From an uncultured bacterium (GTDB taxonomy: Bacteria; Patescibacteriota; Minisyncoccia; UBA6257; 2-01-FULL-56-20): DNA of 64,000 nt. This document shows positions 1 to 64,000 of this stretch, piece after piece. Positions within the stretch are counted from its first letter, which is position 1. Each line of letters starts with the position of its first letter. The notes beneath the pieces are model-generated. The model made no database searches and was not told the origin of the DNA. It saw nothing but the letters and a program-made list of their open reading frames with translations. The stretch is taken from the NCBI GenBank assembly GCA_963718575.1, contig OY970358.1, forward strand, positions 386,172 to 450,171. Direction: 5' to 3'. A program made the translations under genes and the position numbers.

Positions 1-488
1 TTCTTGAAGTCGTGCGTCCCGGCCCAACCGTAGGCGATCAATTCATGGGCGGGAAGATAATCTTTCCTGCCGATAACAGCATTGCTCTTAAGCCAAATGA
101 GTAGCTGAGAAAAATGCACGCCAGCCCGTTCCATGCCGTCGCGAAGCGCAAAAAGCATCTTATCCGAGTTAAAAATATAGACGGTGTTCTTGCGCTCAAG
201 ATGGGGCACGATCGCAGACAGCCACTCAGCCGTAAAGCGAGCGTACTCGCTCTCGGAGGCAAAGTTGTCGTTCAAGATATTTTTTGCCACTCTGATCTTT
301 GCGAATCCCGCCTTCGATTCCGCATATGCTACGGAATATGGAACGTCGCAACAGACGAGTTTTATTTTCCGCTTCCCGACGAGCCGATTCACAAGATCGG
401 CATCGCGGGCATCTGCGCACATGAGCAAATGATTTCCAATGCGGAACGCATCCCCATATTCTATTTTTTTAATTGAGTTTTTTGGCAT
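1..488 (-). CDS. DNA methyltransferase (N6-adenine/N4-cytosine class), partial; runs off window start
   Basis: Minus-strand translation from ATG at 488-486: MPKNSIKKIEYGDAFRIGNHLLMCADARDADLVNRLVGKRKIKLVCCDVPYSV... has a DVPY (DPPY-like) catalytic motif and an N-terminal pattern typical of N4/N6 MTases. It overlaps the stop of the upstream MTase by 20 nt and is absent from the ORF track because it is truncated by the window edge. Confidence 0.6.
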   Translation of the reverse strand, partial: MPKNSIKKIEYGDAFRIGNHLLMCADARDADLVNRLVGKRKIKLVCCDVPYSVAYAESKAGFAKIRVAKNILNDNFASESEYARFTAEWLSAIVPHLERKNTVYIFNSDKMLFALRDGMERAGVHFSQLLIWLKSNAVIGRKDYLPAHELIAYGWAGTHDFK

Positions 489-1752
489 GGATATTGGTCA
501 GGCGTTCAAACCTGGAAATAGTTAGATCGCAAAATACCGGTTCCAATTCGACCGTGTAGACCCGGCGCTTCAGTTGATGGGCGCTGATTAATGTGCTGCC
601 GCTGCCGCAGAAACTATCTAATATGATGTCGCCCGGCTTCGTGCAGCGGCGTATCGCTCGCTCGTGGAGCGTGGGCGGCTTGCTGGTTGCATGCTGATAC
701 TCGCTGCCCGGCAACCGCTTCGCCAGCCATATCTCAATGCCGTCGAGAATATCGTCGAGCGTGCGATTGCCCGTGCCGATCTCCTTATTCATGATCTCGG
801 AAAGATTTTCGATGCCCTTCGTGATCGGCGGCTTGTTTCTGACTCCATAAATACAAGGTTCATAAATCTTGCTGAACGCCACGCCGGGCGTTAACCCCAA
901 TCCATTTTTGATCCATAAGCAGGTGCGCTTGTAATCAATGCCGATCTCCCGATAGAGCGTCTGCAACAACCATACGTACGAGGAATCGCAGTAATAGAAG
1001 ACGTGCACGTCATCCTTCGCGACTGCGAGCGCGTTTACCATGCTCTTGCGGAGGAATTCCCTATAGGCTTCGTCGGTGCGCGTATCATTCACGCTGCCGC
1101 CGTAATTGGCGCGGCCGCCGACACCCTTCGCATAATCGACGCCCCCGCGCAAATTGTAGACCGGATCGGAATAGATCATCGATGCCTTATCGTTGCCGAA
1201 CAGCTTTTTGAGGACGGCGGAATCGTTCGCGTCGCCTACGGCCAGCCGGTGCGGTCCCAGCTGATAGATCTCGCCGAGTTTCGATTTCGGCTTTTTTATC
1301 TTCGCACGCTCTTTCTCTTCATCCCAATGGTCATCTTCCGCTTCGAGCATGCCGTCCCACAGATTTGCGAGTTCGTTCTCATCCATGCCGATCTCAATTA
1401 ACGTCTCGATATCGAAGGCCTGGAGCTTGGAAACGTCCCATTCGCCATGCAGCGCGTTGCTCGCGATCAAATAGCGATCGAATTCTTCCTTAGTGAGCTT
1501 GCGGTTCGGCACTCTGACGTCGACCATCTGATCGCCCATGCCCATTTCCATCATCGCTTGATGGCGGTGCTCCCCTGCGGCGATCGTGCCGTCGACATCG
1601 ATGACGATGATTTCGGCGTAACCGTTAATCTTGAGGCTCTTCTTTAAATTGCCGAACTGCCGCTCCGTATTGGTATTTGGATTTTGAGGACAAGGCTTAA
1701 GACTTTTCAAAAGCCTCCGTTCGTTGTGCCACGCTAAAGGTTGTCTGTTCAT
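469..1752 (-). CDS. ParB-like nuclease domain fused to a DNA N6/N4 methyltransferase (phage-type orphan MTase)
   Basis: The N-terminal region (IIVIDVDGTIAAGEHRHQAMMEMG) resembles a ParB/Srx fold. The C-terminal half has the SDPVYN (DPPY-like) motif followed by ILDSFCGSGST (the FxGxG AdoMet motif), the order expected for a beta-class N6A/N4C MTase. Confidence 0.75.
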   Translation of the reverse strand: MNRQPLAWHNERRLLKSLKPCPQNPNTNTERQFGNLKKSLKINGYAEIIVIDVDGTIAAGEHRHQAMMEMGMGDQMVDVRVPNRKLTKEEFDRYLIASNALHGEWDVSKLQAFDIETLIEIGMDENELANLWDGMLEAEDDHWDEEKERAKIKKPKSKLGEIYQLGPHRLAVGDANDSAVLKKLFGNDKASMIYSDPVYNLRGGVDYAKGVGGRANYGGSVNDTRTDEAYREFLRKSMVNALAVAKDDVHVFYYCDSSYVWLLQTLYREIGIDYKRTCLWIKNGLGLTPGVAFSKIYEPCIYGVRNKPPITKGIENLSEIMNKEIGTGNRTLDDILDGIEIWLAKRLPGSEYQHATSKPPTLHERAIRRCTKPGDIILDSFCGSGSTLISAHQLKRRVYTVELEPVFCDLTISRFERLTNIHAKKLN

Positions 1753-1771
1753 TGAGTTTATTTAATTAATT

Positions 1772-2146
1772 TTAATTTGCCTTCTTTTGGCCTTTTATCT
1801 GCAGCTCGCCGACATACTGGAGCCACAGCCGAATTGCACCCGGATTTCCTTCTTTCGCCTTTTCGCGGAGGGCGTTGATGACCTCCGGCAGATCGCTCTT
1901 CTCCCGCGCGAGAATTTCGTGTCGGATCAGCGCGGCGAATCCCGGCAATTTTTTCCAGTCCGATAACGTATCGGGGCTGACTCCGAATTTTTTCGCGAAC
2001 ATCTCCTGCGTTTTTACCTCGCGCAATGTGCGCGGCGTCGCGGAAAACCTGACGAATTCTTCAAATTCGCTGGTCAACCTGATGGACGGCAAAATTCTCT
2101 TAATCTCGGACTCCATAGGAGTGGAAACGTTTATTTTGGGGTTCAT
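1772..2146 (-). CDS. small HTH protein, possibly a phage terminase small subunit-like or transcriptional regulator
   Basis: MFAKKFGVSPDTLSDWKK is helix-turn-helix-like. The ORF lies next to phage-type methyltransferases. The start was chosen at the internal Met (MNPKINV). Confidence 0.3.
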   Translation of the reverse strand: MNPKINVSTPMESEIKRILPSIRLTSEFEEFVRFSATPRTLREVKTQEMFAKKFGVSPDTLSDWKKLPGFAALIRHEILAREKSDLPEVINALREKAKEGNPGAIRLWLQYVGELQIKGQKKAN

Positions 2147-2512
2147 AATGTTATTTTTTATTGATTTCGGCCTTTTTGAGCAACAAAAAAACCCGAGATA
2201 AATCCACGACATCCCAGCAAAGGAATGTCTTTGGACTTATCTCGGGCTCATCCGATGGCGAGGTCTAAGTATAGACCTTACGAACCACGGTATACCGACC
2301 TCGTGCTACGCGGGTATGATTTTCCTCCTAGTCCCGCCTATGAAGAAAACCACAACTATTTACTTTTCAAAAATAAAACCGTCGCGGGATATTTTCATTG
2401 TACCCATCTCGCATCTTAAATCAAGACCCGGCTGCCTGTGCAAAACCCAATGCTTTATAGCAACGCGAATAGCGCTCTTCGCGGAACCGAAAGAACCTGC
2501 TAAAATGCAACT

Positions 2513-3190
2513 ATGCTGATAAAGAAAATCGGGCATTGCTGCCTCCTTATAAGATCCGGATCGGGCGACAACCCGTTGATACTAACCGATCCCGGCTCGT
2601 TTTCCGTCGCGCAAAATAAGCTGCGAGGCATTGATGCGGTTCTTATCACGCACGAGCATGAGGATCACCTGCATATAAAATCGCTGCAGGAAATTCTCAA
2701 AAATAATCCACACGCGGAAGTGATCGCGAACGAAGGGGTCGGCAAAAAACTCGATAAAGTTAATATACCGCATCGTCGCATGCGCGATCGGGATACCGCT
2801 GAGATCAAGCGCGTTTCTATTGAAGCGTATGATGCCAAGCACGAAGAAATTTTCGAAGAGATCGGGCAGGTTCAAAATACCGCATTCCTCATCGCCGGAA
2901 AGCTCCTCATCCCCGGCGATTCGTTTTTCAAGCCGCCCACGTTCGTCGACATCCTCGCTCTTCCCGTCGCCGGACCGTGGTGCAAAATCGGCGATGCAAT
3001 CCGGTATGCGCTCGATGTGCATCCTGCGATAGCATTCCCGATCCACGATGGCATGCTCCAGCGCGATCGGGTCGGAGCGGCCTTTCGGATCCCCGAACAG
3101 GTATTAAAGAAGAACGATATTAACTTCGTAACGCTGGAAGAAGGGCAAGAGCATAATTTTTTATTCGCGGGATTTAAAGATGAGAAATAA
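2513..3190 (+). CDS. metallo-beta-lactamase fold hydrolase
   Basis: The ITHEHEDH (HxHxDH) zinc-binding motif is present, with downstream His/Asp residues (PIHDG). Confidence 0.7.
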   Translation: MLIKKIGHCCLLIRSGSGDNPLILTDPGSFSVAQNKLRGIDAVLITHEHEDHLHIKSLQEILKNNPHAEVIANEGVGKKLDKVNIPHRRMRDRDTAEIKRVSIEAYDAKHEEIFEEIGQVQNTAFLIAGKLLIPGDSFFKPPTFVDILALPVAGPWCKIGDAIRYALDVHPAIAFPIHDGMLQRDRVGAAFRIPEQVLKKNDINFVTLEEGQEHNFLFAGFKDEK

Positions 3191-3247
3191 ATATGACCAT
3201 GCCAACAAATAACTCTTCATTGAACCCTCAGCGAGCACGGCGCGAGT

Positions 3248-3309
<62 letters not shown>

Positions 3310-3329
3310 AATCCTTGGATGAATTTTTA

Positions 3330-4355
3330 TTAGCTTCCGGCCGCCCATTTGTTTTCTTCCCTGAACCAAAAAGGAAATTCTTCTTTGATGTGCTGAGCGA
3401 GACGCGCCGCGTTGCCGTGCGTGAGCATTCCCGCATACGACGCCACCGCCTGTTCGGTGGGATTTTCTCTCAGGCCGCGAAACATTCGCTTCTTGCTCGC
3501 CGTCCGCACGACGCGATGATCGGGAAAATGAATCCATCCGAGGAAATCGATGCCCGAGGCGAAACTCTTGATATAAACTTTATCGGGATGAAGGGCAAGC
3601 TTGAGCCGCTCGCCGAGAAATACGCTGATCTGCGGCATCAGATTTTCCAGGTACCGTCTGTCGCGAGAAAGTATTGCGAAATCGTCGGCATAACGGAGAT
3701 AGTACGCTATCTTCAGCTCGCGCTTCATAAATTGGTCGAATTCATTCATATAAATATTCACAAGAAGTTGCGAGGTAAGATTGCCGAGCGGAAGCCCCAC
3801 GCCCGGCCTCGTCGACGAGAAGCTCCCGATCACTTCTCCGAGAAGCCATCGGATTCCTTCGTCGGAAATCCGGCGGTGCAAAATTTCCGAAAGCACGCCA
3901 TGGTCGATTGTCGCGAAGAACTTCCGGATGTCGCATTTCAAGACCCAGACCGTTTTCGTATGATTCGCGCTCTCCTTGCGGGCGAACGAATCAAAACAAT
4001 CCAGCGCCCTATGCGTTCCCTTGTCGACGCGGCAGGAATACGAGTGAGAGATAAACGTTGTATCGAAGAACGGATAAAGCCTTCTATAAATGGCATGATG
4101 AAGCAAGCGATCCCGCACGGACGCCTTATGGATATTGCGCGGCTTCGGGTCGCAGATGTTGAACGCACGATACGGCCCATGCCGATACGAATGAGAAATG
4201 AGATCCCGATGGAGCAGGAAGATATGATCCATGAGGCGCAGCGAGAATTCCTGAACATCGGGTTTATTCCGCTTGCCGACAATGAATTCCGTCCACGCCT
4301 CCAAAAGATTTTCGACGCTCGCGATATCTTCGAGCGTACCCTGAAACTGAATCAT
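3330..4355 (-). CDS. diversity-generating retroelement (DGR) reverse transcriptase
   Basis: The RT motifs appear in the correct order: SYSCRVDKGTHRAL (DGR-type motif 2), LPLGNLTSQ (the DGR-specific [ILV]GxxxSQ in place of QGxxxSP) and YLRYADDFAIL (catalytic YADD). The 341-aa size is typical of DGR RTs, and TR/VR repeats lie adjacent. Confidence 0.88.
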   Translation of the reverse strand: MIQFQGTLEDIASVENLLEAWTEFIVGKRNKPDVQEFSLRLMDHIFLLHRDLISHSYRHGPYRAFNICDPKPRNIHKASVRDRLLHHAIYRRLYPFFDTTFISHSYSCRVDKGTHRALDCFDSFARKESANHTKTVWVLKCDIRKFFATIDHGVLSEILHRRISDEGIRWLLGEVIGSFSSTRPGVGLPLGNLTSQLLVNIYMNEFDQFMKRELKIAYYLRYADDFAILSRDRRYLENLMPQISVFLGERLKLALHPDKVYIKSFASGIDFLGWIHFPDHRVVRTASKKRMFRGLRENPTEQAVASYAGMLTHGNAARLAQHIKEEFPFWFREENKWAAGS

Positions 4356-4364
4356 GTATAAAGT

Positions 4365-4766
4365 ATGAACGAAACAACGCCAATTCCCAACCGTGCGACG
4401 CTGCCGATCCTGAAGCGGCTGATTACGGTATATAAATCATGGCATGAGACGATGCCCAATCTCGCGAAGACTTCGCGCTATACTTTGGGCGAGAAAATCG
4501 ACGCGCACCTCCTTGAGGTAATCGAACTTGTTTACACGGCAAGCTTTTTGCCGAAGGAGGAGAAATTACCGCTCCTGCAGAAAGCGATGGCGAAAACCGA
4601 TCTTCTCAAATTCTTCTTCCAGATAGGCTGGGAAATAAAATCGCTCGATGTCAAAAAATATATCGCGTTTTCTGAACAGCTCGATGAGATAGGCAGACAG
4701 CTCGGCGGATGGGCGCGGCAGTCGGCACAAAAAGAAACTCCCGCCCCCAAACGAGGGCGGGATTGA
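4365..4766 (+). CDS. avd: Avd-like accessory variability determinant (four-helix-bundle protein, TIGR02436-like)
   Basis: This 133-aa helical protein has a C-terminal LDEIGRQLGGWARQ resembling the bAvd C-terminus IAEVGRILGSWIAR, with matching overall helix periodicity. It lies between the TR and the RT but on the opposite strand, with its start codon 9 nt from the RT start. Confidence 0.65.
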   Translation: MNETTPIPNRATLPILKRLITVYKSWHETMPNLAKTSRYTLGEKIDAHLLEVIELVYTASFLPKEEKLPLLQKAMAKTDLLKFFFQIGWEIKSLDVKKYIAFSEQLDEIGRQLGGWARQSAQKETPAPKRGRD

Positions 4767-4777
4767 AACGAAGAGGG

Positions 4778-4910
4778 TTGCGCGGGCGGACGCCAGCGAG
4801 GACGCAGTTGTCGTTGAACCTGTTGTCGGGATAGTTCAGGTTGAGCTTGCGGTACTTAGCGTTGCGGTTCAAGTACACGATGCGACGGTTGCGGTTCGGG
4901 TCCAGCCAAG
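4778..4910 (-). repeat. DGR template repeat (TR), 133 bp
   Basis: It aligns base for base with 5309..5441 (offset 531). It has A on the minus (coding-sense) strand at all 16 mismatch positions and reads as AAC-rich codons in the target frame (LNRNAKYRKLNLNYPDNRFNDN). An A-free GC-rich 28-nt tract lies at its 3' end. Confidence 0.88.
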
Positions 4911-5228
4911 GAATGTGCGGAAAGTCATCTGCGCCACCGCCTCTCGGTGCCGGGCGAGAAATCTCGAAGCCGACAGCTTAAGGCTGAATCGAATTTGGAA
5001 TGTCCCCGTGAAGGTAATTCTCCAACTTCCCGCACCAAGCATCCTCGATTTCAAAAACATCAAGAGTCACACTGGAATGAGGCGTACCCGATTCCACTCC
5101 GGACTCTTGCGATGCTGGGTTCGACCGCCCGAAGCCGTAGCCGCAGGCATGCTGATCTACTTCCTGATAGTAATTGTGAGCCATTTTTATAAAAAAATAA
5201 AATCGGAAGACAAGTTCAAAAAAGAAAT

Positions 5229-5252
5229 GCCCGTTCCAAAATCGGAACGGGC
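5229..5252 (-). terminator. hairpin (9-bp stem gcccgttcc/ggaacgggc) followed by a T-run on the minus strand; terminator of the DGR target gene and possible DGR-associated stem-loop
   Basis: Inverted repeat read from the sequence. On the minus strand it is followed by tttcttttttg. It lies 46 nt 3' of the target-gene stop, between VR and TR. Confidence 0.5.
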
Positions 5253-5298
5253 AAAGGGACTGAGGGTCAAAAATCCAGAGGGCGAAAGCGCTTCAGTT

Positions 5299-5931
5299 CT
5301 AAGACTGTTTGCGCGGGCGGACGCCAGCGAGGACGCAGCCGCCGTCGAACCTGTCGACGGGATAGAACAGGTCGAGCTCGCGGTACTCAGCGCCGCGGCG
5401 CAAGTACACGATGCGACGGTTGCGGCTCGGGTCCAGCCAAGCTTCGTGCAGGAAGATCACGAACGGCTTCTTTCCGGAAGTCGTCGCTTTCCCGTGCTGC
5501 TCGGCGAAACGGATGCCGTGCTCGTACGTCGGGCGAAGCAGACCCTTCTCTTTCAGGATCGCAAGACCTTCTTCTTCGCTGAAGCTCTTGCCGGGGTCGA
5601 CGATTTCGATCTCGTCATCCCACGGCGTTTCGGAGGCTGTCAGCGGGAAGTTGGCCTGCGTGATCCAGTCGTTGAAGGGAAAGCCCAGCGCGGCCGTGAT
5701 CTCGTCGGTGTTGTTCGACCCGCCCATCTTCACCGTGAAGACAGAGGGGTCGAAGCCGAGAACCTTCTGAAACTCGTCTCGGTTGACCTTTGTCGGGTCG
5801 AGTTCCGCAGCGCAGCGCCGAAGATCGGTGAGAAGTCCGGAAGCAATCAATGCTTGAAGCTGACCGGACTCAAGGGTTTCAAACAGTTCGGCAAGATGCT
5901 TGCCTTGGGAAAGGGTAGCGGTCGTTGTCAT
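5299..5931 (-). CDS. DGR target (variable) protein, 210 aa, C-terminal VR-encoded domain (possibly a C-type-lectin/FGE-like fold)
   Basis: An AAGGAG RBS lies 6 nt upstream of the ATG at 5931. The C-terminus WLDPSRNRRIVYLRRGAEYRELDLFYPVDRFDGGCVLAGVRPRKQS is encoded by the VR. No signal peptide was recognised. Confidence 0.8.
   Translation of the reverse strand: MTTTATLSQGKHLAELFETLESGQLQALIASGLLTDLRRCAAELDPTKVNRDEFQKVLGFDPSVFTVKMGGSNNTDEITAALGFPFNDWITQANFPLTASETPWDDEIEIVDPGKSFSEEEGLAILKEKGLLRPTYEHGIRFAEQHGKATTSGKKPFVIFLHEAWLDPSRNRRIVYLRRGAEYRELDLFYPVDRFDGGCVLAGVRPRKQS
5309..5441 (-). repeat. DGR variable repeat (VR) at the 3' end of the target gene
   Basis: It is 117/133 identical to the TR, and all 16 differences map to TR adenines (coding strand A to G at 12, A to T at 3, A to C at 1). 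It encodes the C-terminal 44 aa of the target protein and ends 8 nt before the stop. Confidence 0.88.
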
Positions 5932-6102
5932 ATGCAACTCCTTCTGCTAGTCCACCGTTTGGATTTTTTGATTGGCGGGTTATAGCTTTCAGGCCGCGAG
6001 ATGGCTCATGGGCTGGAAGCTATAACCGCACCTTGGTTTATTAAAGAACGCTATCATTATACTATTATCAGAAATGCTTGTCAATGGCTCGGTTTTTTGT
6101 AT

Positions 6103-6220
6103 AAAAGTTAACGCGATCCGAGGAGAAGCCATTGTCCAATAGCCCTTATTTCTTCTGGTCTTTTTGAAAAGTTAACATATGAAAGTTAACGTGCCGATCT
6201 GTGTAAAGTTTGTTAACTTT
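6103..6220. promoter_or_regulatory. cluster of four AAAGTTAAC / GTTAAC palindromic motifs in the upstream region of the DGR target gene
   Basis: aaaagttaac (6103-6112), gaaaagttaac (6166-6176), gaaagttaac (6181-6190) and aaagtttgttaacttt (6205-6220), read directly from the sequence in an AT-rich intergenic region. Confidence 0.35.
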
Positions 6221-6340
6221 TCTCGGAAGGATAGCGACCGAGACACCTCGATCCTATTTTCGCTCCGACCCCTTAAAAACGCTTATGGGGCTTGAACGGT
6301 AAAAGTTCTAAACCGACACACACCGCCAGCATTAAAAATG

Positions 6341-6721
6341 TTAGCAAACCGCCGTACGCAGTTTCTCGCTGCGAAGATACAGCCCCGCCCACAAAAGCAC
6401 GGCTACAATCACCGGCGACAAGGTAATGACTAGCGGATTGCCGGCGCGCACGTTGAAATCCACCGCTCCGCCAAGATATCCGGAAAGAAGGATTGCGCCG
6501 ATCGCGGACGTGCGCGGAATAATATAGAGCAAAACACAGACGAGCTCAATGATGGCGAGCGGCACGATGATGCTCAATGAGTATCCGCCCTGCTGATAAG
6601 CCTGAATGACGGCTGCCGGGCGAGCAATATGAATGATGCCATCGAACGCCATGAACGCCGCCGAAAGAGTGCTCACCACACGCCCTGTCCAAAGCCACTT
6701 TTCATTATTCAAATTCAGCAT
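6341..6721 (-). CDS. DoxX-family integral membrane protein
   Basis: The 126-aa ORF has 3-4 hydrophobic helices with a composition typical of DoxX-like proteins. Confidence 0.45.
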   Translation of the reverse strand: MLNLNNEKWLWTGRVVSTLSAAFMAFDGIIHIARPAAVIQAYQQGGYSLSIIVPLAIIELVCVLLYIIPRTSAIGAILLSGYLGGAVDFNVRAGNPLVITLSPVIVAVLLWAGLYLRSEKLRTAVC

Positions 6722-6794
6722 GGTCTTAGCTTGATTAGCTCATAACCATTATTCCAAATCTACGACGAGATTGTCAAAACCCTCCCCTGCCCTA

Positions 6795-6926
6795 CTAAAA
6801 CAGAAGTCGATAAATAAGTATGATGAGCGCAATAACGAGCAACGCATGGATCAAGCTGCCACCGATCTTGAATCCGAAACCCAGAAGCCAAAGCACTAAT
6901 AAAATTATAACGATAGTCCATAGCAT
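6795..6926 (-). CDS. small hydrophobic peptide (43 aa), Pmp3/YqaE-like?
   Basis: MLWTIVIILLVLWLLGFGFKIGGSLIHALLVIALIILIYRLLF from a manual translation. It is not in the ORF track and competes with other short frames in this region. Confidence 0.2.
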   Translation of the reverse strand: MLWTIVIILLVLWLLGFGFKIGGSLIHALLVIALIILIYRLLF

Positions 6927-7005
6927 ATGAATGATGCCGAAGCACCGCATGGACTATTACACTCCTTAAGCATATGATGTATCACATAGAGGACAAATAC
7001 TTTCC

Positions 7006-7584
7006 ATGAAAAAAAATAAAATATCTGCAAAGAATCCCACGCGCATTGGCGCGGATTTTTTCGATCGGCTGTGGCAGAAGAGCTGGACATATATCAAGAC
7101 CGTTGTTGATGTGGTGCGCGAACCGGTGCTCGTGCTCGACAAAGACCTTCGCGTAATGGCGGCGAACGATGCGTTCTATGAAACGTTCAGGGTTAAATCG
7201 AAAGAAACGGAGGGAAATATCGTGTATCAACTCGGCGACGGCCAGTGGGATATTCCCTCATTGCGAAAACTTCTTGAAGATATCCTTGCGCATAATACTT
7301 TCTTCAAAGGATTTCAGGTCGCCCATGAATTCCCCGGGATCGGGCGCAAGGTGATGATATTGAACGGACGACAGATCTATATTGAAGATTATGATAAAAA
7401 GGACTCGTTCCCGCCGATCATCCTGCTCGCCATCGAAGACGTCACCGAAATGATGGTGGTCGCCGAATCGCTTGCGAGCCACAACGATCAGATTGAAGCA
7501 AAATTCGTCATTCGCACGCAAAGATTGGAGGCACAGATCGAAAAAATGGAGCGGGAGATCGCCAAGCTCAAAAAACGGGCATAA
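7006..7584 (+). CDS. PAS-domain protein with C-terminal coiled coil (paralog 1)
   Basis: The PAS-fold core is REPVLVLDKDLRVMAANDAFYETF...GQWDIPSLRKLLEDIL, and the C-terminus is a heptad-like IEKMEREIAKLKK. It is about 78% identical to the ORF at 8302..8886. Confidence 0.6.
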   Translation: MKKNKISAKNPTRIGADFFDRLWQKSWTYIKTVVDVVREPVLVLDKDLRVMAANDAFYETFRVKSKETEGNIVYQLGDGQWDIPSLRKLLEDILAHNTFFKGFQVAHEFPGIGRKVMILNGRQIYIEDYDKKDSFPPIILLAIEDVTEMMVVAESLASHNDQIEAKFVIRTQRLEAQIEKMEREIAKLKKRA

Positions 7585-7746
7585 GATCGCATCTTGCCAG
7601 AATCACGTTCGCGTGGGATTCTTAGGGTATCATCGTAATCTCGTTGTAACGGCGACCTCCGCCGTGCGCGCCATTTGCCCTATCTATTACCTTGCCGGGG
7701 TAATATTCGTGTCACAGAACACCGTCATCATCGGCTTATATACGTA

Positions 7747-8271
7747 ATGACTCCCAAACAGGAGGCAAAACGGCAGGCGGCGTTGACAACTGCACACCAC
7801 GACTACGGAAGGGGGCTCCATTTGTATGCATTTTTCAAAGTGCGCAATCGCGCCGTAAGCGAGGACCTGGTACAGGACACGTTCATAAAAACGTGGGGGT
7901 ATTTGGTAAGGGGGGGCAAAGTGGTGGTCATGAAGGCATTTCTCTATCACATCCTCAACAATCTCATCGTGGATGAATATCGAAAGCATAAAACTGTCTC
8001 GCTTGATGTCCTGCTCGAAAAAGGATTCGAACCGAAAGCGCTGCACTCCGGATCCCCTCGCCGCCTTTTTAATTTTTTAGACGGGAAAGCGGCGCTCATT
8101 TTGATCCAGCGTCTTCCGGAAAAATATCAGATGGTGCTACGCATGCGTTATGTACAAGACCTATCACTCAAAGAAATCTCGCTCATCACCGGGCAGTCAA
8201 AAAATACCATTGCGGTCCAGATACACCGCGGGCTTGAACGACTGAAAGAGCTCTACAATCCTTCGGTGTAA
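7747..8271 (+). CDS. ECF-type RNA polymerase sigma-70 family factor
   Basis: Region 2 is EDLVQDTFIKTWGYL...LYHILNNLIVDEYRKHK and region 4 is LSLKEISLITGQSKNTIAVQIHRGLERLKE. The start was chosen at the ATG at 7747 (MTPKQ). Confidence 0.75.
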   Translation: MTPKQEAKRQAALTTAHHDYGRGLHLYAFFKVRNRAVSEDLVQDTFIKTWGYLVRGGKVVVMKAFLYHILNNLIVDEYRKHKTVSLDVLLEKGFEPKALHSGSPRRLFNFLDGKAALILIQRLPEKYQMVLRMRYVQDLSLKEISLITGQSKNTIAVQIHRGLERLKELYNPSV

Positions 8272-8301
8272 GGATTTCTGCCGTCAAGCGTCGTTATTAA
8301 T

Positions 8302-8886
8302 ATGGAAAAAAACAAGCGAGGTGAAGGACAAACCATTAGCCCTGTCGGTGCCGATTTTTTCGAGCGCCTCTGGGAGGAAAGCTGGACGTATATTAAAACC
8401 GTCGTTGACGTCGTGCGCGAACCCATTTTAATCCTCGATAAAGACCTTCGCGTGATGGCGGCAAACGAATCCTTCTATAACACATTCCAGGTGGAATCAA
8501 AGGATACCGAACATAAGATCGTGTATGAGCTCGGCAACGGCCAATGGAATATCCCCTCCCTTAAAAAACTCCTGGAGGATATTCTTCCCAAAAACACGTT
8601 CTTTAAGGGCTTTGAGGTCGCCCATGATTTTCCCGCGATCGGCCGCAAGATCATGATCCTTAATGCCCGCCAGATACACGTCGCCGCGAATGCCGCCGCG
8701 CCGCTCTTTCCGCCCATCATCCTGCTTGCCATGGAGGACGTGACGGATATGATGGCGGTCGCAGAGACGCTCGCCAACCACACAACCCAGCTTGAATCAA
8801 AACTCACAGAACGAACACAGATCCTCGAGGCGCGCATCGGAGATCTGGAAAAGGAGATCGGCAAGTTGAAAAAGGCGGCCATGTAA
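8302..8886 (+). CDS. PAS-domain protein with C-terminal coiled coil (paralog 2), candidate partner or anti-sigma of the adjacent ECF sigma
   Basis: Paralog of 7006..7584, located immediately downstream of the ECF sigma gene. Confidence 0.55.
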   Translation: MEKNKRGEGQTISPVGADFFERLWEESWTYIKTVVDVVREPILILDKDLRVMAANESFYNTFQVESKDTEHKIVYELGNGQWNIPSLKKLLEDILPKNTFFKGFEVAHDFPAIGRKIMILNARQIHVAANAAAPLFPPIILLAMEDVTDMMAVAETLANHTTQLESKLTERTQILEARIGDLEKEIGKLKKAAM

Positions 8887-8916
8887 TATCTTCGCCGCTA
8901 TGACGGCGTCTATTAT

Positions 8917-10161
8917 ATGAAAACCATAAACAAAAACTCATTATTAACAGTATTGGGCGTCTTTTTGACGTTCGGCCTTGGCGCAGCAAGCCCAATGGCG
9001 GCATTCGCAGCGGGGCCACCGCCGGTCGATCTCGGCACTGCAGGAAACTTTGCCATCCTCGCAGAAACAGGGATCTCGACCACGGGATCGACTGCAGTAG
9101 TGGGAAATATCGGCATCAGCCCGGCGGCGGCAAGCTACATCACGGGATTTGCACTGACACTCCCCTCGGCCGGCGCGTTCTCCACATCGGCACTTGTGAC
9201 GGGAGATATCTATGCGCCGGGCTATGCGCTCCCCACCCCGACGGTGATGACCACTGCGATCAGTGATATGCAGACCGCTTACACGAACGGCGCCGGAATG
9301 ACCGATCCGACCGCGACAGAACTGGGTGCCGGAAACATCGGCGGACTCACCCTGGCGCCGGGACTTTATAAGTGGAGCACCGGCGTGACCATTCCGACGG
9401 ATGTCACGCTCTCTGGCGGCCCGAACGATGTCTGGGTATTCCAAATAGCGCAGGGTCTCAATGTGAGCCCGGGAGTAAACGTCGTCCTCAGTGGCGGCGC
9501 GCAGGCGAGCAATGTTTTCTGGATCGTCGCCGGACAGACCACCATCGGCACGACCGCGGTCGTGAACGGAACTATTTTAGATCAGACCACCATCGTATTG
9601 AACACAGGCGCGGTGTTAAATGGCCGGGCACTCGCGCAGGCAGCGGTGACACTCGACGCAAATACGGTGACGGAACCGGGAGCCGCGTCGACGCCGGCGC
9701 CCGTCGTCGTCATGGTGCCGACGTCGACGCCAGTGATAGTATCGACGCCAACTCCGGTATATACCTCTACGACGGCGTCTTCTACTAACAATCCGACGCT
9801 CACGCAGGCACAGACGACACAGGGGGCGCCGAATGCCACCCTACAAACCGAGTTGAACGGACTATTGTCTGAACTACAAACACTTCAAACCGAAGCGGCG
9901 CAACAAGGGTCACCAATCCAGGACGTTGCGGTAAATCTTTCGCAAGGCAGTACCGGCGATGCAGTGGCAATGTTGCAACAATTTTTGATCGACCAAAACA
10001 AAGGTCCGGCCGCCCAGGCACTGGCAAACGTTGGAGCGACTGCTTACTTTGGCTCCCTCACTCGCGCGGCATTGGCGGAATTTCAGGCGAGCGTCGGCGT
10101 CGGTCCGGCACTTGGAAATTTTGGAGCGATCACTCGGGCATATATCAGCGCGCATTACTAA
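8917..10161 (+). CDS. secreted DUF3494 (ice-binding-like) domain protein with a Ser/Thr/Pro linker and a C-terminal peptidoglycan-binding-like domain
   Basis: It has a signal peptide. LGTAGNFAILAETGISTTGSTAVVGNIGISPAAAS is the hallmark DUF3494 N-terminus. The C-terminal GDAVAMLQQFL...LTRAALAEFQAS is PG_binding_1-like. Confidence 0.65.
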   Translation: MKTINKNSLLTVLGVFLTFGLGAASPMAAFAAGPPPVDLGTAGNFAILAETGISTTGSTAVVGNIGISPAAASYITGFALTLPSAGAFSTSALVTGDIYAPGYALPTPTVMTTAISDMQTAYTNGAGMTDPTATELGAGNIGGLTLAPGLYKWSTGVTIPTDVTLSGGPNDVWVFQIAQGLNVSPGVNVVLSGGAQASNVFWIVAGQTTIGTTAVVNGTILDQTTIVLNTGAVLNGRALAQAAVTLDANTVTEPGAASTPAPVVVMVPTSTPVIVSTPTPVYTSTTASSTNNPTLTQAQTTQGAPNATLQTELNGLLSELQTLQTEAAQQGSPIQDVAVNLSQGSTGDAVAMLQQFLIDQNKGPAAQALANVGATAYFGSLTRAALAEFQASVGVGPALGNFGAITRAYISAHY

Positions 10162-10189
10162 ATCAATATAATAATTTAAACAAAAAAAC

Positions 10190-11527
10190 ATGAAGCGAAT
10201 CGAAGACAATATAATCACAACGATAATATCTGTTTTCTTGGTGCTCGGCGTTGCAGGACCCGCTATAGCATTTGCCGCCGGCCCGGCGCCGTTGAATCTC
10301 GGCACGGCCGGTAATTTTGCCATCCTCGCAGAAACCGCAATAACGACAACAGGAGCCACGGCGATCACCGGCGATGTCGGCATCAGTCCGGCAGCGGCAA
10401 CCTTCCTTCAGGGATTTGGATTGACGGCGGATCCGTCCAATACTTTTTCAACGTCAGCGCTCGTGACCGGAAAAATCTATGCCGCCAATTATACGCCGCC
10501 GACACCGGCATATATGACCACCGCCGTAAGCAATATGGATGCAGCATACGTTGATGGCGCCGGAAGGGCGACGCCCAACGCCACAAACGTTGATGCCGGG
10601 ATTCTTGGCGGAGAAACATTCGCCCCCGGACTCTATAATTGGACGACAGGCGTCACCATAGCGGCAGGAGGAACACCATCAACGACGATCACGTTGAACG
10701 GCGGCCCGAATGATGTCTGGATATTTCAGATAGATGGGAATATGACCGTTGCCGATGGAGGTAATCTGGGCAATGGTGCGCAGATCTTGCTCACTGGAGG
10801 AGCTCAGGCTCAAAATGTATATTGGGTCGTTGGCGGCTCCACGGGCGCAACACTCGGGGCATATTCAACATTCAATGGAAATATATTGAGCGCGAAACAG
10901 ATCATCATGAACGCAGGCGCGGCGTTGAACGGCCGGGCGCTCGCGCAAAGCCAGATCACGATGATTGCGAATACGGTTTCGCTTCCCGCCGGTTCGGCTC
11001 CTGCGACACTCAACGTCATCAAACTTGTCGTGAATGCGAATGGTGGCACGGCAATTCCTTCCAACTTCACCTTGCATGTAGAAAATGCCAGCTCCGGCCT
11101 TGACGTTGCAGGAAGTCCGTTACCTGGCGCCGCTGCGCCAGGGACACCCTATTCACTTGCTCCGGGCGCATACACGGTGAGCGAGAATGCCGCCCCGGGG
11201 TATACCCAGAGCTTTACCGGCACATGCAATGCAAGCGGCAATATCACTCTTACCGCAGGCGAGGTGGCGACCTGTACTATCGTAAACAGTGACATTCCGG
11301 CGCCAGTGGTGGCACCAGTCGTCAGTGGTGGCGGAGGCGGCGGAGAGATCGTGCCTTTGATCGGCATCACAAAAGTTCCTGCACCACTTACACTCCCCGC
11401 AGGGCCCGGCCAGGTCACCTACACCTATACCGTTCTGGAATGTCGGAGGGGACGCCCCGTTGACCGACGTCACCGTGACCGACAACAGATGCAGTCCGGT
11501 GACATACCTTTCCGGCGATCTAAATAA
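10190..11527 (+). CDS. secreted DUF3494 (ice-binding-like) protein, N-terminal part of a frameshifted LPXTG surface protein
   Basis: The LGTAGNFAILAETAITTTGATAITGDVGISPAAAT motif is present. The frame breaks after VTYTYTV (about 11430-11460) and continues in the +1 frame as LTDVTVTDNRCSPV. Confidence 0.6.
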   Translation: MKRIEDNIITTIISVFLVLGVAGPAIAFAAGPAPLNLGTAGNFAILAETAITTTGATAITGDVGISPAAATFLQGFGLTADPSNTFSTSALVTGKIYAANYTPPTPAYMTTAVSNMDAAYVDGAGRATPNATNVDAGILGGETFAPGLYNWTTGVTIAAGGTPSTTITLNGGPNDVWIFQIDGNMTVADGGNLGNGAQILLTGGAQAQNVYWVVGGSTGATLGAYSTFNGNILSAKQIIMNAGAALNGRALAQSQITMIANTVSLPAGSAPATLNVIKLVVNANGGTAIPSNFTLHVENASSGLDVAGSPLPGAAAPGTPYSLAPGAYTVSENAAPGYTQSFTGTCNASGNITLTAGEVATCTIVNSDIPAPVVAPVVSGGGGGGEIVPLIGITKVPAPLTLPAGPGQVTYTYTVLECRRGRPVDRRHRDRQQMQSGDIPFRRSK

Positions 11528-12143
11528 TAATGGACAACTTGACCCGGGCGAAAACTGGAAATATGACTGCGTCACCACGCTTGCCAGCACTACCACAAAC
11601 ACGGCTATCGCCACTGGGCATACCGGCACCCAGACCGCGGTCGCAACGGCCGTCGCGACAGTCGTTGTCGGCGCACCGCTTGACCCTCCGCTCATAAATA
11701 TTGTGAAAGTGCCGAGCCGCCTGGTCCCCTTCCCATTCGGCGGCGGTACGGTTACCTATACCTACACCGTCACCAACCCAGGAATGGTTCCGTTGAACAA
11801 CGTGTCGGTGACCGATAATAGATGCAGCCCGGTAAATTATCTTTCGGGTGATGTGAATGGGAACGGCCTCCTTGATCCGGGTGAGGTGTGGACCTATGCC
11901 TGCAGCACTAATATCACAAACTCGACCACCAATACCGCCACCGCCGAAGGAAGTGCGAACGGGCTTACCGCGATCGGCTATGCCTTTGCCACCGTCCTCG
12001 TATCCGCCCCCGTGTCCACGCCCGGACTTCCGAATACCGGATTTCCTCCGGCGGGGAACGACATCCCGTGGATTATCCTGGTAGTGACTGGCATCTCTAC
12101 AGCAATAATCTTATATTTCACCCAAAAGCGGCGGGTGGGATAA
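11460..12143 (+). CDS. DUF11-repeat (TIGR01451-like) C-terminal part with an LPNTG sortase-anchoring signal
   Basis: There are two repeats of VTYTYTVTN..VTDNRCSPV.YLSGD.N.NG.LDPGE.W.Y.C. The C-terminal LPNTG is followed by a hydrophobic helix and KRRVG. Confidence 0.65.
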   Translation: MTDVTVTDNRCSPVTYLSGDLNNNGQLDPGENWKYDCVTTLASTTTNTAIATGHTGTQTAVATAVATVVVGAPLDPPLINIVKVPSRLVPFPFGGGTVTYTYTVTNPGMVPLNNVSVTDNRCSPVNYLSGDVNGNGLLDPGEVWTYACSTNITNSTTNTATAEGSANGLTAIGYAFATVLVSAPVSTPGLPNTGFPPAGNDIPWIILVVTGISTAIILYFTQKRRVG

Positions 12144-12160
12144 TAATAAAAAAACGGGGT

Positions 12161-12790
12161 ATGCGATCGAACATCTCATCAACGTGGTCGATTATTATTG
12201 GCGCAGTTGTGCTCGTCTGTACGGGGGCTGTTGTTTTTTTCATACCCCCCAATGTTCAAGGGCAGTATTCGACCGGTGGTTCGCCCGTCGTCGCAGTTGT
12301 GCCAACCGTTGCGCCGGTCGCGGTCAGCGCCTCTTCTCCCTCGCAAACCGTGGGAATTCCTGCCCGTCTCATTATTCCGGCGATCAACATTGATACCACG
12401 ATAGCGCCGGCCGGGCTCGTCGATGGTGCCATGGGCGTACCCGTCGGTCCCACGAGCACCACGTGGTTCGATCTCGGCCCGCGTCCAGGCCAGATCGGGA
12501 GTGCGGTGATTGCCGGGCATGAAGGATGGAAGGACGGCATCTTTGCGATTTTCGATAATCTTCACGAACTGAGGCCGGGCGATGAGATCTATGTTGTGGA
12601 CGATCAAGGAGCGACCACGACCTTCGTAGTACAGACACTCCAGCTCTATAGCCAGAACGCCAATGCCTCATCGGTATTCACCTCAAATGACGGCTTGGCG
12701 CATTTGAACCTTATCACGTGCGAGGGCACATGGAACGCGGCAGAAAAAAGCTATTCCGACCGGCTTGTGGTATTTGCCAACAAGGAATAA
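12161..12790 (+). CDS. sortase (transpeptidase)
   Basis: There is an N-terminal TM segment, an IAGHEGW catalytic His and an LNLITCEG (TLxTC) catalytic Cys. It follows the LPNTG substrate gene directly. Confidence 0.7.
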   Translation: MRSNISSTWSIIIGAVVLVCTGAVVFFIPPNVQGQYSTGGSPVVAVVPTVAPVAVSASSPSQTVGIPARLIIPAINIDTTIAPAGLVDGAMGVPVGPTSTTWFDLGPRPGQIGSAVIAGHEGWKDGIFAIFDNLHELRPGDEIYVVDDQGATTTFVVQTLQLYSQNANASSVFTSNDGLAHLNLITCEGTWNAAEKSYSDRLVVFANKE

Positions 12791-12801
12791 AAACCTTTGC
12801 G

Positions 12802-13869
12802 TCATGGCGCGAATGGCGTTGCGCCGCGCCAGTCGGCAGTGTACGTCTTTATGAGCGACGTGATGATGCCCGGATCCGTCAGTATGATTCCGAGCTCTCG
12901 GTTGTCACTGAGTGATGTCGCAGAAAAATTTTCTGACCCAACAAACGCCCGGGCGGATGCACTCTCGCCATCAGCAACAATCACCTTGGCATGAACATAG
13001 AGCGGCGCGTCATCCGCATCGGCATAGGTGCGCACATGCACTCCTGCGGTGGTAAGCTCTTCGAACTCCCACTTCCATTCAAGAGCGCCTGTCATATCCA
13101 CATAGACGGCGATGCCCCGTCGCGCGGCATCGATGAGTGCTTTCGTCACGACCGGATCAGCCATCTCCTCGTTGTATATATAGAGTGATTTTCTCGCCCC
13201 ATCAATAAGATTGATCAACGCCGGTTCCGAACCAGGGCTCCAAAGAAGGTCGTCGCCTGAGTCGCCGTTGTTACCGCCGCTCGCGGGAGTGCCACGCCCT
13301 GGCGTGGCGCTCCCCTCCCAATCATCATTGAACGTATCCTTCATTGCCTCAACATCGCGTGTGTCATCGTCAACAATTCCAAAGTCACGTCCGGTGGCGT
13401 AATAGTTTGAAACCAAGTTGAAGGTCATGACGAGCGCGCGATCGCTGTCGACGACCAGTGATTTTTCGTGCGTCAAAGAAAAATACGATGGCGACCATCG
13501 CACCGGGATTCCACGCGCAGTTAAGTAGTCATATACCGCGCCGTTCATCGTGGACATCGCCCCTTGATACCCGGCACTCAGGATGACCCGCACCGCTACG
13601 CCGCGCCGTTCATCTGCCACGAGCGCGGACTCGATCTGTGGGTCATCAAACTCATACATCACGAGATCCACGGACGCCGAAGCACCGCGGATCATCGTAA
13701 GTACCGGCGCGATGCCATCGTCCGGTTCGGTAATAAGCGAAAACGCTCCACTTGAAGTAATATTTTTATATTGAACTGGAAAGAATTGCGCGTGAAATCG
13801 AAACAAGACAAAAATCCCTGCCATCGCGATACAAATCGAGATGAATATATGGTTTCGTTTCATTCCCAA
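12802..13869 (-). CDS. phospholipase D-family protein (two HKD motifs), membrane-anchored
   Basis: HKD motif 1 is THEKSLVVDSD and HKD motif 2 is VHAKVIVADGESASARAFVGSENFS. Confidence 0.7.
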   Translation of the reverse strand: MGMKRNHIFISICIAMAGIFVLFRFHAQFFPVQYKNITSSGAFSLITEPDDGIAPVLTMIRGASASVDLVMYEFDDPQIESALVADERRGVAVRVILSAGYQGAMSTMNGAVYDYLTARGIPVRWSPSYFSLTHEKSLVVDSDRALVMTFNLVSNYYATGRDFGIVDDDTRDVEAMKDTFNDDWEGSATPGRGTPASGGNNGDSGDDLLWSPGSEPALINLIDGARKSLYIYNEEMADPVVTKALIDAARRGIAVYVDMTGALEWKWEFEELTTAGVHVRTYADADDAPLYVHAKVIVADGESASARAFVGSENFSATSLSDNRELGIILTDPGIITSLIKTYTADWRGATPFAP

Positions 13870-13982
13870 ACCCTACCATTTGCATATTAAAAAAAGATTA
13901 TCTACCCATTGCCTTTTTCGTCAATAGAATAAGGAAAATATGACGTGAAATTGTTCCCTTTCCGCAAATCCATAATTCCAGT

Positions 13983-15059
13983 ATGCTAACAAACGACATG
14001 GCCGGCACAAAAACCACTAATAACAACTTCTGGCTTAAGCTCCCCCGCCCGATCATGGCGCAGGCGCCGATGGCGAACGTCACGGACGCGGCTTTCCGGC
14101 GCATGTTCGCGGAGTGCGGCAAGCCGGACGTCTTTTGGACGGAATTCGTTTCCGTGGAAGGCTTGCTTTCGCGCGGGCGCGAGAAACTGCTTACCGACCT
14201 CTGGTTCGACAAAGAAAACCCTGCCGAGCGCCCGATCGTGGCGCAGATCTTCGGCGGTAAGCCGGAACAGTTCGAGGCAGTGGCACCGCTCATCAAAGAG
14301 CTCGGCTTCGATGGCATCGACATCAATATGGGTTGCCCTGACCGTGGCGTAGAAAAGTCCGGGGCTGGAGCCGGGCTTATTAAGACCCCAGCAGTCGCAA
14401 AAGAAATCATTCGCGCGCTCAAGCGCGGCCTCATGGCGGCGGCGAACGGTGCGGGCGGGCTCCCCGTCTCCGTAAAAACCCGGCTCGGGTATTCGAACAC
14501 CGCCGAGATGGAAACCTGGATCCCGACGCTACTCGAAGAAAACCTAGCGGCGCTCACCGTCCACCTCCGCACCCGCGCCGAGATGTCCGACGTACCGGCG
14601 CACTGGGATCTGGCACCAAAAATAGTGACCATGAGGGACAAAATCGCCCCAAAAACCATCCTCCTCGGCAATGGCGACGTCCGCTCGCTCGAAGACGGCC
14701 GCCAAAAAGCCGCCGAATCCGGCATGGACGGAGCGATGGTAGGCTCCGGCCTCTTTGGCAACCCTTGGTTCTTCTCCGGCCGGGTGCCAGGCGTCCGGGA
14801 ACGGCTCGAACGGCTCGTCACTCACACCGAACTCTTTGAGAAGCTCTACCGGAGCGATAACCCCAAGACCATCGGCCAGGGTGGCCGGCTTAAGAACTTT
14901 GACGTGATGAAGAAGCACTATAAATCCTATACGACGGCATATGACGGCTTCGATGGCGCTAAAGAGCTCCGCCTCCGACTGATGGAAGCGGAAAATGCGG
15001 CCGAGGTGAGTAAAATAATCCAGAATTTCCTAAAAAAGCACCCTGAGGAGGCGTCTTGA
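13983..15059 (+). CDS. dus: tRNA-dihydrouridine synthase
   Basis: MAQAPMANVTDAAFRRM, DINMGCP and VKTRLG are Dus family signatures. The true start may be an internal Met at 13998 or 14055. Confidence 0.8.
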   Translation: MLTNDMAGTKTTNNNFWLKLPRPIMAQAPMANVTDAAFRRMFAECGKPDVFWTEFVSVEGLLSRGREKLLTDLWFDKENPAERPIVAQIFGGKPEQFEAVAPLIKELGFDGIDINMGCPDRGVEKSGAGAGLIKTPAVAKEIIRALKRGLMAAANGAGGLPVSVKTRLGYSNTAEMETWIPTLLEENLAALTVHLRTRAEMSDVPAHWDLAPKIVTMRDKIAPKTILLGNGDVRSLEDGRQKAAESGMDGAMVGSGLFGNPWFFSGRVPGVRERLERLVTHTELFEKLYRSDNPKTIGQGGRLKNFDVMKKHYKSYTTAYDGFDGAKELRLRLMEAENAAEVSKIIQNFLKKHPEEAS

Positions 15060-15152
15060 CATCCCAAACTACCCCTTCGGCTTGCCAAGATCCCCTCCCG
15101 GCCAATCCATTGACTTTTTGGAGGGGGTCTGCTAGTATTAGGGAACAAATAA

Positions 15153-15668
15153 ATGAGTAGTATATATTACCCCGCGAGGGGCTTTTTTATTGGGAAAGCC
15201 AGTAAATACCTACTAATTCTGGTTGCCGTAGGCCTTATGGTCTACCCGGGCACCATTCAGGCCGACACGATGGCCGCCCACCCCGTCCTGAGCGCACCGA
15301 TCGCGGCAGTGGGGGTTCAAGCCACGGCTTCCGCGCCCGAAACCCTGTCTATAACGCCGCCCAATACCCAGACAGTCTGGGTGACGGCCTACACGAGCGA
15401 CCCGGACGAGACGTCCGACCACCCCCTCATCACCGCCTCGGGTGGGATGGTGCGGGACGGCGTAGTGGCTGACAACCTGCTCCCCTTCGGGACCGAGATC
15501 GAAATCCCTGCTCTCTTTGGTGCTAAGGTCTTTACCGTTGAAGATCGCACGAACGCCAAGTTCAGCGGTCGCGTGGATATCTGGATGCCTACTTATAATC
15601 AAGCCCTCGACTTTGGCATCCAGAAGGCGCAGATCGTCATCCTCGACCAGAATCTGGCGATGAAGTAG
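15153..15668 (+). CDS. 3D-domain (MltA/RlpA-like) cell-wall-associated protein
   Basis: The pattern VWVTAYTSDPDETSDHPLITASGGMVRDGVVADNLLPFGTEIEIP...GRVDIWM matches the 3D domain. Confidence 0.5.
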   Translation: MSSIYYPARGFFIGKASKYLLILVAVGLMVYPGTIQADTMAAHPVLSAPIAAVGVQATASAPETLSITPPNTQTVWVTAYTSDPDETSDHPLITASGGMVRDGVVADNLLPFGTEIEIPALFGAKVFTVEDRTNAKFSGRVDIWMPTYNQALDFGIQKAQIVILDQNLAMK

Positions 15669-15677
15669 AATAGTCTG

Positions 15678-16253
15678 GTGTCCAGGCAACTTTTCCGGTT
15701 CCTCATCAAATACAAGTACTGGGTGATATTCCCTATCGCCACGCTCGAGGGCCCGATCATCACTATGGTGTCGGGATTTCTTATATCGCTCGGCATTTTG
15801 AGCTTCATCCCCACGTTATTGGTGGTCTTTGCCGGAGATATCCTCTCCGATTCTTTTTATTATGCCCTCGGCCGGCGCGGGCGCAGGTTCGTGGAGCGGG
15901 TAAAATTCCTGCACATCACCGAAGCGCGCTTGGAAAAAGTGGAAGAGCACTTCAAGAAGTATCCTGGGAAGACGTTTATGATAAGCAAGGCGTCGTACGG
16001 CGTGGGATCGTTGTTTTTGGTGGCTGCCGGAGCGTCAAAGATGGCCTATCAGAAGTTTCTGGAATACATAACGCCGATGAATGCCCTACGTTCCACTATA
16101 TTGTTGCTGATCGGCTACTTTTTGGGTCGTGCAGTGCGCCACGCGGACGTCTATCTTGAATACTACACGCTCGCGGTCATCATCATTCTGCCGATCGGGT
16201 ATTATATAGTTAAGCAGATACAAAAGATCAGGACGGGAGAGCCATTATTATAA
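15678..16253 (+). CDS. DedA/VTT-family membrane protein
   Basis: Topology and motifs are typical of DedA (EGPIITMVSGFL...GRAV). Confidence 0.6.
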   Translation: MSRQLFRFLIKYKYWVIFPIATLEGPIITMVSGFLISLGILSFIPTLLVVFAGDILSDSFYYALGRRGRRFVERVKFLHITEARLEKVEEHFKKYPGKTFMISKASYGVGSLFLVAAGASKMAYQKFLEYITPMNALRSTILLLIGYFLGRAVRHADVYLEYYTLAVIIILPIGYYIVKQIQKIRTGEPLL

Positions 16254-16666
16254 TGAAAAGCATATTAAAAGGGTTCAAGGAGTTCGTATTGCGCGGGAAC
16301 GTGGTGGATCTTGCCGTCGGCGTCATGATCGGCGCGGCGTTCAACACTGTCGTCACGGCGCTCGTCAAAGACCTGATGACTCCGCTCATCGCGGCGATCG
16401 TGAAGCAGCCCAATTTTTCCACGTTTTCGTTCACTTTGAACGGCAGCCAGTTCCTTTATGGCGATTTCATAAACGACCTTATCTCTTTTTTGATCACCGC
16501 GGCGACGATCTATTTCTTTATCGTCGTTCCCGTTAATAAACTGAGTAGTATACATAAAGGCCCTCCGCCCGAGGCGACCACGAAAGTGTGCCCGGAGTGT
16601 CTGAGTAGTATTCCTGCCAAAGCGCATCGGTGTGCTTTCTGCGCGAGCGTGCAGAAAGCTAAATAA
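16253..16666 (+). CDS. mscL: large-conductance mechanosensitive channel with a C-terminal CxxC...CxxC extension
   Basis: KEFVLRGNVVDLAVGVMIGAAF is the MscL TM1 signature. An extra C-terminal CPECLSSIPAKAHRCAFC is present. Confidence 0.8.
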   Translation: MKSILKGFKEFVLRGNVVDLAVGVMIGAAFNTVVTALVKDLMTPLIAAIVKQPNFSTFSFTLNGSQFLYGDFINDLISFLITAATIYFFIVVPVNKLSSIHKGPPPEATTKVCPECLSSIPAKAHRCAFCASVQKAK

Positions 16667-16684
16667 TTTTTTTAATAAAAGAAA

Positions 16685-16713
16685 ATGGCCACCGAGTTTT
16701 CCTGGTGGCCATG
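16685..16713. terminator. bidirectional intrinsic terminator hairpin between convergent mscL and the ABC exporter
   Basis: atggccacc...ggtggccat forms a 9-bp stem. On the minus strand it is followed by tttcttttatt. Confidence 0.5.
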
Positions 16714-16718
16714 AATTT

Positions 16719-18521
16719 CTATACTGCAACTTCGCGACTGCTTTCGTGATACTGTTGCCACAATCCCTGAAATTCGGAGCATGTGGATAGCAGATCATTC
16801 AGACTGCCAGAAGCAATGATCCGTCCGCTGCCCATAAAATAGATGCGATCGAACAGCGGAAGGAGGTGAAGGCGGTGGATGGATGAGACGATGGTCTTTC
16901 CATTAAACTGGCAGAAAATGTTTCGATAGATTCTCATCTCGTTCGCGGTATCGATGCTACTCGTCGGTTCATCGAGCAGCACCACATCCTTATCGTGGCA
17001 CGCGAGCAATCCGCGCGCGAGTGCAAGGCGCTGCCGCTGGCCGCCGCTCAGATTGACGCCCTTCTCCTTAATGAAGGAATCGAATCCATTCGGTAGTGTA
17101 TCGATCACATCAGTAAGACACGCCATGTCGGTAAACCGCCGAACAAATGTCATGTCATATTCCGCGCCAAGCGTGATATTCCCGAAGATGGTGTTTGCGA
17201 ACAGCTCCGGATCCTGCGGAATGAGCGTGATAGCCCTATTGATCCCCTCAAATCCTTGCGCTATTTCCCGGCCATCCACGGAAAGCTTAATGCTCCGCGG
17301 ATGATAGAGGTCACGCATGATCTTGAGGAGCGTAGTCTTCCCGCTTCCACTTTCGCCAACGAGCGCGATCTTCTGTCCATGTATGAGCGAAAGCGAAAGA
17401 TTGTCGAGATGCGACTCTCCATCTTCCTCCTGTGCGTACGAGAAGGAGAGATCTTCGATCCGCAATTCCTGCCAATCTTTCGGCAGAACATGGTTCGTGA
17501 AGTTCTCGACGCGGAAATCCGCAGCGAGTTCTTCGGCATTCATGACCAGCGACGCACGCTGAAGCACCTCGCTATATTTCTGACAAAATTGAGAGGATAG
17601 CTCGGAGATTTGATTGAGGTAGCTGAACAAGAGATAGGACGCGACGATGACGACCCCTTTTGGGGTGCCAATATGACGCAAAAAATAGGTTCCCATCACG
17701 GCGAAGACCATGAATTGTCCAAGCACCTCCATCAAGCACCACTTGATCTCATCAAGCCGCACGTTCTCACTGAAGAGATCGCATGGTTTGTCGATCTTGC
17801 TCGCGAGCGCCTCGAACACAAACCGCTCCACCCGAAGGATGATGACGGTCGTGATGTTGGTTATCGCATCGGTGATGCTCTCCGAAACGGCGTTCTCCGC
17901 ACGGTTGAGCTCCATGTATTGCCCGAGGATCACCCGATCGAACCGTGTGATGACCCATATGATAAGGACGATCCCCACGAGAACGATATAGGCAGACGGA
18001 GGGCTGATGTAGACGAGCATGCCATAGCTCACCACAAACTGAACCCCGGCGTAAATGAACTGGAACGAACCTCCTGAGAAATCATAGAGCGCCCTCGTCC
18101 CTTTCTCGATCTTATCGATCGTATCACCCGAATGATGCTCGACCTGCCATTCGATTGGCAGCATCAGAAGACCCTTTGAGAGATACTTTCGATAGTGAGC
18201 CCGGACCTTGAACGCATTTTTGCGTTCAATGATCCGCGCAGGTCCATGTAATGACCAGAAGACAAGATAGACCACGACCCCAAGTAATAAAAGCTCCAGA
18301 AGAAGCTTCACGCTTGCAGTGGTGAGTCCTTGCTTCTGAATGATGTTGAACATCGCGGCGATGATCAGCGGCAGAAACACCCTTGATATTGCTTTAGCAA
18401 TGACGAACATGATCGAAAAGCACACCACGCTCTTTCGCCTGCCCTCCGAATATCGCCAGGTCTTGCCAAAAAGATACCCGAGCGGATTCATCCCGCGCCT
18501 TTTCCATTGATTCTGCATCAC
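16719..18521 (-). CDS. ABC transporter, fused permease/ATP-binding protein (exporter type)
   Basis: An N-terminal 6-TM domain is followed by Walker A GESGSGKTT, the signature LSGGQRQRLALARGLL and Walker B VVLLDEPTSSID. Confidence 0.88.
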   Translation of the reverse strand: MMQNQWKRRGMNPLGYLFGKTWRYSEGRRKSVVCFSIMFVIAKAISRVFLPLIIAAMFNIIQKQGLTTASVKLLLELLLLGVVVYLVFWSLHGPARIIERKNAFKVRAHYRKYLSKGLLMLPIEWQVEHHSGDTIDKIEKGTRALYDFSGGSFQFIYAGVQFVVSYGMLVYISPPSAYIVLVGIVLIIWVITRFDRVILGQYMELNRAENAVSESITDAITNITTVIILRVERFVFEALASKIDKPCDLFSENVRLDEIKWCLMEVLGQFMVFAVMGTYFLRHIGTPKGVVIVASYLLFSYLNQISELSSQFCQKYSEVLQRASLVMNAEELAADFRVENFTNHVLPKDWQELRIEDLSFSYAQEEDGESHLDNLSLSLIHGQKIALVGESGSGKTTLLKIMRDLYHPRSIKLSVDGREIAQGFEGINRAITLIPQDPELFANTIFGNITLGAEYDMTFVRRFTDMACLTDVIDTLPNGFDSFIKEKGVNLSGGQRQRLALARGLLACHDKDVVLLDEPTSSIDTANEMRIYRNIFCQFNGKTIVSSIHRLHLLPLFDRIYFMGSGRIIASGSLNDLLSTCSEFQGLWQQYHESSREVAV

Positions 18522-18556
18522 CTACTCCCCTCCCTTCGTATTCTGTTGTCAAAAAA

Positions 18557-18588
18557 ACAATGCCTTACTGGATCAGCAAGGCATTGTT
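18557..18588 (-). promoter_or_regulatory. 11-bp-stem hairpin followed by T7 on the minus strand in the 5' leader of the ABC exporter gene
   Basis: The stem is aacaatgcctt...aaggcattgtt. It lies about 36 nt upstream of the ABC start, downstream of a TTGATT-N16-TATAAA promoter-like sequence on the minus strand. Confidence 0.3.
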
Positions 18589-18828
18589 GGTTTCAAAAGT
18601 TGATATTTTATATACTACTTCTTTTGAAAATCAAGGATGCACTGCCGATGCTGGCGGACGATTGCCCAGTCATTCATGCCATTAAGGACGGCCTTCGGAG
18701 AATTGAGATTCCCCTGCCGCGTGGTATAGTCGTTAAAAACAATATGATTTTTAATCACGACTAATAAAATAGCATATTTATAAAAGTAGGTCAAGTTTCC
18801 CAAAGGCTAACCATTCTTCACTAAAACA

Positions 18829-19371
18829 GTGTCCCAATTCTTACGCTATACTATAAGTTCTATGACACCTTCCACATTCGGCAAAGAACTTTATCACGGC
18901 AGTCCAATTCGCATCGAGGGCTCACTAAAACCTATATTGCGGAGCGGCGCGCCCGACTATATTCATACACAACCCGCGGTGTTCGCGACGGAGCGAAAAG
19001 ACATTGCAGCGGTATTTATGTTCCCCACCGACACGCTCGCGAGTATCGGATTTGAAAATGATATCGCGTATATCTGCATTTGGGGAACTTCAAAAGAGTT
19101 CGCGCCAAACGATAAAGGTGGATTTCTTTATATACTTCCCGGAGAAAATTTTCAAAAGATCGGCAAGGAATATGAGTGGCTATCTCTCGAAGCGGTTTCT
19201 CCTATGGACACGATGAAATTCCCCTCGGTGATAGACGGCATGATCGAGTGCGGCGCGCACGTGTACTTTATTGATGACGAGAAGCTGTTCGATCGAATTG
19301 TCGCAGAGAAAGATAATAGAACCCCGATTCTTGCGACTTTGATTTCGGAAAATAAAAAGAGAGGGTTATAG
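18829..19371 (+). CDS. hypothetical protein with a KptA/Tpt1-like ADP-ribosyltransferase-fold signature (LYHGS)
   Basis: KELYHGSPIRIEGSLKPILRSG resembles the LYHGT NAD-binding motif of RNA 2'-phosphotransferase and PARP-like ART folds. No N-terminal RNA-binding domain is present. Confidence 0.3.
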   Translation: MSQFLRYTISSMTPSTFGKELYHGSPIRIEGSLKPILRSGAPDYIHTQPAVFATERKDIAAVFMFPTDTLASIGFENDIAYICIWGTSKEFAPNDKGGFLYILPGENFQKIGKEYEWLSLEAVSPMDTMKFPSVIDGMIECGAHVYFIDDEKLFDRIVAEKDNRTPILATLISENKKRGL

Positions 19372-19476
19372 GATAAAAACGGCCACCGTACGCATGTCAT
19401 CGGTGGCTAATAATATGAGGACGCACCTATTTTGCTGTTATTGCTATTACACTCCTAGCCGAGAAATTGATTTCAA

Positions 19477-20223
19477 TTATTCAAAATCCAACTGCATCGC
19501 AAGATGATCGGAGACCTCGTCCGGTAAAACTTTGAAGTCCTTCACATTGATGCCCTCGCTCACCAATATATAATCGGCAAATTTTCCAGGTTTTTTATAG
19601 ACGCTTGCACGCGTGGAAGTGATGCCAAACTCTTTGATAAGATTGCGCATGTGGGAGCCTTGGATCATCTTAAGACTTTCCGAGTCGGGCAAAAGGTTGA
19701 AGTCACCGCAAAGCACGTGGGGAACCTTGATGCCCGCGAGGAATCGCACGATATTCTCCGCCTGTGAAAAGCGCTCTTCGGTATCTTCTTTGCTGATGCC
19801 ATTCCAAAGGCCATGAAAGTTTGCAATTGTCCGAACGCCCTTCGGCGTTTCGATGGTTATGTATTCAAGGTTGCGAGCATGGTTCACCGCGTTATCATCA
19901 TGAAACATATCTTCACGATCCTTAAAGACAAAAATATCGCCTTCCTCCAAAATTTTTATATTTTTCTTTATAAATATCGCGAGGCCAAAAAAATTCCAGT
20001 AGTGAGGCTTGAAGAATGAAACGAACCCCGGCAAAATTTCGTTGAGATGAGTAAATAGCGCCGGATCAACGTTGGGGCCCCAAATATCTTTGTGCTCGTG
20101 CCCACCCTCCCACACTTCCTGCAAACAAAAAATGTCCGTCATATTTTTATAGCGCGCAAAAAAATCTAAAAGTTCCTTATTCCCGCCACGGCCTGACCAA
20201 GTGTTGAGCGATATCAGTCTCAT
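19477..20223 (-). CDS. endonuclease/exonuclease/phosphatase (EEP) family protein
   Basis: Supporting motifs are SLNTWSG...FCLQEV, GDFN and SDHLAM. Confidence 0.7.
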   Translation of the reverse strand: MRLISLNTWSGRGGNKELLDFFARYKNMTDIFCLQEVWEGGHEHKDIWGPNVDPALFTHLNEILPGFVSFFKPHYWNFFGLAIFIKKNIKILEEGDIFVFKDREDMFHDDNAVNHARNLEYITIETPKGVRTIANFHGLWNGISKEDTEERFSQAENIVRFLAGIKVPHVLCGDFNLLPDSESLKMIQGSHMRNLIKEFGITSTRASVYKKPGKFADYILVSEGINVKDFKVLPDEVSDHLAMQLDFE

Positions 20224-20225
20224 GT

Positions 20226-20774
20226 TTATTGCTTCAATCTCGTCATTTCAATCCCCCTCCTGCTCCCCGCGAGCATCCAGTGAATAAACCACGCGCATAG
20301 CAACCCCACCGCCGCGCCGCCCACGATATCCATCGGCCAGTGCACGCCGGCGTAGATCCGCGCGATGCCCATCAGCAATGACAACCCAAGGAACCACCAT
20401 CCCCACTTGCGATTGGCAAACCAGACGGTGAGCGCGAGCGCAAAGAACCACGCGGCATGCGCCGACGGGAATGACCATCCGCTCTCGCTGATAAGCGGCG
20501 TGAAGCTATAGAAAGAAAACGGGCGCGGCTCGTGATAAAAATATTGGATGAGCGTCGTCACGATCCCGCGCGCGAGGATGATCGCAAGCGCGCCCTCGCA
20601 GAACAGATACACCTTCCGCCGCCATCCCTTTTGATAATAGACAAGCACGAGGAATGCGAGCACGAGTAAATACGGCAGATATTCCGCAAAGAATATCGCA
20701 AGCGTATCCCAGAACGCATTATGATGCCCGGCGGCATAGATGAACTGAAAGATCCTGCGGTCAAGAGAAAACAT
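20226..20774 (-). CDS. PAP2-family phosphatase (undecaprenyl-diphosphatase-like), membrane
   Basis: Motifs SFPSAHA and ARIYAGVHWPMDIV are present. Confidence 0.7.
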   Translation of the reverse strand: MFSLDRRIFQFIYAAGHHNAFWDTLAIFFAEYLPYLLVLAFLVLVYYQKGWRRKVYLFCEGALAIILARGIVTTLIQYFYHEPRPFSFYSFTPLISESGWSFPSAHAAWFFALALTVWFANRKWGWWFLGLSLLMGIARIYAGVHWPMDIVGGAAVGLLCAWFIHWMLAGSRRGIEMTRLKQ

Positions 20775-20830
20775 ATTTGTCTATTATAACATGCGCAACA
20801 AAAAGGGCCGACTTTCGTCGACCCTCATCG

Positions 20831-21046
20831 TTATTTCCTCACGTACGGCAGAAGCGCCATGAACCTCGCCTGCTTGATCGCGGTCGAGAGCTTGCGCTGA
20901 TGCTTTGCGCAGATGTGCGTGTGGCGCGGGTCGATGATCTTTGCCTGGCTCGAAACGAACCGGCGCAAAAGGTCGATCTCTTTATAGTCGATGTTCTTTA
21001 AGTTCTGTGAGCAGAAAAAGCACTGCTGGGCTGTGGTGGGTGCCAT
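20831..21046 (-). CDS. rpsR: 30S ribosomal protein S18
   Basis: CFFCSQNLKNIDYKEIDLLRRFVS...CAKHQRKLSTAIKQARFMALLPY matches the S18 family. Confidence 0.82.
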   Translation of the reverse strand: MAPTTAQQCFFCSQNLKNIDYKEIDLLRRFVSSQAKIIDPRHTHICAKHQRKLSTAIKQARFMALLPYVRK

Positions 21047-21059
21047 GATCGTGTGTTAT

Positions 21060-21632
21060 TTATACTTTCCTTACTTGTAGTGAATCCAGCTCGACCGCCG
21101 TGTCCCGGCCGAAGATCGGCACCAACACCTTGATGCTTCCCTTCTCTTCATTGACTTCGGAGATCTTGCCGTCGTATTCCTTGAACGGACCGTCGGTTAT
21201 TTTTACCAGATCGCCTACCTTCAAGTCAAGGATCATCTTCTTATCGCCCTCGCCGGTGCGCGCGAGGAGGAAGTCCACCTCGTCCTTGGAAAGCGGCGTC
21301 GGCGTCGTATTATCGGGGCCGACGAAGCCGGTCACGCGCGGCGTATTGCGAACCACATACCACGAATCCTCGGTGAGGATCATCTCCACGAGCACATAGC
21401 CCGGATAAATCTTTTCCTCCACCGTCTGCCGCTTGCCCGCCTTCACTTTTATCTTCTTCTCCTTCGGCACGAGAATGTTAAATATCTTATCGCCCATCGC
21501 GAGTGACTCGACGCGCTGCTTCAGATAACGCGAGACCGCCTCTTCATAGCCCGAATAGGTCTGCACGGCGTACCACTGCCGCACCGCCGGCTTTTCGCTT
21601 TGTGTTCCCCCGCTTGGATGATTCAATGCCAT
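21060..21632 (-). CDS. nusG: transcription termination/antitermination factor NusG
   Basis: WYAVQTYSGYEEAV is the NGN domain and the KOW motif is GDLVKITDGPFKEYDGKI. Confidence 0.85.
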   Translation of the reverse strand: MALNHPSGGTQSEKPAVRQWYAVQTYSGYEEAVSRYLKQRVESLAMGDKIFNILVPKEKKIKVKAGKRQTVEEKIYPGYVLVEMILTEDSWYVVRNTPRVTGFVGPDNTTPTPLSKDEVDFLLARTGEGDKKMILDLKVGDLVKITDGPFKEYDGKISEVNEEKGSIKVLVPIFGRDTAVELDSLQVRKV

Positions 21633-21660
21633 ATCTGTTTACTATAATACGATTTCACAA

Positions 21661-21876
21661 TTACGCCAAAATAAAATTTTTATCAAGATACGAAAAAAGA
21701 TAATCAAAGCCGCCCAAAAATACCGCGAGGCCAATGGCGATCCCGATGACGATGAGGGTGAGTCGCGTCGCTTCCTGGCGCGTCGGCCAATTGACGTGGC
21801 GGATCTCGTTCTTTGCCTCACTGAAGAATTTTTTTATCCAGGCGAACATGGTTTCTATTTTTGCTGTTTTTTCCAA
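21661..21876 (-). CDS. secE: preprotein translocase subunit SecE
   Basis: FFSEAKNEIRHVNWPTRQE is followed by a single TM helix, and the gene lies upstream of nusG in the conserved secE-nusG arrangement. Confidence 0.7.
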   Translation of the reverse strand: MEKTAKIETMFAWIKKFFSEAKNEIRHVNWPTRQEATRLTLIVIGIAIGLAVFLGGFDYLFSYLDKNFILA

Positions 21877-22287
21877 TTAAAATACCGCTATACTCGCGGT
21901 TGGAGGTAAGAAGAGTATAGCATTCAATTGGTCTAAACGTCAAATGCGGAGACAAAATGCCTAGTACCACGAGACTCCAAGGGCACACGCACGAGCTGCC
22001 GACCACAGCCCGGGCACACCGGTGGACCCGACGGGAGTCGGACCCGCTTTTCCTGTTTGTTAAAGACAGTGTATTACCGTATAGACGACGGGCCCATGCT
22101 CCACCGGTAAATGCATGCTAGCAAAAAGACCATTAAAACTACGTAAAACAAAAACAGCCCCCGCGAAGGGGCTATTTTTGTAACAAACAGGATTTGAGTC
22201 CGCCATCTCGGCGGGACACTGTCTCGCCTATTATCTTATTCTTTGCAAAGGAAAAGTCAAAAACTTTTTAATAATTTTTTAATAAAC

Positions 22288-24486
<2,199 letters not shown>

Positions 24487-24567
24487 TTATTTTTCGTTAA
24501 AAAATGCCCCTGCGGCAATACAGATATTTTAGCATGTTTCAGAGGAAAAAACCAAGCGGGGAAGCCC

Positions 24568-24608
24568 CGAAATAATTGACAAATACGCTAAATAGGTTTA
24601 TTTATAAA
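24568..24608 (+). promoter_or_regulatory. sigma70-like promoter (TTGACA ... TATTTA/TATAAA) and GGAGG RBS upstream of a small membrane-protein gene
   Basis: ttgaca lies at 24568-24573, an AT-rich -10 region follows about 17-19 nt downstream, and ggagg lies 7 nt before the ATG at 24622. Confidence 0.4.
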
Positions 24609-24621
24609 CTGGAGGTGGCAC

Positions 24622-24834
24622 ATGAGTAGGTTTTTTATATTCGTAGCAATGGCAATCTTCGGATTGGCGCTCTCGCTGACAACGCTGGTTCTGGTTGGGT
24701 TAAATGGATTCGCCGCATTTCCGCCGGGGTCCACCCATGCAAACCTTCTCGGACTCGTACTACTGCTCGGGGTCACCCTCGCGGTAATCGGCATCTATGA
24801 AGCAATCGAATATTCCGGCAGAAAACCGGCTTGA
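24622..24834 (+). CDS. small two-helix membrane protein
   Basis: The 70-aa ORF has two hydrophobic helices, a strong RBS, a promoter-like sequence upstream and a terminator downstream. Confidence 0.5.
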   Translation: MSRFFIFVAMAIFGLALSLTTLVLVGLNGFAAFPPGSTHANLLGLVLLLGVTLAVIGIYEAIEYSGRKPA

Positions 24835-24853
24835 CCCTCTCTGGCCTCTTACA

Positions 24854-24886
24854 AGCCCGCGTTCAAAAACGCGGGCTCTTTTTTAT
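24854..24886 (+). terminator. intrinsic terminator (agcccgcgtt...aacgcgggct + T6)
   Basis: A 10-bp GC-rich stem is followed by cttttttat. Confidence 0.6.
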
Positions 24887-24912
24887 CTACCTGCCGTAAC
24901 CCACAGCCTATT

Positions 24913-26052
24913 TTAGAACTTTGTCGTCTGCGGACTTCCCAACCCCGTCACGTAGTCGTATCGCTTGCGGGCGTCGCAGTAATATTGGCAGGTGCCGTTT
25001 GCACCGCTCGTGATGTCACGGAAATATTTGAGCGTACTGGTGCTTGCCTTGTCGGTATAGAACTTTGCGAGCGCGGCGGAACCGCCGAGTGCCTGGATTG
25101 CGGCCCATTGCGGCGAACCGGCACTCGTACCACCGACAGTGTTCCAGGAGCCCTTTGCTTTCGTACTCGTGCCGGCCGTGAGGTAGACCGGATATCCCGA
25201 CGCCGGATCTGCGTCATACGATACATCCGGAATCGCACGCATGCCGTTCGCTTTGGAGATCTTGTACGCCGTCTGATACGCCGGTTCCTTTTCATAAGCG
25301 CTCACGCCGCCGCCGCTCCCCGACCATGCGCTCTCAGCGATGAGCGTGCCGCTCGACGCGAGCTTGAGCGATGTGCCGCCGACGCCGATCACGTTCGGCG
25401 AGGACGCGGGCCAGCTGGCGCCCGTGCCATCATCGCCGGACGAGGCAAAGAATGCGACGCTCGAGCTCGCCTTGCCGACGAAGTGCGAATCTTCCGAAAG
25501 CTCGTCGGAAAATTCCGCGCCGCCCCAGCTCATCGAAACAGCGACAACGTCTTTTCGCGCGGCGGCGTAATCCACCGCGCTCATCAGATTCGCGCCGGAT
25601 GGCGTCTTTGCCTCCACGAGCAATATCTTCGCGCTCGGCGCGATCGCATGCGCCCATTCGACGTCGAGCGAAGTTTCCATCGCCCAGCCGCTGTTCGTCG
25701 CGGTGGATGTCGCCATTTTATGCTTTTCAAAACAACCGTTCGCGGTCGTGCACGCCGGAAGATTGAATTGCTTATCGAACACCGCAAGGTCGCTCTCCAT
25801 ATTCGCATCGTCGTATGCGTCGATGAGCGCGATCGTCCCCTTCCCGCCGGTGGCGGGAAGGTTATAGATCTTTTTTATCTCCGCCGGCGTCACGCCGGAA
25901 GGCGCCTTTTCGGCCGACTGATATACGTGCACCGGCGGCTTCCCCTGGAAATCCGAAAAACGATACGCCGCATTGGCGGCACCCGACGGAACAAGCGCGG
26001 AAGCGGCCGCGAGGAGCGCGACGAGCACCGCAGATAGTTTTTTTGTTGTCAT
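24913..26052 (-). CDS. secreted peptidase S8/S53 (sedolisin/kumamolisin-like) family
   Basis: It has a signal peptide (MTTKKLSAVLVALLAAASA), an SSGDDGTG region and GGTSAGSPQWAA (the GTSxAxP serine motif). Confidence 0.65.
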   Translation of the reverse strand: MTTKKLSAVLVALLAAASALVPSGAANAAYRFSDFQGKPPVHVYQSAEKAPSGVTPAEIKKIYNLPATGGKGTIALIDAYDDANMESDLAVFDKQFNLPACTTANGCFEKHKMATSTATNSGWAMETSLDVEWAHAIAPSAKILLVEAKTPSGANLMSAVDYAAARKDVVAVSMSWGGAEFSDELSEDSHFVGKASSSVAFFASSGDDGTGASWPASSPNVIGVGGTSLKLASSGTLIAESAWSGSGGGVSAYEKEPAYQTAYKISKANGMRAIPDVSYDADPASGYPVYLTAGTSTKAKGSWNTVGGTSAGSPQWAAIQALGGSAALAKFYTDKASTSTLKYFRDITSGANGTCQYYCDARKRYDYVTGLGSPQTTKF

Positions 26053-26093
26053 GCACCGAGCATACAACAATGTGCATTAAAACTATTTTAAAA

Positions 26094-26139
26094 GACCGAA
26101 AAATAAGGCGTTCCTGCTTCGTTCCGACGCAGGAACGCC
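26094..26139 (-). terminator. intrinsic terminator of the M13 peptidase gene (11-bp stem + T-run on the minus strand)
   Basis: The stem is ggcgttcctgc...gcaggaacgcc. On the minus strand it is followed by ttatttttcgg. Confidence 0.5.
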
Positions 26140-26185
26140 CCCTCACTCAGCAGGTATGCCACATTTTCTGCCTTGATAGTGTTTC

Positions 26186-28141
26186 TTACCAGATCTTCAC
26201 GCGATCGGATTCCTCCCGATATAATTTATCGCCCGGCGTAACATCGAAGGCTTCATAGAATTCAGCCATATTGGAAAGCGGGCCGTTCACGCGATATATA
26301 CCCGGCGAGTGGGGGTCCGTCTGGATCTGCGTACGCAATGCCTGGTCGCGAATATCGACACGCTCCGCAACCGCCAAGCTTTTGAAAAATTCTTGGAAGG
26401 GAGTCATCCTATCGGTACGTGAGCTCTTTGCCGAAGACTCCGATCCCAATGCCAACAGCAATCCGTCATATCCGATCAACAACCCGCCGAGATCCGCGAT
26501 ATTTTCGCCGAGGGTCAACTTTCCATTTACATGGAGACCTGGCAACGGTTCGTACGCATCGAATTGTTCGGCGAGGCGAACGGTCTTTTTATCAAATCGC
26601 TCTTTGTCTTCTTTGGTCCACCAGTTTTGTAAATTGCCGTGAAGATCGAATAACGCGCCCTGGTCGTCAAATCCATGCGTGAGCTCGTGACCAATGACCG
26701 TTCCGACAGCGCCGTAATTTACGGCATCATCGGCGGCTGGATCGAAAAACGGCGGCTGGAGAAACGCGGCAGGGAACAACACTTCATTCATGACCGGATG
26801 ATAACAAGCATTCACTGCTTGCGGCATCATATACCATTCCGTGCGGTCCACAGGCTTCGCGATCTTCTTTATCTGACGATCGAATTCGAACTCGCACGCA
26901 TGGATGTAATTTTGTACGTACGAGCCGGCGCCGATCTCAAGCGCCGTGAAATCCTTCCACTTGTCAGGATAGCCTAATTTCTTCGTCATTGCGGCGAGTT
27001 TTGCGATCGCTTTCTGCTTCGTCTCCGCCCCCATCCAGTCAAGATTCTCAATGCGGGTTTTATACGCGGCGATCAGATGGTTCACGAGATTATTAATCTT
27101 TTCTTTCGCAGTCTCGCTAAAATGTTTTCTTACATACAATTGCCCTACCGCTTCATCGAGCATGGCATCCACAACGCCAAGCACTCGGCGCCAACGCGGC
27201 TTCATTTCCGTTGCGCCGCTGAATGTCCGGCCGTAAAAATTAAATGCTTCCGCCGAAAAATCTTCACTCAAAAAATTACCAACCCCATTCAACACATGCC
27301 ATCGTAAATATGTCTTGATGTCTTCAATTGAAATATCCTCAACGATGCTATTGACCGCCCTCATAAACTCCGGCTGACAAACTATCAGATATTCCGGAAC
27401 GATAATGCGCGCTGCTTCAAAATATTTACTCCAGTCCACGCGCGGCGCGATCATTGAAAGCTCTACGGGGGTCATCTTATTGTATTGCTTTTCGATGTCA
27501 CGTAATTCAACGCGAGTCATCGACGCTTTTGCGAGGCGCGTTTCGATCTCTACAAATATTTTCGGTGCCGGCTCATATGCGGCGATGTTCTTTGAAAGCG
27601 CGATCATCCGGTCGGCATATGCCAAATACCTCTCGCGAATCCCGCGACTCTTCTCGTCGTCATTCAGATAATAGTCCCTGTCGGGCAGGCTCAATCCGCC
27701 CTGACCGATATACAGCGCCATGATTTCACTGTTTTTGAGATCCTGTTCAACGCTACACCCCCAAAACGCACCTATGCCCTGCCGATGCAAGATACCCAAG
27801 AGTGACGGAAGGCCAGCGACATCCGTCACGCCATCTATCGTCGCAAAAAGATCTTTGAGCGGTGCATCTTTTAGCGCATCTAATTTTTCTTCATCCATGC
27901 CGGTGCGATAGAAGTCCCGCACCTTCCGCGCGTTATCATCCAGTTCAGCGTCGCTTTTCACGGCAATTTCCTCAAAGATCGCCTTCAATTGTTTTTCGAC
28001 CTCCACGCGAAGGACGTAAAAAGAACCCCATTTCGATTCCTCCGGCGGGATCGGGTTCTCCTCGATCCACTTGCCGTTCACGAAACGGAAGAAATCGTCC
28101 TGCGGGCGTACGTTATTCATAGTCATCGTATTATAAGGCAA
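26186..28141 (-). CDS. pepO: M13 family zinc metallopeptidase (neprilysin/PepO-like endopeptidase)
   Basis: VIGHELTHGFDD (HExxH), ENIADLGG and NAYY-like motifs are present at the size typical of M13 peptidases. Confidence 0.85.
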   Translation of the reverse strand: MPYNTMTMNNVRPQDDFFRFVNGKWIEENPIPPEESKWGSFYVLRVEVEKQLKAIFEEIAVKSDAELDDNARKVRDFYRTGMDEEKLDALKDAPLKDLFATIDGVTDVAGLPSLLGILHRQGIGAFWGCSVEQDLKNSEIMALYIGQGGLSLPDRDYYLNDDEKSRGIRERYLAYADRMIALSKNIAAYEPAPKIFVEIETRLAKASMTRVELRDIEKQYNKMTPVELSMIAPRVDWSKYFEAARIIVPEYLIVCQPEFMRAVNSIVEDISIEDIKTYLRWHVLNGVGNFLSEDFSAEAFNFYGRTFSGATEMKPRWRRVLGVVDAMLDEAVGQLYVRKHFSETAKEKINNLVNHLIAAYKTRIENLDWMGAETKQKAIAKLAAMTKKLGYPDKWKDFTALEIGAGSYVQNYIHACEFEFDRQIKKIAKPVDRTEWYMMPQAVNACYHPVMNEVLFPAAFLQPPFFDPAADDAVNYGAVGTVIGHELTHGFDDQGALFDLHGNLQNWWTKEDKERFDKKTVRLAEQFDAYEPLPGLHVNGKLTLGENIADLGGLLIGYDGLLLALGSESSAKSSRTDRMTPFQEFFKSLAVAERVDIRDQALRTQIQTDPHSPGIYRVNGPLSNMAEFYEAFDVTPGDKLYREESDRVKIW

Positions 28142-28219
28142 AACGGTCCGGCGCCAAAACGTCTGGGCAGGTCGTATCGGATAAGGTACAATAGTAGCTA
28201 TAAAATATATATTTCACCC

Positions 28220-28723
28220 ATGAAAAAATACATCATCGCAGGCGTGCTCGTAGTCGCGTTCGTGGCATATCTCGTGTTCGCAAATGCAAATAAAGGCGCT
28301 ACGCCGGTGGCGGCGGTGCCGTCCGGCTCCCCTAGCGCGACCATGCCAACCTCCACGCCTCCGACTTCAACCCCGGCAGGGACTCCGCCCGCAACTGTTG
28401 GCGTCGGTGTCGGCACCGGCATACCCACCGCATCCGGTGGCCAGTATAAAGACGGCATCTATACCGGCTCCGTAGCCGACGCGTTCTATGGAAATCTTCA
28501 GGTGACCGTGACGATCAGCGGTGGCGCGATCACCGACGTGACGTTCCCACAGGCCCCGAGCGGCGGCCATTCGGGCGACGTGAGCGCGACGGCATTGCCG
28601 GAGCTCAGGCAGGAAGCGATCGCCGCGCAAAGCGCGAACGTCAACGTCGTCTCCGGCGCGACGCAGGATTCCCAGGCATTCCAGCAATCGCTCGCCTCCG
28701 CGCTCGCGCAGGCAAAGAGCTAA
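28220..28723 (+). CDS. extracytoplasmic FMN-binding domain protein, predicted flavinylation substrate (SGAT motif)
   Basis: An N-terminal TM/signal segment and a Pro/Thr/Ser linker precede an FMN_bind-like domain that ends ...VNVVSGATQDSQAF. The [ST]GA[ST] motif is the known ApbE flavinylation site. Confidence 0.65.
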   Translation: MKKYIIAGVLVVAFVAYLVFANANKGATPVAAVPSGSPSATMPTSTPPTSTPAGTPPATVGVGVGTGIPTASGGQYKDGIYTGSVADAFYGNLQVTVTISGGAITDVTFPQAPSGGHSGDVSATALPELRQEAIAAQSANVNVVSGATQDSQAFQQSLASALAQAKS

Positions 28724-28739
28724 GCGGGCCAATTCCATT

Positions 28740-29486
28740 ATGAAGCAGACGCGATTTCTGATGGGCATGCCCATCACCGTCGAAGTTGTCGATCCGCGCG
28801 CCACGGAGGAAATTTTTAATGAAGTTTTTGATTATTTCACGCACATCGACGAAAAATTCAGCACTTATAAATCAACGAGCGAGATAAGCGCGATCAACAC
28901 CGGCACGCTCGCCGCGAGCGACGCGAGCCCGGAGATGCAAGTCGTCCTCGCGATGTGCGAAGAAACAAAACAACAGACGGGCGGATATTTCGATATTAAA
29001 ACACCGGGCGGGAAGCTTGATCCGTCCGGTCTTGTGAAGGGCTGGGCAATTTGGAATGCCGCACAACTCCTTAAGAAAAAACAGTTTGAGAATTTTTATA
29101 TCGACGCGGGCGGTGATATCCAACCGCACGGAAATAACGCGGATGGCAAAAAGTGGACGGTGGGGATCAAAAATCCGTTCAAGCAGGATGAAAATATAAA
29201 AATACTGCGCGTGAGCGACGAAGGCGTGGCCACCTCCGGCACATACATCCGCGGCAATCATATCTATAACCCGCGCGCAAGCAATCAACCCGTGAACGGC
29301 ATCGTGAGCCTTACCGTGATCGGCCCGAACATCCATGACGCCGACCGTTTTGCCACCGCCGCATTCGCGATGGGCATCGACGGCATTAAATTCATAGAAC
29401 AACTCCCCGGCTGCGAAGGATATATAATAGATACAAACGGTACCGCCACGATGACGACCAGGTTCGAAAGATATGCCATCGCGTAG
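28740..29486 (+). CDS. apbE: FAD:protein FMN transferase (ApbE family)
   Basis: The overall ApbE pattern is present: GYFDI...KGWA..., IDAGGDI, WTVGIKNP and ATSGTYIRG. Confidence 0.8.
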   Translation: MKQTRFLMGMPITVEVVDPRATEEIFNEVFDYFTHIDEKFSTYKSTSEISAINTGTLAASDASPEMQVVLAMCEETKQQTGGYFDIKTPGGKLDPSGLVKGWAIWNAAQLLKKKQFENFYIDAGGDIQPHGNNADGKKWTVGIKNPFKQDENIKILRVSDEGVATSGTYIRGNHIYNPRASNQPVNGIVSLTVIGPNIHDADRFATAAFAMGIDGIKFIEQLPGCEGYIIDTNGTATMTTRFERYAIA

Positions 29487-29513
29487 CGCTGACGCCCCTT
29501 ACATATTTTCACC

Positions 29514-31013
29514 ATGAACCTTATTGATCGATTTCTGAACAATATCACGATGTATCGCCTCGTGATGTACTACTTAATAGTCTTGCTCGCGATCGCGGCG
29601 ATCTTCGGCGCGTTCGGCATCCTCCCCTACAATCCGATCGCTATTATTTTCTCCACGCTCTTTTTGGTCGTCGTCGCGTGGGCGGCGAACGGCATCTGCG
29701 CGAAGCTTATGAACGCGCAACCGAACTCAGAATCGGTTTATATCACCGCACTGATCCTTGCGCTCATCATCACGCCGGGGATGCCGAACGACGTCGCGAC
29801 CATCACCTTCCTCGCCTGGGCGGCGATGCTCGCGATGGCATCGAAATACGTGCTCGCGATCGATAAGAAGCACATCTTCAACCCTGCGGCGTTCGCCGTG
29901 GCCGTGACCGCGCTCGCGCTCGGCCAGACGGCAAGCTGGTGGGTCGGCGGGAACATTCCCATGATGGCGTTCGTGATCGTGGGCGGCCTGCTCGTCCTGC
30001 GCAAGATCCAGCGCTTCGACCTCGCGCTCACGTTCTTCGCGTTCGCGCTTGCGAGCGACGTCGTGACGCACGCGGCCTTCGATCCGATCTCCACGATAGA
30101 GAAAGCGCTCCTCCACACTCCGCTCTTCTTCTTTGCGTCAATCATGATCACCGAGCCGCTCACCACGCCGCCGACGCGCAAATGGCGCATGGTCTACGGC
30201 GCGATCGTCGGCGCGCTCTTCTCGCCGTTCATCGCCATTGCCGGGATCAGTTCTTCGCCCGAGCTTGCGCTCCTCGTAGGCAACGTCTTCTCATATATCG
30301 TGAGCCCGAAAGGGAAACGCATACTCACGCTCAAGGAAAAGAAGGAGGCCGGCAAGGATATTTACCATTTTATATTCGCCTCCGATAAAAAATTATCGTT
30401 CCGGCCCGGACAATATCTTGAGTGGACGCTCGGTCACGATAACGTGGACGGTCGCGGCAACCGCCGCTACTTTACGATCGCCTCGGCGCCAACGGAAGAC
30501 ACAATCCAGCTCGGCGTAAGGTTTTACGAACCGTCGAGCAGTTTTAAAAAGAGATTGCTTATGCTCAAACCGGGCGACACGATCGTCGCGGGAAATCTTG
30601 CCGGCGATTTCACGCTGCCGAAAGACCCCGCGCAAAAACTGGCGTTCATCGCGGGCGGCATCGGCGTCACCCCGTTCCGCAGCATGATAAAAAACCTCAT
30701 CGATCGTGGGGAAAGGCGCGATGCGGTACTCTTCTATTCGAATCGCGCGCCGGAAGAGATTGTATATCGTGATATTTTTGATGACGCAGAGAAAAAAATA
30801 GGGATGAAGACCGTTTATACGATCACGGGCAGCGGCGCAAACGGCGGACGCCTCGACGCCGATACGATAAAAAAAGAAATCCCGGATTACCGGGAACGCA
30901 TGTTCTATATTTCGGGCACGCACGCGATGACGAATTATTTCAAAGCGATCTTGCGCGGGATGGGCGTCCCGCCCGCCCGCATTAAAACGGATTTCTTCCC
31001 AGGATTCGCGTAA
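29514..31013 (+). CDS. polytopic membrane domain fused to a ferredoxin-NADP reductase-like FAD/NAD(P)-binding oxidoreductase domain
   Basis: About 280 aa with 7-8 TM helices are followed by RRYFTIASAP (the RxYS FAD motif) and GGIGVTPF (the NAD(P)-binding motif). Confidence 0.6.
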   Translation: MNLIDRFLNNITMYRLVMYYLIVLLAIAAIFGAFGILPYNPIAIIFSTLFLVVVAWAANGICAKLMNAQPNSESVYITALILALIITPGMPNDVATITFLAWAAMLAMASKYVLAIDKKHIFNPAAFAVAVTALALGQTASWWVGGNIPMMAFVIVGGLLVLRKIQRFDLALTFFAFALASDVVTHAAFDPISTIEKALLHTPLFFFASIMITEPLTTPPTRKWRMVYGAIVGALFSPFIAIAGISSSPELALLVGNVFSYIVSPKGKRILTLKEKKEAGKDIYHFIFASDKKLSFRPGQYLEWTLGHDNVDGRGNRRYFTIASAPTEDTIQLGVRFYEPSSSFKKRLLMLKPGDTIVAGNLAGDFTLPKDPAQKLAFIAGGIGVTPFRSMIKNLIDRGERRDAVLFYSNRAPEEIVYRDIFDDAEKKIGMKTVYTITGSGANGGRLDADTIKKEIPDYRERMFYISGTHAMTNYFKAILRGMGVPPARIKTDFFPGFA

Positions 31014-31521
31014 CGCTCGGAGGCTGGCTCTCGCTCATGATCAGTTCCTCTGACGCCGGGACGATCCAGTCGCCAAGCAGCTTTAAAAACTCCTCTCGGC
31101 GCGGTTCCTGCCCGACTTTCTTCATATGCCACTTCGGATGGCTCTCCGGCGTGTATTCGTAATGCCCGCGCACTTCCCCATCCTTAAAGATGCGAAGGTG
31201 ATATTGATGTTCAAAGTCCACCGGCTTGCGGAGACTTACCACCTCGTCGTCATCCCGTAGTGCCACGAAGTGATTGCATATCTGCTTGCCCTCGAGGTAT
31301 TTAACGAAATCCTCCATGTTCCGTCCGGGGGCAAGATGTCCCAAAAGGTAATTTTGCCTCCCCTCGTGATGAAGAATACCAAGGGACAATAAAATATCCC
31401 TGCCGGTGCCATGCACGGGATAGATGGCCTTCCAAAAAACGTACTTCGACCGGTTCCGGAATCCTTTCGGATAGGGCAGAACTGAGTCGGGGATGCTCTG
31501 CCTAAGGGCTGTTTCGTCCAT
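30982..31521 (-). CDS. hypothetical protein
   Basis: A 179-aa ORF with no recognisable motif. Its 3' end overlaps the previous gene convergently by 32 nt. Confidence 0.4.
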   Translation of the reverse strand: MDETALRQSIPDSVLPYPKGFRNRSKYVFWKAIYPVHGTGRDILLSLGILHHEGRQNYLLGHLAPGRNMEDFVKYLEGKQICNHFVALRDDDEVVSLRKPVDFEHQYHLRIFKDGEVRGHYEYTPESHPKWHMKKVGQEPRREEFLKLLGDWIVPASEELIMSESQPPSVTRILGRNPF

Positions 31522-31627
31522 AAATTAGCTATATATCTCTATACATCCAGCGGATAAGCTATCCAGACCAGTATAGCATATCGATGCCTTTATTGCTATT
31601 AACCCGGGAAAAAGCTACTCTTCGGGG

Positions 31628-32071
31628 ATGAACAAATTCAAAAAGCCATACGGCGCACGAACAAGCGGCAGCCGACCGGAAAGTCGCGGAGGAGCCCGCC
31701 CCCCAAGCCATTCGCGGTTCGGCGCTCACGCCTCGGCGCGGCCGGGCTTTGGCGCACGCAGCCCCCGCTCGGAAGCCTTTCAGAAATTCGATGCAACATG
31801 CAGTAACTGCGGCAAGAAGTGCCAGGTCCCCTTCCGCCCGGACGGCACGAAGCCGGTCTACTGCAAAGACTGCTTTGGCGTCCCGCGCGAGGCGCCGAAG
31901 GGCAAGGGATCCTCTACGGCAAGCACTCCGCGCTTTGCGGATGGCGCGACGGGAACGAGCCCGGCCGGCGGCAAGAGCATCGCCGACCTCACGCGCCAGA
32001 TCGCCGCGATGAACACCAAGATCGACACTATGTTGAAGCTATTGCAGAACGATAGCGCAGGAGAAGAATAA
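31628..32071 (+). CDS. Arg/Gly-rich protein with a CxxC-x17-CxxC zinc ribbon
   Basis: CSNCGKKCQVPFRPDGTKPVYCKDCF is zf-trcl-like. The N-terminus is low complexity (RGG/RP-rich). Confidence 0.45.
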   Translation: MNKFKKPYGARTSGSRPESRGGARPPSHSRFGAHASARPGFGARSPRSEAFQKFDATCSNCGKKCQVPFRPDGTKPVYCKDCFGVPREAPKGKGSSTASTPRFADGATGTSPAGGKSIADLTRQIAAMNTKIDTMLKLLQNDSAGEE

Positions 32072-32104
32072 TTTTCGCCGCGCACAGGCGGGGCGACCAT
32101 CACC

Positions 32105-32671
32105 ATGCACATCACTTCGGCAAAATTTATGCGGGGCGTGAACGGCACCGACGATCTATTGTCTGACGGCACGCCGCAGGTTGCGCTCATCGGCCGATCG
32201 AACGTCGGCAAATCAAGTATCATCAACTCGCTCACCCGGGAAAAGGCGCTCGCACGCACGAGCGATACGCCCGGCCTCACGCAGGAGATCAACGTCTATT
32301 CCATCAATAATAAGTTCTATCTGCTCGACCTGCCCGGATACGGGTTCGCAAAAGTGCCGGAGCGGATCCGCGAGAGCCTTCAAAAGCTGAACTGGTGGTA
32401 TCTTTTTGATTCGGATCACGTTCAGCATCGCGCGGTGCTCGTGCTCGACGCGAACGTCGGCCCGTCAAAGAACGACCTCGAGATGCTTGCACTCCTGCGC
32501 GAACACCAAAAACCGCTCGTCATCGTGGCGAACAAAATCGATAAAATAAAATCCTCCGACTACGAAGCACGACTGGCGGTGATCACGGGTCTCGCGCATG
32601 GCGCGCCCGTAATCCCCTATTCTTCGAAAACCGGCCGGGGCATGGAAGAATTGGTGAACGCGATATTCTAG
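32105..32671 (+). CDS. engB: ribosome biogenesis GTP-binding protein YihA/YsxC
   Basis: G1 is GRSNVGKSSIINSL, G3 is DLPGYG and G4 is NKID. Confidence 0.85.
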   Translation: MHITSAKFMRGVNGTDDLLSDGTPQVALIGRSNVGKSSIINSLTREKALARTSDTPGLTQEINVYSINNKFYLLDLPGYGFAKVPERIRESLQKLNWWYLFDSDHVQHRAVLVLDANVGPSKNDLEMLALLREHQKPLVIVANKIDKIKSSDYEARLAVITGLAHGAPVIPYSSKTGRGMEELVNAIF

Positions 32672-32739
32672 ACGTTTGGCGAAAAATAAAAGGCCGTTTC
32701 AAGCATAAGCTTGGCGTGCCTTAAAACCATCGAGGGATA

Positions 32740-33210
32740 TTACGAATTACGCAAGTGATGCTTCCGAAACGGCCTCAGCGTGTCCGGGTTGATGCCTCCG
32801 TCAGACAGCTCTTTGCGCCGGACGAATACCGGGAATTTCCCTTCCAGCACATGGCAACTGTCATCGTAGGCGACCTTACCCCGACGCTTCGTTCTCCATG
32901 TGATCATTTGCCAATAGGTGGTAGTCGGACGAATGCCGATTATCGGGGGCAAAGGCAGATCAGAGGCATTGTCAAAAAAGACCTCTCCTTCTCGCAACTC
33001 TGGATGAGGATTGCAGAAACCCGACTGGGGGGTTGGGGTCAGCCGGGAAAAATCTTTCCATGCCGGAGCCTGCCATATTTTGGGGGAAAAGCGCGGACTA
33101 TACCTATAGATCGCACCCCCTGCCACGACAACAAGCAAAGAAGCTATGAACAACCAACGAAGTCTCATTCGGCACGCTCCTCGAATTCCTTTCTGCTTAT
33201 AATAAAGCAA
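32740..33210 (-). CDS. hypothetical membrane-anchored protein
   Basis: The ORF has an N-terminal hydrophobic segment (WLFIASLLVVVAGGAI). The start is uncertain. Confidence 0.35.
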   Translation of the reverse strand: MLYYKQKGIRGACRMRLRWLFIASLLVVVAGGAIYRYSPRFSPKIWQAPAWKDFSRLTPTPQSGFCNPHPELREGEVFFDNASDLPLPPIIGIRPTTTYWQMITWRTKRRGKVAYDDSCHVLEGKFPVFVRRKELSDGGINPDTLRPFRKHHLRNS

Positions 33211-33300
33211 TAAAAAGGCGGCGTGTCAATTGCGGAGGCTCCTGAACGACGTTCGAACCGCTAGCCTAGCCCTCGCAGGAGTTCACCAGGGTTACTGGGT

Positions 33301-33735
33301 TCATCCGGCTCCCATATGCCGATCGCATTTCTTGCATAAACCATAGAATTCTAAAGCGTGCTCGGTAATCTTCGCAAAATGCTTTGAGGAACGGAGTACT
33401 TTTGTTTGCATCTCCTCGAGGCCGCAGTGGTGTACGTCCTCCACTTTGCCGCATTGAATACAAATGAGATGATGGTGCTCGGCAAGATTTGCGAGCTCGT
33501 AGTGCACGTGATTGTGTCGCAGATCGATAGGGACGATAATGCCTTTTTCCTTGAGCGATTTTACGCTTCGGTATACCGTTGCCCGGTCGAGGTCTCCCGC
33601 AAGCACCTCGAAGATCGCTTGTGCGCTCATGGGCTTTTTCGCTTTCTTTAGCGTCCCAAGAATGGCAATCCTCGCCGACGTGGCTTTAAAGCCGCTTTTT
33701 CGAAGAATTTGTCTGGATTCCTGTTCTGTCGCCAT
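33301..33735 (-). CDS. fur: Fur family transcriptional regulator (Fur/Zur/PerR)
   Basis: A winged-helix N-terminus is followed by HHHLICIQCGKVEDV and a C-terminal CKKC metal site. Confidence 0.8.
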   Translation of the reverse strand: MATEQESRQILRKSGFKATSARIAILGTLKKAKKPMSAQAIFEVLAGDLDRATVYRSVKSLKEKGIIVPIDLRHNHVHYELANLAEHHHLICIQCGKVEDVHHCGLEEMQTKVLRSSKHFAKITEHALEFYGLCKKCDRHMGAG

Positions 33736-33854
33736 AATACTATGATATTCTAATTGCGACTTATTTGCAAATAAATTGACGTATCGGCCTCCAAGCTCGA
33801 TGATGGATATACTGGCTCATCAAGGCCAGCAAATAGCTCTTTGGAGGAAACAAC

Positions 33855-34247
33855 ATGTCATATCCCTCTGTGGCAGCAGTTCTCACAGAACGAAGGATCG
33901 ACCTTGATACCGCAGACGACGCCGAACTTGAAAACGTACTCAAAGAGGCATTCGGCCGCGACCTCAGTGTCGGAGTTTCGTATCTTAAGCAGGTCGCGGA
34001 TACCGTGAAGCGGACGGGGAAGCGCGTTCTTGAGGCGGAAGATCCCAATTCGGCAGTCGGCAAACAGTTGATCCGTCTTCTGGGATCTGACATCGCCCGC
34101 GGCATTCTTAAACGGGATCTGGGCGTCGCCTTCGGGTTTTACAATTGCTGCGGCATTGTCGCGGCCCCTACCCAGGAAGAGTTGCGCATGACTATGCGCG
34201 AACAGATCATGCTCCAGAACGGAATGCTCGCATCGGCAGATTGTTAG
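33855..34247 (+). CDS. hypothetical protein
   Basis: A 130-aa ORF with no recognisable motif. It competes with an antisense ORF at 33761..34105. Confidence 0.3.
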   Translation: MSYPSVAAVLTERRIDLDTADDAELENVLKEAFGRDLSVGVSYLKQVADTVKRTGKRVLEAEDPNSAVGKQLIRLLGSDIARGILKRDLGVAFGFYNCCGIVAAPTQEELRMTMREQIMLQNGMLASADC

Positions 34248-34254
34248 CCAATCG

Positions 34255-34716
34255 GTGCCCGATCCCATCCGGGTCGGGCACCACAACTTTATCTATTCCA
34301 TGAATCAAAACATGCAAATGATTTTCAACCTTATTATGACCGGTCTCATCATTGGAAGTTTTGCAGTGATCTGGCGAAAATTATTGAATGACCTACCACA
34401 GCTCCGCGAAGGTATTAAAACGCATATCCCCTACCCTCTAAGCCGAGCGTTGACGTGCGGCTTCTGCTTCACGTATTGGTTCTCGCTTGGCTCGCTTATT
34501 ATTTTCAATCCATTGAACGGCTGGCTCCCGCCTATGCAACCGATTATTCCATCAATGCTCGGTCCGTCTATTTATCTTTCCGTTTCATGGATGTTGCTGG
34601 GTTTTATCGCACTCTTATGGCGATCGCTTTTCGTGATGATTCAGGAATTTATCGATTACGAAATGTATGTTTGGAACAAACAATTCCATCCGATCGATTC
34701 AAATCATACGCACTGA
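34255..34716 (+). CDS. membrane protein (DUF1360-like, CGFCFTYW motif)
   Basis: It has 3-4 TM helices and a conserved-looking LTCGFCFTYWFS. Confidence 0.35.
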   Translation: MPDPIRVGHHNFIYSMNQNMQMIFNLIMTGLIIGSFAVIWRKLLNDLPQLREGIKTHIPYPLSRALTCGFCFTYWFSLGSLIIFNPLNGWLPPMQPIIPSMLGPSIYLSVSWMLLGFIALLWRSLFVMIQEFIDYEMYVWNKQFHPIDSNHTH

Positions 34717-34743
34717 CATATTCGCGAATAGGATCGCAAAGTT

Positions 34744-35619
34744 TTAGGCGGAACCCTTCATCGGAACCAGTATAAGGGGCAGAACAAACAACACCAACAC
34801 CGGAGCTGAATTGGGATCGGTCGCAGCCCCAAACGGGAAGGTCATGATCCCTCCGAAATATTGTCCAACCCACCATATAGCCAAAAGAAAGGCGAGCGCA
34901 ATCCATCCAATTATTCTATTTGGAAGCGCTACGAGAAAAATCCCGATACAAAGAAGCGCGTCGAATGCAATAATATTGCCGAGCATGGTTCCCTGGCCGC
35001 CAAACCTGCCTAGCCACCCCGATACGCGAGGGATCGCTGAAAGCATGGAAAGCATCGTCGGCTGCCAGAACATCGGCATCAGATTGAGGGCTGCTCCTAA
35101 AATAAAAACGATTCCCGCGACGAGCGGCAGGGAGTCAATACTATCCGGCTTGTCCTGCGCCCGAATGAGAAATAGGGCCAGAAGAAGATATAACAACGCA
35201 GATCCCGGAGCGCCGGTATAGAAAGATGCCGAACCGGTAAAAAGAAGGCCCAATCCTTCTCCGAAGATCCAGATGATAAAAGCCCATACGATCGATGTCC
35301 ACAGTGCCACGCGGAGAACTTTTTTATCTCGAGATAATAGAAGCGCCGCCCCGATGCAAAGTTGTATGAGAGCCGAAAGAAGATTCGCCAAAAAAAGATG
35401 GGTGCTGAATATTTGAATGCCGGATGCGATAATTCGTTCTATGATGACCGGCTGGCTTTGTAAATTTGGGGCAAGCACATTATTTACGAATACAGCCGTG
35501 AACATGGAAGGTTGTAATTGAAGCACGCCATCGACCACCCAAAAACAACCAAGGGCAATCGTTATAAATTGGATAAGCCTATCGCGCCGTTCCCCCATTT
35601 CTTTATTGTACTTCATCAT
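34744..35619 (-). CDS. polytopic integral membrane protein, unknown function
   Basis: About 8 hydrophobic helices. The start was chosen at MMKYNKEM. Confidence 0.45.
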   Translation of the reverse strand: MMKYNKEMGERRDRLIQFITIALGCFWVVDGVLQLQPSMFTAVFVNNVLAPNLQSQPVIIERIIASGIQIFSTHLFLANLLSALIQLCIGAALLLSRDKKVLRVALWTSIVWAFIIWIFGEGLGLLFTGSASFYTGAPGSALLYLLLALFLIRAQDKPDSIDSLPLVAGIVFILGAALNLMPMFWQPTMLSMLSAIPRVSGWLGRFGGQGTMLGNIIAFDALLCIGIFLVALPNRIIGWIALAFLLAIWWVGQYFGGIMTFPFGAATDPNSAPVLVLFVLPLILVPMKGSA

Positions 35620-35736
35620 AAACTTTATCTCTCCTTCCCGGAGAGTGCTGACGCCAGAAAAATATCCTGCGAACAACCCAGATGGCACTTCGATGTTACC
35701 GAAGTTCGATTGAGAAAAATCTTGTCAACCTTGACG

Positions 35737-35821
35737 CGGAGAAGGAGGGATTCGAACCCTCGGTACCTTTCGGTACACAGTCTTTCCAGGACTGCCGTTT
35801 AAACCACTCACGCACCTCTCC
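35737..35821 (-). tRNA. tRNA-Ser (anticodon GGA), CCA not encoded
   Basis: A manual cloverleaf fold shows acceptor GGAGAGG/CTTCTCC, anticodon stem CAGTC/GACTG with loop CTGGAAA, a long variable arm GTACC-GAAA-GGTAC and T-arm GAGGG-TTCGAAT-CCCTC. Confidence 0.85.
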
Positions 35822-35864
35822 AGATGCTTCCTATACTCCGATGATAGTACCCTTAAACTCCTTT

Positions 35865-36062
35865 CTATTCAAGAACGTTCGCTTTAATTGAGCTTGTTTT
35901 GGCAAAAATATTTCGGGAGCAAAAAAGCACCTCTATTCCCAGAATCCCATTGTTCTTATCATAATCAACCAAATAGTCTCCATTCTTTTTGGTTTTTGCC
36001 ACAGCGCCTTCGCTTATTTTTATATAAAGCGCATCCGCTTCTGAATCATATTTTATATCCAT
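35865..36062 (-). CDS. DUF2283-family small protein (antitoxin-like partner)
   Basis: MDIKYDSEADALYIKISEG is the DUF2283 signature. Confidence 0.5.
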   Translation of the reverse strand: MDIKYDSEADALYIKISEGAVAKTKKNGDYLVDYDKNNGILGIEVLFCSRNIFAKTSSIKANVLE

Positions 36063-36069
36063 AGTGTTT

Positions 36070-36252
36070 TTATTCTTCATATACGGTGACGACGAGTATT
36101 TTACCAAATCCTTTTATATAATATATCACAACTAATGGTTGCTTGTTATTACGATATCGCTTTGCAATCATTGCCCCGCCGTGTGTCGGTTCGCTCATTC
36201 CATGCCTGAGAGCATCCTCAACGTCTTGCTTCGTAATCTCTCTCTTATGCAA
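36070..36252 (-). CDS. DUF4258-family small protein (toxin-like partner)
   Basis: A 60-aa ORF lying immediately upstream of the DUF2283 gene in the conserved pair arrangement. Confidence 0.45.
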   Translation of the reverse strand: MHKREITKQDVEDALRHGMSEPTHGGAMIAKRYRNNKQPLVVIYYIKGFGKILVVTVYEE

Positions 36253-36347
36253 TCAATAAAGCGCATGTTCGGTATATCTTATTTTCATATAGTACCACCA
36301 TTGATACCATAGAGGGCATTAAAAGGATCTTAAAGAAAATCGTCTGC

Positions 36348-37256
36348 CTATCCCGCAATTTCCTGCAACGCCTTGATGCGCTGCTCGATCGGCGGATGCG
36401 TCGCAAAGAGCGTGTGCCACCACGAGGCGCCCTTGCCCTTGAACGGCGTGTCGAGCCACATGTGCGCGGTAGAATCCTTTGCGGACGCCATCGGCGTCTC
36501 GTCGAGCTGGATCTTTTGCAGTGCGGAGATGAGCCCTTCCGGATAACGCGTGAGCAATACGCCCGATGCGTCCGCGAGCGCCTCGCGGCGGCGCGAGATT
36601 GCAAGCTGGATCAGCATCGTACCGATCGGCGCGAGGATAGAGAGCACGATCGCGGCGATGAAGAATATTTCCTGCGCTTCGCCGTTGCCCCGCCCGCGTC
36701 CGCCGCCGAACCCGCCGAATATGAGCGAGCGCAGGAAGACGTCCGCGATGAGCGCGATGATGCCGGCGAGGATCGCAGCCACCGTCGAGACGAGGATATC
36801 ACGATTGCCCACGTGCGAAAGCTCGTGCGCAAGCACGCCCTGCAATTCATCTTTATTCAATCTCTGCAACGCGCCCTGCGTGACCGCCACCGCCGCGTGC
36901 TGTGGATCGCGGCCCGTCGCAAACGCGTTGATCTGCAGCTCTGGCGTGATGTACAGCTTCGGCATCGGAAGCCCGGCGGTGATCGTCAGATTCTCCACCA
37001 AATTGTAGAGCATCGGATTATCCGCTTTCTGGATTTCCTTCGCCTTTGCGAGCCCGAGCGCGATCGACGCCGACGAATAATAGCTGACCAGCGAATACAC
37101 GATACAAAAGATCGCCGCGAAGACGAGGATGCTCGGATCGCCGTAATAGACCGAGATAAAATAGCCGAGTCCGAGGAACACGATAAAGAATACGATGAAC
37201 AGCATCCACGTGCGCCGGATGTTCGACGATTGAAGTGTGTAGAGATTAACAGCCAT
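36348..37256 (-). CDS. htpX: zinc metalloprotease HtpX (peptidase M48)
   Basis: Two N-terminal TM helices and HELSHVGNRD (HExxH) are present at the size typical of HtpX. Confidence 0.85.
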   Translation of the reverse strand: MAVNLYTLQSSNIRRTWMLFIVFFIVFLGLGYFISVYYGDPSILVFAAIFCIVYSLVSYYSSASIALGLAKAKEIQKADNPMLYNLVENLTITAGLPMPKLYITPELQINAFATGRDPQHAAVAVTQGALQRLNKDELQGVLAHELSHVGNRDILVSTVAAILAGIIALIADVFLRSLIFGGFGGGRGRGNGEAQEIFFIAAIVLSILAPIGTMLIQLAISRRREALADASGVLLTRYPEGLISALQKIQLDETPMASAKDSTAHMWLDTPFKGKGASWWHTLFATHPPIEQRIKALQEIAG

Positions 37257-37276
37257 TCTTTTTTATATCAGTTTAA

Positions 37277-37410
37277 GCGGAGAAGCAGCCGGTTGCCAAC
37301 GAACTAAACAATGATGGGGTACATGTTTTCGGAGCAATTAATCCTCCTTGTTTCGAAAACATGTACCCCATCATTGTTTAGAACTTGACCGCAACCGGCT
37401 GCTTCTCCGC
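37277..37410. repeat. 134-bp imperfect palindrome (arms 20+27 bp, internal 8/10-nt bubble, 22-nt loop) overlapping the 3' end of lemA
   Basis: The left arm 37277-37331 is the reverse complement of the right arm 37354-37410 except at caacgaac versus gaacttgacc. The right arm encodes the last 12 codons of lemA. Confidence 0.85.
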
Positions 37411-37926
37411 GTCCGTCAGATCATTGCCGAAGAAATCCATCTTGGTGAAGCCCATCATGTTCGCGAAGATATTCGTCGGGAAGACCTGGAGTTTCGTGTT
37501 GAAGTCGCGGACCATGCCGTTATAGAACCGGCGGGCGGCCTGGATCTTGTCTTCCGTATCGGTCAGCTGGTCCTGGAGTGAAAGGAAATTCTGATTCGCC
37601 TTGAGGTCCGGATAATTTTCCGCGACGGCGAAAAGGGACTTAAGCGTCGAAGAAAGCTGGTTCTCCGCACCTGCACGATCGGTGCCGGTCGCCTGCATGG
37701 CCTGCGAGCGGGCCTTCGTCACGTCCTCGAACACCGTCTTCTCGTGCGAAGCATAGCCCTGTACGGTCGAAACCAGGTTCGGGATAAGGTCGTAGCGGCG
37801 CTTGAGCTGAACGTCGATGTCCGAAAACGCCTCCTGCGTGCGATTGCGCGAAGTAACAAGCCCGTTGTAGGCCAGCACGAGCCACAAGAGAATAAGAACA
37901 ACTACCGCAAGAATTATCCAGGTCAT
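37378..37926 (-). CDS. lemA: LemA family protein
   Basis: A single N-terminal TM helix is followed by a conserved LemA domain ([25 protein letters not shown]). Confidence 0.8.
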
Positions 37927-37974
37927 GATGGTATTGTACCAATCTATACGAGTTAGAGCAATTGATAGTTGCTA

Positions 37975-39926
<1,952 letters not shown>

Positions 39927-39940
39927 GGTATTTGAATAAT

Positions 39941-39967
39941 TTAGCACTCGGGACTAGTGAGTGCCAA
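39941..39967. promoter_or_regulatory. CIRCE operator (HrcA binding site) upstream of groES
   Basis: TTAGCACTC-gggactagt-GAGTGCCAA matches the consensus TTAGCACTC-N9-GAGTGCTAA at 17/18 positions. Confidence 0.88.
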
Positions 39968-39972
39968 TAGGA

Positions 39973-40000
39973 ATTATAGGGCAAAAAAAATACCCGTCAA
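39973..40000 (-). promoter_or_regulatory. sigma70-like groESL promoter TTGACG-N16-TATAAT (minus strand) immediately upstream of CIRCE
   Basis: On the minus strand the -35 is ttgacg (40000-39995) and the -10 is tataat (39978-39973). Confidence 0.55.
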
Positions 40001-40011
40001 GCGGGCAGTTT

Positions 40012-40933
40012 TTATCCTTTTTTAATCTTATCGTAGGCGTTCAGGACCGCTTTGACGGAATCTCCCACCGAGATGTTGTTCTGATCGTAGAGCACATCGC
40101 TCACGTCGCCGGCGGCCCAGATGCCCGGGCAAGAAGTTTGCTGGGTCTTGTGATCCACCACCACCTTTCCGAACGCATCAAGCGCCACAAGATCTTTTAC
40201 AAGATCGGAATTTGGCAGAAGCCCGATCTCCACAAACACGCCGTCGAGGGCGAGGTCTTTTGATTCGCCACGTCTTCACGTCCTTATATTTGATGCCATT
40301 CACAAATGCGCCGCCCTTGATCTCTTCAACCACCGCATTCCAAATGATCTCCACTTTTGGATCGCCCTTCACTTTTTCCTGCGTGACCGGATCGCCGCGC
40401 AAAACCTCCGAACGCACGAGTAGATAGATTTTCGACGCATACATCAGAAGGTCTTCAACGCCCTCGAGCGCTGAATTGCCGCCGCCTACGACGGCCACCG
40501 TCTTGCCGCCGAAGAGCGGCGCATCGCACGTGGTGCAGAACACCACGCCCTTGCCGTCGAACTGGTCCTCGCCCGGCACGCCAAGCCGCTTACGGCGCGA
40601 GCCGGAAGCAAGCAGGATATATTTCGTTTCGAGCGTCCTGCCGTTCTTCGTTGTCACGCCGAACGTACCATCGTCACGCTTTGCGACGGCCAGGGCGAGG
40701 TCGCCATCTATAATGTCGATTCCCGCCTGCGCGCGAAGATGTTCCTCCAGTGATTTCGCAAGATCAAACCCCGAGATCGATTTTGTGCCGATCCAGTTCT
40801 GAATATCGTTGGAGACCAAAGACTGCCCGCCGAACGTGTCGGTGACGAGCGCTGTCTTCATTTTCTTGCGCGCGGCGTAGACGCCGGCGGCAACGCCGCC
40901 CGGCCCCCCGCCGATGATGATAAGATCGTACAT
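40012..40933 (-). CDS. trxB: thioredoxin-disulfide reductase, interrupted by one +1 frameshift near 40270
   Basis: IIIGGGPGGVAAGVYAAR is the FAD site, CTTCDAPLF contains the redox CxxC, and VAVVGGGNSA is the NADPH site. The C-terminal segment DGVFVEIGLLPNSD...AAGDV continues in the other frame (fragment 40012..40239). Confidence 0.8.
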
Positions 40934-40965
40934 TTAATTTCGGTAAAACTTTTTACGTTACTTCA

Positions 40966-41223
40966 CTATGCCGCCGGGGCCGCTGCCTTACCAAGCCCGA
41001 GCAGTCCTTCGATCGTCTTTTGATCGAACCCGATCACAATATTGTTATCGATGTCGATGACCGGCACGCCGAGCTGATGTGATTTTGCCATCATGTCCTC
41101 GCGCGCCTTCATGTCGGATGCAACGTCGTGCTCTTCATATGCAATATTGTTCTTTGCAAAGAATTCCTTTGCCATTTTGCAATAAACGCAGGTCGGAGTG
41201 CTGTAGATAGTTACTTTTGCCAT
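40966..41223 (-). CDS. glutaredoxin-like protein (CxxC thioredoxin fold)
   Basis: VTIYSTPTCVYCKMAKEFF is a glutaredoxin/NrdH-like active site. Confidence 0.65.
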   Translation of the reverse strand: MAKVTIYSTPTCVYCKMAKEFFAKNNIAYEEHDVASDMKAREDMMAKSHQLGVPVIDIDNNIVIGFDQKTIEGLLGLGKAAAPAA

Positions 41224-41246
41224 AGAAGTGGTGATTGAATGATTAA

Positions 41247-41483
41247 TTAAAATTTATTTTGTTCGACGTTGTTCTTTGATCTGCGTTTCCCTTTCTGCGA
41301 TTCTTCCATCACGGGAACTGTCTGCGTCGGTTCTCCGAATATCGTCCACGCGTTCACAAGCACGAGCGCCAGTCCTAATAGGATATTACACCACTTGGCG
41401 ACAGATATATCGGAAAATCCGAATACCCACGGCGAGATAATAATGATAATCCCGATGACAAGCTCCGTCCAATTTTCCGTCAT
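41247..41483 (-). CDS. SPW-repeat small membrane protein
   Basis: An ISPW motif within two TM helices. Confidence 0.5.
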   Translation of the reverse strand: MTENWTELVIGIIIIISPWVFGFSDISVAKWCNILLGLALVLVNAWTIFGEPTQTVPVMEESQKGKRRSKNNVEQNKF

Positions 41484-41532
41484 GGCTTTATTTTAAAGTT
41501 CGCAGGAGGCAAAGTCAAAGCTATCCCGCCCC

Positions 41533-42324
41533 TTAGCCCTGTAATGCGGAATCCAGCGCCTGCTGGAATGTCGTGTACGGCTCGGCGCCGGTGATCTGCG
41601 CGCCGTTCACGAAGAACATCGGCGTGGAATTGACGCCCGCGCTTGCCGCCGCACCCTTCTCTTGCGCAACCAGATTGCCGTCCGTGTCGTTCTGAACGCA
41701 GCTCGTGAACGTCGTCATATTGAGCCCGACCTGCTGGCCGAGCTTCAGGAGCTCTGCCGTACTGAAGAACCCGTCATCCTCGGTCCCGCCGTTCGCATCA
41801 TCCGCCACCTTGCCGGAGTAGAGCGCATCATGATACGCCCATAGCTTGTTCTGATCTTCGGCACAGTCGGCCGCTTCCGCGGCGGCGGTGGATTCGGCGC
41901 CGAGGAACGCGAAGTTTCGGAACACCATCCTCACCTTGCCGGTATTCACATAGTTCTGGACGATCTGCGGTTCTACCTGGCTGAAGAACTGTCCGCAGAA
42001 CGGACACTGATAGTCGCCGTACTCAATAAGCGTTACTTTGGCATTCGGATTACCGAGGATCGCGTCGCGCGGGCCGAGCGTCATGACCTGTGCGGCACTA
42101 GGCGTCGTGGAAGTTTCTGCAACCACGTTACCGGCTCCGCCGGCTGGTGCCGGCGCCGAACCGACACTCCCTTTGTATAACGTCCCGAAGACGATCGCGC
42201 CGCCCACCACGACCGCGGCAACCAAAATGCTGATCGGCAAAAATAGATCCCTCTTTGGCGCGCCATGTTCGGCGGCTACTTCCGCTTCCGTCTCTTCGAT
42301 TGGCACAGTATCGTATTCGTTCAT
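41533..42324 (-). CDS. DsbA-family thiol:disulfide oxidoreductase, membrane-anchored
   Basis: A TM anchor, GDYQCPFCGQF (CPFC active site) and a DsbA-like C-terminus are present. Confidence 0.7.
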   Translation of the reverse strand: MNEYDTVPIEETEAEVAAEHGAPKRDLFLPISILVAAVVVGGAIVFGTLYKGSVGSAPAPAGGAGNVVAETSTTPSAAQVMTLGPRDAILGNPNAKVTLIEYGDYQCPFCGQFFSQVEPQIVQNYVNTGKVRMVFRNFAFLGAESTAAAEAADCAEDQNKLWAYHDALYSGKVADDANGGTEDDGFFSTAELLKLGQQVGLNMTTFTSCVQNDTDGNLVAQEKGAAASAGVNSTPMFFVNGAQITGAEPYTTFQQALDSALQG

Positions 42325-42369
42325 GATATTTTTATATTTTCTTAATAATACCGCGCTCACGAATGCGCA

Positions 42370-43020
42370 TCAAGTGGGAATGAGTGCGTAATCACGGGGA
42401 AAAAGCTTTGCGGTTATGACATACATGCCATAGACGATAAATGGTGCGGCAAATACGTCGATGGAATAATGCACATGCGCGAGAAGCACGCTTGCGCCGA
42501 AGAAAACGGTCAAAAAGAGGAATACATACCGCAAGTATTTCTTATCCCAGAAAATCAACGCCAAAAGGAACGGGAACGCAGTATGCCCCGAATAAAAGAA
42601 GTTCCCCTGGAACGTGACGAGGTGATAGAGGCGGTACCCGTCATTCGCCGCGCTCGGAGAATAATGCAATGGATAGGGGCCGACGTGGGTAAGACTGAAG
42701 AAAAACGCGCGCGAGATAATATAGAGCGCGATCGCCTTGGTGGAAAAAATAAGATAGTTGGGTTTTACAATTAAAAGCACCCACGCAAACACCCAGAGCA
42801 CGATCGCGCCGCCTACGATGACAGGGCTGAGATTCACGAGCGGCAGGTTGTCCAAAAATATGTCCCGGACGCCGGGCGCGTCCACCGCGACGCGCGAGGA
42901 AAACCGCCCCAGCACGACCTGAACGATGACACTGAGCGCAAGGAGAAGAACCCCGAACCACATCGAGCGCTTTCGCGCGGGCGTCCAAAATCCTTTGTGT
43001 TCTTTAAATACCGCGAGCAT
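42370..43020 (-). CDS. PAP2-superfamily membrane protein (PAP2_C-like)
   Basis: YSGHTAF and AHVHYSIDV (HxxxD) lie within TM helices. The start was chosen at MLAVFKEHK, and the upstream part of the ORF is probably non-coding. Confidence 0.45.
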   Translation of the reverse strand: MLAVFKEHKGFWTPARKRSMWFGVLLLALSVIVQVVLGRFSSRVAVDAPGVRDIFLDNLPLVNLSPVIVGGAIVLWVFAWVLLIVKPNYLIFSTKAIALYIISRAFFFSLTHVGPYPLHYSPSAANDGYRLYHLVTFQGNFFYSGHTAFPFLLALIFWDKKYLRYVFLFLTVFFGASVLLAHVHYSIDVFAAPFIVYGMYVITAKLFPRDYALIPT

Positions 43021-43038
43021 TCGTATAGTATAACAGGT

Positions 43039-43650
43039 ATGGCACTGATCGACGCGAGTTTTGCAGGCATGGTCCAATGGATTCTTCAGCACGGATACCC
43101 CCTGCTCTTTGTCGTGATGTTGATAGAAGGTCCGGTGGTCACCGCGGCGGCGGCATTTGCAGCAGCGCTGCATTATCTGAACATCTGGATTGTGCTCGCG
43201 CTCTCTATCTTTGCAAACTTCATCCCCGACGTCGTCTACTATGCGATCGGTTATTGGGGAAGGGAAAAACTTATCAATACATATGGCCACTATTTCGGGA
43301 TAACGCCGGAGCGTGTCGCGCTCACCGAGAAGCTGGCGAAGCAGCATTTCGGAAAATCGATGTTCGCGATAAAGATGATCCCGCTGCTTGCCACGCCGGG
43401 ACTCATCATCATCGGAGCGGCGCGCATGGATATTAAAAGATATGCGCTCTGGAGCATCCTCATTATTGTCCCTTCATCATTGTTTTATTTGATCCTCGGC
43501 TATTACTTCGGCGCGGCGTACGCGACGATCCAGCACTATCTCAACCTTGGCGGGTATGTCATCGCGGCGGCGGTTGTGATCGTTATCGCGATCACCTATT
43601 TCCAAAGAAAATATTTCTCCGGGCTTGAGAAAAAGATTGAAGCCGAATAA
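43039..43650 (+). CDS. DedA/VTT-family membrane protein
   Basis: GYPLLFVVMLIEGPVVTAAAAF...GYWG match DedA. The start is at MALIDAS. Confidence 0.6.
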   Translation: MALIDASFAGMVQWILQHGYPLLFVVMLIEGPVVTAAAAFAAALHYLNIWIVLALSIFANFIPDVVYYAIGYWGREKLINTYGHYFGITPERVALTEKLAKQHFGKSMFAIKMIPLLATPGLIIIGAARMDIKRYALWSILIIVPSSLFYLILGYYFGAAYATIQHYLNLGGYVIAAAVVIVIAITYFQRKYFSGLEKKIEAE

Positions 43651-43651
43651 T

Positions 43652-44851
43652 ATGCGCATCGCGATATACTCGGACAATTTTTACCCCGAACTCTCCGGCA
43701 TTTCGGATTCGGTGATCTCGCTCGCAAGGACGCTCGCCGGGCGCGGGCACGCGATCGCGTTCTTCGTGCCCGCATACGCGCCCGGCGATTACGCTGCGGC
43801 GAACGTGCCGCATCGCGAGCTCGACCTCGGCCCGAACGTGGAGATCCACCGCTTTGCCTCTTTCCCCTATTGCGCGACCGGCACCGGCCATGCCCGCTTT
43901 GTGATACCGATCGGTCTGCGCGCCATGCAAGTATCGCGCTTTCGCCCCGACATCATCCATACACAGCTCTTCTTCGGCGTCGGACTCGAGGCGCTCTTTG
44001 CCGGTCGCGCGCTCGGCCTGCCGGTGGTCGGCACCAACCATACGGCACTCAAAGAATTTCTCAACTACAGCCCGATCAAATCCGCATGGTTCAATACCGC
44101 ACTTCTCGCATATGTGAACTGGTATTACGAACAATGCGCGATCGTCACCGCACCGTCGAAATCGGTGTTCGACGAGATGGTCGCGCTCGGATTTAAAGGC
44201 GCACACACAGAGGTGACGCCGAACCCGATCGACATAATGACGTTTCGTCCGTCGACCGATCGCACGGCGCTCAAGAAAAAATTCGGCTTGAGCGACGCGA
44301 CGGTCATCCATGCAGGACGACTTTCGGATGAGCGCAGCCCGGAGGTGCTTATCAAAGCACTCGCACTCATCAAAAAAAACATCCCGCGCGCGATGCTCGT
44401 TTTTGCCGGAAAGGGGTCGTCCGAACAGAAGCTCCGCGCGCTCGCGGGATCGCTCGGCGTCGCGGACTCCGTAAAATTTCTGGGATTCCTTGACCAGGCG
44501 ACGCTCAACGAGGCATATAACGCGTCCGAAGTGTTCGCGATCGCAAGCACGGCAGACACCCAAAGCATGGTGATGATGCAGGCGATGGCGTCCGGCATCC
44601 CGGTGGTCGGCGTCCGCGCACGCGGCATTCCGGAATACGTCAACGATAAAAATGGTTTTCTTGTGGCACCGAATGATGAGCATGCGATGGCGGAGCGGAT
44701 AGGATTCTTGCTGAACCACCCCGCCGATGCAAAAACGTTGGGCGCGGGCGCGCGAACGTATGCCGAGCGGTTCAGCGAGGATGCCATCGCCGCCCGCTGG
44801 GAGAAGATATATGAAACGGCGATAAAAGACTATAATGAAGGAACCGTATGA
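43652..44851 (+). CDS. glycosyltransferase family 4 (GT-B fold)
   Basis: IYSDNFYPELSGI...GH form the N-terminal half, and the C-terminal EXFXXXXE-type region is GIPVVGVRARGIPEYV. Confidence 0.8.
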   Translation: MRIAIYSDNFYPELSGISDSVISLARTLAGRGHAIAFFVPAYAPGDYAAANVPHRELDLGPNVEIHRFASFPYCATGTGHARFVIPIGLRAMQVSRFRPDIIHTQLFFGVGLEALFAGRALGLPVVGTNHTALKEFLNYSPIKSAWFNTALLAYVNWYYEQCAIVTAPSKSVFDEMVALGFKGAHTEVTPNPIDIMTFRPSTDRTALKKKFGLSDATVIHAGRLSDERSPEVLIKALALIKKNIPRAMLVFAGKGSSEQKLRALAGSLGVADSVKFLGFLDQATLNEAYNASEVFAIASTADTQSMVMMQAMASGIPVVGVRARGIPEYVNDKNGFLVAPNDEHAMAERIGFLLNHPADAKTLGAGARTYAERFSEDAIAARWEKIYETAIKDYNEGTV

Positions 44852-46467
44852 AAATAAGTTTCGTCATCCCCGCCTATAACGAAGAGGCATACCTGGGGAA
44901 ATGCCTTGATTCCATCACGAAGGAATCGCGCGGGAAGGAACACGATGTCGAGATCATCGTGGTGAACAACGCCTCGACCGACGATACCCGCGCCGTCGCC
45001 CTGCGCTACCCGAACGTCACGATCGTGGACGAACACCGGAAAGGGATCGTCTTTGCGCGCCAGGCGGGATTTGCCGCGTCGCACGGCGAACTCATCGCGA
45101 ACGTCGATGCCGACACCATGATCACGCCGGGATGGATCGACACCGCGCTCGCGGAATTTAAAAAAAATCCGCGCCTCGTGACACTCTCCGGCCCGTTCAT
45201 CTATTACGACCTTCCGAAGAGCGAACAATTCCTCGTAAAAATATTTTACGGGATCACCTATTGTGCCTATATCATCAACCGGTTCGTATTCCACGTCGGG
45301 TCCGTCGTGCAGGGCGGCAACTTCATCGTGCGCCGCGACGCCCTCAATGAGATCGGCGGGTACGACACGAGCATCGTGTTCTACGGCGAGGATACCGACA
45401 TCGCAAAGCGCATGAGCAAAGCGGGCGACGTCAAATTCACTTTTGCATTGCCGATCTATTCGTCCGGACGCCGCCTCGCAAAGGAAGGCATCCTCACCAT
45501 GGGCACCCGTTACGCACTCAACTATTTCTGGATGACGTTTCAGGGAAAGCCGCTCCATAAGACCTACGCCGAGCCGGGCCATCACCGGAACGGCCACGAC
45601 ATTGTCGTAAGTTTCGTCATCCCCGCCTATAACGAAGAGGGATATATCAAACTCTGCCTCGACACGATCATTCGCGAGATCGGCGGCCGGCCCGGATACG
45701 AGATCGTCGTCGTGGACAACAACTCGAACGATAAGACGTGCGAGATCGTCGCGCATGATTATCCTTCCGTGCAACTTATTCACGAGCCGCGGCGCGGCGC
45801 GAATAGCGCGCGCGAGGCGGGGTTCGTGGTGTCCAGGGGCGAACTCGTCGCATTCCTCGATGCGGATACGGAGCTGATCCCCGGATGGATCGACCGCGCC
45901 GAGCGCGCATTCGCAAAAGATCCGAACCTGGTCTGCATCTCCGGCCCATTCATCTATTACGACCTTCCGTTCGCGGTGCGCGCGCTCGTGCAGGGGTTTT
46001 ATATCGGAACGTACCTCGTCTATCTCGTGAATAATTATATATTCCGAAACACTTCGATGATCCAGGGCGGGACGGAGATCGTGCGGCGCACCGCGCTCGC
46101 AAAGATCGGCGGACATGACGTGAACCTGACGTTCTACGGCGACGATGCAGACCTCGCACGGCGGCTGCGCGCCGTGGGCCACGTGCGATGGTCATTCGAT
46201 TTCGCCATGCGCTCCTCCGGCAGGCGCCTCGCAAAGGAAGGCACCTTCACGATGGGCTGGCGTTATGCGCTCAATTATTTCTGGATCACATTCTTTAATA
46301 AACCGTTCACGATGACCTCCACGGAAGTGCGATTTGCCGACCAAAAGGCAATGGCGTACCGCCCGGAAAGCCGCGCAAAGGAATGGCTGATTGCACTCAG
46401 TACCATTATCGCCTTTTTTATCATCATCGAAGGCCTTATTTACGCATTCTCCCGCTTCCGCTTATAA
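44848..46467 (+). CDS. tandem double GT2-domain glycosyltransferase
   Basis: There are two copies of SFVIPAYNEE...D..NNS.D.T...V, each with a DxD-like region. Confidence 0.8.
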   Translation: MKISFVIPAYNEEAYLGKCLDSITKESRGKEHDVEIIVVNNASTDDTRAVALRYPNVTIVDEHRKGIVFARQAGFAASHGELIANVDADTMITPGWIDTALAEFKKNPRLVTLSGPFIYYDLPKSEQFLVKIFYGITYCAYIINRFVFHVGSVVQGGNFIVRRDALNEIGGYDTSIVFYGEDTDIAKRMSKAGDVKFTFALPIYSSGRRLAKEGILTMGTRYALNYFWMTFQGKPLHKTYAEPGHHRNGHDIVVSFVIPAYNEEGYIKLCLDTIIREIGGRPGYEIVVVDNNSNDKTCEIVAHDYPSVQLIHEPRRGANSAREAGFVVSRGELVAFLDADTELIPGWIDRAERAFAKDPNLVCISGPFIYYDLPFAVRALVQGFYIGTYLVYLVNNYIFRNTSMIQGGTEIVRRTALAKIGGHDVNLTFYGDDADLARRLRAVGHVRWSFDFAMRSSGRRLAKEGTFTMGWRYALNYFWITFFNKPFTMTSTEVRFADQKAMAYRPESRAKEWLIALSTIIAFFIIIEGLIYAFSRFRL

Positions 46468-46477
46468 TAAGGACATT

Positions 46478-47815
46478 ATGGATTCTGGGAATAAAGTGAA
46501 GGCATTCCTCTTTTTGCTCGCCGACGTGGCCGCACTCTACGCCGGGCTTTTTATCACGCTTCTCATCCGCTACGGCAGCCAATTCTACACCCAGTTCGTT
46601 GATGCCCACGCGGCACCATTCACCATCCTTTTTATAATCTGGATCCTTGTTTTCTATATCGCCGGGCTCTATGACCTGCGCCGCTTGCGCAACAACCTCG
46701 ACTTCATCAAAACGCTCTTCTTGTGCCTCGGCATCAACGCGGCACTTGCGGTCCTGCTCTTCTATGCGATCCCCGTCTTTGGCATCGCGCCAAAGACAAA
46801 CCTCCTGATCTTCATCGCCATCTTCGCCGTCATCGAGGTTTTTTGGCGGCGCTTCTTAAACCGCGTGATGGCGTTCGGCGGCGCGCCGAATAAAGTGCTG
46901 ATCATCGGTGACGGCCCGATCGGCGCGGAAGTTAAAAAAACCATCATCGAAGCCCCCCAGCTTGGGTACGCCATCAAGGCGGAGATGGATGAAAAGACCG
47001 CGTATGCCGCGCCACGGGAAATAAAATCGATCGCGGAGCGCGAAGGTATCAACCTTATCGTCATCTCCCATAAGCTGAAGCACGAGCCCGCGCTCGTATC
47101 GGTACTTTACGAGCTCTTCGCGAGCGGCATTGTAGTGACGGATCTCGTCAGCTTCTACGAGCTCATCATGCGCAAAGTGCCGCTCGCGGGCATTCAGGAA
47201 ACGTGGTTCCTTGAGAACATCGCACAGCAGGTGAGCTTCTATGATCCATTGAAACGCGCGTCTGAGTTCATCGGCGCGCTCGCGCTCGGCATCATCTTAT
47301 TGCCATTGGAAATTCTGATCGCGCTGCTCGTCGCGATCACTTCGCGCGGTCCGATCATCTACCGCCAGGTGCGCGTCGGAGAAAAGGGGAAGAACTTCAT
47401 GTTCTATAAATTCCGCAGCATGCGCGTGGATGCGGAAGCCGGCGGCGCACAGTGGGCGTCAAAGAACGATGCCCGCACGACGCCGATTGGCGGACTGCTC
47501 CGCGCTTCGCACCTCGACGAACTCCCCCAGCTTTGGAACATCATCCGCGGCGACCTCTCGTTCGTCGGCCCGCGGCCGGAGCGGCCGGAGTTCGTGGAAA
47601 AACTCGCGGCGCGGATCCCGTACTACGAAGCGCGGCTCTTCATCAAGCCCGGCGTCACCGGATGGGCGCAGATCCATCACCGCGCGGACCTCACCGACGA
47701 GGACGTTGCGGAAAAGCTGCAATATGACATCTATTATCTGAAGAATCGTTCACCGATCCTGGACTGGACGATCGTGCTGAAGACGATCAAATCGCTTTTC
47801 GTGAATCCGGAATAA
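46478..47815 (+). CDS. polyprenyl-phosphate sugar-1-phosphate transferase (WbaP/PssY-type initiating transferase)
   Basis: N-terminal TM helices are followed by the C-terminal signature DELPQLWNIIRGDLSFVGPRPERPEFV...KPGVTGWAQI. Confidence 0.85.
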   Translation: MDSGNKVKAFLFLLADVAALYAGLFITLLIRYGSQFYTQFVDAHAAPFTILFIIWILVFYIAGLYDLRRLRNNLDFIKTLFLCLGINAALAVLLFYAIPVFGIAPKTNLLIFIAIFAVIEVFWRRFLNRVMAFGGAPNKVLIIGDGPIGAEVKKTIIEAPQLGYAIKAEMDEKTAYAAPREIKSIAEREGINLIVISHKLKHEPALVSVLYELFASGIVVTDLVSFYELIMRKVPLAGIQETWFLENIAQQVSFYDPLKRASEFIGALALGIILLPLEILIALLVAITSRGPIIYRQVRVGEKGKNFMFYKFRSMRVDAEAGGAQWASKNDARTTPIGGLLRASHLDELPQLWNIIRGDLSFVGPRPERPEFVEKLAARIPYYEARLFIKPGVTGWAQIHHRADLTDEDVAEKLQYDIYYLKNRSPILDWTIVLKTIKSLFVNPE

Positions 47816-47958
47816 AAAATCAAAGGGGGACTATCTCTCTACTGCGTAAGCGACCGACGGAAGTCCCACGGGACACGCTCAAACACTCGACAGCCTCCCT
47901 GTTGATTTTCTTAGTGATATAAGATAAATTTCTGATTTTATACTAACATTAAAGAATA

Positions 47959-48888
47959 ATGAAAATAATCGTGACGGGCGGCGCAGGATTCATTGCATCA
48001 CATATCACTGATGTGTATATAAAAGCGGGCCACCGCGTGGTGATAATCGACAACCTCTCCAAGGGCTCACGCAAAAATATCAATCCGAAGGCAAAGTTTT
48101 ATAAGGCGGATATCACCGACCTGGCGCTCATGGAAAGGATATTCAAAGAGGAGTGTCCGGAAATAGTGAACCATCATGCGGCGATCGCGGAAGTCACGCT
48201 CTCGGTGCGCGATCCGATCCCCACACTCACCACAAATGTCCTCGGCACCGCGAACGTACTGCTCGCGTTCGGCCATCATAGCCGCGGCGGCGCGCGCCGA
48301 AAGTTCATTTTCTCCTCCACCGGCGGCGCAATGTATGGAGACCCAAAGCAAATTCCGGTGAAGGAAAATGCCCCCGCCGATCCCCTCTCGCCATACGCGC
48401 TTTCCAAAAAACTCGCCGAGGAAACGATTGTCTTCTATGCAAAACAGTTCGGCTTTGATTATTTCATCTTCCGCTATGCCAATGTGTTCGGCCCGCGACA
48501 GAACCCGCGCGGCGAGGCAGGCATCGTCGCGATCTTCGGAGCGCTGATGAAAAGTGGTAAGTTACCGACGATCTTCGGCGACGGAACAAAGTCGCGCGAC
48601 TATGTCTACGTAGGTGACGTCGCGGCGGCGAACCTGGCCGCACTTCGACGTCCGGCGGCGCGAAATACTACGGTGAATATCGGATGCGGCATTACGACGA
48701 GCGATAAGCAGATGTTTGAGGCGATCGCACACGAAGTGGGATTTGCCCAAAAACCGATCTATGCGCCATACCGTCCTGGGGAAATTTATCGCATTAGCCT
48801 CGATGCCGCGAAGGCCCGCAAGCTATTGGGGTGGAAGCCAAAAGTGGATATTAAAGAAGGGGTTCGAAAAGCACTTATAGAAACTTAA
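47959..48888 (+). CDS. NAD-dependent nucleotide-sugar epimerase (GalE-like SDR)
   Basis: IVTGGAGFIASHI is the Rossmann motif and YALSKKLAEE is the catalytic YxxxK. Confidence 0.8.
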   Translation: MKIIVTGGAGFIASHITDVYIKAGHRVVIIDNLSKGSRKNINPKAKFYKADITDLALMERIFKEECPEIVNHHAAIAEVTLSVRDPIPTLTTNVLGTANVLLAFGHHSRGGARRKFIFSSTGGAMYGDPKQIPVKENAPADPLSPYALSKKLAEETIVFYAKQFGFDYFIFRYANVFGPRQNPRGEAGIVAIFGALMKSGKLPTIFGDGTKSRDYVYVGDVAAANLAALRRPAARNTTVNIGCGITTSDKQMFEAIAHEVGFAQKPIYAPYRPGEIYRISLDAAKARKLLGWKPKVDIKEGVRKALIET

Positions 48889-49406
48889 CGCTTCCTTCTC
48901 GATTTTGCCCGAGGCGTTAGCGCGGGTCGTCTCGCCGATGCCGCACGCTCAAAATGCTTCGCAAGCAGCCATGAGCTGGACTGTATCTTCCCGCCCTGAC
49001 CGACATTAAAAATCATATCGATATTCAATTCTTTGCAGGTGTGCATATCCTTGCATAACGAAGAATTAGGGTCAGCTGCATTTGCTTCATTGCGATCGCC
49101 GCCGTTCGCGAAAATGGCGGGGTTGACCGCTCGCAGAGTGCGGGAAACGCTCATATCTTTATCGTTAGGCGTATGATTGGTGAGTACCACCCTATCCACC
49201 GCGCGAAGCCCCTCAATCACCTCTTTGCGTTCCTTTTCCGGCATGAACGCAAAACCTTTTTTCTTCTTGAGCCAGTTATCGTTGTTCAAAATAACCACAA
49301 GCTCGTCGCCGAGCGCACGAGCGCTTTCAAACATCCGCACGTGGCCGATATGGATGGGATCGAACCCGCCAGAAACCGCAACCACCACCTTTTTCCTTTT
49401 TGCCAT
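48885..49406 (-). CDS. nucleotidyltransferase with an HxGH motif (RfaE domain II / cytidylyltransferase-like)
   Basis: VVAVSGGFDPIHIGHVRMFE is present. Confidence 0.6.
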   Translation of the reverse strand: MAKRKKVVVAVSGGFDPIHIGHVRMFESARALGDELVVILNNDNWLKKKKGFAFMPEKERKEVIEGLRAVDRVVLTNHTPNDKDMSVSRTLRAVNPAIFANGGDRNEANAADPNSSLCKDMHTCKELNIDMIFNVGQGGKIQSSSWLLAKHFERAASARRPALTPRAKSRRKR

Positions 49407-49461
49407 ATTGATTTACGGAAGCCATTTTTTCGGCTATCCTGTATGAGTTAAGTATAACCTC

Positions 49462-50946
49462 ATGTTTAAGAAGATAAAAGATTTTTTCTTTAAGAACACC
49501 TCCAACCGCCAAACGGCTGCCAAAAACACTATATGGCTCAGCGTTTCTAACTTTGGCGGAAGGGCCATTAAAGCAGTCATTGTCATCTATGGAGCTCGAG
49601 TGCTGGGAGCTTCGGACTGGGGGGTCTTCTCCTACGCCACCACGCTTGCGGGATTCTTTACGCTCTTCGTCGACCCGGGCATCAATTCCATCTTAATACG
49701 AGAGGCGGGGAAATCGACCGAAGAGGAGCGGCGGCGGACCTTTTCAACCACGCTCGTCATGAAATTTTTTATACTTCTTGCAAGTATTTTTGTGATATTG
49801 TGGATCGCTCCCTATTTCAGCACACTTCCCGGCTCAAAAATATTGCTGCCAATCGTCGTATGCATCATCCTCTTCGATAGTTGTCGCGAATTCTTCTCGT
49901 CGCTTATTCGAGGAATGGAAAAAATGGAATGGGATGCGGGGATATTTATCCTAACGAATATCTGTATTGTGATATTCGGTTTTGTTTTCCTCCGCGTCTC
50001 CCTCTCGCCAAAGTCATTTGCATGGTCATACGCGGCAGGGAGCGCCATCGGGGCTTGTGCTGCGGCATGGGCGATATGGCCATACTTTAAGAAACCCTTC
50101 GATTATTTTTCTTCGAAGCTTGCGCTTACTATTATCAAGTCGGCATGGCCATTCGCGGTTATTAGCGCTCTCGGCCTTCTGCTTACCAACACCGATATTC
50201 TGATCATCAGTTGGATGGGTACGGCGGCAGATGTGGGAGTTTATGCCGCGGGCATACGCATCGTGCAACTTCTTTATCTTGTGCCGACAATCGTCCAATG
50301 GAGCACGCTCCCCATTCTATCACGCTTCGCCCGCAAGGATGACCAACGATTCCGTGCTACCTTTGAACGCGCGCTCGGGATTATATTTCTGCTCTCCATC
50401 CCCTTTGCCATCGGTGGAGCGATCCTGGGAAATGAGATCATGAGCTTCGTCTATGGGCCACAATATGTGGCTGGCGGCCTAGCATTTGCCATCCTTATGG
50501 TCACAATTATATTTGATTATCCGGCAACCTTCATCAGTAACGCGGTATTCGCATACGATGAGCAACGCAGCCTGATCATCTCCTCGGCGATCGGAGGAAT
50601 CATGAATGTCGTCCTTGACCTCGCATTCATCCCCAAATTCGGCATTGTGGGATCGGCGGTCGCAACCTTGATTGCGCAAATGCTCAGCAACGCCTACCTA
50701 TGGCATAAAATGAAATCAATCAACTACTTTACCATCGTGCCGCGCCTTAAAAAAGTTGCGGTGGCGGGGGTGGTGATGGGAGTGACGACCGTCGCTTTGT
50801 TCTTCCTCGGCACACAAGTCGTCGTTAACGTCCTTGTGAGCGCTGTTGTTTATATCCTAATGCTCAAACTATTGAAGGACCCCCTATTCGAAGAGACCCT
50901 CGATATACTTCCCTTCTCTAAAAGGACGAAACCGATTACCGTCTAG
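49462..50946 (+). CDS. polysaccharide/oligosaccharide flippase (Wzx-like, MOP superfamily)
   Basis: About 14 TM helices with an RfbX/Wzx-like N-terminus. Confidence 0.7.
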   Translation: MFKKIKDFFFKNTSNRQTAAKNTIWLSVSNFGGRAIKAVIVIYGARVLGASDWGVFSYATTLAGFFTLFVDPGINSILIREAGKSTEEERRRTFSTTLVMKFFILLASIFVILWIAPYFSTLPGSKILLPIVVCIILFDSCREFFSSLIRGMEKMEWDAGIFILTNICIVIFGFVFLRVSLSPKSFAWSYAAGSAIGACAAAWAIWPYFKKPFDYFSSKLALTIIKSAWPFAVISALGLLLTNTDILIISWMGTAADVGVYAAGIRIVQLLYLVPTIVQWSTLPILSRFARKDDQRFRATFERALGIIFLLSIPFAIGGAILGNEIMSFVYGPQYVAGGLAFAILMVTIIFDYPATFISNAVFAYDEQRSLIISSAIGGIMNVVLDLAFIPKFGIVGSAVATLIAQMLSNAYLWHKMKSINYFTIVPRLKKVAVAGVVMGVTTVALFFLGTQVVVNVLVSAVVYILMLKLLKDPLFEETLDILPFSKRTKPITV

Positions 50947-51791
50947 CACCGCCTTCCCTGATTCGCAAAAAGGCTCCTCTTCGCCCGAGACAGCGAATTA
51001 TAGAGTATCCGCCGAATCCCGGCCGGAAGCTGACTATAGCAATATTGGGTAACGTTCAGGATGTATGCCGGAAGAAAATTTGGATATTCTTTTCGGTGGC
51101 TGGCGACGATGTGTAGTATCTCGTCGGCTTGCGAACGCTTGAAAAGCACTGTTTTACTCTTGTCGGTCAAAAGATAGCGGACAAAATATTCCTGAAAGTT
51201 ATAAAGCCTCCCGCGTTGTCCCATGCGGAGCCATAAATCCCAGTCTTCAGCATTCTTGAAATCGCCGTACCCACCCGCAGCAAGCGCAACCTCGCGCCGG
51301 AACATCACCGTGGAATGCGTGAATGGATTAGCGAAGAGCGCCTTATTCCGAATCGTCGCATCATCCTCGGGCTTTAGATAACGGAACCGCTCTTTGTCAT
51401 TCTCATCGATCACGATCGTTCCCCCGCCCGTAAGTACGAAATCCGGATGCGCGTCAAAGAACGCAACCTGTTTTGAAAGTTTTTCCGCATCACACCAATA
51501 ATCGTCGTCGTCCAGCCGCGCGATGTAAGTGCCCTGCGCGATCTTCATCGCCTCGTTCAGTGTGCGAGAAATATCCGGATAATAGTTCTTCTCGTGATGT
51601 ATCGGCCTCACACGAGCATCCTTCTTCGCCAGTCCATCCAAAAATACCTTTGTATCGTCAGTCGATGCATCGTTCACTATGATGAATTCGAAGTCGGTGA
51701 GCGTCTGCGAAAGGACACTGTCCACTGCACGCTCCAAAAGCTTGCGCCGGTTGTACGTCGGCATGATCACACTTACGACGGGGGTCTTCAT
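50943..51791 (-). CDS. glycosyltransferase family 2
   Basis: VSVIMPTYNRRKLLERAVDSVLSQT...IIVNDASTDDT is present. Confidence 0.78.
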   Translation of the reverse strand: MKTPVVSVIMPTYNRRKLLERAVDSVLSQTLTDFEFIIVNDASTDDTKVFLDGLAKKDARVRPIHHEKNYYPDISRTLNEAMKIAQGTYIARLDDDDYWCDAEKLSKQVAFFDAHPDFVLTGGGTIVIDENDKERFRYLKPEDDATIRNKALFANPFTHSTVMFRREVALAAGGYGDFKNAEDWDLWLRMGQRGRLYNFQEYFVRYLLTDKSKTVLFKRSQADEILHIVASHRKEYPNFLPAYILNVTQYCYSQLPAGIRRILYNSLSRAKRSLFANQGRRC

Positions 51792-51821
51792 GGATATATT
51801 GTAGTCCTGGATAAAGATTTT

Positions 51822-52598
51822 TCAAATGGAAATGGTGCCCCACGGATCCGCTACGCTTTTTCTTATTTTTTTCTCATAATATTCCATCGCCCTCTCATAT
51901 TTTTCGGGTTTGCCGATATCAAGAATGGGCTCCGTGGTCGGGAACGCATAAAATACTGCACCATCGGCGAATGCCCGCGGGATAACCTCTCCGTCGAGTT
52001 TTATAGGGGCGGCAGGAGGAATATAGTCCAGGATCTTTTTTGAAAAAGCGTATATCCCTGCATTTACGAGAAGCGAATCGTCCAACTGGGCGATATGATG
52101 AGGCCTTGTATGCCATTGCACTATTTTTTTCGACGCACGGTCAAATTTAGCCACCTCTCCATCCTGTGGAATTTCCTCCTTCAACACAATCGAGCCGATC
52201 CCGCCCTGCTTTATATGCTCCTCTCCAAAATTTGAGTAATTGAAAAAATTCAATTCGTCACCATATAAGAAGAAAAACTGATCATCGAGCAGCGGTTGCG
52301 CCTTCTTAATTGCACCGCCAGTATCTAATAATTGCTTCGTCTCGTCACTATAGGTGATATTCACCCCCCATTTCCTGCCATCTCCAAAATATGACGTAAT
52401 CACTTCCGGGAGGTAGTGGATATTGATGATAAATCTATTGACCCCCTGCTCCCGCATCCACTCGATGGTATGTGCAAGAAGCGGTTTCCCCGTAGCAATG
52501 GGAACCATTACCTTTGGAATCGTATCGGTAATCGGCCGCAAGCGGGTGCCAAGCCCCGCCCCCAATATCATCGCCTGCGTAATCTTATGTTTTGACAT
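51822..52598 (-). CDS. sugar-1-phosphate nucleotidyltransferase (HddC/RmlA-like)
   Basis: MILGAGLGTRLRPITDTIPKVMVPIA is present. Confidence 0.75.
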   Translation of the reverse strand: MSKHKITQAMILGAGLGTRLRPITDTIPKVMVPIATGKPLLAHTIEWMREQGVNRFIINIHYLPEVITSYFGDGRKWGVNITYSDETKQLLDTGGAIKKAQPLLDDQFFFLYGDELNFFNYSNFGEEHIKQGGIGSIVLKEEIPQDGEVAKFDRASKKIVQWHTRPHHIAQLDDSLLVNAGIYAFSKKILDYIPPAAPIKLDGEVIPRAFADGAVFYAFPTTEPILDIGKPEKYERAMEYYEKKIRKSVADPWGTISI

Positions 52599-52631
52599 CC
52601 CTTAAGTTAAGTATAGTGTACAATATTATCT

Positions 52632-53309
52632 ATGATAAAAGGAATCGCATTTGATCTTGAAGGGACCGTTGTTGACCTTGAACCAGCACATCACAACGCC
52701 CACCTGAGAGTGTGCCATGAACTGGGGATCGACCTTACCCTAGAAGAAGCCATTGAAAAGATCCATCATTTTATTGGTGGCCCTGATTCGATCATCGCAG
52801 AGGAGATTTTTGAGCTTTCAGGGGAGAGAGAAAGTCCTGCGTGGATCGTCGGCCGTGACGCTGCTTACTATAAAGAGCTACTTGCAACCATGCCTATTGT
52901 GCCGCGTGATGGATTTCTTGAAATTCTTGATCAGTGTAAGAAGCGGGGGATAAAGACCGCGATAGGATCCCTCACAGAAGACAATGACGCTCGTCATATC
53001 TTGGATGCCTCGGGGCTTTCGAAGTTTTTTGACACCAACACGGTTGTACTCAAAAGTCATGTAAAAAATTTAAAACCTGCTCCAGGCGTATTTATCGAGA
53101 CCGCGAAGCGAATGGGTATTGAACCATCCGTACAACTTGTCTTCGAAGATTCTCCGCGAGGGATCGAAGCCGCACGCAAGGCTCAATCGCGTGCAATCGG
53201 TATGCCGGTCTATGATACTCCGACGGTCATCGCCGCGCTCCGCAATGCAGGCGCAGAGGAGGTATTCCTGCACTGGCGGGACATCCCCATCGATCGCCTT
53301 TTGGTATAA
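52632..53309 (+). CDS. HAD-superfamily hydrolase (phosphatase/beta-phosphoglucomutase-like)
   Basis: IAFDLEGTVVD (the DxD/E nucleophile motif) and a C-terminal FEDSPRGIEAA are present. Confidence 0.7.
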   Translation: MIKGIAFDLEGTVVDLEPAHHNAHLRVCHELGIDLTLEEAIEKIHHFIGGPDSIIAEEIFELSGERESPAWIVGRDAAYYKELLATMPIVPRDGFLEILDQCKKRGIKTAIGSLTEDNDARHILDASGLSKFFDTNTVVLKSHVKNLKPAPGVFIETAKRMGIEPSVQLVFEDSPRGIEAARKAQSRAIGMPVYDTPTVIAALRNAGAEEVFLHWRDIPIDRLLV

Positions 53310-53334
53310 GCTCGCCCGCAATTGCCAAAGAATC

Positions 53335-54312
53335 CTAAGCTTGTTCTGAAAAAATAATTTCGCTCCCCGAACGCGAAAACCCTACCGGAAAGACTTGATA
53401 GCCCTTAAGAGCCCTCTTGAGGGTGGGATGCTTATGCGGCGGCGCTATAACGACAAGATAACCCCCACCACCCGCACCGCTCAGTCTACTCCCCCACGCC
53501 CCCGCTCGCTTTGCTTTTTCTCTCATAGTCTCGATCTGACTATTGGTAATACCCCGGGAAAGTGTCTGTTTTATTTCCCATTCATAAGAAAGAATTTCTG
53601 CAAAACTCTTCCAATCTCCTTTTTCAAGGAACTGAATCGCAGGAGAAACCTGTGCGGCCATTTCTTTAAGCTTCGGAAAGTTGACCTGAAACTGTTTATG
53701 CTGATCGTTTAATATCCCAGAAGCTGAATGCCCGACGCCCGTATGAAAAACGATCATATGCTCCATAAATTCGGAAAGCTTCTTGGGAGATAACCCGACC
53801 GGGACAACTTTTACCGATCCAGCCTTATTGAACGTGTATGCATTGAAGCCTCCGAATGCGGCCGCGTATTGATCCTGTTTTCCGATCGGCTCCTTGAGTT
53901 TATCTATTTCGATATGTGCTGCCAATTCCGCAACCTTAAGAGGCGAAAATTTCTTCCCCTCCCAGGCCGCAAGCGCGTTGACAAGCCCTGCCGTGAAGCT
54001 ACTCGATGCTCCGAGGCCGGATCCCTGTGCGGAGACGTGCGATGCGGAAGCGATATCGAGCCCGGTCGGTATATGGAAATAATGCAACGCCGCGCGCGTA
54101 CGCGAATGGGTAACCTCTTTTGAATGGGTTGCATATTCCATGCCCTCGTACGCCAGGCGCAATCTTCCGTCAAATCGCGGATGGATCGTGACATAAATGA
54201 ATTTGTCGATAGCGAGATTCAAAATCCGCCCCGGGGAACGACGATAGAAATTTTTAATGTCCGTACTGCCCCCTAAAAATTCGATGCGAAGAGGGGTTTT
54301 TGAGATAATCAT
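53335..54312 (-). CDS. GHMP-family sugar kinase (heptose-phosphate kinase-like)
   Basis: AQGSGLGASSSFTAGLVNAL (motif 2) and RLSGAGGGGYLVV (motif 3) are present. Confidence 0.7.
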   Translation of the reverse strand: MIISKTPLRIEFLGGSTDIKNFYRRSPGRILNLAIDKFIYVTIHPRFDGRLRLAYEGMEYATHSKEVTHSRTRAALHYFHIPTGLDIASASHVSAQGSGLGASSSFTAGLVNALAAWEGKKFSPLKVAELAAHIEIDKLKEPIGKQDQYAAAFGGFNAYTFNKAGSVKVVPVGLSPKKLSEFMEHMIVFHTGVGHSASGILNDQHKQFQVNFPKLKEMAAQVSPAIQFLEKGDWKSFAEILSYEWEIKQTLSRGITNSQIETMREKAKRAGAWGSRLSGAGGGGYLVVIAPPHKHPTLKRALKGYQVFPVGFSRSGSEIIFSEQA

Positions 54313-54324
54313 TCGGATTTTATT

Positions 54325-54933
54325 CTACGAACGCGCAGTGCGCCGTTCGATAAGACGATCGAAGTAATTTTTAAAGTATTTCGTGATAAGATGCATAATC
54401 GTCCCATGTGCACTTTCGACAACTTCGTATTCCCCTTTTTCCGTATTTACTAAAATTTTTGCATCAGCAAGCTCGTTCAATTTCCCCCCGTCGAACCCCG
54501 AAAGGCCGATCACTGGTACATTATATTTTTTGGCGAGTTCCACTGCTTTGATGATGTTGATCGAATTACCCGAACTCGAAATGGCAATGACCACGTCGGA
54601 GTCCTGAATATAATTCTGAAGCGGACCCGCAAACACCATATCATATCCAACGTCATTCGCCCAAGCGGTAATCTCAGACTCTGTAGAAGGCAGTCGCACT
54701 GCCTGAAATCGCCGAGTGTGCTCGCTTAAATCATGACTGAAGATCGTTTTATTAATATCTGCGACCCAATGCGTCGCGATTGCAAGCGATCCGCCGTTGC
54801 CGAAGACATAGATACGGCCATCTCGCTCGTAACATGCCTGGAGGATATTCATCGCCTTAGCGATCTCTTCGATCGGCAGGTTTTGTAATGTCGCCCTCAC
54901 CTTTCCCGAAAATTCTTTTATAAATTGATCCAT
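54325..54933 (-). CDS. gmhA: phosphoheptose (sedoheptulose-7-phosphate) isomerase, SIS domain
   Basis: RIYVFGNGGSLAIATHWVAD and a SIS fold. Confidence 0.8.
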   Translation of the reverse strand: MDQFIKEFSGKVRATLQNLPIEEIAKAMNILQACYERDGRIYVFGNGGSLAIATHWVADINKTIFSHDLSEHTRRFQAVRLPSTESEITAWANDVGYDMVFAGPLQNYIQDSDVVIAISSSGNSINIIKAVELAKKYNVPVIGLSGFDGGKLNELADAKILVNTEKGEYEVVESAHGTIMHLITKYFKNYFDRLIERRTARS

Positions 54934-54948
54934 AAATATATTCTCATT

Positions 54949-55992
54949 CTATGAGAGCGTAGTCCTTTCATAATCGCTATCATGCAACACCTCGACGCCC
55001 GATTGTATAAATCGAACAGGAATCTCTTTAAAATCTTTGAGGGTTGCTGCTTGTGCCGCCACGGCGACCGCGTGCCTAATCGCCTCTTTTTTTTCTATGG
55101 GGGCAAGAAACATAACACACCCCCCACTACCTGCGCCCAACATTTTTCCTCCCCACGCACCCGCCTGCAAGCCTGCTAAATAAAGACTATCAACCGTCGA
55201 ATTTGAAATTGTCGACACGAGCGACTTCTTCATTGTCCACCCCTCGTTAAGGATGCTTCCCAATTTCTCAAAGTCCGCAGCAAGAAGTGCCGCTTGCGCC
55301 TTTGCCACCGAGTGAGCCATTGCTTTCATCACTTCAAAATTCTTTTCGGCACTCGCTTCTTGTTCTTTCAGCACGCCTGCCGCATCCCGGATAAGACCCG
55401 TAAAAAATATCATGATGTGGTCCTCTAGCCCAAGGCGAACCTTATAATCCACCAACACCGGCTTCACATCCACGGAATGATCCGCGTTGAACTGAAAAAC
55501 ATTAAAACCCCCGAAGGCGGCAGTATACTGTCCTTGTTTTCCCATTGATTCCTTAAGTAATTCGATCTCCAAACGTGCTGCCGCTTCTGCGGCCTGACCC
55601 TTGTCGATCTTCTTTCCCTGATACGCCGCAAGCGCTTTCACGAGCGCGACGGAAAACGTGGACGACGACCCGAGTCCGGCCTTTGCCGGTAATGATGCAA
55701 ATGAAGCAAGTTCAATACCGCTTGTTATCCCCGCATCCAAAAGCGCCGCCTTAATGCGAGTGTGCTGAAGCTCGCTCGGGTGGGAAACTGTTTCCGAAAC
55801 GGAGTAACGCGCCGAAACCTTATCAATAAGCGGCGTACGATTAACCACCACATATACGTATTTGTCGATGGCTGTCGATAAAACACGCCCTGGGTGGCGC
55901 GTATAGAATGAAGCCATATCCGTACCCCCGCCGGCAAAGCTGATCCTAAGAGGGGCTCTTACTACGATCATAGATGCAATACTACAACTCAA
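54949..55992 (-). CDS. GHMP-family kinase (second copy)
   Basis: PAKAGLGSSSTFSVALVKAL and MLGAGSGGCVMFL are present. Confidence 0.7.
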   Translation of the reverse strand: MSCSIASMIVVRAPLRISFAGGGTDMASFYTRHPGRVLSTAIDKYVYVVVNRTPLIDKVSARYSVSETVSHPSELQHTRIKAALLDAGITSGIELASFASLPAKAGLGSSSTFSVALVKALAAYQGKKIDKGQAAEAAARLEIELLKESMGKQGQYTAAFGGFNVFQFNADHSVDVKPVLVDYKVRLGLEDHIMIFFTGLIRDAAGVLKEQEASAEKNFEVMKAMAHSVAKAQAALLAADFEKLGSILNEGWTMKKSLVSTISNSTVDSLYLAGLQAGAWGGKMLGAGSGGCVMFLAPIEKKEAIRHAVAVAAQAATLKDFKEIPVRFIQSGVEVLHDSDYERTTLS

Positions 55993-56010
55993 ACGCCCCG
56001 GCGTCTAGCG

Positions 56011-57063
56011 TTACCGTGCCCGATCTTTGAGCCATGCCACGTAGTCACGCACCGACTCTTCGGGAGTATGCCGGGGTCTCCAACCAAGTTTTTTTAACTT
56101 GGAAATATCCGATACCGCATTCCTTGTATCCGTCCTTCGATACCCGCCGATCTTTATATCGGAGGATGAACCGGTAACACACTTAACCATCTTCGCAAAT
56201 TCAATGACCGGATATGCCTTTCCGCCGCCAACGTTAAACGTGCCAAAATCCATTTTTTCGTTCTTTAATGCCAGAAGATTTGCGGCCACCACATCATACA
56301 CGTTCACAAAATCCCTCAGTTGATTCCCATCCTCGTATACCGTGATCGGATCCCCGGCAAGCGCCTGGAGTGAAAAGATGCGCATTGCGCCGGAATAGAG
56401 ATTGCGCGGCGACTGGCGCGGCCCCTGCACGATCGAATAACGAAAAATAACGCTTGGAATGTCATAGGTCTTCCCAAAACGCAACGCCAAGCGCTCAATC
56501 GCTTCCTTGGAAAGGCCGTAGGCATTGGTAGGAGTGAGCGGTTGATCCTCTTTGAATGGGTGAAATATTGCCCTCTTCCCGTGCGGACAAAGAATGTCGA
56601 ACTGCTTCCCGTCGAACTGCTTCTGCGTACGCACCTCTGGATAAAAACGCTTATGAGTATGCGGACATTCGTATTCACCATCGCCGTAAGCAAATTGGGT
56701 GCTTGCGAAAACAATCTTTTTTACCGGAATTTTTTTCTCTACAATAATCTCATACATCAGGGCGGCGCTCACGGTATTCGTCACAAAAAACTTGCTGAAG
56801 TCCGGACGTTGATCCTGATATGCCGCAAGGTGATATATGTACGACACCCCGGCGAGCGCTCTCTCGAGATCCTTCCTTCTACTAACATCGCCTTTTATCA
56901 ATTCATATCCTTTGCCCGAAAGATATGCAGGCCATTGCCCAGCATGAACCGGCGGCTTCAGGTTATCAATGATACGCACCGTATATCCGGCCTTCGCAAG
57001 CGCATCTGCAGTATGGCTTCCAATGAAGCCAGCCCCGCCAGTGATGAGCACTTTCTCCTTTTT
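56011..57063 (-). CDS. NAD-dependent epimerase/dehydratase (nucleotide-sugar 4,6-dehydratase/epimerase-like SDR)
   Basis: VLITGGAGFIGSH and YGLSKEAIE (YxxxK) are present. Confidence 0.75.
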   Translation of the reverse strand, partial: KKEKVLITGGAGFIGSHTADALAKAGYTVRIIDNLKPPVHAGQWPAYLSGKGYELIKGDVSRRKDLERALAGVSYIYHLAAYQDQRPDFSKFFVTNTVSAALMYEIIVEKKIPVKKIVFASTQFAYGDGEYECPHTHKRFYPEVRTQKQFDGKQFDILCPHGKRAIFHPFKEDQPLTPTNAYGLSKEAIERLALRFGKTYDIPSVIFRYSIVQGPRQSPRNLYSGAMRIFSLQALAGDPITVYEDGNQLRDFVNVYDVVAANLLALKNEKMDFGTFNVGGGKAYPVIEFAKMVKCVTGSSSDIKIGGYRRTDTRNAVSDISKLKKLGWRPRHTPEESVRDYVAWLKDRAR

Positions 57064-57085
57064 CATCCTTACCATTATACCGCAC

Positions 57086-58060
57086 TCATTCCGCCATAGG
57101 AATAAAAAGCCGTTTCTTCCTTAAATTCCATGCCTGTTCGATCGCAAATCGCAGGAGCAGCGAAGGCACCGCCATCATCATAACGATCAGCACGCGATTT
57201 TTTAGACTTATCTTTTCTTTTATCTCACCGTACACATTCCATGCTTCTTTCTTCTGTCCGTTCGAAAGAAACGCGATTGCATAATTCTTTTTACGATCGG
57301 CAAGCCAGTGATCAATGTTCCATTTCTTTCGATCTTCCGCTGACATCTGATCGCGAAGATTCTCAAATATCTTCACCTGGGAATCCTTGAGCGTAACTTG
57401 CCGCGCAAAGTTCGTGTTGCTATCCCATCGGAGCCGGTATCGCACAAGGTCTTCGTCAAGATAAGCGATCTTGTATCCATTGCGAAGCATACGGAGGAAA
57501 TATTCCCAATCCTCCACCATTCCCGTGGCAGGATTATAGCCACCAAGCTTGTCATACACCTCGCGCCGGAACATGATTGCCGTGTTTGTGATGAACTGCT
57601 GTTTAAGCAACTCTGGAAATACTTCTTCGCCAGAATATAACTTAAAGCGATGCCGGTAATAGGTATCCGGCGCCCCGTCGAAGAAATATTTAAGACGACA
57701 ATAGACCAATGCGTACTCGTGGTGCATCTCAAGAAATGCAACTTCTTTCGATAGTTTCCCTTGCATATAAATATCATCGCTGTCGAGGAGCGTGAAGTAG
57801 TCCCCTTTCGCCTGTTGAAATAATTCATTTCTCGTAGAAGTAATACCCCGATTCTCGCGCCTTGTCATATGAAGACGCGGATCCGTATAGCCCTGCAAGA
57901 TTTCCCATGTTCTGTCGGTAGAACCATCATCGATCACAAGAATCTCAAAATTCGGATAATCTTGCATAAGCGCCGAATCGATCGCCTCCTTTATATACCG
58001 GTCGGCATTATAGGATGGGATGAGAATGGAAACGAGGGGGATTCCCCGGGAAGAAATCAT
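57086..58060 (-). CDS. glycosyltransferase family 2
   Basis: VSILIPSYNADRYIKEAIDSALMQ...ILVIDDGSTD is present. Confidence 0.78.
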   Translation of the reverse strand: MISSRGIPLVSILIPSYNADRYIKEAIDSALMQDYPNFEILVIDDGSTDRTWEILQGYTDPRLHMTRRENRGITSTRNELFQQAKGDYFTLLDSDDIYMQGKLSKEVAFLEMHHEYALVYCRLKYFFDGAPDTYYRHRFKLYSGEEVFPELLKQQFITNTAIMFRREVYDKLGGYNPATGMVEDWEYFLRMLRNGYKIAYLDEDLVRYRLRWDSNTNFARQVTLKDSQVKIFENLRDQMSAEDRKKWNIDHWLADRKKNYAIAFLSNGQKKEAWNVYGEIKEKISLKNRVLIVMMMAVPSLLLRFAIEQAWNLRKKRLFIPMAE

Positions 58061-58064
58061 AGCC

Positions 58065-58910
58065 TTAATTATTTTTTAATATATTCTTCATCCAATGAAT
58101 CTGATTTTCCAAACCATTCGATTGCCACGATCCTCCGATAAAATGGACGAACTTCCCATAAAAATGGACACGCACTCCATGGACAGGCTCGACCGTCCAT
58201 GGCTCTCCGGGCTTTCCATGAAGGTCATATACATCGGGAAGTTTTTTTACCTCGTCGGGGTTCACGTGAACCCGCCCGCCCGCATCAATTCCCCAGCCAG
58301 GCAAGAAATTTGGTTCCTGGCCGTTGAGATATTCTCGCCGAAAGAAAAGAAGTCCCAGCCATAGATACCATATCTCTTTCCGAAAATTCCGGAAAGGCCG
58401 GGGGGCACAATGATGTATTACTCCCCAGGCATCACCCTCTTCCAGATAGGGACTGATACTGACGGGCTCTATGGGAAAAAGATCGCTGTCAATAAAACCG
58501 AAGCGGTCAGGCTTGAATCGCACGATCAGATTAGAATAAATCCAATTGAATGCAAGTCCGGGGTTAATACTCTCGTCAATGCCGGGATTCTTAGGTAGGC
58601 GAATATAGTTCAATCCCTGCGCCAGGCAATAATCCTTGATCTGTGCCGATGGCTCGTCCTCGCTCGAATTATCCATAATGAAATATTCATATTCATCGCG
58701 TAAGAATTTCTTGATCGCCGTATAATGAAGCTCGATGAGGTCGGGCTTATTAAACGCGAGAATGATAACAAAAAGCTTCTTCGGATCGGCGGAAACGATT
58801 GATTCAAATACCGCCGGCTCCTTTTTGAACCGGGCATTCACGGACGACATTAGAAAAATCTTAAAAAAGATTTTTTTGATCTTTTTTGCCATGGTCATCT
58901 TGGAAGCCAA
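58065..58910 (-). CDS. hypothetical GT-A-like protein
   Basis: LFVIILAFNKPDLI...FIMDNSSED resembles a GT-A fold N-terminus. Homology is weak. Confidence 0.35.
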   Translation of the reverse strand: MASKMTMAKKIKKIFFKIFLMSSVNARFKKEPAVFESIVSADPKKLFVIILAFNKPDLIELHYTAIKKFLRDEYEYFIMDNSSEDEPSAQIKDYCLAQGLNYIRLPKNPGIDESINPGLAFNWIYSNLIVRFKPDRFGFIDSDLFPIEPVSISPYLEEGDAWGVIHHCAPRPFRNFRKEIWYLWLGLLFFRREYLNGQEPNFLPGWGIDAGGRVHVNPDEVKKLPDVYDLHGKPGEPWTVEPVHGVRVHFYGKFVHFIGGSWQSNGLENQIHWMKNILKNN

Positions 58911-59854
58911 AAAATGAAGTCTTCCTCCGCGCGATGGGAAAGAATATGGCGATAGCCCGGTTCAATCTCCTGAATCAGGGCCGGAATATCGATTTTGTCG
59001 TTCGGATAATGATACGCGGATGCAGCGATGACCGGCTTGAAGCGCTTGATCGTTTCCCGCGCACCGCGAATAATATTTTTTTCATATCCCTCGGTGTCCA
59101 TTTTTATAAAATCCACGGAGGGAAGGGCATTCTCTTTGACGAAATCATCAATCGTGACAATTTTAACGGTTTCCAACACAACATCACTTATGCCACCCGT
59201 GGCCGCAAAGCCCGTATCGGAAAAAGCGCTAAAACCAGGGAATTCAGCGTTCACCCGCATCTCGCGGCTGTCGCTCTTCTCCCCCAGCCCAAAAGGAACC
59301 ACTGAAACATTCGTCGCATTCCTTACGTTTTCGATAAGCGTAGCTCGCGCTGGTGCGCCGGGCTCAAACGCGTATACCTTTCCCTTCTCCGCAATTGATG
59401 CCGCAAATACAGTGAACGTCCCAATGTTCGCACCGGCATCGATCACAATTGAATCCGATGTAAGGAATTCCCGGGCGTGATACTGATCGTCCACGATGAT
59501 CTGTTGAAGGAGTGTCAGAAAATCAATGAGTCCCGCTATTGAAGTATTATGCGGAACGACGGACATATTCCCTACGGTAAGCCGAGGCGCACAGCCTTTA
59601 AATAGCGAAAGTAATTCTTGTTCGGATAACTCCTTCACCTTTTTTTTAACCAATCCCTCTTTTTTCCCGTCAATAAAGACCCGCGCTAACTCACTCGCTG
59701 TTATCTTTCCCGAAAGGAAGATTTTGCACGAAAAAAAGGCCCACGCGATATTGCGGGCGAAAGGACTGACGAAAAAGGCTGGGTTTCCCCTCTTTTTACT
59801 CTCCTTGACCAATGCGGTCATGCCATCAAGGGAAATGTCGCAATACTGTTTCAT
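58895..59854 (-). CDS. FkbM-family methyltransferase
   Basis: IVIDAGANIGTFTVFAA...KVYAFEP is present. Confidence 0.7.
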   Translation of the reverse strand: MKQYCDISLDGMTALVKESKKRGNPAFFVSPFARNIAWAFFSCKIFLSGKITASELARVFIDGKKEGLVKKKVKELSEQELLSLFKGCAPRLTVGNMSVVPHNTSIAGLIDFLTLLQQIIVDDQYHAREFLTSDSIVIDAGANIGTFTVFAASIAEKGKVYAFEPGAPARATLIENVRNATNVSVVPFGLGEKSDSREMRVNAEFPGFSAFSDTGFAATGGISDVVLETVKIVTIDDFVKENALPSVDFIKMDTEGYEKNIIRGARETIKRFKPVIAASAYHYPNDKIDIPALIQEIEPGYRHILSHRAEEDFIFWLPR

Positions 59855-59927
59855 AGAACAATGTCCCTATTATATGCCCTTTCGATAAGTGTTGCAAAAA
59901 TCTCAAAAAAAAATCATAATCTAATCC

Positions 59928-60818
59928 ATGGCGCAAAAGATAGTCGCTTCAATTCTCTCTTGGAATCCAGATATAGAAGTATTACGAAGGTCGTTAAAGG
60001 CATTGCGCCCACAGGTCAACCACGTCATCATCTGTGACAACGGGTCGAGTCCGGAACTTCAGGACGAACTTAAAAAACTCGGCAAGGAATTTGAAGGATT
60101 TATCACATTCGTATGGAACGGGAAGAATCTTGGAAATGCCGGGGGTTTGAACGTTGGGGTTCAGGCCGCCCTAGATACAGGGGCGGCCTGGGTGATGCCA
60201 ATCGACGATGACAGCGTTGCATCACAAGATATGGTTGCAAAAATGCTTGAAGCATATAATGCCCTTTCCCCAGAGGACCAAAAAAGGGTCGGGCGCGTCA
60301 TGCCAAACTACACTACGGTAAAAGGAATGATGTTTGAGGGTAAACCATTCATTACCGACGGAGCGTTGAGTTCAGGCGAGATAGTGAAGGCCGAAGTCTA
60401 TCAAAAGATCGGATTCTACAAGGAGGAGCTTTTTATTGACTTTGTTGACAGCGAGTTTTCTCATCGAGCATATCGCGCAAGAATATATTCCCTGATAGTA
60501 CCAGCTGCGATTCTTTACCATACACTTGGGGAACCATCACTACGAAAGTTCCTTTGGTTGACCGCCGCGGTAACAAACTATCCTCCCTATCGATACTATT
60601 ATATTTCCAGAAATGGGGTATATCTCTACACACGCTATTTTGATGATTTCTTTATAAAGAGCAACAGCAAAATGAGCGCAGTGTGGCTATTCATCATTCC
60701 CCGCTATTTTATTAAAGCAATGTTGTTCGAGGATCAGAAAATGGAGAAGGTTCGGATGGTTCTGAAGGGAACATGGGATGGTCTTCGCGGTAATATGGGA
60801 AAGTTACAGACAAGATGA
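59928..60818 (+). CDS. glycosyltransferase family 2 (rhamnosyltransferase-like)
   Basis: ASILSWNPDIEV...IICDNGSS...PIDDD is present. Confidence 0.7.
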   Translation: MAQKIVASILSWNPDIEVLRRSLKALRPQVNHVIICDNGSSPELQDELKKLGKEFEGFITFVWNGKNLGNAGGLNVGVQAALDTGAAWVMPIDDDSVASQDMVAKMLEAYNALSPEDQKRVGRVMPNYTTVKGMMFEGKPFITDGALSSGEIVKAEVYQKIGFYKEELFIDFVDSEFSHRAYRARIYSLIVPAAILYHTLGEPSLRKFLWLTAAVTNYPPYRYYYISRNGVYLYTRYFDDFFIKSNSKMSAVWLFIIPRYFIKAMLFEDQKMEKVRMVLKGTWDGLRGNMGKLQTR

Positions 60819-61285
60819 ACTCACGAAACCATCCGCTGTCATATGAAGAATTCAAACAGATATATTCCCGGGTTCCAAGGGTAAGTGTTGATCTCGTTAT
60901 CCAGACTCCGCAGGGTATCGTGCTTACCCTCCGCAATCTTCCTTCATGGAATAATCTCTGGCATTTTCCCGGCAGCACCGTTCTTTATCAAGAAAGCGTG
61001 GAGGATGCCGTAAAGCGGACGGCCCGCGAGGAGGCGGGAATATCAATCAATATTAAAAAACTTTTGGGGTATCTTGAATATCCAAGTGAAAAAGAACAGC
61101 GAGGGTTCGGCTCCACTATAAGCTTGTTATTTCTTTGCGAGCTGGTAGAAGGGATACTCACGCCGGACGACGAAGCATCGCAAATAGGTACCTTTTCCAA
61201 TATAGCGAAGCTTCCTTTGAATATTGTGATGGAACATCGACCCATTATTGAGAAAATCCTCAAGGGCGACGAGTTATCTCTATAA
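60815..61285 (+). CDS. NUDIX hydrolase
   Basis: WHFPGSTVLYQESVEDAVKRTAREEAGI matches the Nudix box GX5EX7REUXEEXGU. Confidence 0.6.
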   Translation: MNSRNHPLSYEEFKQIYSRVPRVSVDLVIQTPQGIVLTLRNLPSWNNLWHFPGSTVLYQESVEDAVKRTAREEAGISINIKKLLGYLEYPSEKEQRGFGSTISLLFLCELVEGILTPDDEASQIGTFSNIAKLPLNIVMEHRPIIEKILKGDELSL

Positions 61286-61290
61286 AAACT

Positions 61291-62196
61291 TCATATCCCG
61301 ATCCATCCATCCGGCAAAAGATCTCCTGCACCCGCCGGATCGTTATTGGTCCATTTTTTTGGGGCAACAACTACTTTGTCTTTGTGAGTGGCAAGCCACG
61401 CTCCCCACCATGCAAACGAGCTGTTTGGGATGATGAAGTGCTTGCACAAACTCATCAAGTGCAGTGCGTCGCGGAATTCGACGCCATAGTATTCGTCACC
61501 GATAAAAATATGCTTACCGTCGATCTTCATGTTCTCACGACACCACTCGATCTCGTCTGAGATCACATAGAACACCGCGCCATCCCCCGCTTTTTTTTTC
61601 ATGAGCGCGACCGCCGCCTCATAGAAGGCTGGGGTGACCACATTATGAACCGCGCCGATCACCGGATCGCGGACGATCTCCTGTCGCCGCACGTTGAGGC
61701 ATACCGCATTCGTTCCCTTTATCCGTTCCGCAAGTGCGACTTTTTCCCCATCCAACGGATTGCGGAAAGAAAAATCGCTGCGGATATCCCGCTCGAAATC
61801 CTTGAAATATTTTTCCGTCTGCCAATCGCCGTCAAGGTAGATATTCCCTTGGGCGCTCGCGACTGCAGGCTCAAAAAGATACGAGTGTTTTTCTTTTATA
61901 TAGCGCCAGTATCCCGCCTTTCCCAGCGCACGCGGATAATATTTATTGAACACTTTTGCAAAGTACGGAATGCTAAGCTTGCTTTCTATCATTGCGGGAA
62001 GATTGAACGTCGGATCAATCGCGAAAACAGTGCTCAGCGCATAATTCCTGAATGTGTAATGCTTCCACGGCGTGCGGTCAAAAACGGGGGCCGGATCGAT
62101 CCGCAACCCGTCACCATTCCGTAAAGAAAGCGCGCGCGCCATCGCATACTGGAACATCTGATTGCCAAGCCCTCCGTGAATTTTAACCGTTATCAT
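61291..62196 (-). CDS. alpha-1,2-fucosyltransferase (GT11)
   Basis: The N-terminus IHGGLGNQMFQYA is the GT11 hallmark. The C-terminal motifs are HIRRGDY-like and SDD-like. Confidence 0.75.
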   Translation of the reverse strand: MITVKIHGGLGNQMFQYAMARALSLRNGDGLRIDPAPVFDRTPWKHYTFRNYALSTVFAIDPTFNLPAMIESKLSIPYFAKVFNKYYPRALGKAGYWRYIKEKHSYLFEPAVASAQGNIYLDGDWQTEKYFKDFERDIRSDFSFRNPLDGEKVALAERIKGTNAVCLNVRRQEIVRDPVIGAVHNVVTPAFYEAAVALMKKKAGDGAVFYVISDEIEWCRENMKIDGKHIFIGDEYYGVEFRDALHLMSLCKHFIIPNSSFAWWGAWLATHKDKVVVAPKKWTNNDPAGAGDLLPDGWIGI

Positions 62197-62212
62197 AAAA
62201 ATGGATGATGGC

Positions 62213-63445
62213 TCAGACCACGCGCACCACAGGTGCCGGGATAATGAATTTCACGCCTTTTTGCCGGAGTGCTTCTTCCTTCTTTAATATCGCATCGGCA
62301 TAGTTCCATGCAAGCAGCAATACATCATCAGGCGGATCTTGAAGAAGTCTCTCTGGTGAAACGATCGGAATATGCATGCCGGGAGAATACATTCCCTGTT
62401 TAAGCGGTGTCGTGTCGGTAATAAATTTCAGAACATCGGGGCCTATCTCGAAATAGTTCAAAAGCGTATTCCCTTTTGCCGGTGCGCCATATCCGGCGAT
62501 CTTCTTGCCTTGCGCCTTAAGACTCCGCAAGAGCTCCGACAACTCTTTTTTATTCTTTGCCACTTTTTCCGAAAATGCCAGGAATGCGGCTTCGGTGGTA
62601 AGCCCCATTTTTTCTTCCCGTTTTAAAAACTCCTTTGCACGGTCGGTTAAGGGACGATTCCTTGAAATATACACCCGCATGGATTCTCCGTGTATGGGAA
62701 GGATCTCGATATCGAATGTCTCAAGTCCAAGCGGTTGGATAAGCGTCCGGAGGGCGTGGAGCGAATAATAGAAAAGATGCTCGTGATAGATCTGATCGAA
62801 TCCTCCGCCGCCGATCAGGTTGCCGACCCAGTGCACTTCCATCACAAAAACCCCGTCTTCGCCGATGAGCGTGTGCACCCCCCTGAACACATCCTTGATC
62901 GTCGGGATGTGCGCCATGACGTTATTGGCCACCGCAACCTTTGCAGTGCCATATTTTTTAACGATCTCCATTGCAATGTCTGATCCAAAGAACGCATTGA
63001 GCGTCGGAACGCCTTTTGCCTCCGAGAGTTTTGCCACATTTGTCGCCGGATCCACATTCAAAACGCGACACATATCTTTTGCGGCATTGAGCAATACCGC
63101 ATCATTGCCCCCGATCTCAACCATAAGCTCATCCTTATTTCTGATAAATTGCTGAATAAGCTCGTGCGCCATTTCCTCGAAATGTTTTATGAGCGGCGCG
63201 CTCGCTGATGTAAGATAGTCGTAATCCCTGAAAAGGATCGCGGGATCGACTTCGTCGAGCAATTGTACGAGGCCGCAGGAGCGGCAAAAATACACGACGA
63301 GCGGCGCTTTTATCTCCGGCCGGTCAAGCTCTTCCTTCTTTAGAAACGCATTCGCGAGCGCCATCGTACCAAGATCCAGAATCTTCACAAGATCCCTGCC
63401 CCCGCAACTGTGACATTCCTTTTTGTGCGTATAAAAATTATTCAT
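62213..63445 (-). CDS. SAM-dependent sugar C-methyltransferase with an N-terminal zinc ribbon (TylC3/TcaB9-like)
   Basis: CHSCGGRDL...CRSCGLVQL is a Methyltransf_13-type zinc finger, followed by a class I MTase core (VEIGGNDA). Confidence 0.65.
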   Translation of the reverse strand: MNNFYTHKKECHSCGGRDLVKILDLGTMALANAFLKKEELDRPEIKAPLVVYFCRSCGLVQLLDEVDPAILFRDYDYLTSASAPLIKHFEEMAHELIQQFIRNKDELMVEIGGNDAVLLNAAKDMCRVLNVDPATNVAKLSEAKGVPTLNAFFGSDIAMEIVKKYGTAKVAVANNVMAHIPTIKDVFRGVHTLIGEDGVFVMEVHWVGNLIGGGGFDQIYHEHLFYYSLHALRTLIQPLGLETFDIEILPIHGESMRVYISRNRPLTDRAKEFLKREEKMGLTTEAAFLAFSEKVAKNKKELSELLRSLKAQGKKIAGYGAPAKGNTLLNYFEIGPDVLKFITDTTPLKQGMYSPGMHIPIVSPERLLQDPPDDVLLLAWNYADAILKKEEALRQKGVKFIIPAPVVRVV

Positions 63446-63560
63446 GTAATAAAGGATAGCCTAAATTTCCATTCGTGCATACTGACCGCGTTTATTCCCG
63501 GGCGCGCCTATGGGAAAAAACGCGGCACAACCCCGCTGGGAAGCGATTTATAACGACCCA

Positions 63561-64000
63561 TCACCATTCTTTTGTTAAATATTCCTTAAGCGCCCGTTGC
63601 CATGGCCGCATTAAACCAATACGCGACGAAAGGCTTTGATTTTTTGTAATCTCCATGGATAAATCAAACGAAGATGACATTGCGCTTTCGACAGGAATTG
63701 TCGATGCAAGGGTCTCCGCAATGTATTTTGCGACTTCGTAACGGGACGCCACGCCTTCGTTCGCGATGTGCACGATACCTTTTTCATCACCCAATAATAA
63801 CTTTTTCAACGAGGCCATGATATCTTTCCCGTACGTTGGCATGCCGATCTCGTCGCTTGTTCCTTTAAGCACTTTTGTTTGAGGATCCCGCAATTTCCCC
63901 ACAATTTTGCCGACGAATTTTTTATCATTTTCCGCGCCGCCGCCAAAGACCCAGCAGGTACGAACGATGACATAATTTTCAAGCAATCCGCTTACCGCAA
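63561..64000 (-). CDS. dTDP-4-dehydrorhamnose reductase-like (RmlD family), partial; runs off the window end
   Basis: The C-terminal region with YVIVRTCWVFG is typical of RmlD. The ORF is open to the window edge. Confidence 0.5.
   Translation of the reverse strand, partial: AVSGLLENYVIVRTCWVFGGGAENDKKFVGKIVGKLRDPQTKVLKGTSDEIGMPTYGKDIMASLKKLLLGDEKGIVHIANEGVASRYEVAKYIAETLASTIPVESAMSSSFDLSMEITKNQSLSSRIGLMRPWQRALKEYLTKEW

What the first reader, a model, noticed from the sequence alone, without database searches (positions are those of the whole stretch)
3330..5931. Complete diversity-generating retroelement: RT, Avd, TR and a VR-bearing target gene
The RT has the three diagnostic DGR features: SYSCRVDKGTHRAL, LGNLTSQ (LGxxxSQ in place of QGxxxSP) and YADD. 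An Avd-like four-helix-bundle gene lies beside it. Two 133-bp repeats (TR 4778..4910 and VR 5309..5441, offset 531) are 117/133 identical. The VR forms the last 44 codons of a 210-aa ORF, and the TR copy is non-coding, lying just past the 3' end of the oppositely oriented avd gene. This is the canonical signature of adenine-directed mutagenic retrohoming, here in what appears to be a reduced-genome bacterium.
Basis: partly seen in the sequence, partly recalled or inferred. Interest (0 to 1): 0.92.

Follow-up and report, generated by a model that had tools for sequence, protein, structure and literature searches.

The report
Active Patescibacteria DGR with RNA leader
This is a genuine, apparently active diversity-generating retroelement of the type already known to be common in ultra-small (CPR/Patescibacteria) bacteria; the one new observation is that its template repeat sits inside a conserved, highly structured ~430-nt non-coding RNA that current databases do not list.

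Summary
TR 4778-4910 and VR 5309-5441 are 117/133 identical, and all 16 mismatches are at TR adenines on the minus (coding) strand (P = 3e-12). The RT's best solved relative is Bordetella phage Brt. The neighbouring gene is an Avd. The 210-aa target has a predicted C-type-lectin fold. Six natural alleles of the target share an identical backbone and differ almost only at TR-adenine codons, so the element has been active recently.

The layout target-TR-(inverted avd)-RT is the published "B3" architecture, which accounts for 90% of CPR DGRs, and the RT belongs to the Patescibacteria-restricted DGR clade.

One thing goes beyond the finding. The 398 nt between the VR and the TR are not empty, and their 68-aa ORF is not a gene. 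They encode a ~250-nt structured RNA leader fused 5' to the TR. It has 47 predicted base pairs, 42 of them with compensatory changes, and 93.8% pairing against about 45% in slid controls. It has its own promoter-like element. It pairs with the 3' flank of the TR. A stem-loop and U-tract follow the TR, encoded opposite the Avd C-terminal tail. Rfam has no matching family. I read it as a permuted equivalent of the BPP-1 Sp RNA; that reading is inferred, not shown.

The parts
3330..4355 (-). DGR reverse transcriptase gene (341 aa)
   Evidence: ORF and motifs SYSCRVDKGTHRAL, LGNLTSQ, YADD. Pfam RVT_1. phrog_1423 at E 8e-105. Best PDB hit 8ub7_A at E 3e-44, which is Brt of BPP-1. More than 8000 relatives at E<=1e-30, and all those carrying names are Patescibacteria.
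4365..4766 (+). avd accessory gene (133 aa), divergent from the RT. Its last ~9 codons are encoded opposite the stem-loop that follows the TR.
   Evidence: PF22296 bAvd 46.1 bits (cut-off 40). NF033474 DivGenRetAVD 67.5 bits (below cut-off 80). phrog_3206 'Avd protein of DGR'. Inverted orientation seen in all related loci. The stop codon lies about 7-12 nt from the TR end and the tail overlaps the hairpin.
4729..4762 (-). Stem-loop (10 bp, GUUU loop) plus U-tract directly 3' of the TR. It looks like an intrinsic terminator and is a candidate Avd-binding stem-loop.
   Evidence: Terminator scan. A GC-rich hairpin about 12 nt after the TR followed by a T-tract occurs in about 33 of 40 related loci, with different stem sequences. 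The analogous stem-loop Sp3-33 binds Avd in BPP-1 (preprint 10.1101/2023.10.23.563531).
4765..4773 (-). 3' strand (CUUCGUUUC) of the long-range helix that pairs with the leader. It overlaps the avd stop codon.
   Evidence: Duplex found in most loci. Cognate pairs average -7.1 kcal/mol against -4.3 for non-cognate pairs, permutation p<=5e-5. Coordinates.
4778..4910 (-). Template repeat (TR), 133 nt, 32 adenines. In the VR frame it encodes WLDPNRNRRIVYLNRNAKYRKLNLNYPDNRFNDNCVLAGVRPR.
4911..5162 (-). Structured RNA leader fused 5' to the TR. Helices H1/H2 5157-5123 and H3/H4 5106-5065. Long-range strand 5052-5043. Invariant CUUGG 5039-5035. H5 5035-5024 pairs with 4926-4915 and encloses H6 5020-4998 and H7 4984-4939. 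It replaces the spurious 68-aa ORF at 4978-5184.
   Evidence: The spacer is conserved at the nucleotide level with no conserved ORF. Alignment A2. 47 predicted pairs, 42 with compensatory changes. 93.8% of cells paired against 42-48% in slid controls; covariation score 0.78 against 0.14-0.19; 0 of 500 shuffles reach it. Covariance model R1 hits 4907-5041 at E 5e-16, the only hit in the window. One hit per RT locus and none in RT-less loci. No Rfam family.
5167..5172 (-). Candidate -10 box (TACTAT) of the leader-TR RNA. The predicted transcription start is near 5162.
   Evidence: It aligns with an extended -10 element (TGnTAnnnT) found 15-16 nt before H1 in 24 of 35 related loci. In the window itself the match is weak and the consensus scan did not flag it.
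5228..5253 (-). Terminator-like hairpin (11 bp plus T-tract) after the target gene, 56 nt past the VR end.
   Evidence: In related loci an equivalent hairpin and T-tract directly precede the leader promoter.
5309..5441 (-). Variable repeat (VR), codons 164-208 of the target.
   Evidence: Six natural alleles differ almost only at TR-adenine codons.
5299..5931 (-). Target gene (210 aa): helical N-terminus followed by a compact C-type-lectin-fold domain that carries the VR. It has no signal peptide or hydrophobic stretch on inspection.
6056..6084 (-). Perfect sigma-70 consensus (TTGACA-17-TATAAT) upstream of the target gene.
   Evidence: 12 of 12 matches. The region as a whole has no more promoter-like sites than shuffles do, so this is a sequence match only.

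Best explanation
The locus is a complete, recently active diversity-generating retroelement of the CPR/Patescibacteria lineage, with the architecture target-TR-(avd)-RT known as 'B3'. It diversifies the last ~30 variable codons of a small C-type-lectin-fold protein. The theoretical repertoire is about 10^17.5 protein variants.

Proposed mechanism, with the status of each step:
(1) The TR is transcribed on the minus strand as part of a ~430-nt non-coding RNA, about 5162 to 4730. This RNA has its own promoter just after the target's terminator, a ~250-nt structured leader, the 133-nt TR, and a stem-loop with U-tract. The structure and the positional conservation of the promoter-like and terminator-like elements are shown by comparative analysis. 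The transcript ends are inferred.
(2) The leader folds into helices H1-H7. A 12-bp helix (H5) ends 4 nt before the TR, and a further helix joins the leader to the 9 nt just 3' of the TR, so the TR is held as a closed loop. These pairings are shown by covariation.
(3) An RT-Avd complex binds this RNA. cDNA synthesis is cis-primed near the TR 3' end and stops at H5. In this reading H5 corresponds to the BPP-1 'cPRT Stop' duplex and the invariant leader UUG:CAA contact to the template:primer duplex, but these elements lie 5' of the TR and not in a 3' spacer. This step is inferred by analogy with BPP-1 and is not shown.
(4) The RT misincorporates opposite template adenines, and the cDNA replaces the VR. 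The outcome is shown by the A-only mismatch spectrum and by six natural VR alleles. The biochemistry is inferred from established DGR knowledge.
(5) The varied C-type-lectin surface changes ligand specificity. The ligand and the cellular role are unknown.
Against: There are no expression, cDNA or retrohoming data for this element. TR and VR are identical over their last 30 nt, so no IMH/IMH* difference marks donor and recipient. The window's own leader promoter is weak: TACTAT with no TG extension, not flagged. If the U-tract terminates transcription efficiently, the RT needs its own promoter inside avd, and I could not identify one. The UUG:CAA 'primer' contact involves invariant bases, so covariation cannot test it. 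My search for BPP-1-like duplexes downstream of the U-tract was crude. The analysis of Handa et al. reports predicted upstream:downstream 'Stop' duplexes in DGRs including CPR members, which may be a different reading of the same RNA.
Confidence: 0.9

Rival explanations
1. The element is a DGR, but its functional RNA is organised as in BPP-1. The TR is co-transcribed with the RT, and the essential priming and RT-binding elements lie downstream of the TR in the RNA antisense to avd. The stem-loop with U-tract is then only the Avd-binding hairpin and not a terminator. The upstream leader is a regulatory or stabilising 5' UTR and not part of the reverse-transcription machinery.
For: In BPP-1 all essential non-template RNA except 20 nt lies 3' of the TR. 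Handa et al. predict Avd-binding stem-loops just downstream of the TR in 207 of 278 DGRs, including CPR members. Read-through would give the RT a promoter, which I could not find otherwise.
Against: The hairpin is followed by a strong U-tract in about 33 of 40 loci. No duplex signal appears between the TR flanks and the 260 nt beyond the U-tract (mean z about 0). That region must also encode Avd on the other strand. The leader pairs specifically with the TR 3' flank, with compensatory changes, and H5 abuts the TR. Both are hard to explain for a mere UTR.
Confidence: 0.2
2. The DGR is a fossil. The genes and repeats are intact, but mutagenic retrohoming no longer occurs, and the VR differences are old.
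For: A sister lineage (cluster of P0004, 89% identical) shows an almost invariant VR across 11 alleles. Many family members sit far from any RT. Some close relatives carry a single fused TR/VR copy.
Against: Six VR alleles sit on a backbone that is 100% identical over residues 1-166, and on DNA flanks that are 99.4% identical with a 100% identical RT. Such VR-restricted, A-restricted divergence without neutral divergence elsewhere implies recent events. The RT, avd, TR and all RNA helices are intact.
Confidence: 0.05
3. The region between VR and TR encodes a small protein (the 68-aa ORF at 4978-5184), or an sRNA unrelated to the DGR, and not a part of the DGR RNA.
For: An ATG-initiated 68-aa ORF exists in the window, and ORFs of 50-80 aa occur in some relatives.
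Against: Across 35 loci the longest ORF ranges from 11 to 80 aa, in different frames and positions. The ORF has no family hits. Its ATG lies upstream of the conserved -10 position. Base-pair covariation is very strong. The motif is found only next to a TR on the RT strand, including loci whose VR lies elsewhere, and it base-pairs with the TR 3' flank.
Confidence: 0.03
4. The locus is not a DGR. The RT is a group II intron, retron or defence RT, and the repeats are an ordinary duplication.
For: The NCBIfam group II intron RT model gives the best NCBIfam score (140 bits), and source databases name the protein 'retron-type RT'.
Against: That score is far below the model's cut-off of 300. Brt of BPP-1 is the best solved relative by 24 orders of magnitude. 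No intron RNA domains or retron msr/msd were found by Rfam. An A-only mismatch spectrum in codon positions 1 and 2 is not produced by ordinary duplication.
Confidence: 0.01

Closest known systems
CPR/Patescibacteria DGRs: architecture B3, TR-(avd)-RT, of Wu et al. 2018 (PMC5758913), and DGR clade 2 of Roux et al. 2021 (PMC8144416)
   Same: The gene order and the inverted avd are the same. The RT clade is restricted to Patescibacteria. The element is chromosomal. The target is small, has no recognisable domain, and carries the VR at its C-terminus. TR adenines sit in AAC codons.
   Different: Nothing fundamental differs. This target family (about 120 members) is unnamed, and I could not check whether it equals one of the UVR1-6 classes. 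[quoted passage not shown] The held papers do not mention the leader RNA described here.
Bordetella phage BPP-1 DGR (mtd-avd-TR-brt), the mechanistic prototype
   Same: The RT motifs match, and Brt is the best solved relative. There is an Avd partner, adenine-specific mutagenesis, a C-type-lectin-fold target with a C-terminal VR, a stem-loop right after the TR, and a ~12-bp helix involving the sequence just 5' of the TR.
   Different: [quoted passage not shown] There is no ~140-nt spacer RNA 3' of the TR. Most conserved structure (~250 nt) lies 5' of the TR instead. The RNA appears to have its own promoter and terminator. No IMH/IMH* difference is visible. The host is a cellular chromosome and not a phage, and the target is not a tail fibre.
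Rfam RT-10 motif (the BPP-1 spacer RNA) and the other RT-1 to RT-19 motifs of Weinberg et al. 2017 (PMC5737381)
   Same: These are structured RNAs adjacent to a TR or RT and are proposed to serve DGR reverse transcription.
   Different: No Rfam model matches 4650-5320 even at E<=10. The position relative to the TR is opposite: 5' here and 3' there.
Solved DGR variable proteins TvpA (2y3c) and Mtd (1yu0), and the FGE/EgtB C-type-lectin-like domains
   Different: There is no detectable sequence similarity. The domain is much more compact, the framework motif differs (…FLHEAW…R.L.L.YP..F…CVLAGVRPRK), and the N-terminal helical domain is unrelated.

Membership tests
Diversity-generating retroelement (DGR) | RT of the DGR clade (motif-4 LGxxxSQ-type signature; closer to Brt than to group II intron, retron or Abi RTs) | tested here: met
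   LGNLTSQ, SYSCRVDKGTH and YADD are present. 8ub7_A, which is Brt of BPP-1, scores E 3e-44 against about 1e-20 for group II and retron-type RTs. All NCBIfam non-DGR RT models score far below their cut-offs. No dedicated DGR-RT HMM such as MyDGR was available.
Diversity-generating retroelement (DGR) | TR/VR repeat pair whose differences are confined to adenines of the TR | tested here: met
   16 of 16 mismatches at TR adenines and 0 elsewhere, P=3.4e-12.
Diversity-generating retroelement (DGR) | VR inside a protein-coding target, with TR adenines in codon positions 1 and 2 (AAC-rich) | tested here: met
   The VR covers codons 164-208 of 210. The 32 adenines split 14 and 18 between positions 1 and 2, with none in position 3. 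Nine codons are AAC.
Diversity-generating retroelement (DGR) | Accessory variability determinant (Avd) or another accessory gene | tested here: met
   PF22296 bAvd scores above its gathering cut-off. phrog_3206 matches. NF033474 scores 67.5 bits, below its cut-off of 80. No sequence hit to solved Avd.
Diversity-generating retroelement (DGR) | VR displayed on a C-type-lectin (or Ig) fold | tested here: met
Diversity-generating retroelement (DGR) | IMH at the VR 3' end distinct from IMH* at the TR 3' end, and a GC-rich inverted repeat after IMH | tested here: inconclusive
   A GC-rich 30-nt adenine-free 3' segment is present but identical in TR and VR. Wu et al. note that identical IMH and IMH* occur in some DGRs. 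The nearest hairpin after the VR lies 56 nt downstream and looks like the gene's terminator.
Diversity-generating retroelement (DGR) | Ongoing mutagenic retrohoming (VR heterogeneity in populations; cDNA) | tested here: met
   Met at the level of natural alleles. Six VR alleles sit on identical backbones and differ at TR-A codons, with a static sister lineage as contrast. cDNA synthesis and retrohoming themselves cannot be tested with these tools.
CPR-type DGR, architecture B3 (Wu et al. 2018) / DGR clade 2 (Roux et al. 2021) | Order TR-(avd on reverse strand)-RT, with the target upstream on the RT strand | tested here: met
   Window coordinates. The same order is seen in all related loci.
CPR-type DGR, architecture B3 (Wu et al. 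2018) / DGR clade 2 (Roux et al. 2021) | RT relatives restricted to Patescibacteria/CPR hosts | tested here: met
   All named relatives of the RT and of the target are Patescibacteria or Parcubacteria lineages. No phylogenetic tree against the published clade was built.
BPP-1-type DGR RNA (Rfam RT-10 / Sp spacer) | About 140 nt of structured spacer 3' of the TR, carrying the primer, the Stop-duplex strand and the RT-binding stem-loop | tested here: not met
   No Rfam hit at E<=10. A stem-loop and U-tract end the conserved RNA about 45 nt after the TR. No duplex signal appears further downstream. The conserved structure is 5' of the TR instead.

The most novel reading that the evidence does not exclude
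In the B3 DGRs that dominate Patescibacteria, the RNA machinery for cis-primed reverse transcription is circularly permuted relative to the Bordetella phage paradigm. A ~250-nt structured leader 5' of the TR would supply the Stop duplex (H5, ending 4 nt before the TR), the primer-side strand (invariant CUUGG next to H5, contacting the terminal CAA of the TR), and probably the RT-binding elements. A covarying helix ties the leader to the TR 3' flank. The whole unit would be an autonomous ~430-nt ncRNA with its own promoter and terminator, and its 3' stem-loop would be co-encoded with the Avd C-terminal tail on the opposite strand. This RNA family is absent from Rfam 15, and I found no description of it in the papers I could read.
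Probability: 0.4. Interest if true: 0.65.

Novelty: new member of a known kind. Interest (0 to 1): 0.42.

Why it matters
As a DGR, this locus adds one more well-behaved example to a clade already known to be very abundant in CPR bacteria. Its value lies in being a clean, complete and demonstrably active case on a near-complete 0.88-Mb genome. Its small, probably cytoplasmic C-type-lectin target belongs to an unnamed family of about 120 proteins.

The more useful outcome is the RNA. How B3-type DGRs prime and terminate cDNA synthesis has not been studied experimentally, and the only mechanistic model (BPP-1) places the essential RNA 3' of the TR. Here the inverted avd occupies that position. 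The comparative data define a compact RNA with explicit, testable helices and candidate ends. That would allow in-vitro reconstitution of a Patescibacteria DGR and a direct test of whether DGR RNAs can be permuted. A covariance model of the leader would also give a protein-independent marker for locating TRs in fragmentary metagenome contigs.

Tried and rejected
1. Sequence searches for the target protein in Pfam, NCBIfam, PHROGs and the PDB found nothing. Only fold prediction was informative.
2. The exact-sequence lookup of the target (P0001) found no contig. The RT lookup gave only short contigs, one of which (L001) turned out to be useful.
3. I searched the whole window for further VRs with the A-masked TR and found none.
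4. I searched for BPP-1-like long-range duplexes between the TR flanks and the 260 nt beyond the U-tract. There was no signal over shuffles (mean z about 0). The method allows long interior loops and is crude, so this is weak negative evidence.
5. Rfam at gathering threshold over the window and at E<=10 over 4650-5320 gave only a tRNA and sub-threshold terminator-like hits.
6. A PDB sequence search with Avd gave no hit, so I confirmed the identity of 8ub7 through the phage collection instead.
7. I tried to read Paul et al. 2017 (Nat Microbiol 2:17045; PMC5436926), the main CPR DGR paper. It is not held, so I cannot exclude that the leader is mentioned there.
8. I considered the 68-aa ORF at 4978-5184 as a fourth DGR gene and rejected it.
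9. I considered the inverted avd as a local rearrangement and rejected it, because it is clade-wide and published.
10. I looked for RT and avd promoters in the 9-nt divergent junction by eye and with the consensus scan. Nothing convincing turned up.
Full report
OBSERVATION. All 16 mismatches are T on the plus strand of the 4778-4910 copy. That is A on the minus strand, the coding strand of the ORF that contains the other copy. With 32 A in 133 nt, the chance that 16 of 16 mismatches fall on A is 3.4e-12. All TR adenines occupy codon positions 1 or 2, and nine codons are AAC. Homology stops abruptly at the 3' end (…CGCAA). On the 5' side the tool's 147-nt extension only adds scattered matches with non-A mismatches. 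A scan of the whole window with the A-masked TR found no further VR. The VR covers codons 164-208 of the 210-codon ORF, and the substitutions lie in codons 169-198.

PROTEINS. The 341-aa RT (3330-4355, minus) carries SYSCRVDKGTHRAL, LGNLTSQ and YADD. Its best solved relative is 8ub7_A at E 3e-44, against about 1e-20 for group II intron and retron-type RTs. I verified that this chain is 100% identical to Brt of Bordetella phage BPP-1. Non-DGR RT models in NCBIfam all score far below their cut-offs. Among phages the RT matches 172 records at under 40% identity, including Bordetella phages, ANMV-1, Faecalibacterium phage Lagaffe and crAss-like phages. The 133-aa ORF at 4365-4766 (plus) matches Pfam bAvd above its cut-off and the PHROG 'Avd protein of DGR' family. 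It matches the NCBIfam DGR Avd model below the cut-off.

ACTIVITY. A 3.1-kb contig from another metagenome (L001) has a 100% identical RT and 99.4% identical DNA over 3 kb. It runs from the avd flank through one repeat copy into the target body. That copy differs from the TR at 15 sites, 14 of them TR adenines and one a G next to a mutated A. It differs from the window's VR at 17 sites, 16 of them TR-A positions. The 90%-identity cluster of the window's target holds five alleles that are identical over residues 1-166 and differ only within residues 167-199. In a sister lineage (89% identical), 11 alleles have an almost invariant VR and vary in the N-terminal part instead. That contrast shows the VR-restricted pattern is not a clustering artefact. 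I conclude that mutagenic retrohoming has operated recently in this lineage. The theoretical repertoire is about 10^17.5 proteins.

CONTEXT AND WHAT IS KNOWN. The source contig is 881,652 bp, and every named relative is Patescibacteria or Parcubacteria. I fetched 80 metagenome loci with RTs 58-83% identical. In all that include the flank, avd lies inverted directly upstream of the RT, and the TR lies just beyond the avd 3' end on the RT strand. About 45 of them show an A-specific TR/VR pair, usually 430-530 nt upstream. [quoted passage not shown] 2018, PMC5758913). Roux et al. 2021 (PMC8144416) describe a Patescibacteria-restricted DGR clade 2 whose targets typically lack recognisable domains, and they predict new C-type-lectin variants there. 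Many homologues of the target sit alone among housekeeping genes with no RT nearby. These are remote or orphaned targets, which is also known for CPR DGRs.

WHAT LIES BETWEEN VR AND TR. On the minus strand the target gene is followed by a terminator-like hairpin (5253-5228). After that come 398 nt that contain a 68-aa ORF with no hits. Across 35 loci this spacer is conserved at the nucleotide level (273 significant pairs), although the RTs are only about 60% identical. There is no consistent ORF: the longest is 11-80 aa, in different places. Alignment of the 270 nt before the TR (A2) shows three things:
(i) An extended -10 element, TGnTAnnnT, lies 15-16 nt before the first helix in 24 of 35 loci, immediately after the target's terminator. 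The window has TACTAT at 5172-5167.
(ii) About 250 nt of conserved sequence follows.
(iii) Compensatory changes are obvious by eye.
RNAalifold predicts 47 pairs in seven helices, and 42 pairs have double compensatory changes. On the same alignment 93.8% of cells are paired, against 42-48% when partners are slid by 1-3 columns. The covariation score is 0.78 against 0.14-0.19. There are 447 double-change cells against 68-100. None of 500 shuffles reaches the observed values. The structure was predicted on this same alignment, which favours it over the slid controls, but the margin is very large.

A covariance model of the TR-proximal junction (H5-H7) finds exactly one hit in the 64-kb window, at 4907-5041 on the minus strand with E 5e-16. 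It finds 57 hits in the loci, one per RT locus. All but one lie on the RT strand just upstream of the TR, and about 23 are in loci not used for the model. There are no hits in 16 loci that hold only target homologues. Loci whose VR lies elsewhere or on the other strand keep the motif next to the TR. Rfam 15 has no matching family even at E<=10. That includes the RT-1 to RT-19 motifs of Weinberg et al., among them RT-10, which is the BPP-1 spacer.

THE 3' SIDE OF THE TR. In about 33 of 40 loci a GC-rich hairpin starts about 12 nt after the TR and is followed directly by a T-tract. The stems differ in sequence. In the window this is 4762-4739 plus GUUUCUUUUU. The avd stop codon usually lies about 7 nt from the TR end (12 nt in the window). 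The conserved Avd tail (…GGWxGQLxKQNSPxxxGEK*) is therefore encoded opposite the U-tract and both stem arms, so this sequence has a dual use. In BPP-1 the stem-loop just after the TR (Sp 3-33) is the Avd-binding element, and Handa et al. predict such stem-loops in 207 of 278 DGRs, including CPR members (preprint 10.1101/2023.10.23.563531). The hairpin itself is therefore probably a known element. The U-tract and the antisense coding are what stand out.

A HELIX JOINING LEADER AND TR 3' FLANK. The leader segment just 5' of the invariant CUUGG-H5 has consensus AAAUGAAG. It is complementary to the conserved segment just 3' of the TR, CUUCAUUU. Divergent loci keep the pairing with other sequences: L075 CAUACGA/UCGUAUG, L059 and L087 AGAGACAG/CUGUUUCU, L078 AAAAUAACA/UGUUAUUUU, L100 AAGUGAAG/CUUCGCUU, and the window GAAAUCGAGG/CUUCGUUUC. 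In a test that does not depend on an alignment, cognate leader/flank pairs average -7.1 kcal/mol against -4.3 for non-cognate pairs, and none of 20,000 partner permutations reaches the observed mean. In most loci the invariant UUG next to H5 can also pair with the terminal CAA of the TR. Both sides of that contact are invariant, so covariation cannot test it.

MECHANISTIC READING. These things are shown by comparative analysis: the helices, their position relative to the TR, and the positional conservation of a promoter-like and a terminator-like element. From them I infer that the DGR RNA is a discrete ncRNA of about 430 nt, running from about 5162 to about 4730 on the minus strand.

In BPP-1 the primer strand (Sp 53-56, paired to TR 118-121) lies immediately next to the strand (Sp 59-70) that pairs with the segment just upstream of the TR. 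That pairing forms the 'cPRT Stop' duplex, where cDNA synthesis ends. Here a strand able to contact the TR 3' end (UUG, 5038-5036) lies immediately next to the H5 strand (5035-5024). H5 pairs with 4926-4915, which ends 4 nt upstream of the TR. The adjacency is the same as in BPP-1, but the module is connected on the 5' side of the TR instead of the 3' side. I therefore propose a circularly permuted DGR RNA in which H5 is the Stop duplex and priming occurs near G4781. This is an analogy and not a result.

The main rival is a BPP-1-like read-through RNA whose functional elements lie in antisense avd. I give it about 0.2. In its favour, it would solve the missing RT promoter. Against it are the U-tract, the lack of any duplex signal downstream (a crude test), and the specific pairing of the leader with the TR flank.

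VERDICT. The finding is confirmed and correctly interpreted. It is a new member of a known kind: a CPR B3 DGR. It is not the near-unique discovery that the first-stage score implied. The structured leader RNA is the part worth following up. I could not read Paul et al. 2017, so prior description cannot be excluded. In the papers I could read, the DGR ncRNA is described only as having a structured trailing sequence 3' of the template (PMC8867640).

Noticed in passing
L022:2525-3110, L023:5-420, L001:1-212 (window equivalent: 4778-5441): In the three closest relatives (RT 83%, 83% and 100% identical), the target gene body is joined directly to the avd flank through a single repeat copy. The leader RNA and the second copy are missing. 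In L022 and L023 the copy is chimeric: the 5' half is VR-like and the 3' half is unmutated and TR-like. The ORF loses its stop codon and reads into antisense avd (this is P0059, 255 aa, seen on 8 contigs). This is either a real TR x VR recombination deletion that kills the DGR, or a recurrent assembly mis-join.
   Followed up: partly
window 3251-3290: A (CT)20 microsatellite lies between the RT stop codon and the stop codon of the convergent MBL-fold hydrolase gene. Its length is polymorphic: (CT)23 in L001 and at least 15 at the end of contig L003.
   Followed up: partly
window 5978-6027 and 6056-6084: A perfect sigma-70 consensus (TTGACA-17-TATAAT, minus strand) lies upstream of the target gene. 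A 23-nt-arm inverted repeat (83% complementary) sits in the predicted ~118-nt 5' UTR and may be a regulatory hairpin. I did not check whether it is conserved in relatives.
   Followed up: no
window 4729-4766 and the equivalent position in about 30 loci: The Avd C-terminal tail beyond the helical bundle (consensus …KQNSPxxxGEK*) appears to be dictated by the stem-loop and U-tract on the opposite strand. One DNA segment would thus serve as protein tail, RNA hairpin and probable terminator.
   Followed up: partly
L004-L007, L009, L012, L016-L021: Many homologues of the target protein sit alone among housekeeping genes (sigma-70/AlaRS, L21/RecR/DnaB) with no RT within 6 kb. Some genomes carry two paralogues with different N-terminal domains (P0083 and P0093 on one contig, P0007 and P0099 on another). 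I did not test whether they are remote targets of a distant TR.
   Followed up: no
cluster of P0004 (alignment A5): A sister lineage of the target (89% identical) shows an almost invariant VR across 11 alleles while its N-terminal region varies. This suggests that its DGR is silent or lost.
   Followed up: partly
window 469-2212: The ORF at 469-1752 is a ParB-like N6/N4 DNA methyltransferase fusion (phrog_498, E 4e-78). The adjacent HTH protein at 1772-2212 weakly resembles terminase small subunits. These may be remnants of a mobile element beside the DGR.
   Followed up: no
window 7006-7584 and 8302-8886: Two paralogous PAS-domain ORFs (192 and 194 aa, clearly similar in sequence) flank a sigma-70/ECF-like ORF at 7675-8271.
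   Followed up: no
L051:1530-1608: This is the only covariance-model hit on the strand opposite to the RT. It is cut off by the contig end, downstream of the RT, and may belong to a second, convergent cassette.
   Followed up: no

Follow-up and report, generated by a model that had tools for sequence, protein, structure and literature searches.

The 64-kb window, by which we mean the whole stretch of DNA that was analysed, comes from the genome of a tiny groundwater-type bacterium of the Patescibacteria and carries the features collected in Table 1, among them a target gene ending in a variable repeat (VR), a template repeat (TR), an opposite-strand gene for the accessory variability determinant (avd) and a gene for a reverse transcriptase (RT) of the type found in diversity-generating retroelements (DGRs). 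Together we read these parts as a complete DGR, in which all open reading frames (ORFs) of the element are intact and the TR is unchanged. Gene order and orientation are those of the known 'TR-(avd)-RT' type, termed B3 in the sections of Wu et al. 2018 (PMC5758913) drawn on here. The opposite-strand avd, which we had considered as a possible novelty, was dropped as such since it belongs to this same architecture in those sections.

Table 1. Positions of the features of the element and its surroundings within the window.
Feature	Position	Strand	Details
DGR reverse transcriptase	3330..4355	minus	341 aa; LGNLTSQ and YADD motifs; RVT_1 E 3.8e-22
avd (accessory variability determinant)	4365..4766	plus	133 aa; PF22296 bAvd 46.1 bits, cut-off 40
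Terminator-like hairpin after TR	4739..4762	minus	10-bp stem, then T-run GTTTCTTTTT
Post-TR segment UCUUCGUUUC	4765..4774	minus	proposed partner of leader strand 5042..5052
Template repeat (TR)	4778..4910	minus	133 nt, 32 A; gap-free alignment
A-free GC-rich 28-nt tract CTGCGTCCTCGCTGGCGTCCGCCCGCGC	TR 4807 to 4780, VR 5338 to 5311	minus	read from sequence
Structured RNA 'leader', conserved	about 4915..5164	minus	~250 nt, immediately 5' of TR
Leader strand GAAAUCGAGGA	5042..5052	minus	proposed partner of the sequence just 3' of TR
Terminator-like hairpin after target gene	5228..5253	minus	11-bp stem, then T-run TTTCTTTTTT
Target gene	5299..5931	minus	210 aa from ATG 5931; AAGGAG upstream
Variable repeat (VR)	5309..5441	minus	133 nt; encodes last ~44 target residues
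Promoter-like site TTGACA-17-TATAAT of target gene	6056..6084	minus	12/12 consensus match; function predicted

Judged by its sequence, the RT belongs to the DGR type. Its best match among solved structures is 8ub7_A, the 328-aa reverse transcriptase of PDB entries 8UB7-8UBE (E 3e-44), which we take to be the Bordetella phage enzyme bRT, a length consistent with this assignment; for RTs of group II introns and retrons, the E-values with the RT of the window are about 1e-20. NCBIfam has no dedicated DGR-RT model, and its RT models all remained below their own cut-offs for this protein. Besides the Pfam match in Table 1, the Avd protein matched NF033474 DivGenRetAVD with an E-value of 1e-18 and 67.5 bits, below the cut-off of 80. 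The avd gene is divergent from the RT gene across a gap of 9 nt and convergent with the TR RNA, and its position and orientation were constant in every related RT locus that extended upstream. More than 500 relatives of the RT (60-86% identity) were found in metagenomes, with RT and Avd adjacent and jointly conserved in over 500 loci and a cassette architecture that is uniform across the RT clade. A narrow search of IMG/VR with two peptide patterns returned no phage relatives. We also considered an overlapping ORF of 371 codons antisense to the RT gene (3246-4361, in the avd frame) and discarded it: related loci contain 12 stops on average in this frame, and the window alone has none.

TR and VR align without gaps at an offset of 531 and differ at 16 of their 133 positions. 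The sequence-only reading had listed 16 mismatches, each a T on the plus strand, and our alignment reproduced exactly these positions, every one of them an A on the coding strand; the VR bases found there (G, T and C at 12, 3 and 1 positions) were also as it had counted them, that is, 12 A-to-G, 3 A-to-T and 1 A-to-C changes from TR to VR. That reading had proposed computing how probable it is for all 16 mismatches to fall on adenine; given 32 A in the 133-nt TR, the hypergeometric probability is 3.4e-12. Since 16 of the 32 TR adenines are changed in the window's VR, its description of a partial sampling of the template adenines holds as well. In the frame of the target gene, the two repeats translate as it had given them (TR ...YLNRNAKYRKLNLNYPDNRFNDNCVLAGVRPR, VR ...YLRRGAEYRELDLFYPVDRFDGGCVLAGVRPR). 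The seven AAC codons that it had noted in its TR segment are present, and the scored 134-nt stretch contains ten, one of which runs across the 3' boundary base 4777.

The same reading had warned that extending or realigning the ends of the repeats might bring up mismatches at non-A template positions. Upon extension, non-A differences appeared outside the repeat only: base 4777, the first base 3' of the repeat, is C beside the TR and A beside the VR, and the 5' flanks of TR and VR part directly past 4910. Because these differences lie only beyond the repeat, they mark a normal TR/VR edge and no breach of adenine specificity, and the adenine rule stands. By eye, the 3' flanks of TR and VR are alike at 6 of 9 positions after a shift of 1 nt, a resemblance too weak for interpretation. 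A search of the 64-kb window with the A positions masked found no second VR.

At the 3' end of both repeats lies the A-free tract of 28 nt that the sequence-only reading had likened to an initiation-of-mutagenic-homing (IMH) element. Its presence in both repeats and its location at the IMH position were borne out, and by position the tract may be called IMH-like; the IMH reading itself is incompletely supported, the tract being identical in TR and VR. Because of this identity, the tract alone cannot tell donor from recipient, and whatever marks the VR as the recipient must lie in the flanks, which differ between TR and VR from the next base past the repeats. Identical IMH and IMH* sequences are known in some DGRs, according to the sections of Wu et al. 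2018 (PMC5758913) drawn on here.

The target gene was assigned the start codon given in Table 1, and its mechanically called ORF opens at TTG 5937. The protein consists of an N-terminal helical region followed by a C-terminal domain that is predicted to adopt a C-type-lectin fold and ends in the VR. The 3' end of the gene holds the VR in frame, encoding the final strands of the predicted fold, with adenines at codon positions 1 and 2; location, predicted fold and codon positions are all those of a DGR target. When members of the protein family are compared, the columns that vary most are those encoded by AAC codons, and the framework is conserved. The protein gave no match to the Pfam families FGE-sulfatase or DUF1566, and by eye no signal peptide is apparent in its sequence. 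About a third of DGRs have a GC-rich inverted repeat downstream of the VR; here, an inverted repeat is present about 55 nt past the VR in the form of the 11-bp hairpin in Table 1, to which the T-run that follows lends a terminator-like look. Equivalent hairpins were found 3' of the VR in the related cassettes L017 and L035. Twelve of 14 genome loci with a homologue of the target carry no RT, TR or leader within 5 kb.

To follow the repeats beyond a single genome, we compared the DNA of the window directly with that of same-strain contigs from other JGI and ENA samples. The TR is identical in every same-strain contig that carries it, and on this identical TR we found six VR alleles, namely that of the window and five further ones from other samples. 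Of the 82 substitutions over the six alleles, 79 are at TR adenines and 3 at non-A positions, and 25 of the 32 TR adenines are changed in at least one allele. In the same-strain alignment of 13 kb, 81 mismatches lie inside the VR, as opposed to 3 in the 12,408 nt outside. Protein data show the same picture: the 90%-identity cluster of the target contains four other members, which match the window's protein at all of residues 1-166 and depart from it in the VR alone. The adenine rule extends to related cassettes, with 21 of 21 TR/VR differences following it in L017 and 23 of 26 in L035, where the three non-A differences all lie at the extreme 3' end.

Beside an RT and Avd, information thus flows in one direction and in an adenine-specific manner, from an invariant TR to a variable VR. 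Six VR alleles set against 3 of 12,408 other positions mean that the VR turns over much faster than the background mutates, and six alleles on near-identical backgrounds from different samples point indirectly to ongoing mutagenic retrohoming. The earlier statement that the element has been active is therefore well founded, given the identical TR, the five other VR alleles and a variation that lies almost entirely inside the VR. The diversity of alleles across samples strongly suggests that the element is active now or was so very recently.

Some same-strain loci are broken. The same 273-nt deletion (window positions 4150-4422) occurs in three contigs from three assemblies of the strain and takes away the starts of both genes, ~68 codons of the RT gene and ~19 of avd, along with the whole stretch that separates them. 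These three contigs bear three different VR alleles, and one sample holds both the intact and the deleted form. Given such deletion alleles within the same strain, a working element is not present in every cell of the population. In the same-strain contig L001, as well as in L025 and L026 of one relative, the VR is joined directly to the 3' flank of the TR and the leader is missing; these junctions are either VR/TR recombination deletions or assembly collapses.

Immediately upstream of the TR, we found a conserved domain of ~250 nt, here called the leader, which includes two similar UACG-tetraloop hairpins and whose 3' half is closed by a 12-bp helix (5035-5024 with 4926-4915). The TR starts 4 nt past this closing helix in the window, and TR/VR homology starts 4-5 nt past it in the four cassettes for which a VR was available. 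Searching with nhmmer and a five-sequence profile, we found that most related loci carry the leader directly 5' of the TR, even though their RT proteins are only 60-65% identical; with a 34-sequence profile, it was found in 49 of 50 distinct related loci that extend for 850 nt or more beyond the RT on its upstream side. Just one related cassette has no leader, and the 5' part of its TR is missing too. Within the window, the profile search yielded one leader copy (5164 to 4914) and no second template RNA.

On a plain MAFFT alignment, RNAalifold predicted 50 base pairs for the leader, 43 of them with compensatory changes, and the window sequence forms a standard pair at 49 of these 50 positions. 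Standard pairs were observed in 95.5% of alignment cells, compared with 73% in shuffled alignments and 42-48% when the partner strand was slid, and 433 cells were changed on both sides, compared with 130 (shuffled) and 66-99 (slid). No measure of leader pairing was equalled in the shuffles (0 of 500). With covariation of this strength, the comparative data argue firmly that the leader is a structured RNA. This signal comes from the comparative analysis only, as single-sequence folding yielded no signal: a global fold of the TR and its flanks, which we also tried, did not exceed shuffled sequence in stability (z 0.43). No Rfam 15 family matched anywhere in the window at the gathering threshold, and at E<=10 the region 4650-5320 gave only sub-threshold, terminator-like matches; the domain thus falls outside the Rfam 15 families, including the RT-1 to RT-19 motifs. 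We found no description of it in the literature searched, a scope outside which Paul et al. 2017 lies, and the 250-nt RNA domain is apparently undescribed.

Signals on both sides suggest that leader and TR form a transcript of their own. An extended -10 box (TGnTAnnnT) stands just upstream of the leader in 27 of 34 cassettes. It is degenerate in the window and in L018, and a search of the minus strand for the window's own TR-RNA promoter found no consensus match, so that a promoter for the TR RNA in the window is weakly indicated. On the other side, most relatives carry a conserved motif, ...CTCTTCATTTCTC, 3' of the TR, followed by a hairpin and a T-run. In the window, this hairpin stands 15 nt past the TR inside the 3' end of avd, and in a strict scan, 35 of 49 relatives showed a hairpin with T-run in the corresponding position. 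The hairpin varies in sequence and, together with the T-run, overlaps the last avd codons on the opposite strand. A terminator scan detected no terminator between leader and TR. The template may accordingly be pictured as a separate non-coding RNA of ~440 nt, in which a promoter, the 250-nt 5' domain and the TR would be followed by a short conserved tail and a terminator hairpin.

One strand of the leader may additionally reach across the TR. Its A-rich consensus AAAUGAAG[A/C] is complementary to the post-TR motif (window 4774 to 4765). For 30 cassettes, in which the post-TR segment was placed by motif match, 89% of the cells of this long-range helix are paired, and 18 cells are changed on both sides, compared with 5.2 in shuffled and 1-8 in slid controls; the compensatory changes affect 4 pairs only. 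We regard the pairing as probably real, its support being modest and weaker than that of the internal helices.

How else could the repeats and the leader be explained? An ordinary duplication diverging by point mutation or strand-biased damage, or a gene conversion of the antigenic-variation type from a silent cassette, would produce a TR/VR pair without any reverse transcription. A-to-G changes make up 75% of the changes in the window, which could hint at a deamination-type bias, but all three alternative bases occur and only A positions are changed (P 3e-12). The process is also one-directional, with a TR copy that is invariant across samples and a VR that alone varies, and it takes place next to a DGR-type RT and Avd that are co-conserved in more than 500 loci, while six alleles are impossible to obtain from a single donor cassette. 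The probability of this explanation is practically negligible. We also consider it very unlikely that the TR/VR pair is a relic that records past activity of an element which no longer works in this genome. The ORFs of the window, including the YADD and LGNLTSQ motifs of the RT, are intact and the TR is unchanged, and across the backgrounds of the six VR alleles, just 3 of 12,408 positions differ. What speaks for decay comes from other loci, namely the 273-nt deletion of the RT and avd starts in three same-strain assemblies, the VR/TR-recombinant contigs without a TR RNA gene (L001, L025, L026) and the 12 of 14 genome loci in which a target homologue stands alone. For the copy in the window, a relic is thus an unlikely reading; for some cells in the population, it is true.

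The 250 nt upstream of the TR could, on the other hand, lie outside the template RNA and represent a small RNA in its own right, a leader that regulates in cis or the gene of a small protein. In the window, an ORF of 68 aa (5184 to 4978) is indeed open, and a terminator-like hairpin divides the region from the target gene. We nevertheless rejected this ORF as an accessory gene: it has no Pfam match, its frame is broken or startless in L017 and L018 although their DNA over this region is still 77-84% identical to the window, and the variation takes the form of compensatory base pairing and is not codon-like. Several findings speak against any independent unit: the domain invariably shares the strand of the TR, its end is 4-5 nt away from the TR with no terminator in between, covariation links one of its strands to sequence 3' of the TR, and the sole related cassette that lacks it has a TR whose 5' part is gone as well. 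A role apart from the template RNA is therefore improbable.

We conclude with high confidence that the locus is a chromosomal Patescibacteria DGR that rewrites its target at template adenines and whose cassette, target-VR / TR / (avd) / RT, is of a known type. In the mechanism that we propose, the TR would have a promoter and a terminator of its own and be transcribed between them as an RNA of ~440 nt, which the RT together with Avd would copy into cDNA, misincorporating opposite template adenines. The cDNA, for which the A-free tract would supply a faithfully copied end for homing, would then take the place of the VR in the 3'-terminal part of the target gene. In this way, up to about 16 codons could be recoded on the ligand-binding face of the C-type-lectin-fold protein, and the invariant TR would retain the master copy.

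For the 5' domain, the Bordetella phage system offers an analogy. There, the spacer 3' of the TR envelops bRT and rests on Avd via a tetraloop-capped stem; in BPP-1, this spacer also engages in two duplexes, a short one with the 3' end of the TR, from where an adenosine 2'-OH primes synthesis, and one of 11 bp with sequence on the 5' side of the TR, which stops it (bioRxiv 10.1101/2023.10.23.563531). By comparison with this phage RNA, the 5' domain of the window might serve as a scaffold that binds RT and Avd, the 12-bp closing helix 4 nt before the TR might mark the stop of cDNA synthesis, and the A-rich leader strand might pair with the sequence just 3' of the TR and so set up priming. Since the space 3' of the TR is filled by the antisense avd and the terminator, and since the 5' domain has a counterpart for each element of the spacer, the domain could be the spacer equivalent in a permuted order. 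We see the chances that it is the functional equivalent of the Bordetella phage spacer, analogy being the argument, as roughly balanced. The wider proposal would be a clade-wide, free-standing template RNA gene of ~440 nt, with the elements for RT/Avd binding, priming and stop all 5' of the TR, that forms a permuted counterpart of the BPP-1 RNA and a class absent from Rfam; we hold this as a tentative model, with a probability slightly short of even.

The TR/VR finding in itself is textbook DGR biology and adds one more active element to the abundant DGRs already known from the candidate phyla radiation. What appears to be new is the conserved structured RNA attached to the TR. To our knowledge, the only mechanistic model of DGR reverse transcription stems from one phage, whose essential RNA segment is located on the 3' side of the TR. 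A further RNA in which equivalent parts can be recognised in another arrangement, namely tetraloop-capped stems, a helix abutting the 5' end of the TR and a duplex at its 3' end, would allow the required RNA features to be tested directly, and if the proposal is true, DGR ribonucleoproteins were rebuilt at least twice around the same RT-Avd core. It would also yield a compact, self-contained template RNA for engineering. The same-strain contigs, moreover, provide a natural record of DGR turnover, in which one strain sampled in several metagenomes differs almost only in a 133-nt VR, and this record includes alleles without the RT and avd starts or possibly without a TR.

When compared with the DGR of Bordetella phage BPP-1 (mtd-VR, avd, TR, brt), the element shares the adenine-specific transfer from TR to VR, an AAC-rich TR, a VR at the C-terminus of a C-type-lectin-fold protein (predicted here), an Avd with a compact RT, and repeats whose 3' ends are GC-rich and A-poor. 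It differs in being chromosomal in a Patescibacteria genome instead of phage-borne, in having a terminator-like hairpin 15 nt past the TR where BPP-1 has a 140-nt spacer, in the large structured RNA 5' of the TR, in the identity of the IMH-like tract between TR and VR, and in a target without detectable sequence similarity to Mtd. Closer to hand are the CPR-set DGRs of class B3, to which the element belongs as the class is set out in the sections of Wu et al. 2018 (PMC5758913) drawn on here: gene order, orientation, host radiation and unannotatable targets are all shared. Those sections of the survey mention neither a structured RNA upstream of the TR nor a separate promoter and terminator for it.

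The nearest parallels to the leader are the Rfam RT-10 motif and the BPP-1 spacer RNA (Weinberg et al. 2017, PMC5737381; Handa et al., bioRxiv 10.1101/2023.10.23.563531), likewise structured RNAs attached to a DGR TR. Tetraloop-capped stems of ~9 bp and duplexes at the two ends of the TR, one abutting its 5' end and a short one (proposed here) at its 3' end, are common to both sides, whereas the domain described here lies 5' and not 3' of the TR, and we found no sequence or covariance-model similarity between them. Moreover, its stop-like helix forms within the 5' domain and not, as in BPP-1, between segments upstream and downstream of the TR. As for the target, the protein is small (210 aa) and has an N-terminal helical region, unlike Treponema denticola TvpA and other CLec-fold DGR proteins.

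Three independent same-strain assemblies (L004, L006 and L008) share a 273-nt deletion that takes away the 5' end of the RT gene and that of avd, start codons included, and joins the remainder of avd to an antisense frame. Each of these contigs carries a different VR allele, and in sample ERZ27250198 the deleted form (L008) is found side by side with the intact form (L003).

In a further three contigs (L001, L025 and L026), the VR of the target gene runs straight into the TR 3' flank and avd, and the leader RNA and the 5' part of the TR are absent at the junction. Within the repeat of L025 and L026, the 5' half appears diversified and the 3' half resembles the unmutated TR. These junctions represent either deletions by VR/TR recombination or collapse of the repeat by the assembler.

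Of the genome loci that encode a homologue of the target protein, most (L010-L016, L019-L023) have neither an RT nor a TR nor a leader RNA within 5 kb, and their VR-equivalent columns vary as much as those of the DGR-linked copies. In the metagenome-assembled genome YP3.bin32, two such paralogues, neither with an RT, TR or leader nearby, lie on different contigs. A DGR at another site in the genome may act on homologues of this kind in trans; alternatively, these may be frozen copies.

The leader RNA itself is present in two copies in L057, a related metagenome locus, where they flank the RT gene, one per side and on opposite strands. This arrangement suggests that L057 has another template RNA or another cassette.

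Coordinates of features in the window and in compared loci
Feature	Sequence	Positions	Strand
(CT)20 dinucleotide repeat	window	3251-3290	
371-codon open frame	window	3246-4361	+
273-nt deletion	window	4150-4422	
23-nt inverted repeat	window	5978-6027	
~190-aa paralogue	window	7006-7584	
sigma-70-family gene	window	7675-8271	
~190-aa paralogue	window	8302-8886	
VR/TR-flank junction	L001	1-210	
VR/TR-flank junction	L025	2025-2600	
VR/TR-flank junction	L026	5-430	
Leader copy	L057	2864-3078	-
Leader copy	L057	226-436	+

A long open frame runs on the strand opposite the RT gene, in the reading frame of avd; it is most likely due to chance and is not conserved, with a mean of 12 stops in that frame among relatives. 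About 40 nt 3' of the RT stop, immediately past a GC hairpin, lies a dinucleotide repeat that reads (AG)n on the RT strand and has no evident function. Its length varies from 20 units in the window to 23 in L001 and at least 22 in L004, and a 19-unit run occupies the equivalent site in L024, an 86%-identical relative.

A sigma-70-family gene is flanked by two paralogues, whose starts are 1299 nt apart and whose repeat segments are 71-76% identical in DNA; in the matching contigs, no Pfam match is on record for either. Between the promoter-like site of the target gene and its start codon sits an inverted repeat (83% complementary, 4-nt spacer), which may serve as an operator or form a hairpin in the 5' UTR.

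Follow-up and report, generated by a model that had tools for sequence, protein, structure and literature searches.

An intact DGR in a Patescibacteria genome and its small, signal-less target protein with a probable, highly divergent C-type-lectin-like core domain

The DGR cassette and its target gene

The ORF at 5299..5931 on the minus strand of the 64-kb window (the whole stretch of DNA that was analysed) is the target gene of an intact DGR in a Patescibacteria (CPR) genome. In the ORF list it runs from an ATG at 5931 to a stop codon at 5301..5299 and encodes a variable protein of 210 aa (plus the stop) with the N-terminus MTTTATLSQGK. The start methionine is the same one that is found in the homologues, and a Shine-Dalgarno sequence, AAGGAG, is located at 5943..5938, 6 nt 5' of the ATG. 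The gene call draws on the ORF list, the homologues and the AF2 model. About 125 nt 5' of the ATG, the promoter scan finds a sigma-70-type promoter-like site at 6056..6084 on the minus strand (TTGACA-17-TATAAT, 12 of 12 consensus positions), which is a consensus match only. On the other side of the gene there is a hairpin at 5228..5253 on the minus strand, 57 nt 3' of the variable repeat, with an 11-bp stem and a 4-nt loop followed by a T-run. It was found by the terminator scan, by DNA folding (z = -3.6) and by RNA folding. This hairpin looks like the terminator of the target gene, and it may also serve as the target-site hairpin of the DGR.

The reverse transcriptase (RT) gene is found at 3330..4355 on the minus strand and encodes 341 aa plus the stop, with matches to RVT_1 (3.8e-22) and phrog_1423 (8e-105). 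Its translation has the motifs LGNLTSQ and YADD, which together we take to be the hallmark of a DGR RT. The avd accessory gene (4365..4766, plus strand, 133 aa) lies on the opposite strand to the target, the template repeat and the RT. Its product matches the bAvd profile PF22296 (E 7.5e-12, 46.1 bits, above the cutoff of 40) and phrog_3206, 'Avd protein of DGR'; the match to NF033474 DivGenRetAVD (1e-18, 67.5 bits) falls below the cutoff of 80. The avd and RT genes are divergent, with start codons 9 nt apart. The order of the cassette is thus target with variable repeat, template repeat, avd on the opposite strand, and RT, and the RT, Avd, template repeat and target are all intact. This layout is that of architecture B3, TR-(avd)-RT with avd on the reverse strand, which makes up 90% of the CPR DGR set in Wu et al. 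2018 (PMC5758913). Another hairpin, identified by the terminator scan and RNA folding, is located at 4739..4762 on the minus strand, 16 nt 3' of the template repeat and inside the antisense 3' end of avd. It has a 10-bp GC-rich stem and a 4-nt loop followed by a U-run. There is a hairpin in a like place 3' of the template repeat at a second locus with a member of the target family (L003, see below), unlike in BPP-1.

Template and variable repeats

The repeat search gave one long direct repeat, 4778-4924 against 5309-5455, which was then trimmed to the true homology. The template repeat (TR) is located at 4779..4909 on the minus strand and is 131 nt long, with 31 adenines and nine AAC codons in the frame of the target. 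The variable repeat (VR), also 131 nt, is located at 5310..5440 on the minus strand and extends over codons 165-207 plus two bases of codon 208. The two differ at 16 positions, and all 16 mismatches are at TR adenines (12 A>G, 3 A>T and 1 A>C). No third copy of TR or VR was found within the 64-kb window. With mismatches confined to adenines and with RT and Avd adjoining, the original prediction of a DGR target of 210 aa is borne out.

In the TR there are 19 codons with an A at position 1 or 2, including the nine AAC codons, and none of those listed has an A at position 3. These adenine-coded, diversifiable codons lie between codons 167 and 198 (5338..5433, minus strand), a stretch that is defined by the codon table, the family entropy and the population variants, and they allow for ~3e17 possible protein variants. 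The variable residues end 12 residues short of the C-terminus of the target. Beyond them, codons 199-207 (CVLAGVRPR; 5310..5337, minus strand) form the adenine-free, GC-rich end of the VR, which is identical in TR and VR and stands out in the alignment, in the family conservation and as a strand in the AF2 model. The two repeats share 26 nt of this adenine-free GC-rich sequence and diverge directly past the shared end. At the protein level, LAGVR is near-invariant in the family, and residues 199-206 form a beta-strand in the model. Codons 199-207 are a probable IMH-like element, by analogy with the IMH of BPP-1 (PMC5758913), and in the model they probably also encode the last beta-strand of the core domain. 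It had been claimed that the VR covers the whole C-terminus of the target. This is correct in that the VR ends two codons before the stop, but the codons that vary are only those from 167 to 198. A VR that reaches the C-terminus is the normal DGR arrangement.

The target family and its genomic distribution

A word-indexed family search finds 120 homologues of the target, and an exhaustive search finds at least 609 clusters (50% identity, E <= 1e-3), of which 195 reach <= 1e-10. The named sources are all MAGs of Patescibacteria, Parcubacteria, Paceibacterota, Giovannonibacteria or Saccharibacteria. In the majority of members the length is 140-220 aa. The conserved unit corresponds to residues ~62-210 of the target, with the motifs ITxxNFP, GLxRPTYE(H/D)ALxFG, (I/V)VFLHEPW and a terminal xAGVR(K). 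The part ahead of it, ~60 residues at the N-terminus, is a module that differs between members: two or more helical versions without relation to each other occur, and many members lack it. A few family proteins have two or three core domains in tandem, each closed by its own AAVRK-like motif. When the N-terminal 63 residues were the sole query, the only matches were two truncated fragments of family members, and new architectures did not turn up. Residues 5-43 of the target are weakly similar to a single armadillo repeat in designed ARM proteins, with an E-value of 1e-4 that is inflated by the repeats. We take the likeness as a hint at a helical N-terminal module and do not read it as homology.

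The family is not covered by the collections of known domains. The target has no family match in Pfam (at E <= 0.1), NCBIfam, PHROGs or PADLOC, and a match to IscB in NCBIfam at 0.12 is noise. When 64 diverse relatives were compared with Pfam, there were scattered single matches only, none of them recurrent.

Two other Patescibacteria contigs have family members with a cassette of this kind. At L003, the target-TR-(avd)-RT layout is as in the window; the adjoining target is a distant family member, with 28% identity in the core. Here 20 of 20 TR/VR mismatches are at adenines, and the RT is 65% identical to the RT in the window. At L011, there is a similar layout around a closer relative of the target, with some indels. 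This is the one locus of 12 in species-representative genomes where RT, Avd and TR are found beside a family member, L003 being counted separately. On the contig that carries L001 and L003, the paralogues P0083 and P0093 are located 4-16 kb from the cassette; its TR has no match to either of them and fits a third, more distant member. Several paralogues per genome are often found. For the other family loci with usable flanks, no RT or TR was found within up to 10 kb. Because most loci lack both within this distance, family members are often remote or orphan targets, and membership of the family is therefore no proof of current diversification. The flanks of L001-L015 and of the P0007 locus contain unrelated housekeeping genes (ribosomal, replication, central metabolism). 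No conserved partner gene is found beside the family members at these loci, so the neighbourhood gives no functional clue.

Diversification in natural populations

Four proteins from other, metagenomic assemblies (P0257, P0258, P0259 and P0260) fall into the same 90%-identity cluster as the window protein and are 100% identical to it over residues 1-166. They differ from it at codons 167-198, almost solely at adenine-coded positions; the exception is L177V in P0260, where the codon is not adenine-coded. In the wider family, variation is concentrated at the same codons. In 59 members, the 19 adenine-coded codons have a mean column entropy of 2.76 bits, compared with 0.92 bits for the other VR codons and 1.26 bits for the remainder of the core domain.

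The absence of RT and TR within 10 kb of many family members, together with an RT at L011 that is split over three frames, could be taken to mean that the DGR is a fossil, with a VR that was diversified once and a cassette that is dead now. We regard this as very improbable for the window. The cassette here has an intact RT, Avd, TR and target, the TR/VR mismatches are purely at adenines with the other bases undecayed, and the differences between near-identical strains are almost confined to adenine-coded codons. On the evidence of these sequences, the DGR is active or recently was, because the four variants share one scaffold and differ almost exclusively where the template has adenines.

Predicted fold of the target

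With the family alignment as input, AF2 predicts the full-length target with a pLDDT of 87.5; the N-terminal helices are at 56-82, and residues 62-210 are above 90. When the core domain (62-210) is predicted alone, the pLDDT is 96.3 and the pTM 0.91. In the model, residues 1-60 form a helical N-terminal module and residues 62-210 a compact alpha/beta domain. DSSP assigns strands at 104-111, 157-166, 172-179, 184-189 and 199-206 and helices at 119-128 and 136-146. The core model begins with a further strand, which is followed by a short helix and by a long loop that leads to the strand at 104-111. Along the sequence, the order of elements is that of a CTLD, beta1-alpha1-alpha2-beta2-beta3-beta4-beta5.

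The original prediction had proposed a structure prediction and a fold search, with a CLec- or FGE-like minidomain as the possible outcome. The compact domain and the fold search agree with the first of these. About 45 of the best 50 Foldseek matches in the PDB are C-type lectin domains, aligned over 106-137 columns, even though no single match is significant: for both models there are zero matches at E <= 0.001, and the best E-value is 0.09. The lectins in question include mincle, mannose-binding protein, SP-D, CLEC12A, TC14, CD23, LOX-1 and NKG2D, with E-values of 0.09-2 and TM-scores of 0.35-0.51. [quoted passage not shown] In the BFVD, the best matches are C-type lectins of poxviruses and herpesviruses. 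The FGE part of the proposal finds no counterpart. FGE and the solved DGR variable proteins are absent from the best 50 Foldseek PDB matches, and the HMMs for FGE-sulfatase (PF03781) and DUF1566 (Lcl_C), as well as Lectin_C, match neither the target (E <= 0.1) nor any of the 64 relatives (E <= 1). The proposed comparison with Mtd and TvpA fares no better, as neither is among the best 50 structural matches, and hhalign of the family profile against Mtd of BPP-1 gives a probability of 0.5% (E 0.12) with the aligned stretch outside the VR region. The profile of the core domain has zero matches among PDB sequences, and a sequence or profile link of the target to any lectin family was not found.

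These numbers leave some room for a core domain that is a new fold unrelated to C-type lectins, with the weak matches coming from a common alpha/beta arrangement. All Foldseek E-values are 0.09 or higher and the TM-scores are mostly below 0.5 (0.35-0.45), no profile connects the family to lectin-type families or to Mtd, and Wu et al. 2018 left the CPR VR classes UVR1-6 without a fold (PMC5758913). Nevertheless, the best matches nearly all belong to one fold class, are near full-length and come from two independent libraries and two models. The order of secondary structure elements fits a CTLD, the VR falls on strands and loops at the C-terminus, where it is also found in the CLec variable proteins that are known, and every annotated VR domain in Roux et al. 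is a CLec domain (PMC8144416). We consider the new fold rather unlikely, and the model points to a highly divergent C-type-lectin-like scaffold as the likely nature of the core domain. This would fit Roux et al. 2021, who predicted that VR domains still lacking a characterisation, above all those in CPR, are new CLec variants (PMC8144416). The CLec-like core is best read as Ca-independent.

The variable positions 174, 176 and 178 alternate with the conserved V175 and L177, and 185, 187 and 189 alternate with the conserved L186 and L188, on two adjacent strands of a hairpin. The other variable positions are in the loop before the hairpin (167, 169, 171), in its turn (180, 182, 183) and in the loop after it (190-198). 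Because the variable positions alternate with conserved hydrophobic residues, the variable residues should lie on one exposed face made up of the last hairpin (172-179 / 184-189) and its flanking loops. The opposite side of the hairpin would then be packed against the core.

Cellular location

The maximum Kyte-Doolittle mean over 19 residues is 0.87 in the window protein, and the usual threshold for a TM segment is ~1.6. There is no signal peptide or TM segment in this protein, as had been claimed for it, and no lipobox. It has two cysteines and a pI of 5.3. In the family, 266 of 271 proteins (~98%) have no hydrophobic segment. The remaining five include P0138 and P0173, in which two TM helices at the N-terminus are framed by Lys/Arg clusters, one ahead of the first helix and one behind the second. 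Because there are Lys/Arg residues at both ends of the hairpin, the positive-inside rule predicts that the domain is kept in the cytoplasm in these two proteins. P0170 has a hydrophobic tail at its C-terminus. P0243 has a clear lipoprotein signal with a lipobox and would be exported, and the family domain can therefore also work outside the cell. Conserved disulphide pairs were not found in the family.

Some of this could be reconciled with a target that is exported or displayed without a classical signal and has a role at the surface, as is commonly supposed for DGR targets in cells, e.g. in attaching an episymbiont to a host cell or to particles. The majority of cellular DGR targets are anchored in the membrane and bind extracellular substrates, with the case of CPR left open (Roux et al. 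2021, PMC8144416), and for some CPR/DPANN DGRs an interaction with host cells is likely (Dore et al. 2024, PMC10907252). P0243, with its signal peptide and lipobox, also speaks for a surface role, and the best-matching solved structures are extracellular lectins and adhesin tips. On the other hand, hydrophobic segments are missing in nearly the whole family, the two members with a TM hairpin are predicted to have the domain on the cytoplasmic side, genes for secretion systems or surface structures are not conserved beside family members, where the neighbours are housekeeping genes, and there are no conserved disulphide pairs, with only two cysteines in the window protein. A surface role is possible but in our judgement the less probable case. 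Since export signals are absent, the target is most likely soluble and probably cytoplasmic. Roux et al. 2021 report that CPR clade-2 targets typically have no recognisable TM segment or other conserved domain, and that it remains to be established whether CPR targets are genuinely not membrane-bound (PMC8144416).

Comparison with known systems

The closest known systems are the DGRs of CPR, that is RT clade 2 of Roux et al. 2021 and the B3 or 'CPR set' of Wu et al. 2018. They are found in the same host group and are likewise chromosomal. They also share with the element in the window the TR-(avd)-RT order with a reversed avd, the C-terminal VR and a target without TM segment, signal or Pfam domain. 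There are no fundamental differences. Paul et al. in 2017 reportedly gave a further account of CPR DGRs. A short soluble target had been put forward as something special, whereas it is the documented norm for CPR DGRs (PMC8144416, PMC5758913). Small CPR targets without a signal have already been described, and the locus in the window is a well-documented example of them.

Mtd of BPP-1 and TvpA of Treponema denticola have, like the target, a VR in the last ~45 residues, an AAC-rich TR and probably a CLec domain in common. The terminal strand of the target is presumably like the invariant G-(F/V)-R-like ending of Mtd and TvpA. Otherwise the proteins are different. Mtd is a 381-aa trimeric tip of a phage tail fibre and TvpA is a lipoprotein, whereas the target has 210 aa and no signal, fibre or stalk. 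There is no sequence or profile similarity to either of the two.

As DGRs were first found in phage, the target could also be a phage or prophage gene for a receptor-binding tip like Mtd of BPP-1. The left edge of the window is in fact phage-like, with a ParB-N6/N4 methyltransferase (phrog_498, 4e-78) and a weak small-terminase-like HTH (phrog_309, 1.9e-5). However, the target has no PHROG match, capsid, tail and fibre genes were not found nearby, and the protein, which has no fibre or trimerisation stalk, is too short for such a tip. Its relatives are located among ribosomal, replication and central-metabolism genes, and the clade-2 DGRs of CPR are almost entirely cellular (PMC8144416). A phage origin of the target, for which we see next to no chance, was rejected on the missing PHROG match, the missing tail genes and the housekeeping context.

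Bd2740 and the animal CRDs (mincle, MBP, CLEC12A, TC14) have the same order of helices and strands as the target, and the alignments cover 106-137 columns of the 149-residue domain. Identities are 5-11%, the E-values are non-significant, and those proteins are extracellular. In addition, the N-terminal strand, short helix and long loop of the target are extra to Bd2740 and the animal CRDs. Unlike the animal CRDs, the target has, as read from its sequence, neither conserved disulphides nor an EPN/QPD-WND motif, which we take to be the calcium/sugar motif of C-type lectins.

Cytoplasmic CLec targets of DGRs have been predicted in multicellular bacteria by Dore et al. 2024 and proposed to be intracellular sensors (PMC10907252), and CLec-AAA ATPase targets have been reported for CPR (PMC10907252). 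What these have in common with the target in the window is a CLec-type domain that is diversified by a DGR and a predicted cytoplasmic location. All of these targets are large and have several domains (STAND NTPase, MoxR-associated, AAA ATPase), among them an obvious transducer. The window target, in contrast, has only a 60-residue helical module, and an effector domain or a conserved neighbour is absent.

Proposed mechanism and biological meaning

From established DGR biology, the RT-Avd complex would copy the TR RNA and misincorporate opposite adenines, and the resulting cDNA would take the place of the VR; the GC-rich end that lacks adenines would serve as the IMH. The variable face would be the ligand-binding surface, and its specificity would be re-drawn with each replacement of the VR. 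It is quite probable, in our view, that the locus holds the variable-protein gene of a complete CPR DGR, and that its product, a divergent CLec-like protein, is soluble, probably located in the cytoplasm, and binds ligands with a specificity that keeps changing.

What is new here is the high-confidence model, the size of the family, the swapping of N-terminal modules and the variants from natural populations. The locus is an intact and diversifying member of a large unannotated family, on which the membrane question raised by Roux et al. 2021 can be addressed. The rare relatives with two TM helices point to a cytoplasmic orientation, and one lipoprotein relative points the opposite way. If a CLec scaffold of 150 residues that is free of disulphides and compatible with the cytoplasm is confirmed, with ~1e17 variants, it would be a compact scaffold for DGR-based directed evolution.

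A more far-reaching idea, which we offer as speculation with a small chance of being right, is that the family serves CPR as a hypervariable receptor inside the cell. It would be a minimal soluble, antibody-like CLec module, with N-terminal modules that dock to cytoplasmic partners. If this were true, these symbionts would need no fused effector to sense ligands that change inside the cell, e.g. proteins of phages or molecules derived from the host.

Domain architecture and paralogues of the target family

Proteins of the target family can contain the core domain more than once. As an example, the relatives P0255 (490 aa) and P0129 (322 aa) carry it in two or three tandem copies, and every copy closes with a C(R/V)FAAVRK-like VR terminus of its own; in P0129, two different subfamilies are joined in a single protein. 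The N-terminal part also varies within the family. The 210-aa target has an N-terminal helical module whose residues 5-43 match designed armadillo-repeat proteins weakly but repeatedly (E about 1e-4, motif eqlQaLiasGllsdL); in other family members an unrelated helical module (AGELYETITGQLFELGRQLRQ...) takes its place.

Several family members may also be found around one DGR. On JGI contig Ga0265296_1000103 there are three paralogues (L001 8001-8645, L003 8001-8648 and L003 11815-12417, L001 and L003 being loci of target relatives), all no more than about 16 kb from one cassette and with housekeeping genes in between. The TR of this cassette matches only the adjacent paralogue, which is the most divergent of the three. 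For the VRs of the other two no template was found within the retrieved contig DNA, and these paralogues are therefore either orphans or targeted in trans by another DGR.

Genes surrounding the DGR

Phage-like genes adjoin the DGR at the left edge of the window (469-2212, minus strand) and may represent a prophage remnant. They encode an N6/N4 DNA methyltransferase with a ParB-like domain fused at its N-terminus (phrog_498, 4e-78) and an HTH protein of 146 aa with a weak likeness to a small terminase subunit (phrog_309, 1.9e-5). A metallo-beta-lactamase-fold gene (2513-3190) is convergent with the RT gene, and between the two lies a perfect (TC)21 dinucleotide microsatellite (3250-3291), approximately 40 nt 3' of the RT stop codon.

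Elsewhere in the window, an ECF-type sigma-70 gene (about 7759-8271) lies between the genes of two paralogous PAS-domain proteins of about 190 aa each (7006-7584 and 8302-8886). In a surface-protein cluster (8917-12790), two of the proteins are secreted and ice-binding-like (PF11999), and the second of these also has a SpaA-type prealbumin domain. The cluster further contains a sortase and a DUF7507/DUF11 protein that bears an LPNTG-like sorting motif.

The avd/RT region and a hairpin downstream of the TR

The start codons of avd (plus strand) and RT (minus strand) are separated by only 9 nt (4355-4365). The genes are divergent, and the promoter of each must therefore lie within the coding sequence of the other; any transcript spanning both TR and RT would run antisense to the entire avd gene.

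At the Rfam gathering threshold, the whole 64-kb window gave no match except a single tRNA (35737-35821, minus strand). On the minus strand at 4739-4762, 16 nt past the TR and inside the 3'-terminal part of the avd gene, which runs antisense, is a GC-rich hairpin with a 10-bp stem and a 4-nt loop, followed by a U-run. The BPP-1 TR, in contrast, is said to have no inverted repeat after it. In L003, a hairpin and U-run follow the TR at a similar position (12895-12914). In B3-type CPR DGRs, such a hairpin might set the 3' terminus of a short TR RNA, or it might have a role in priming.
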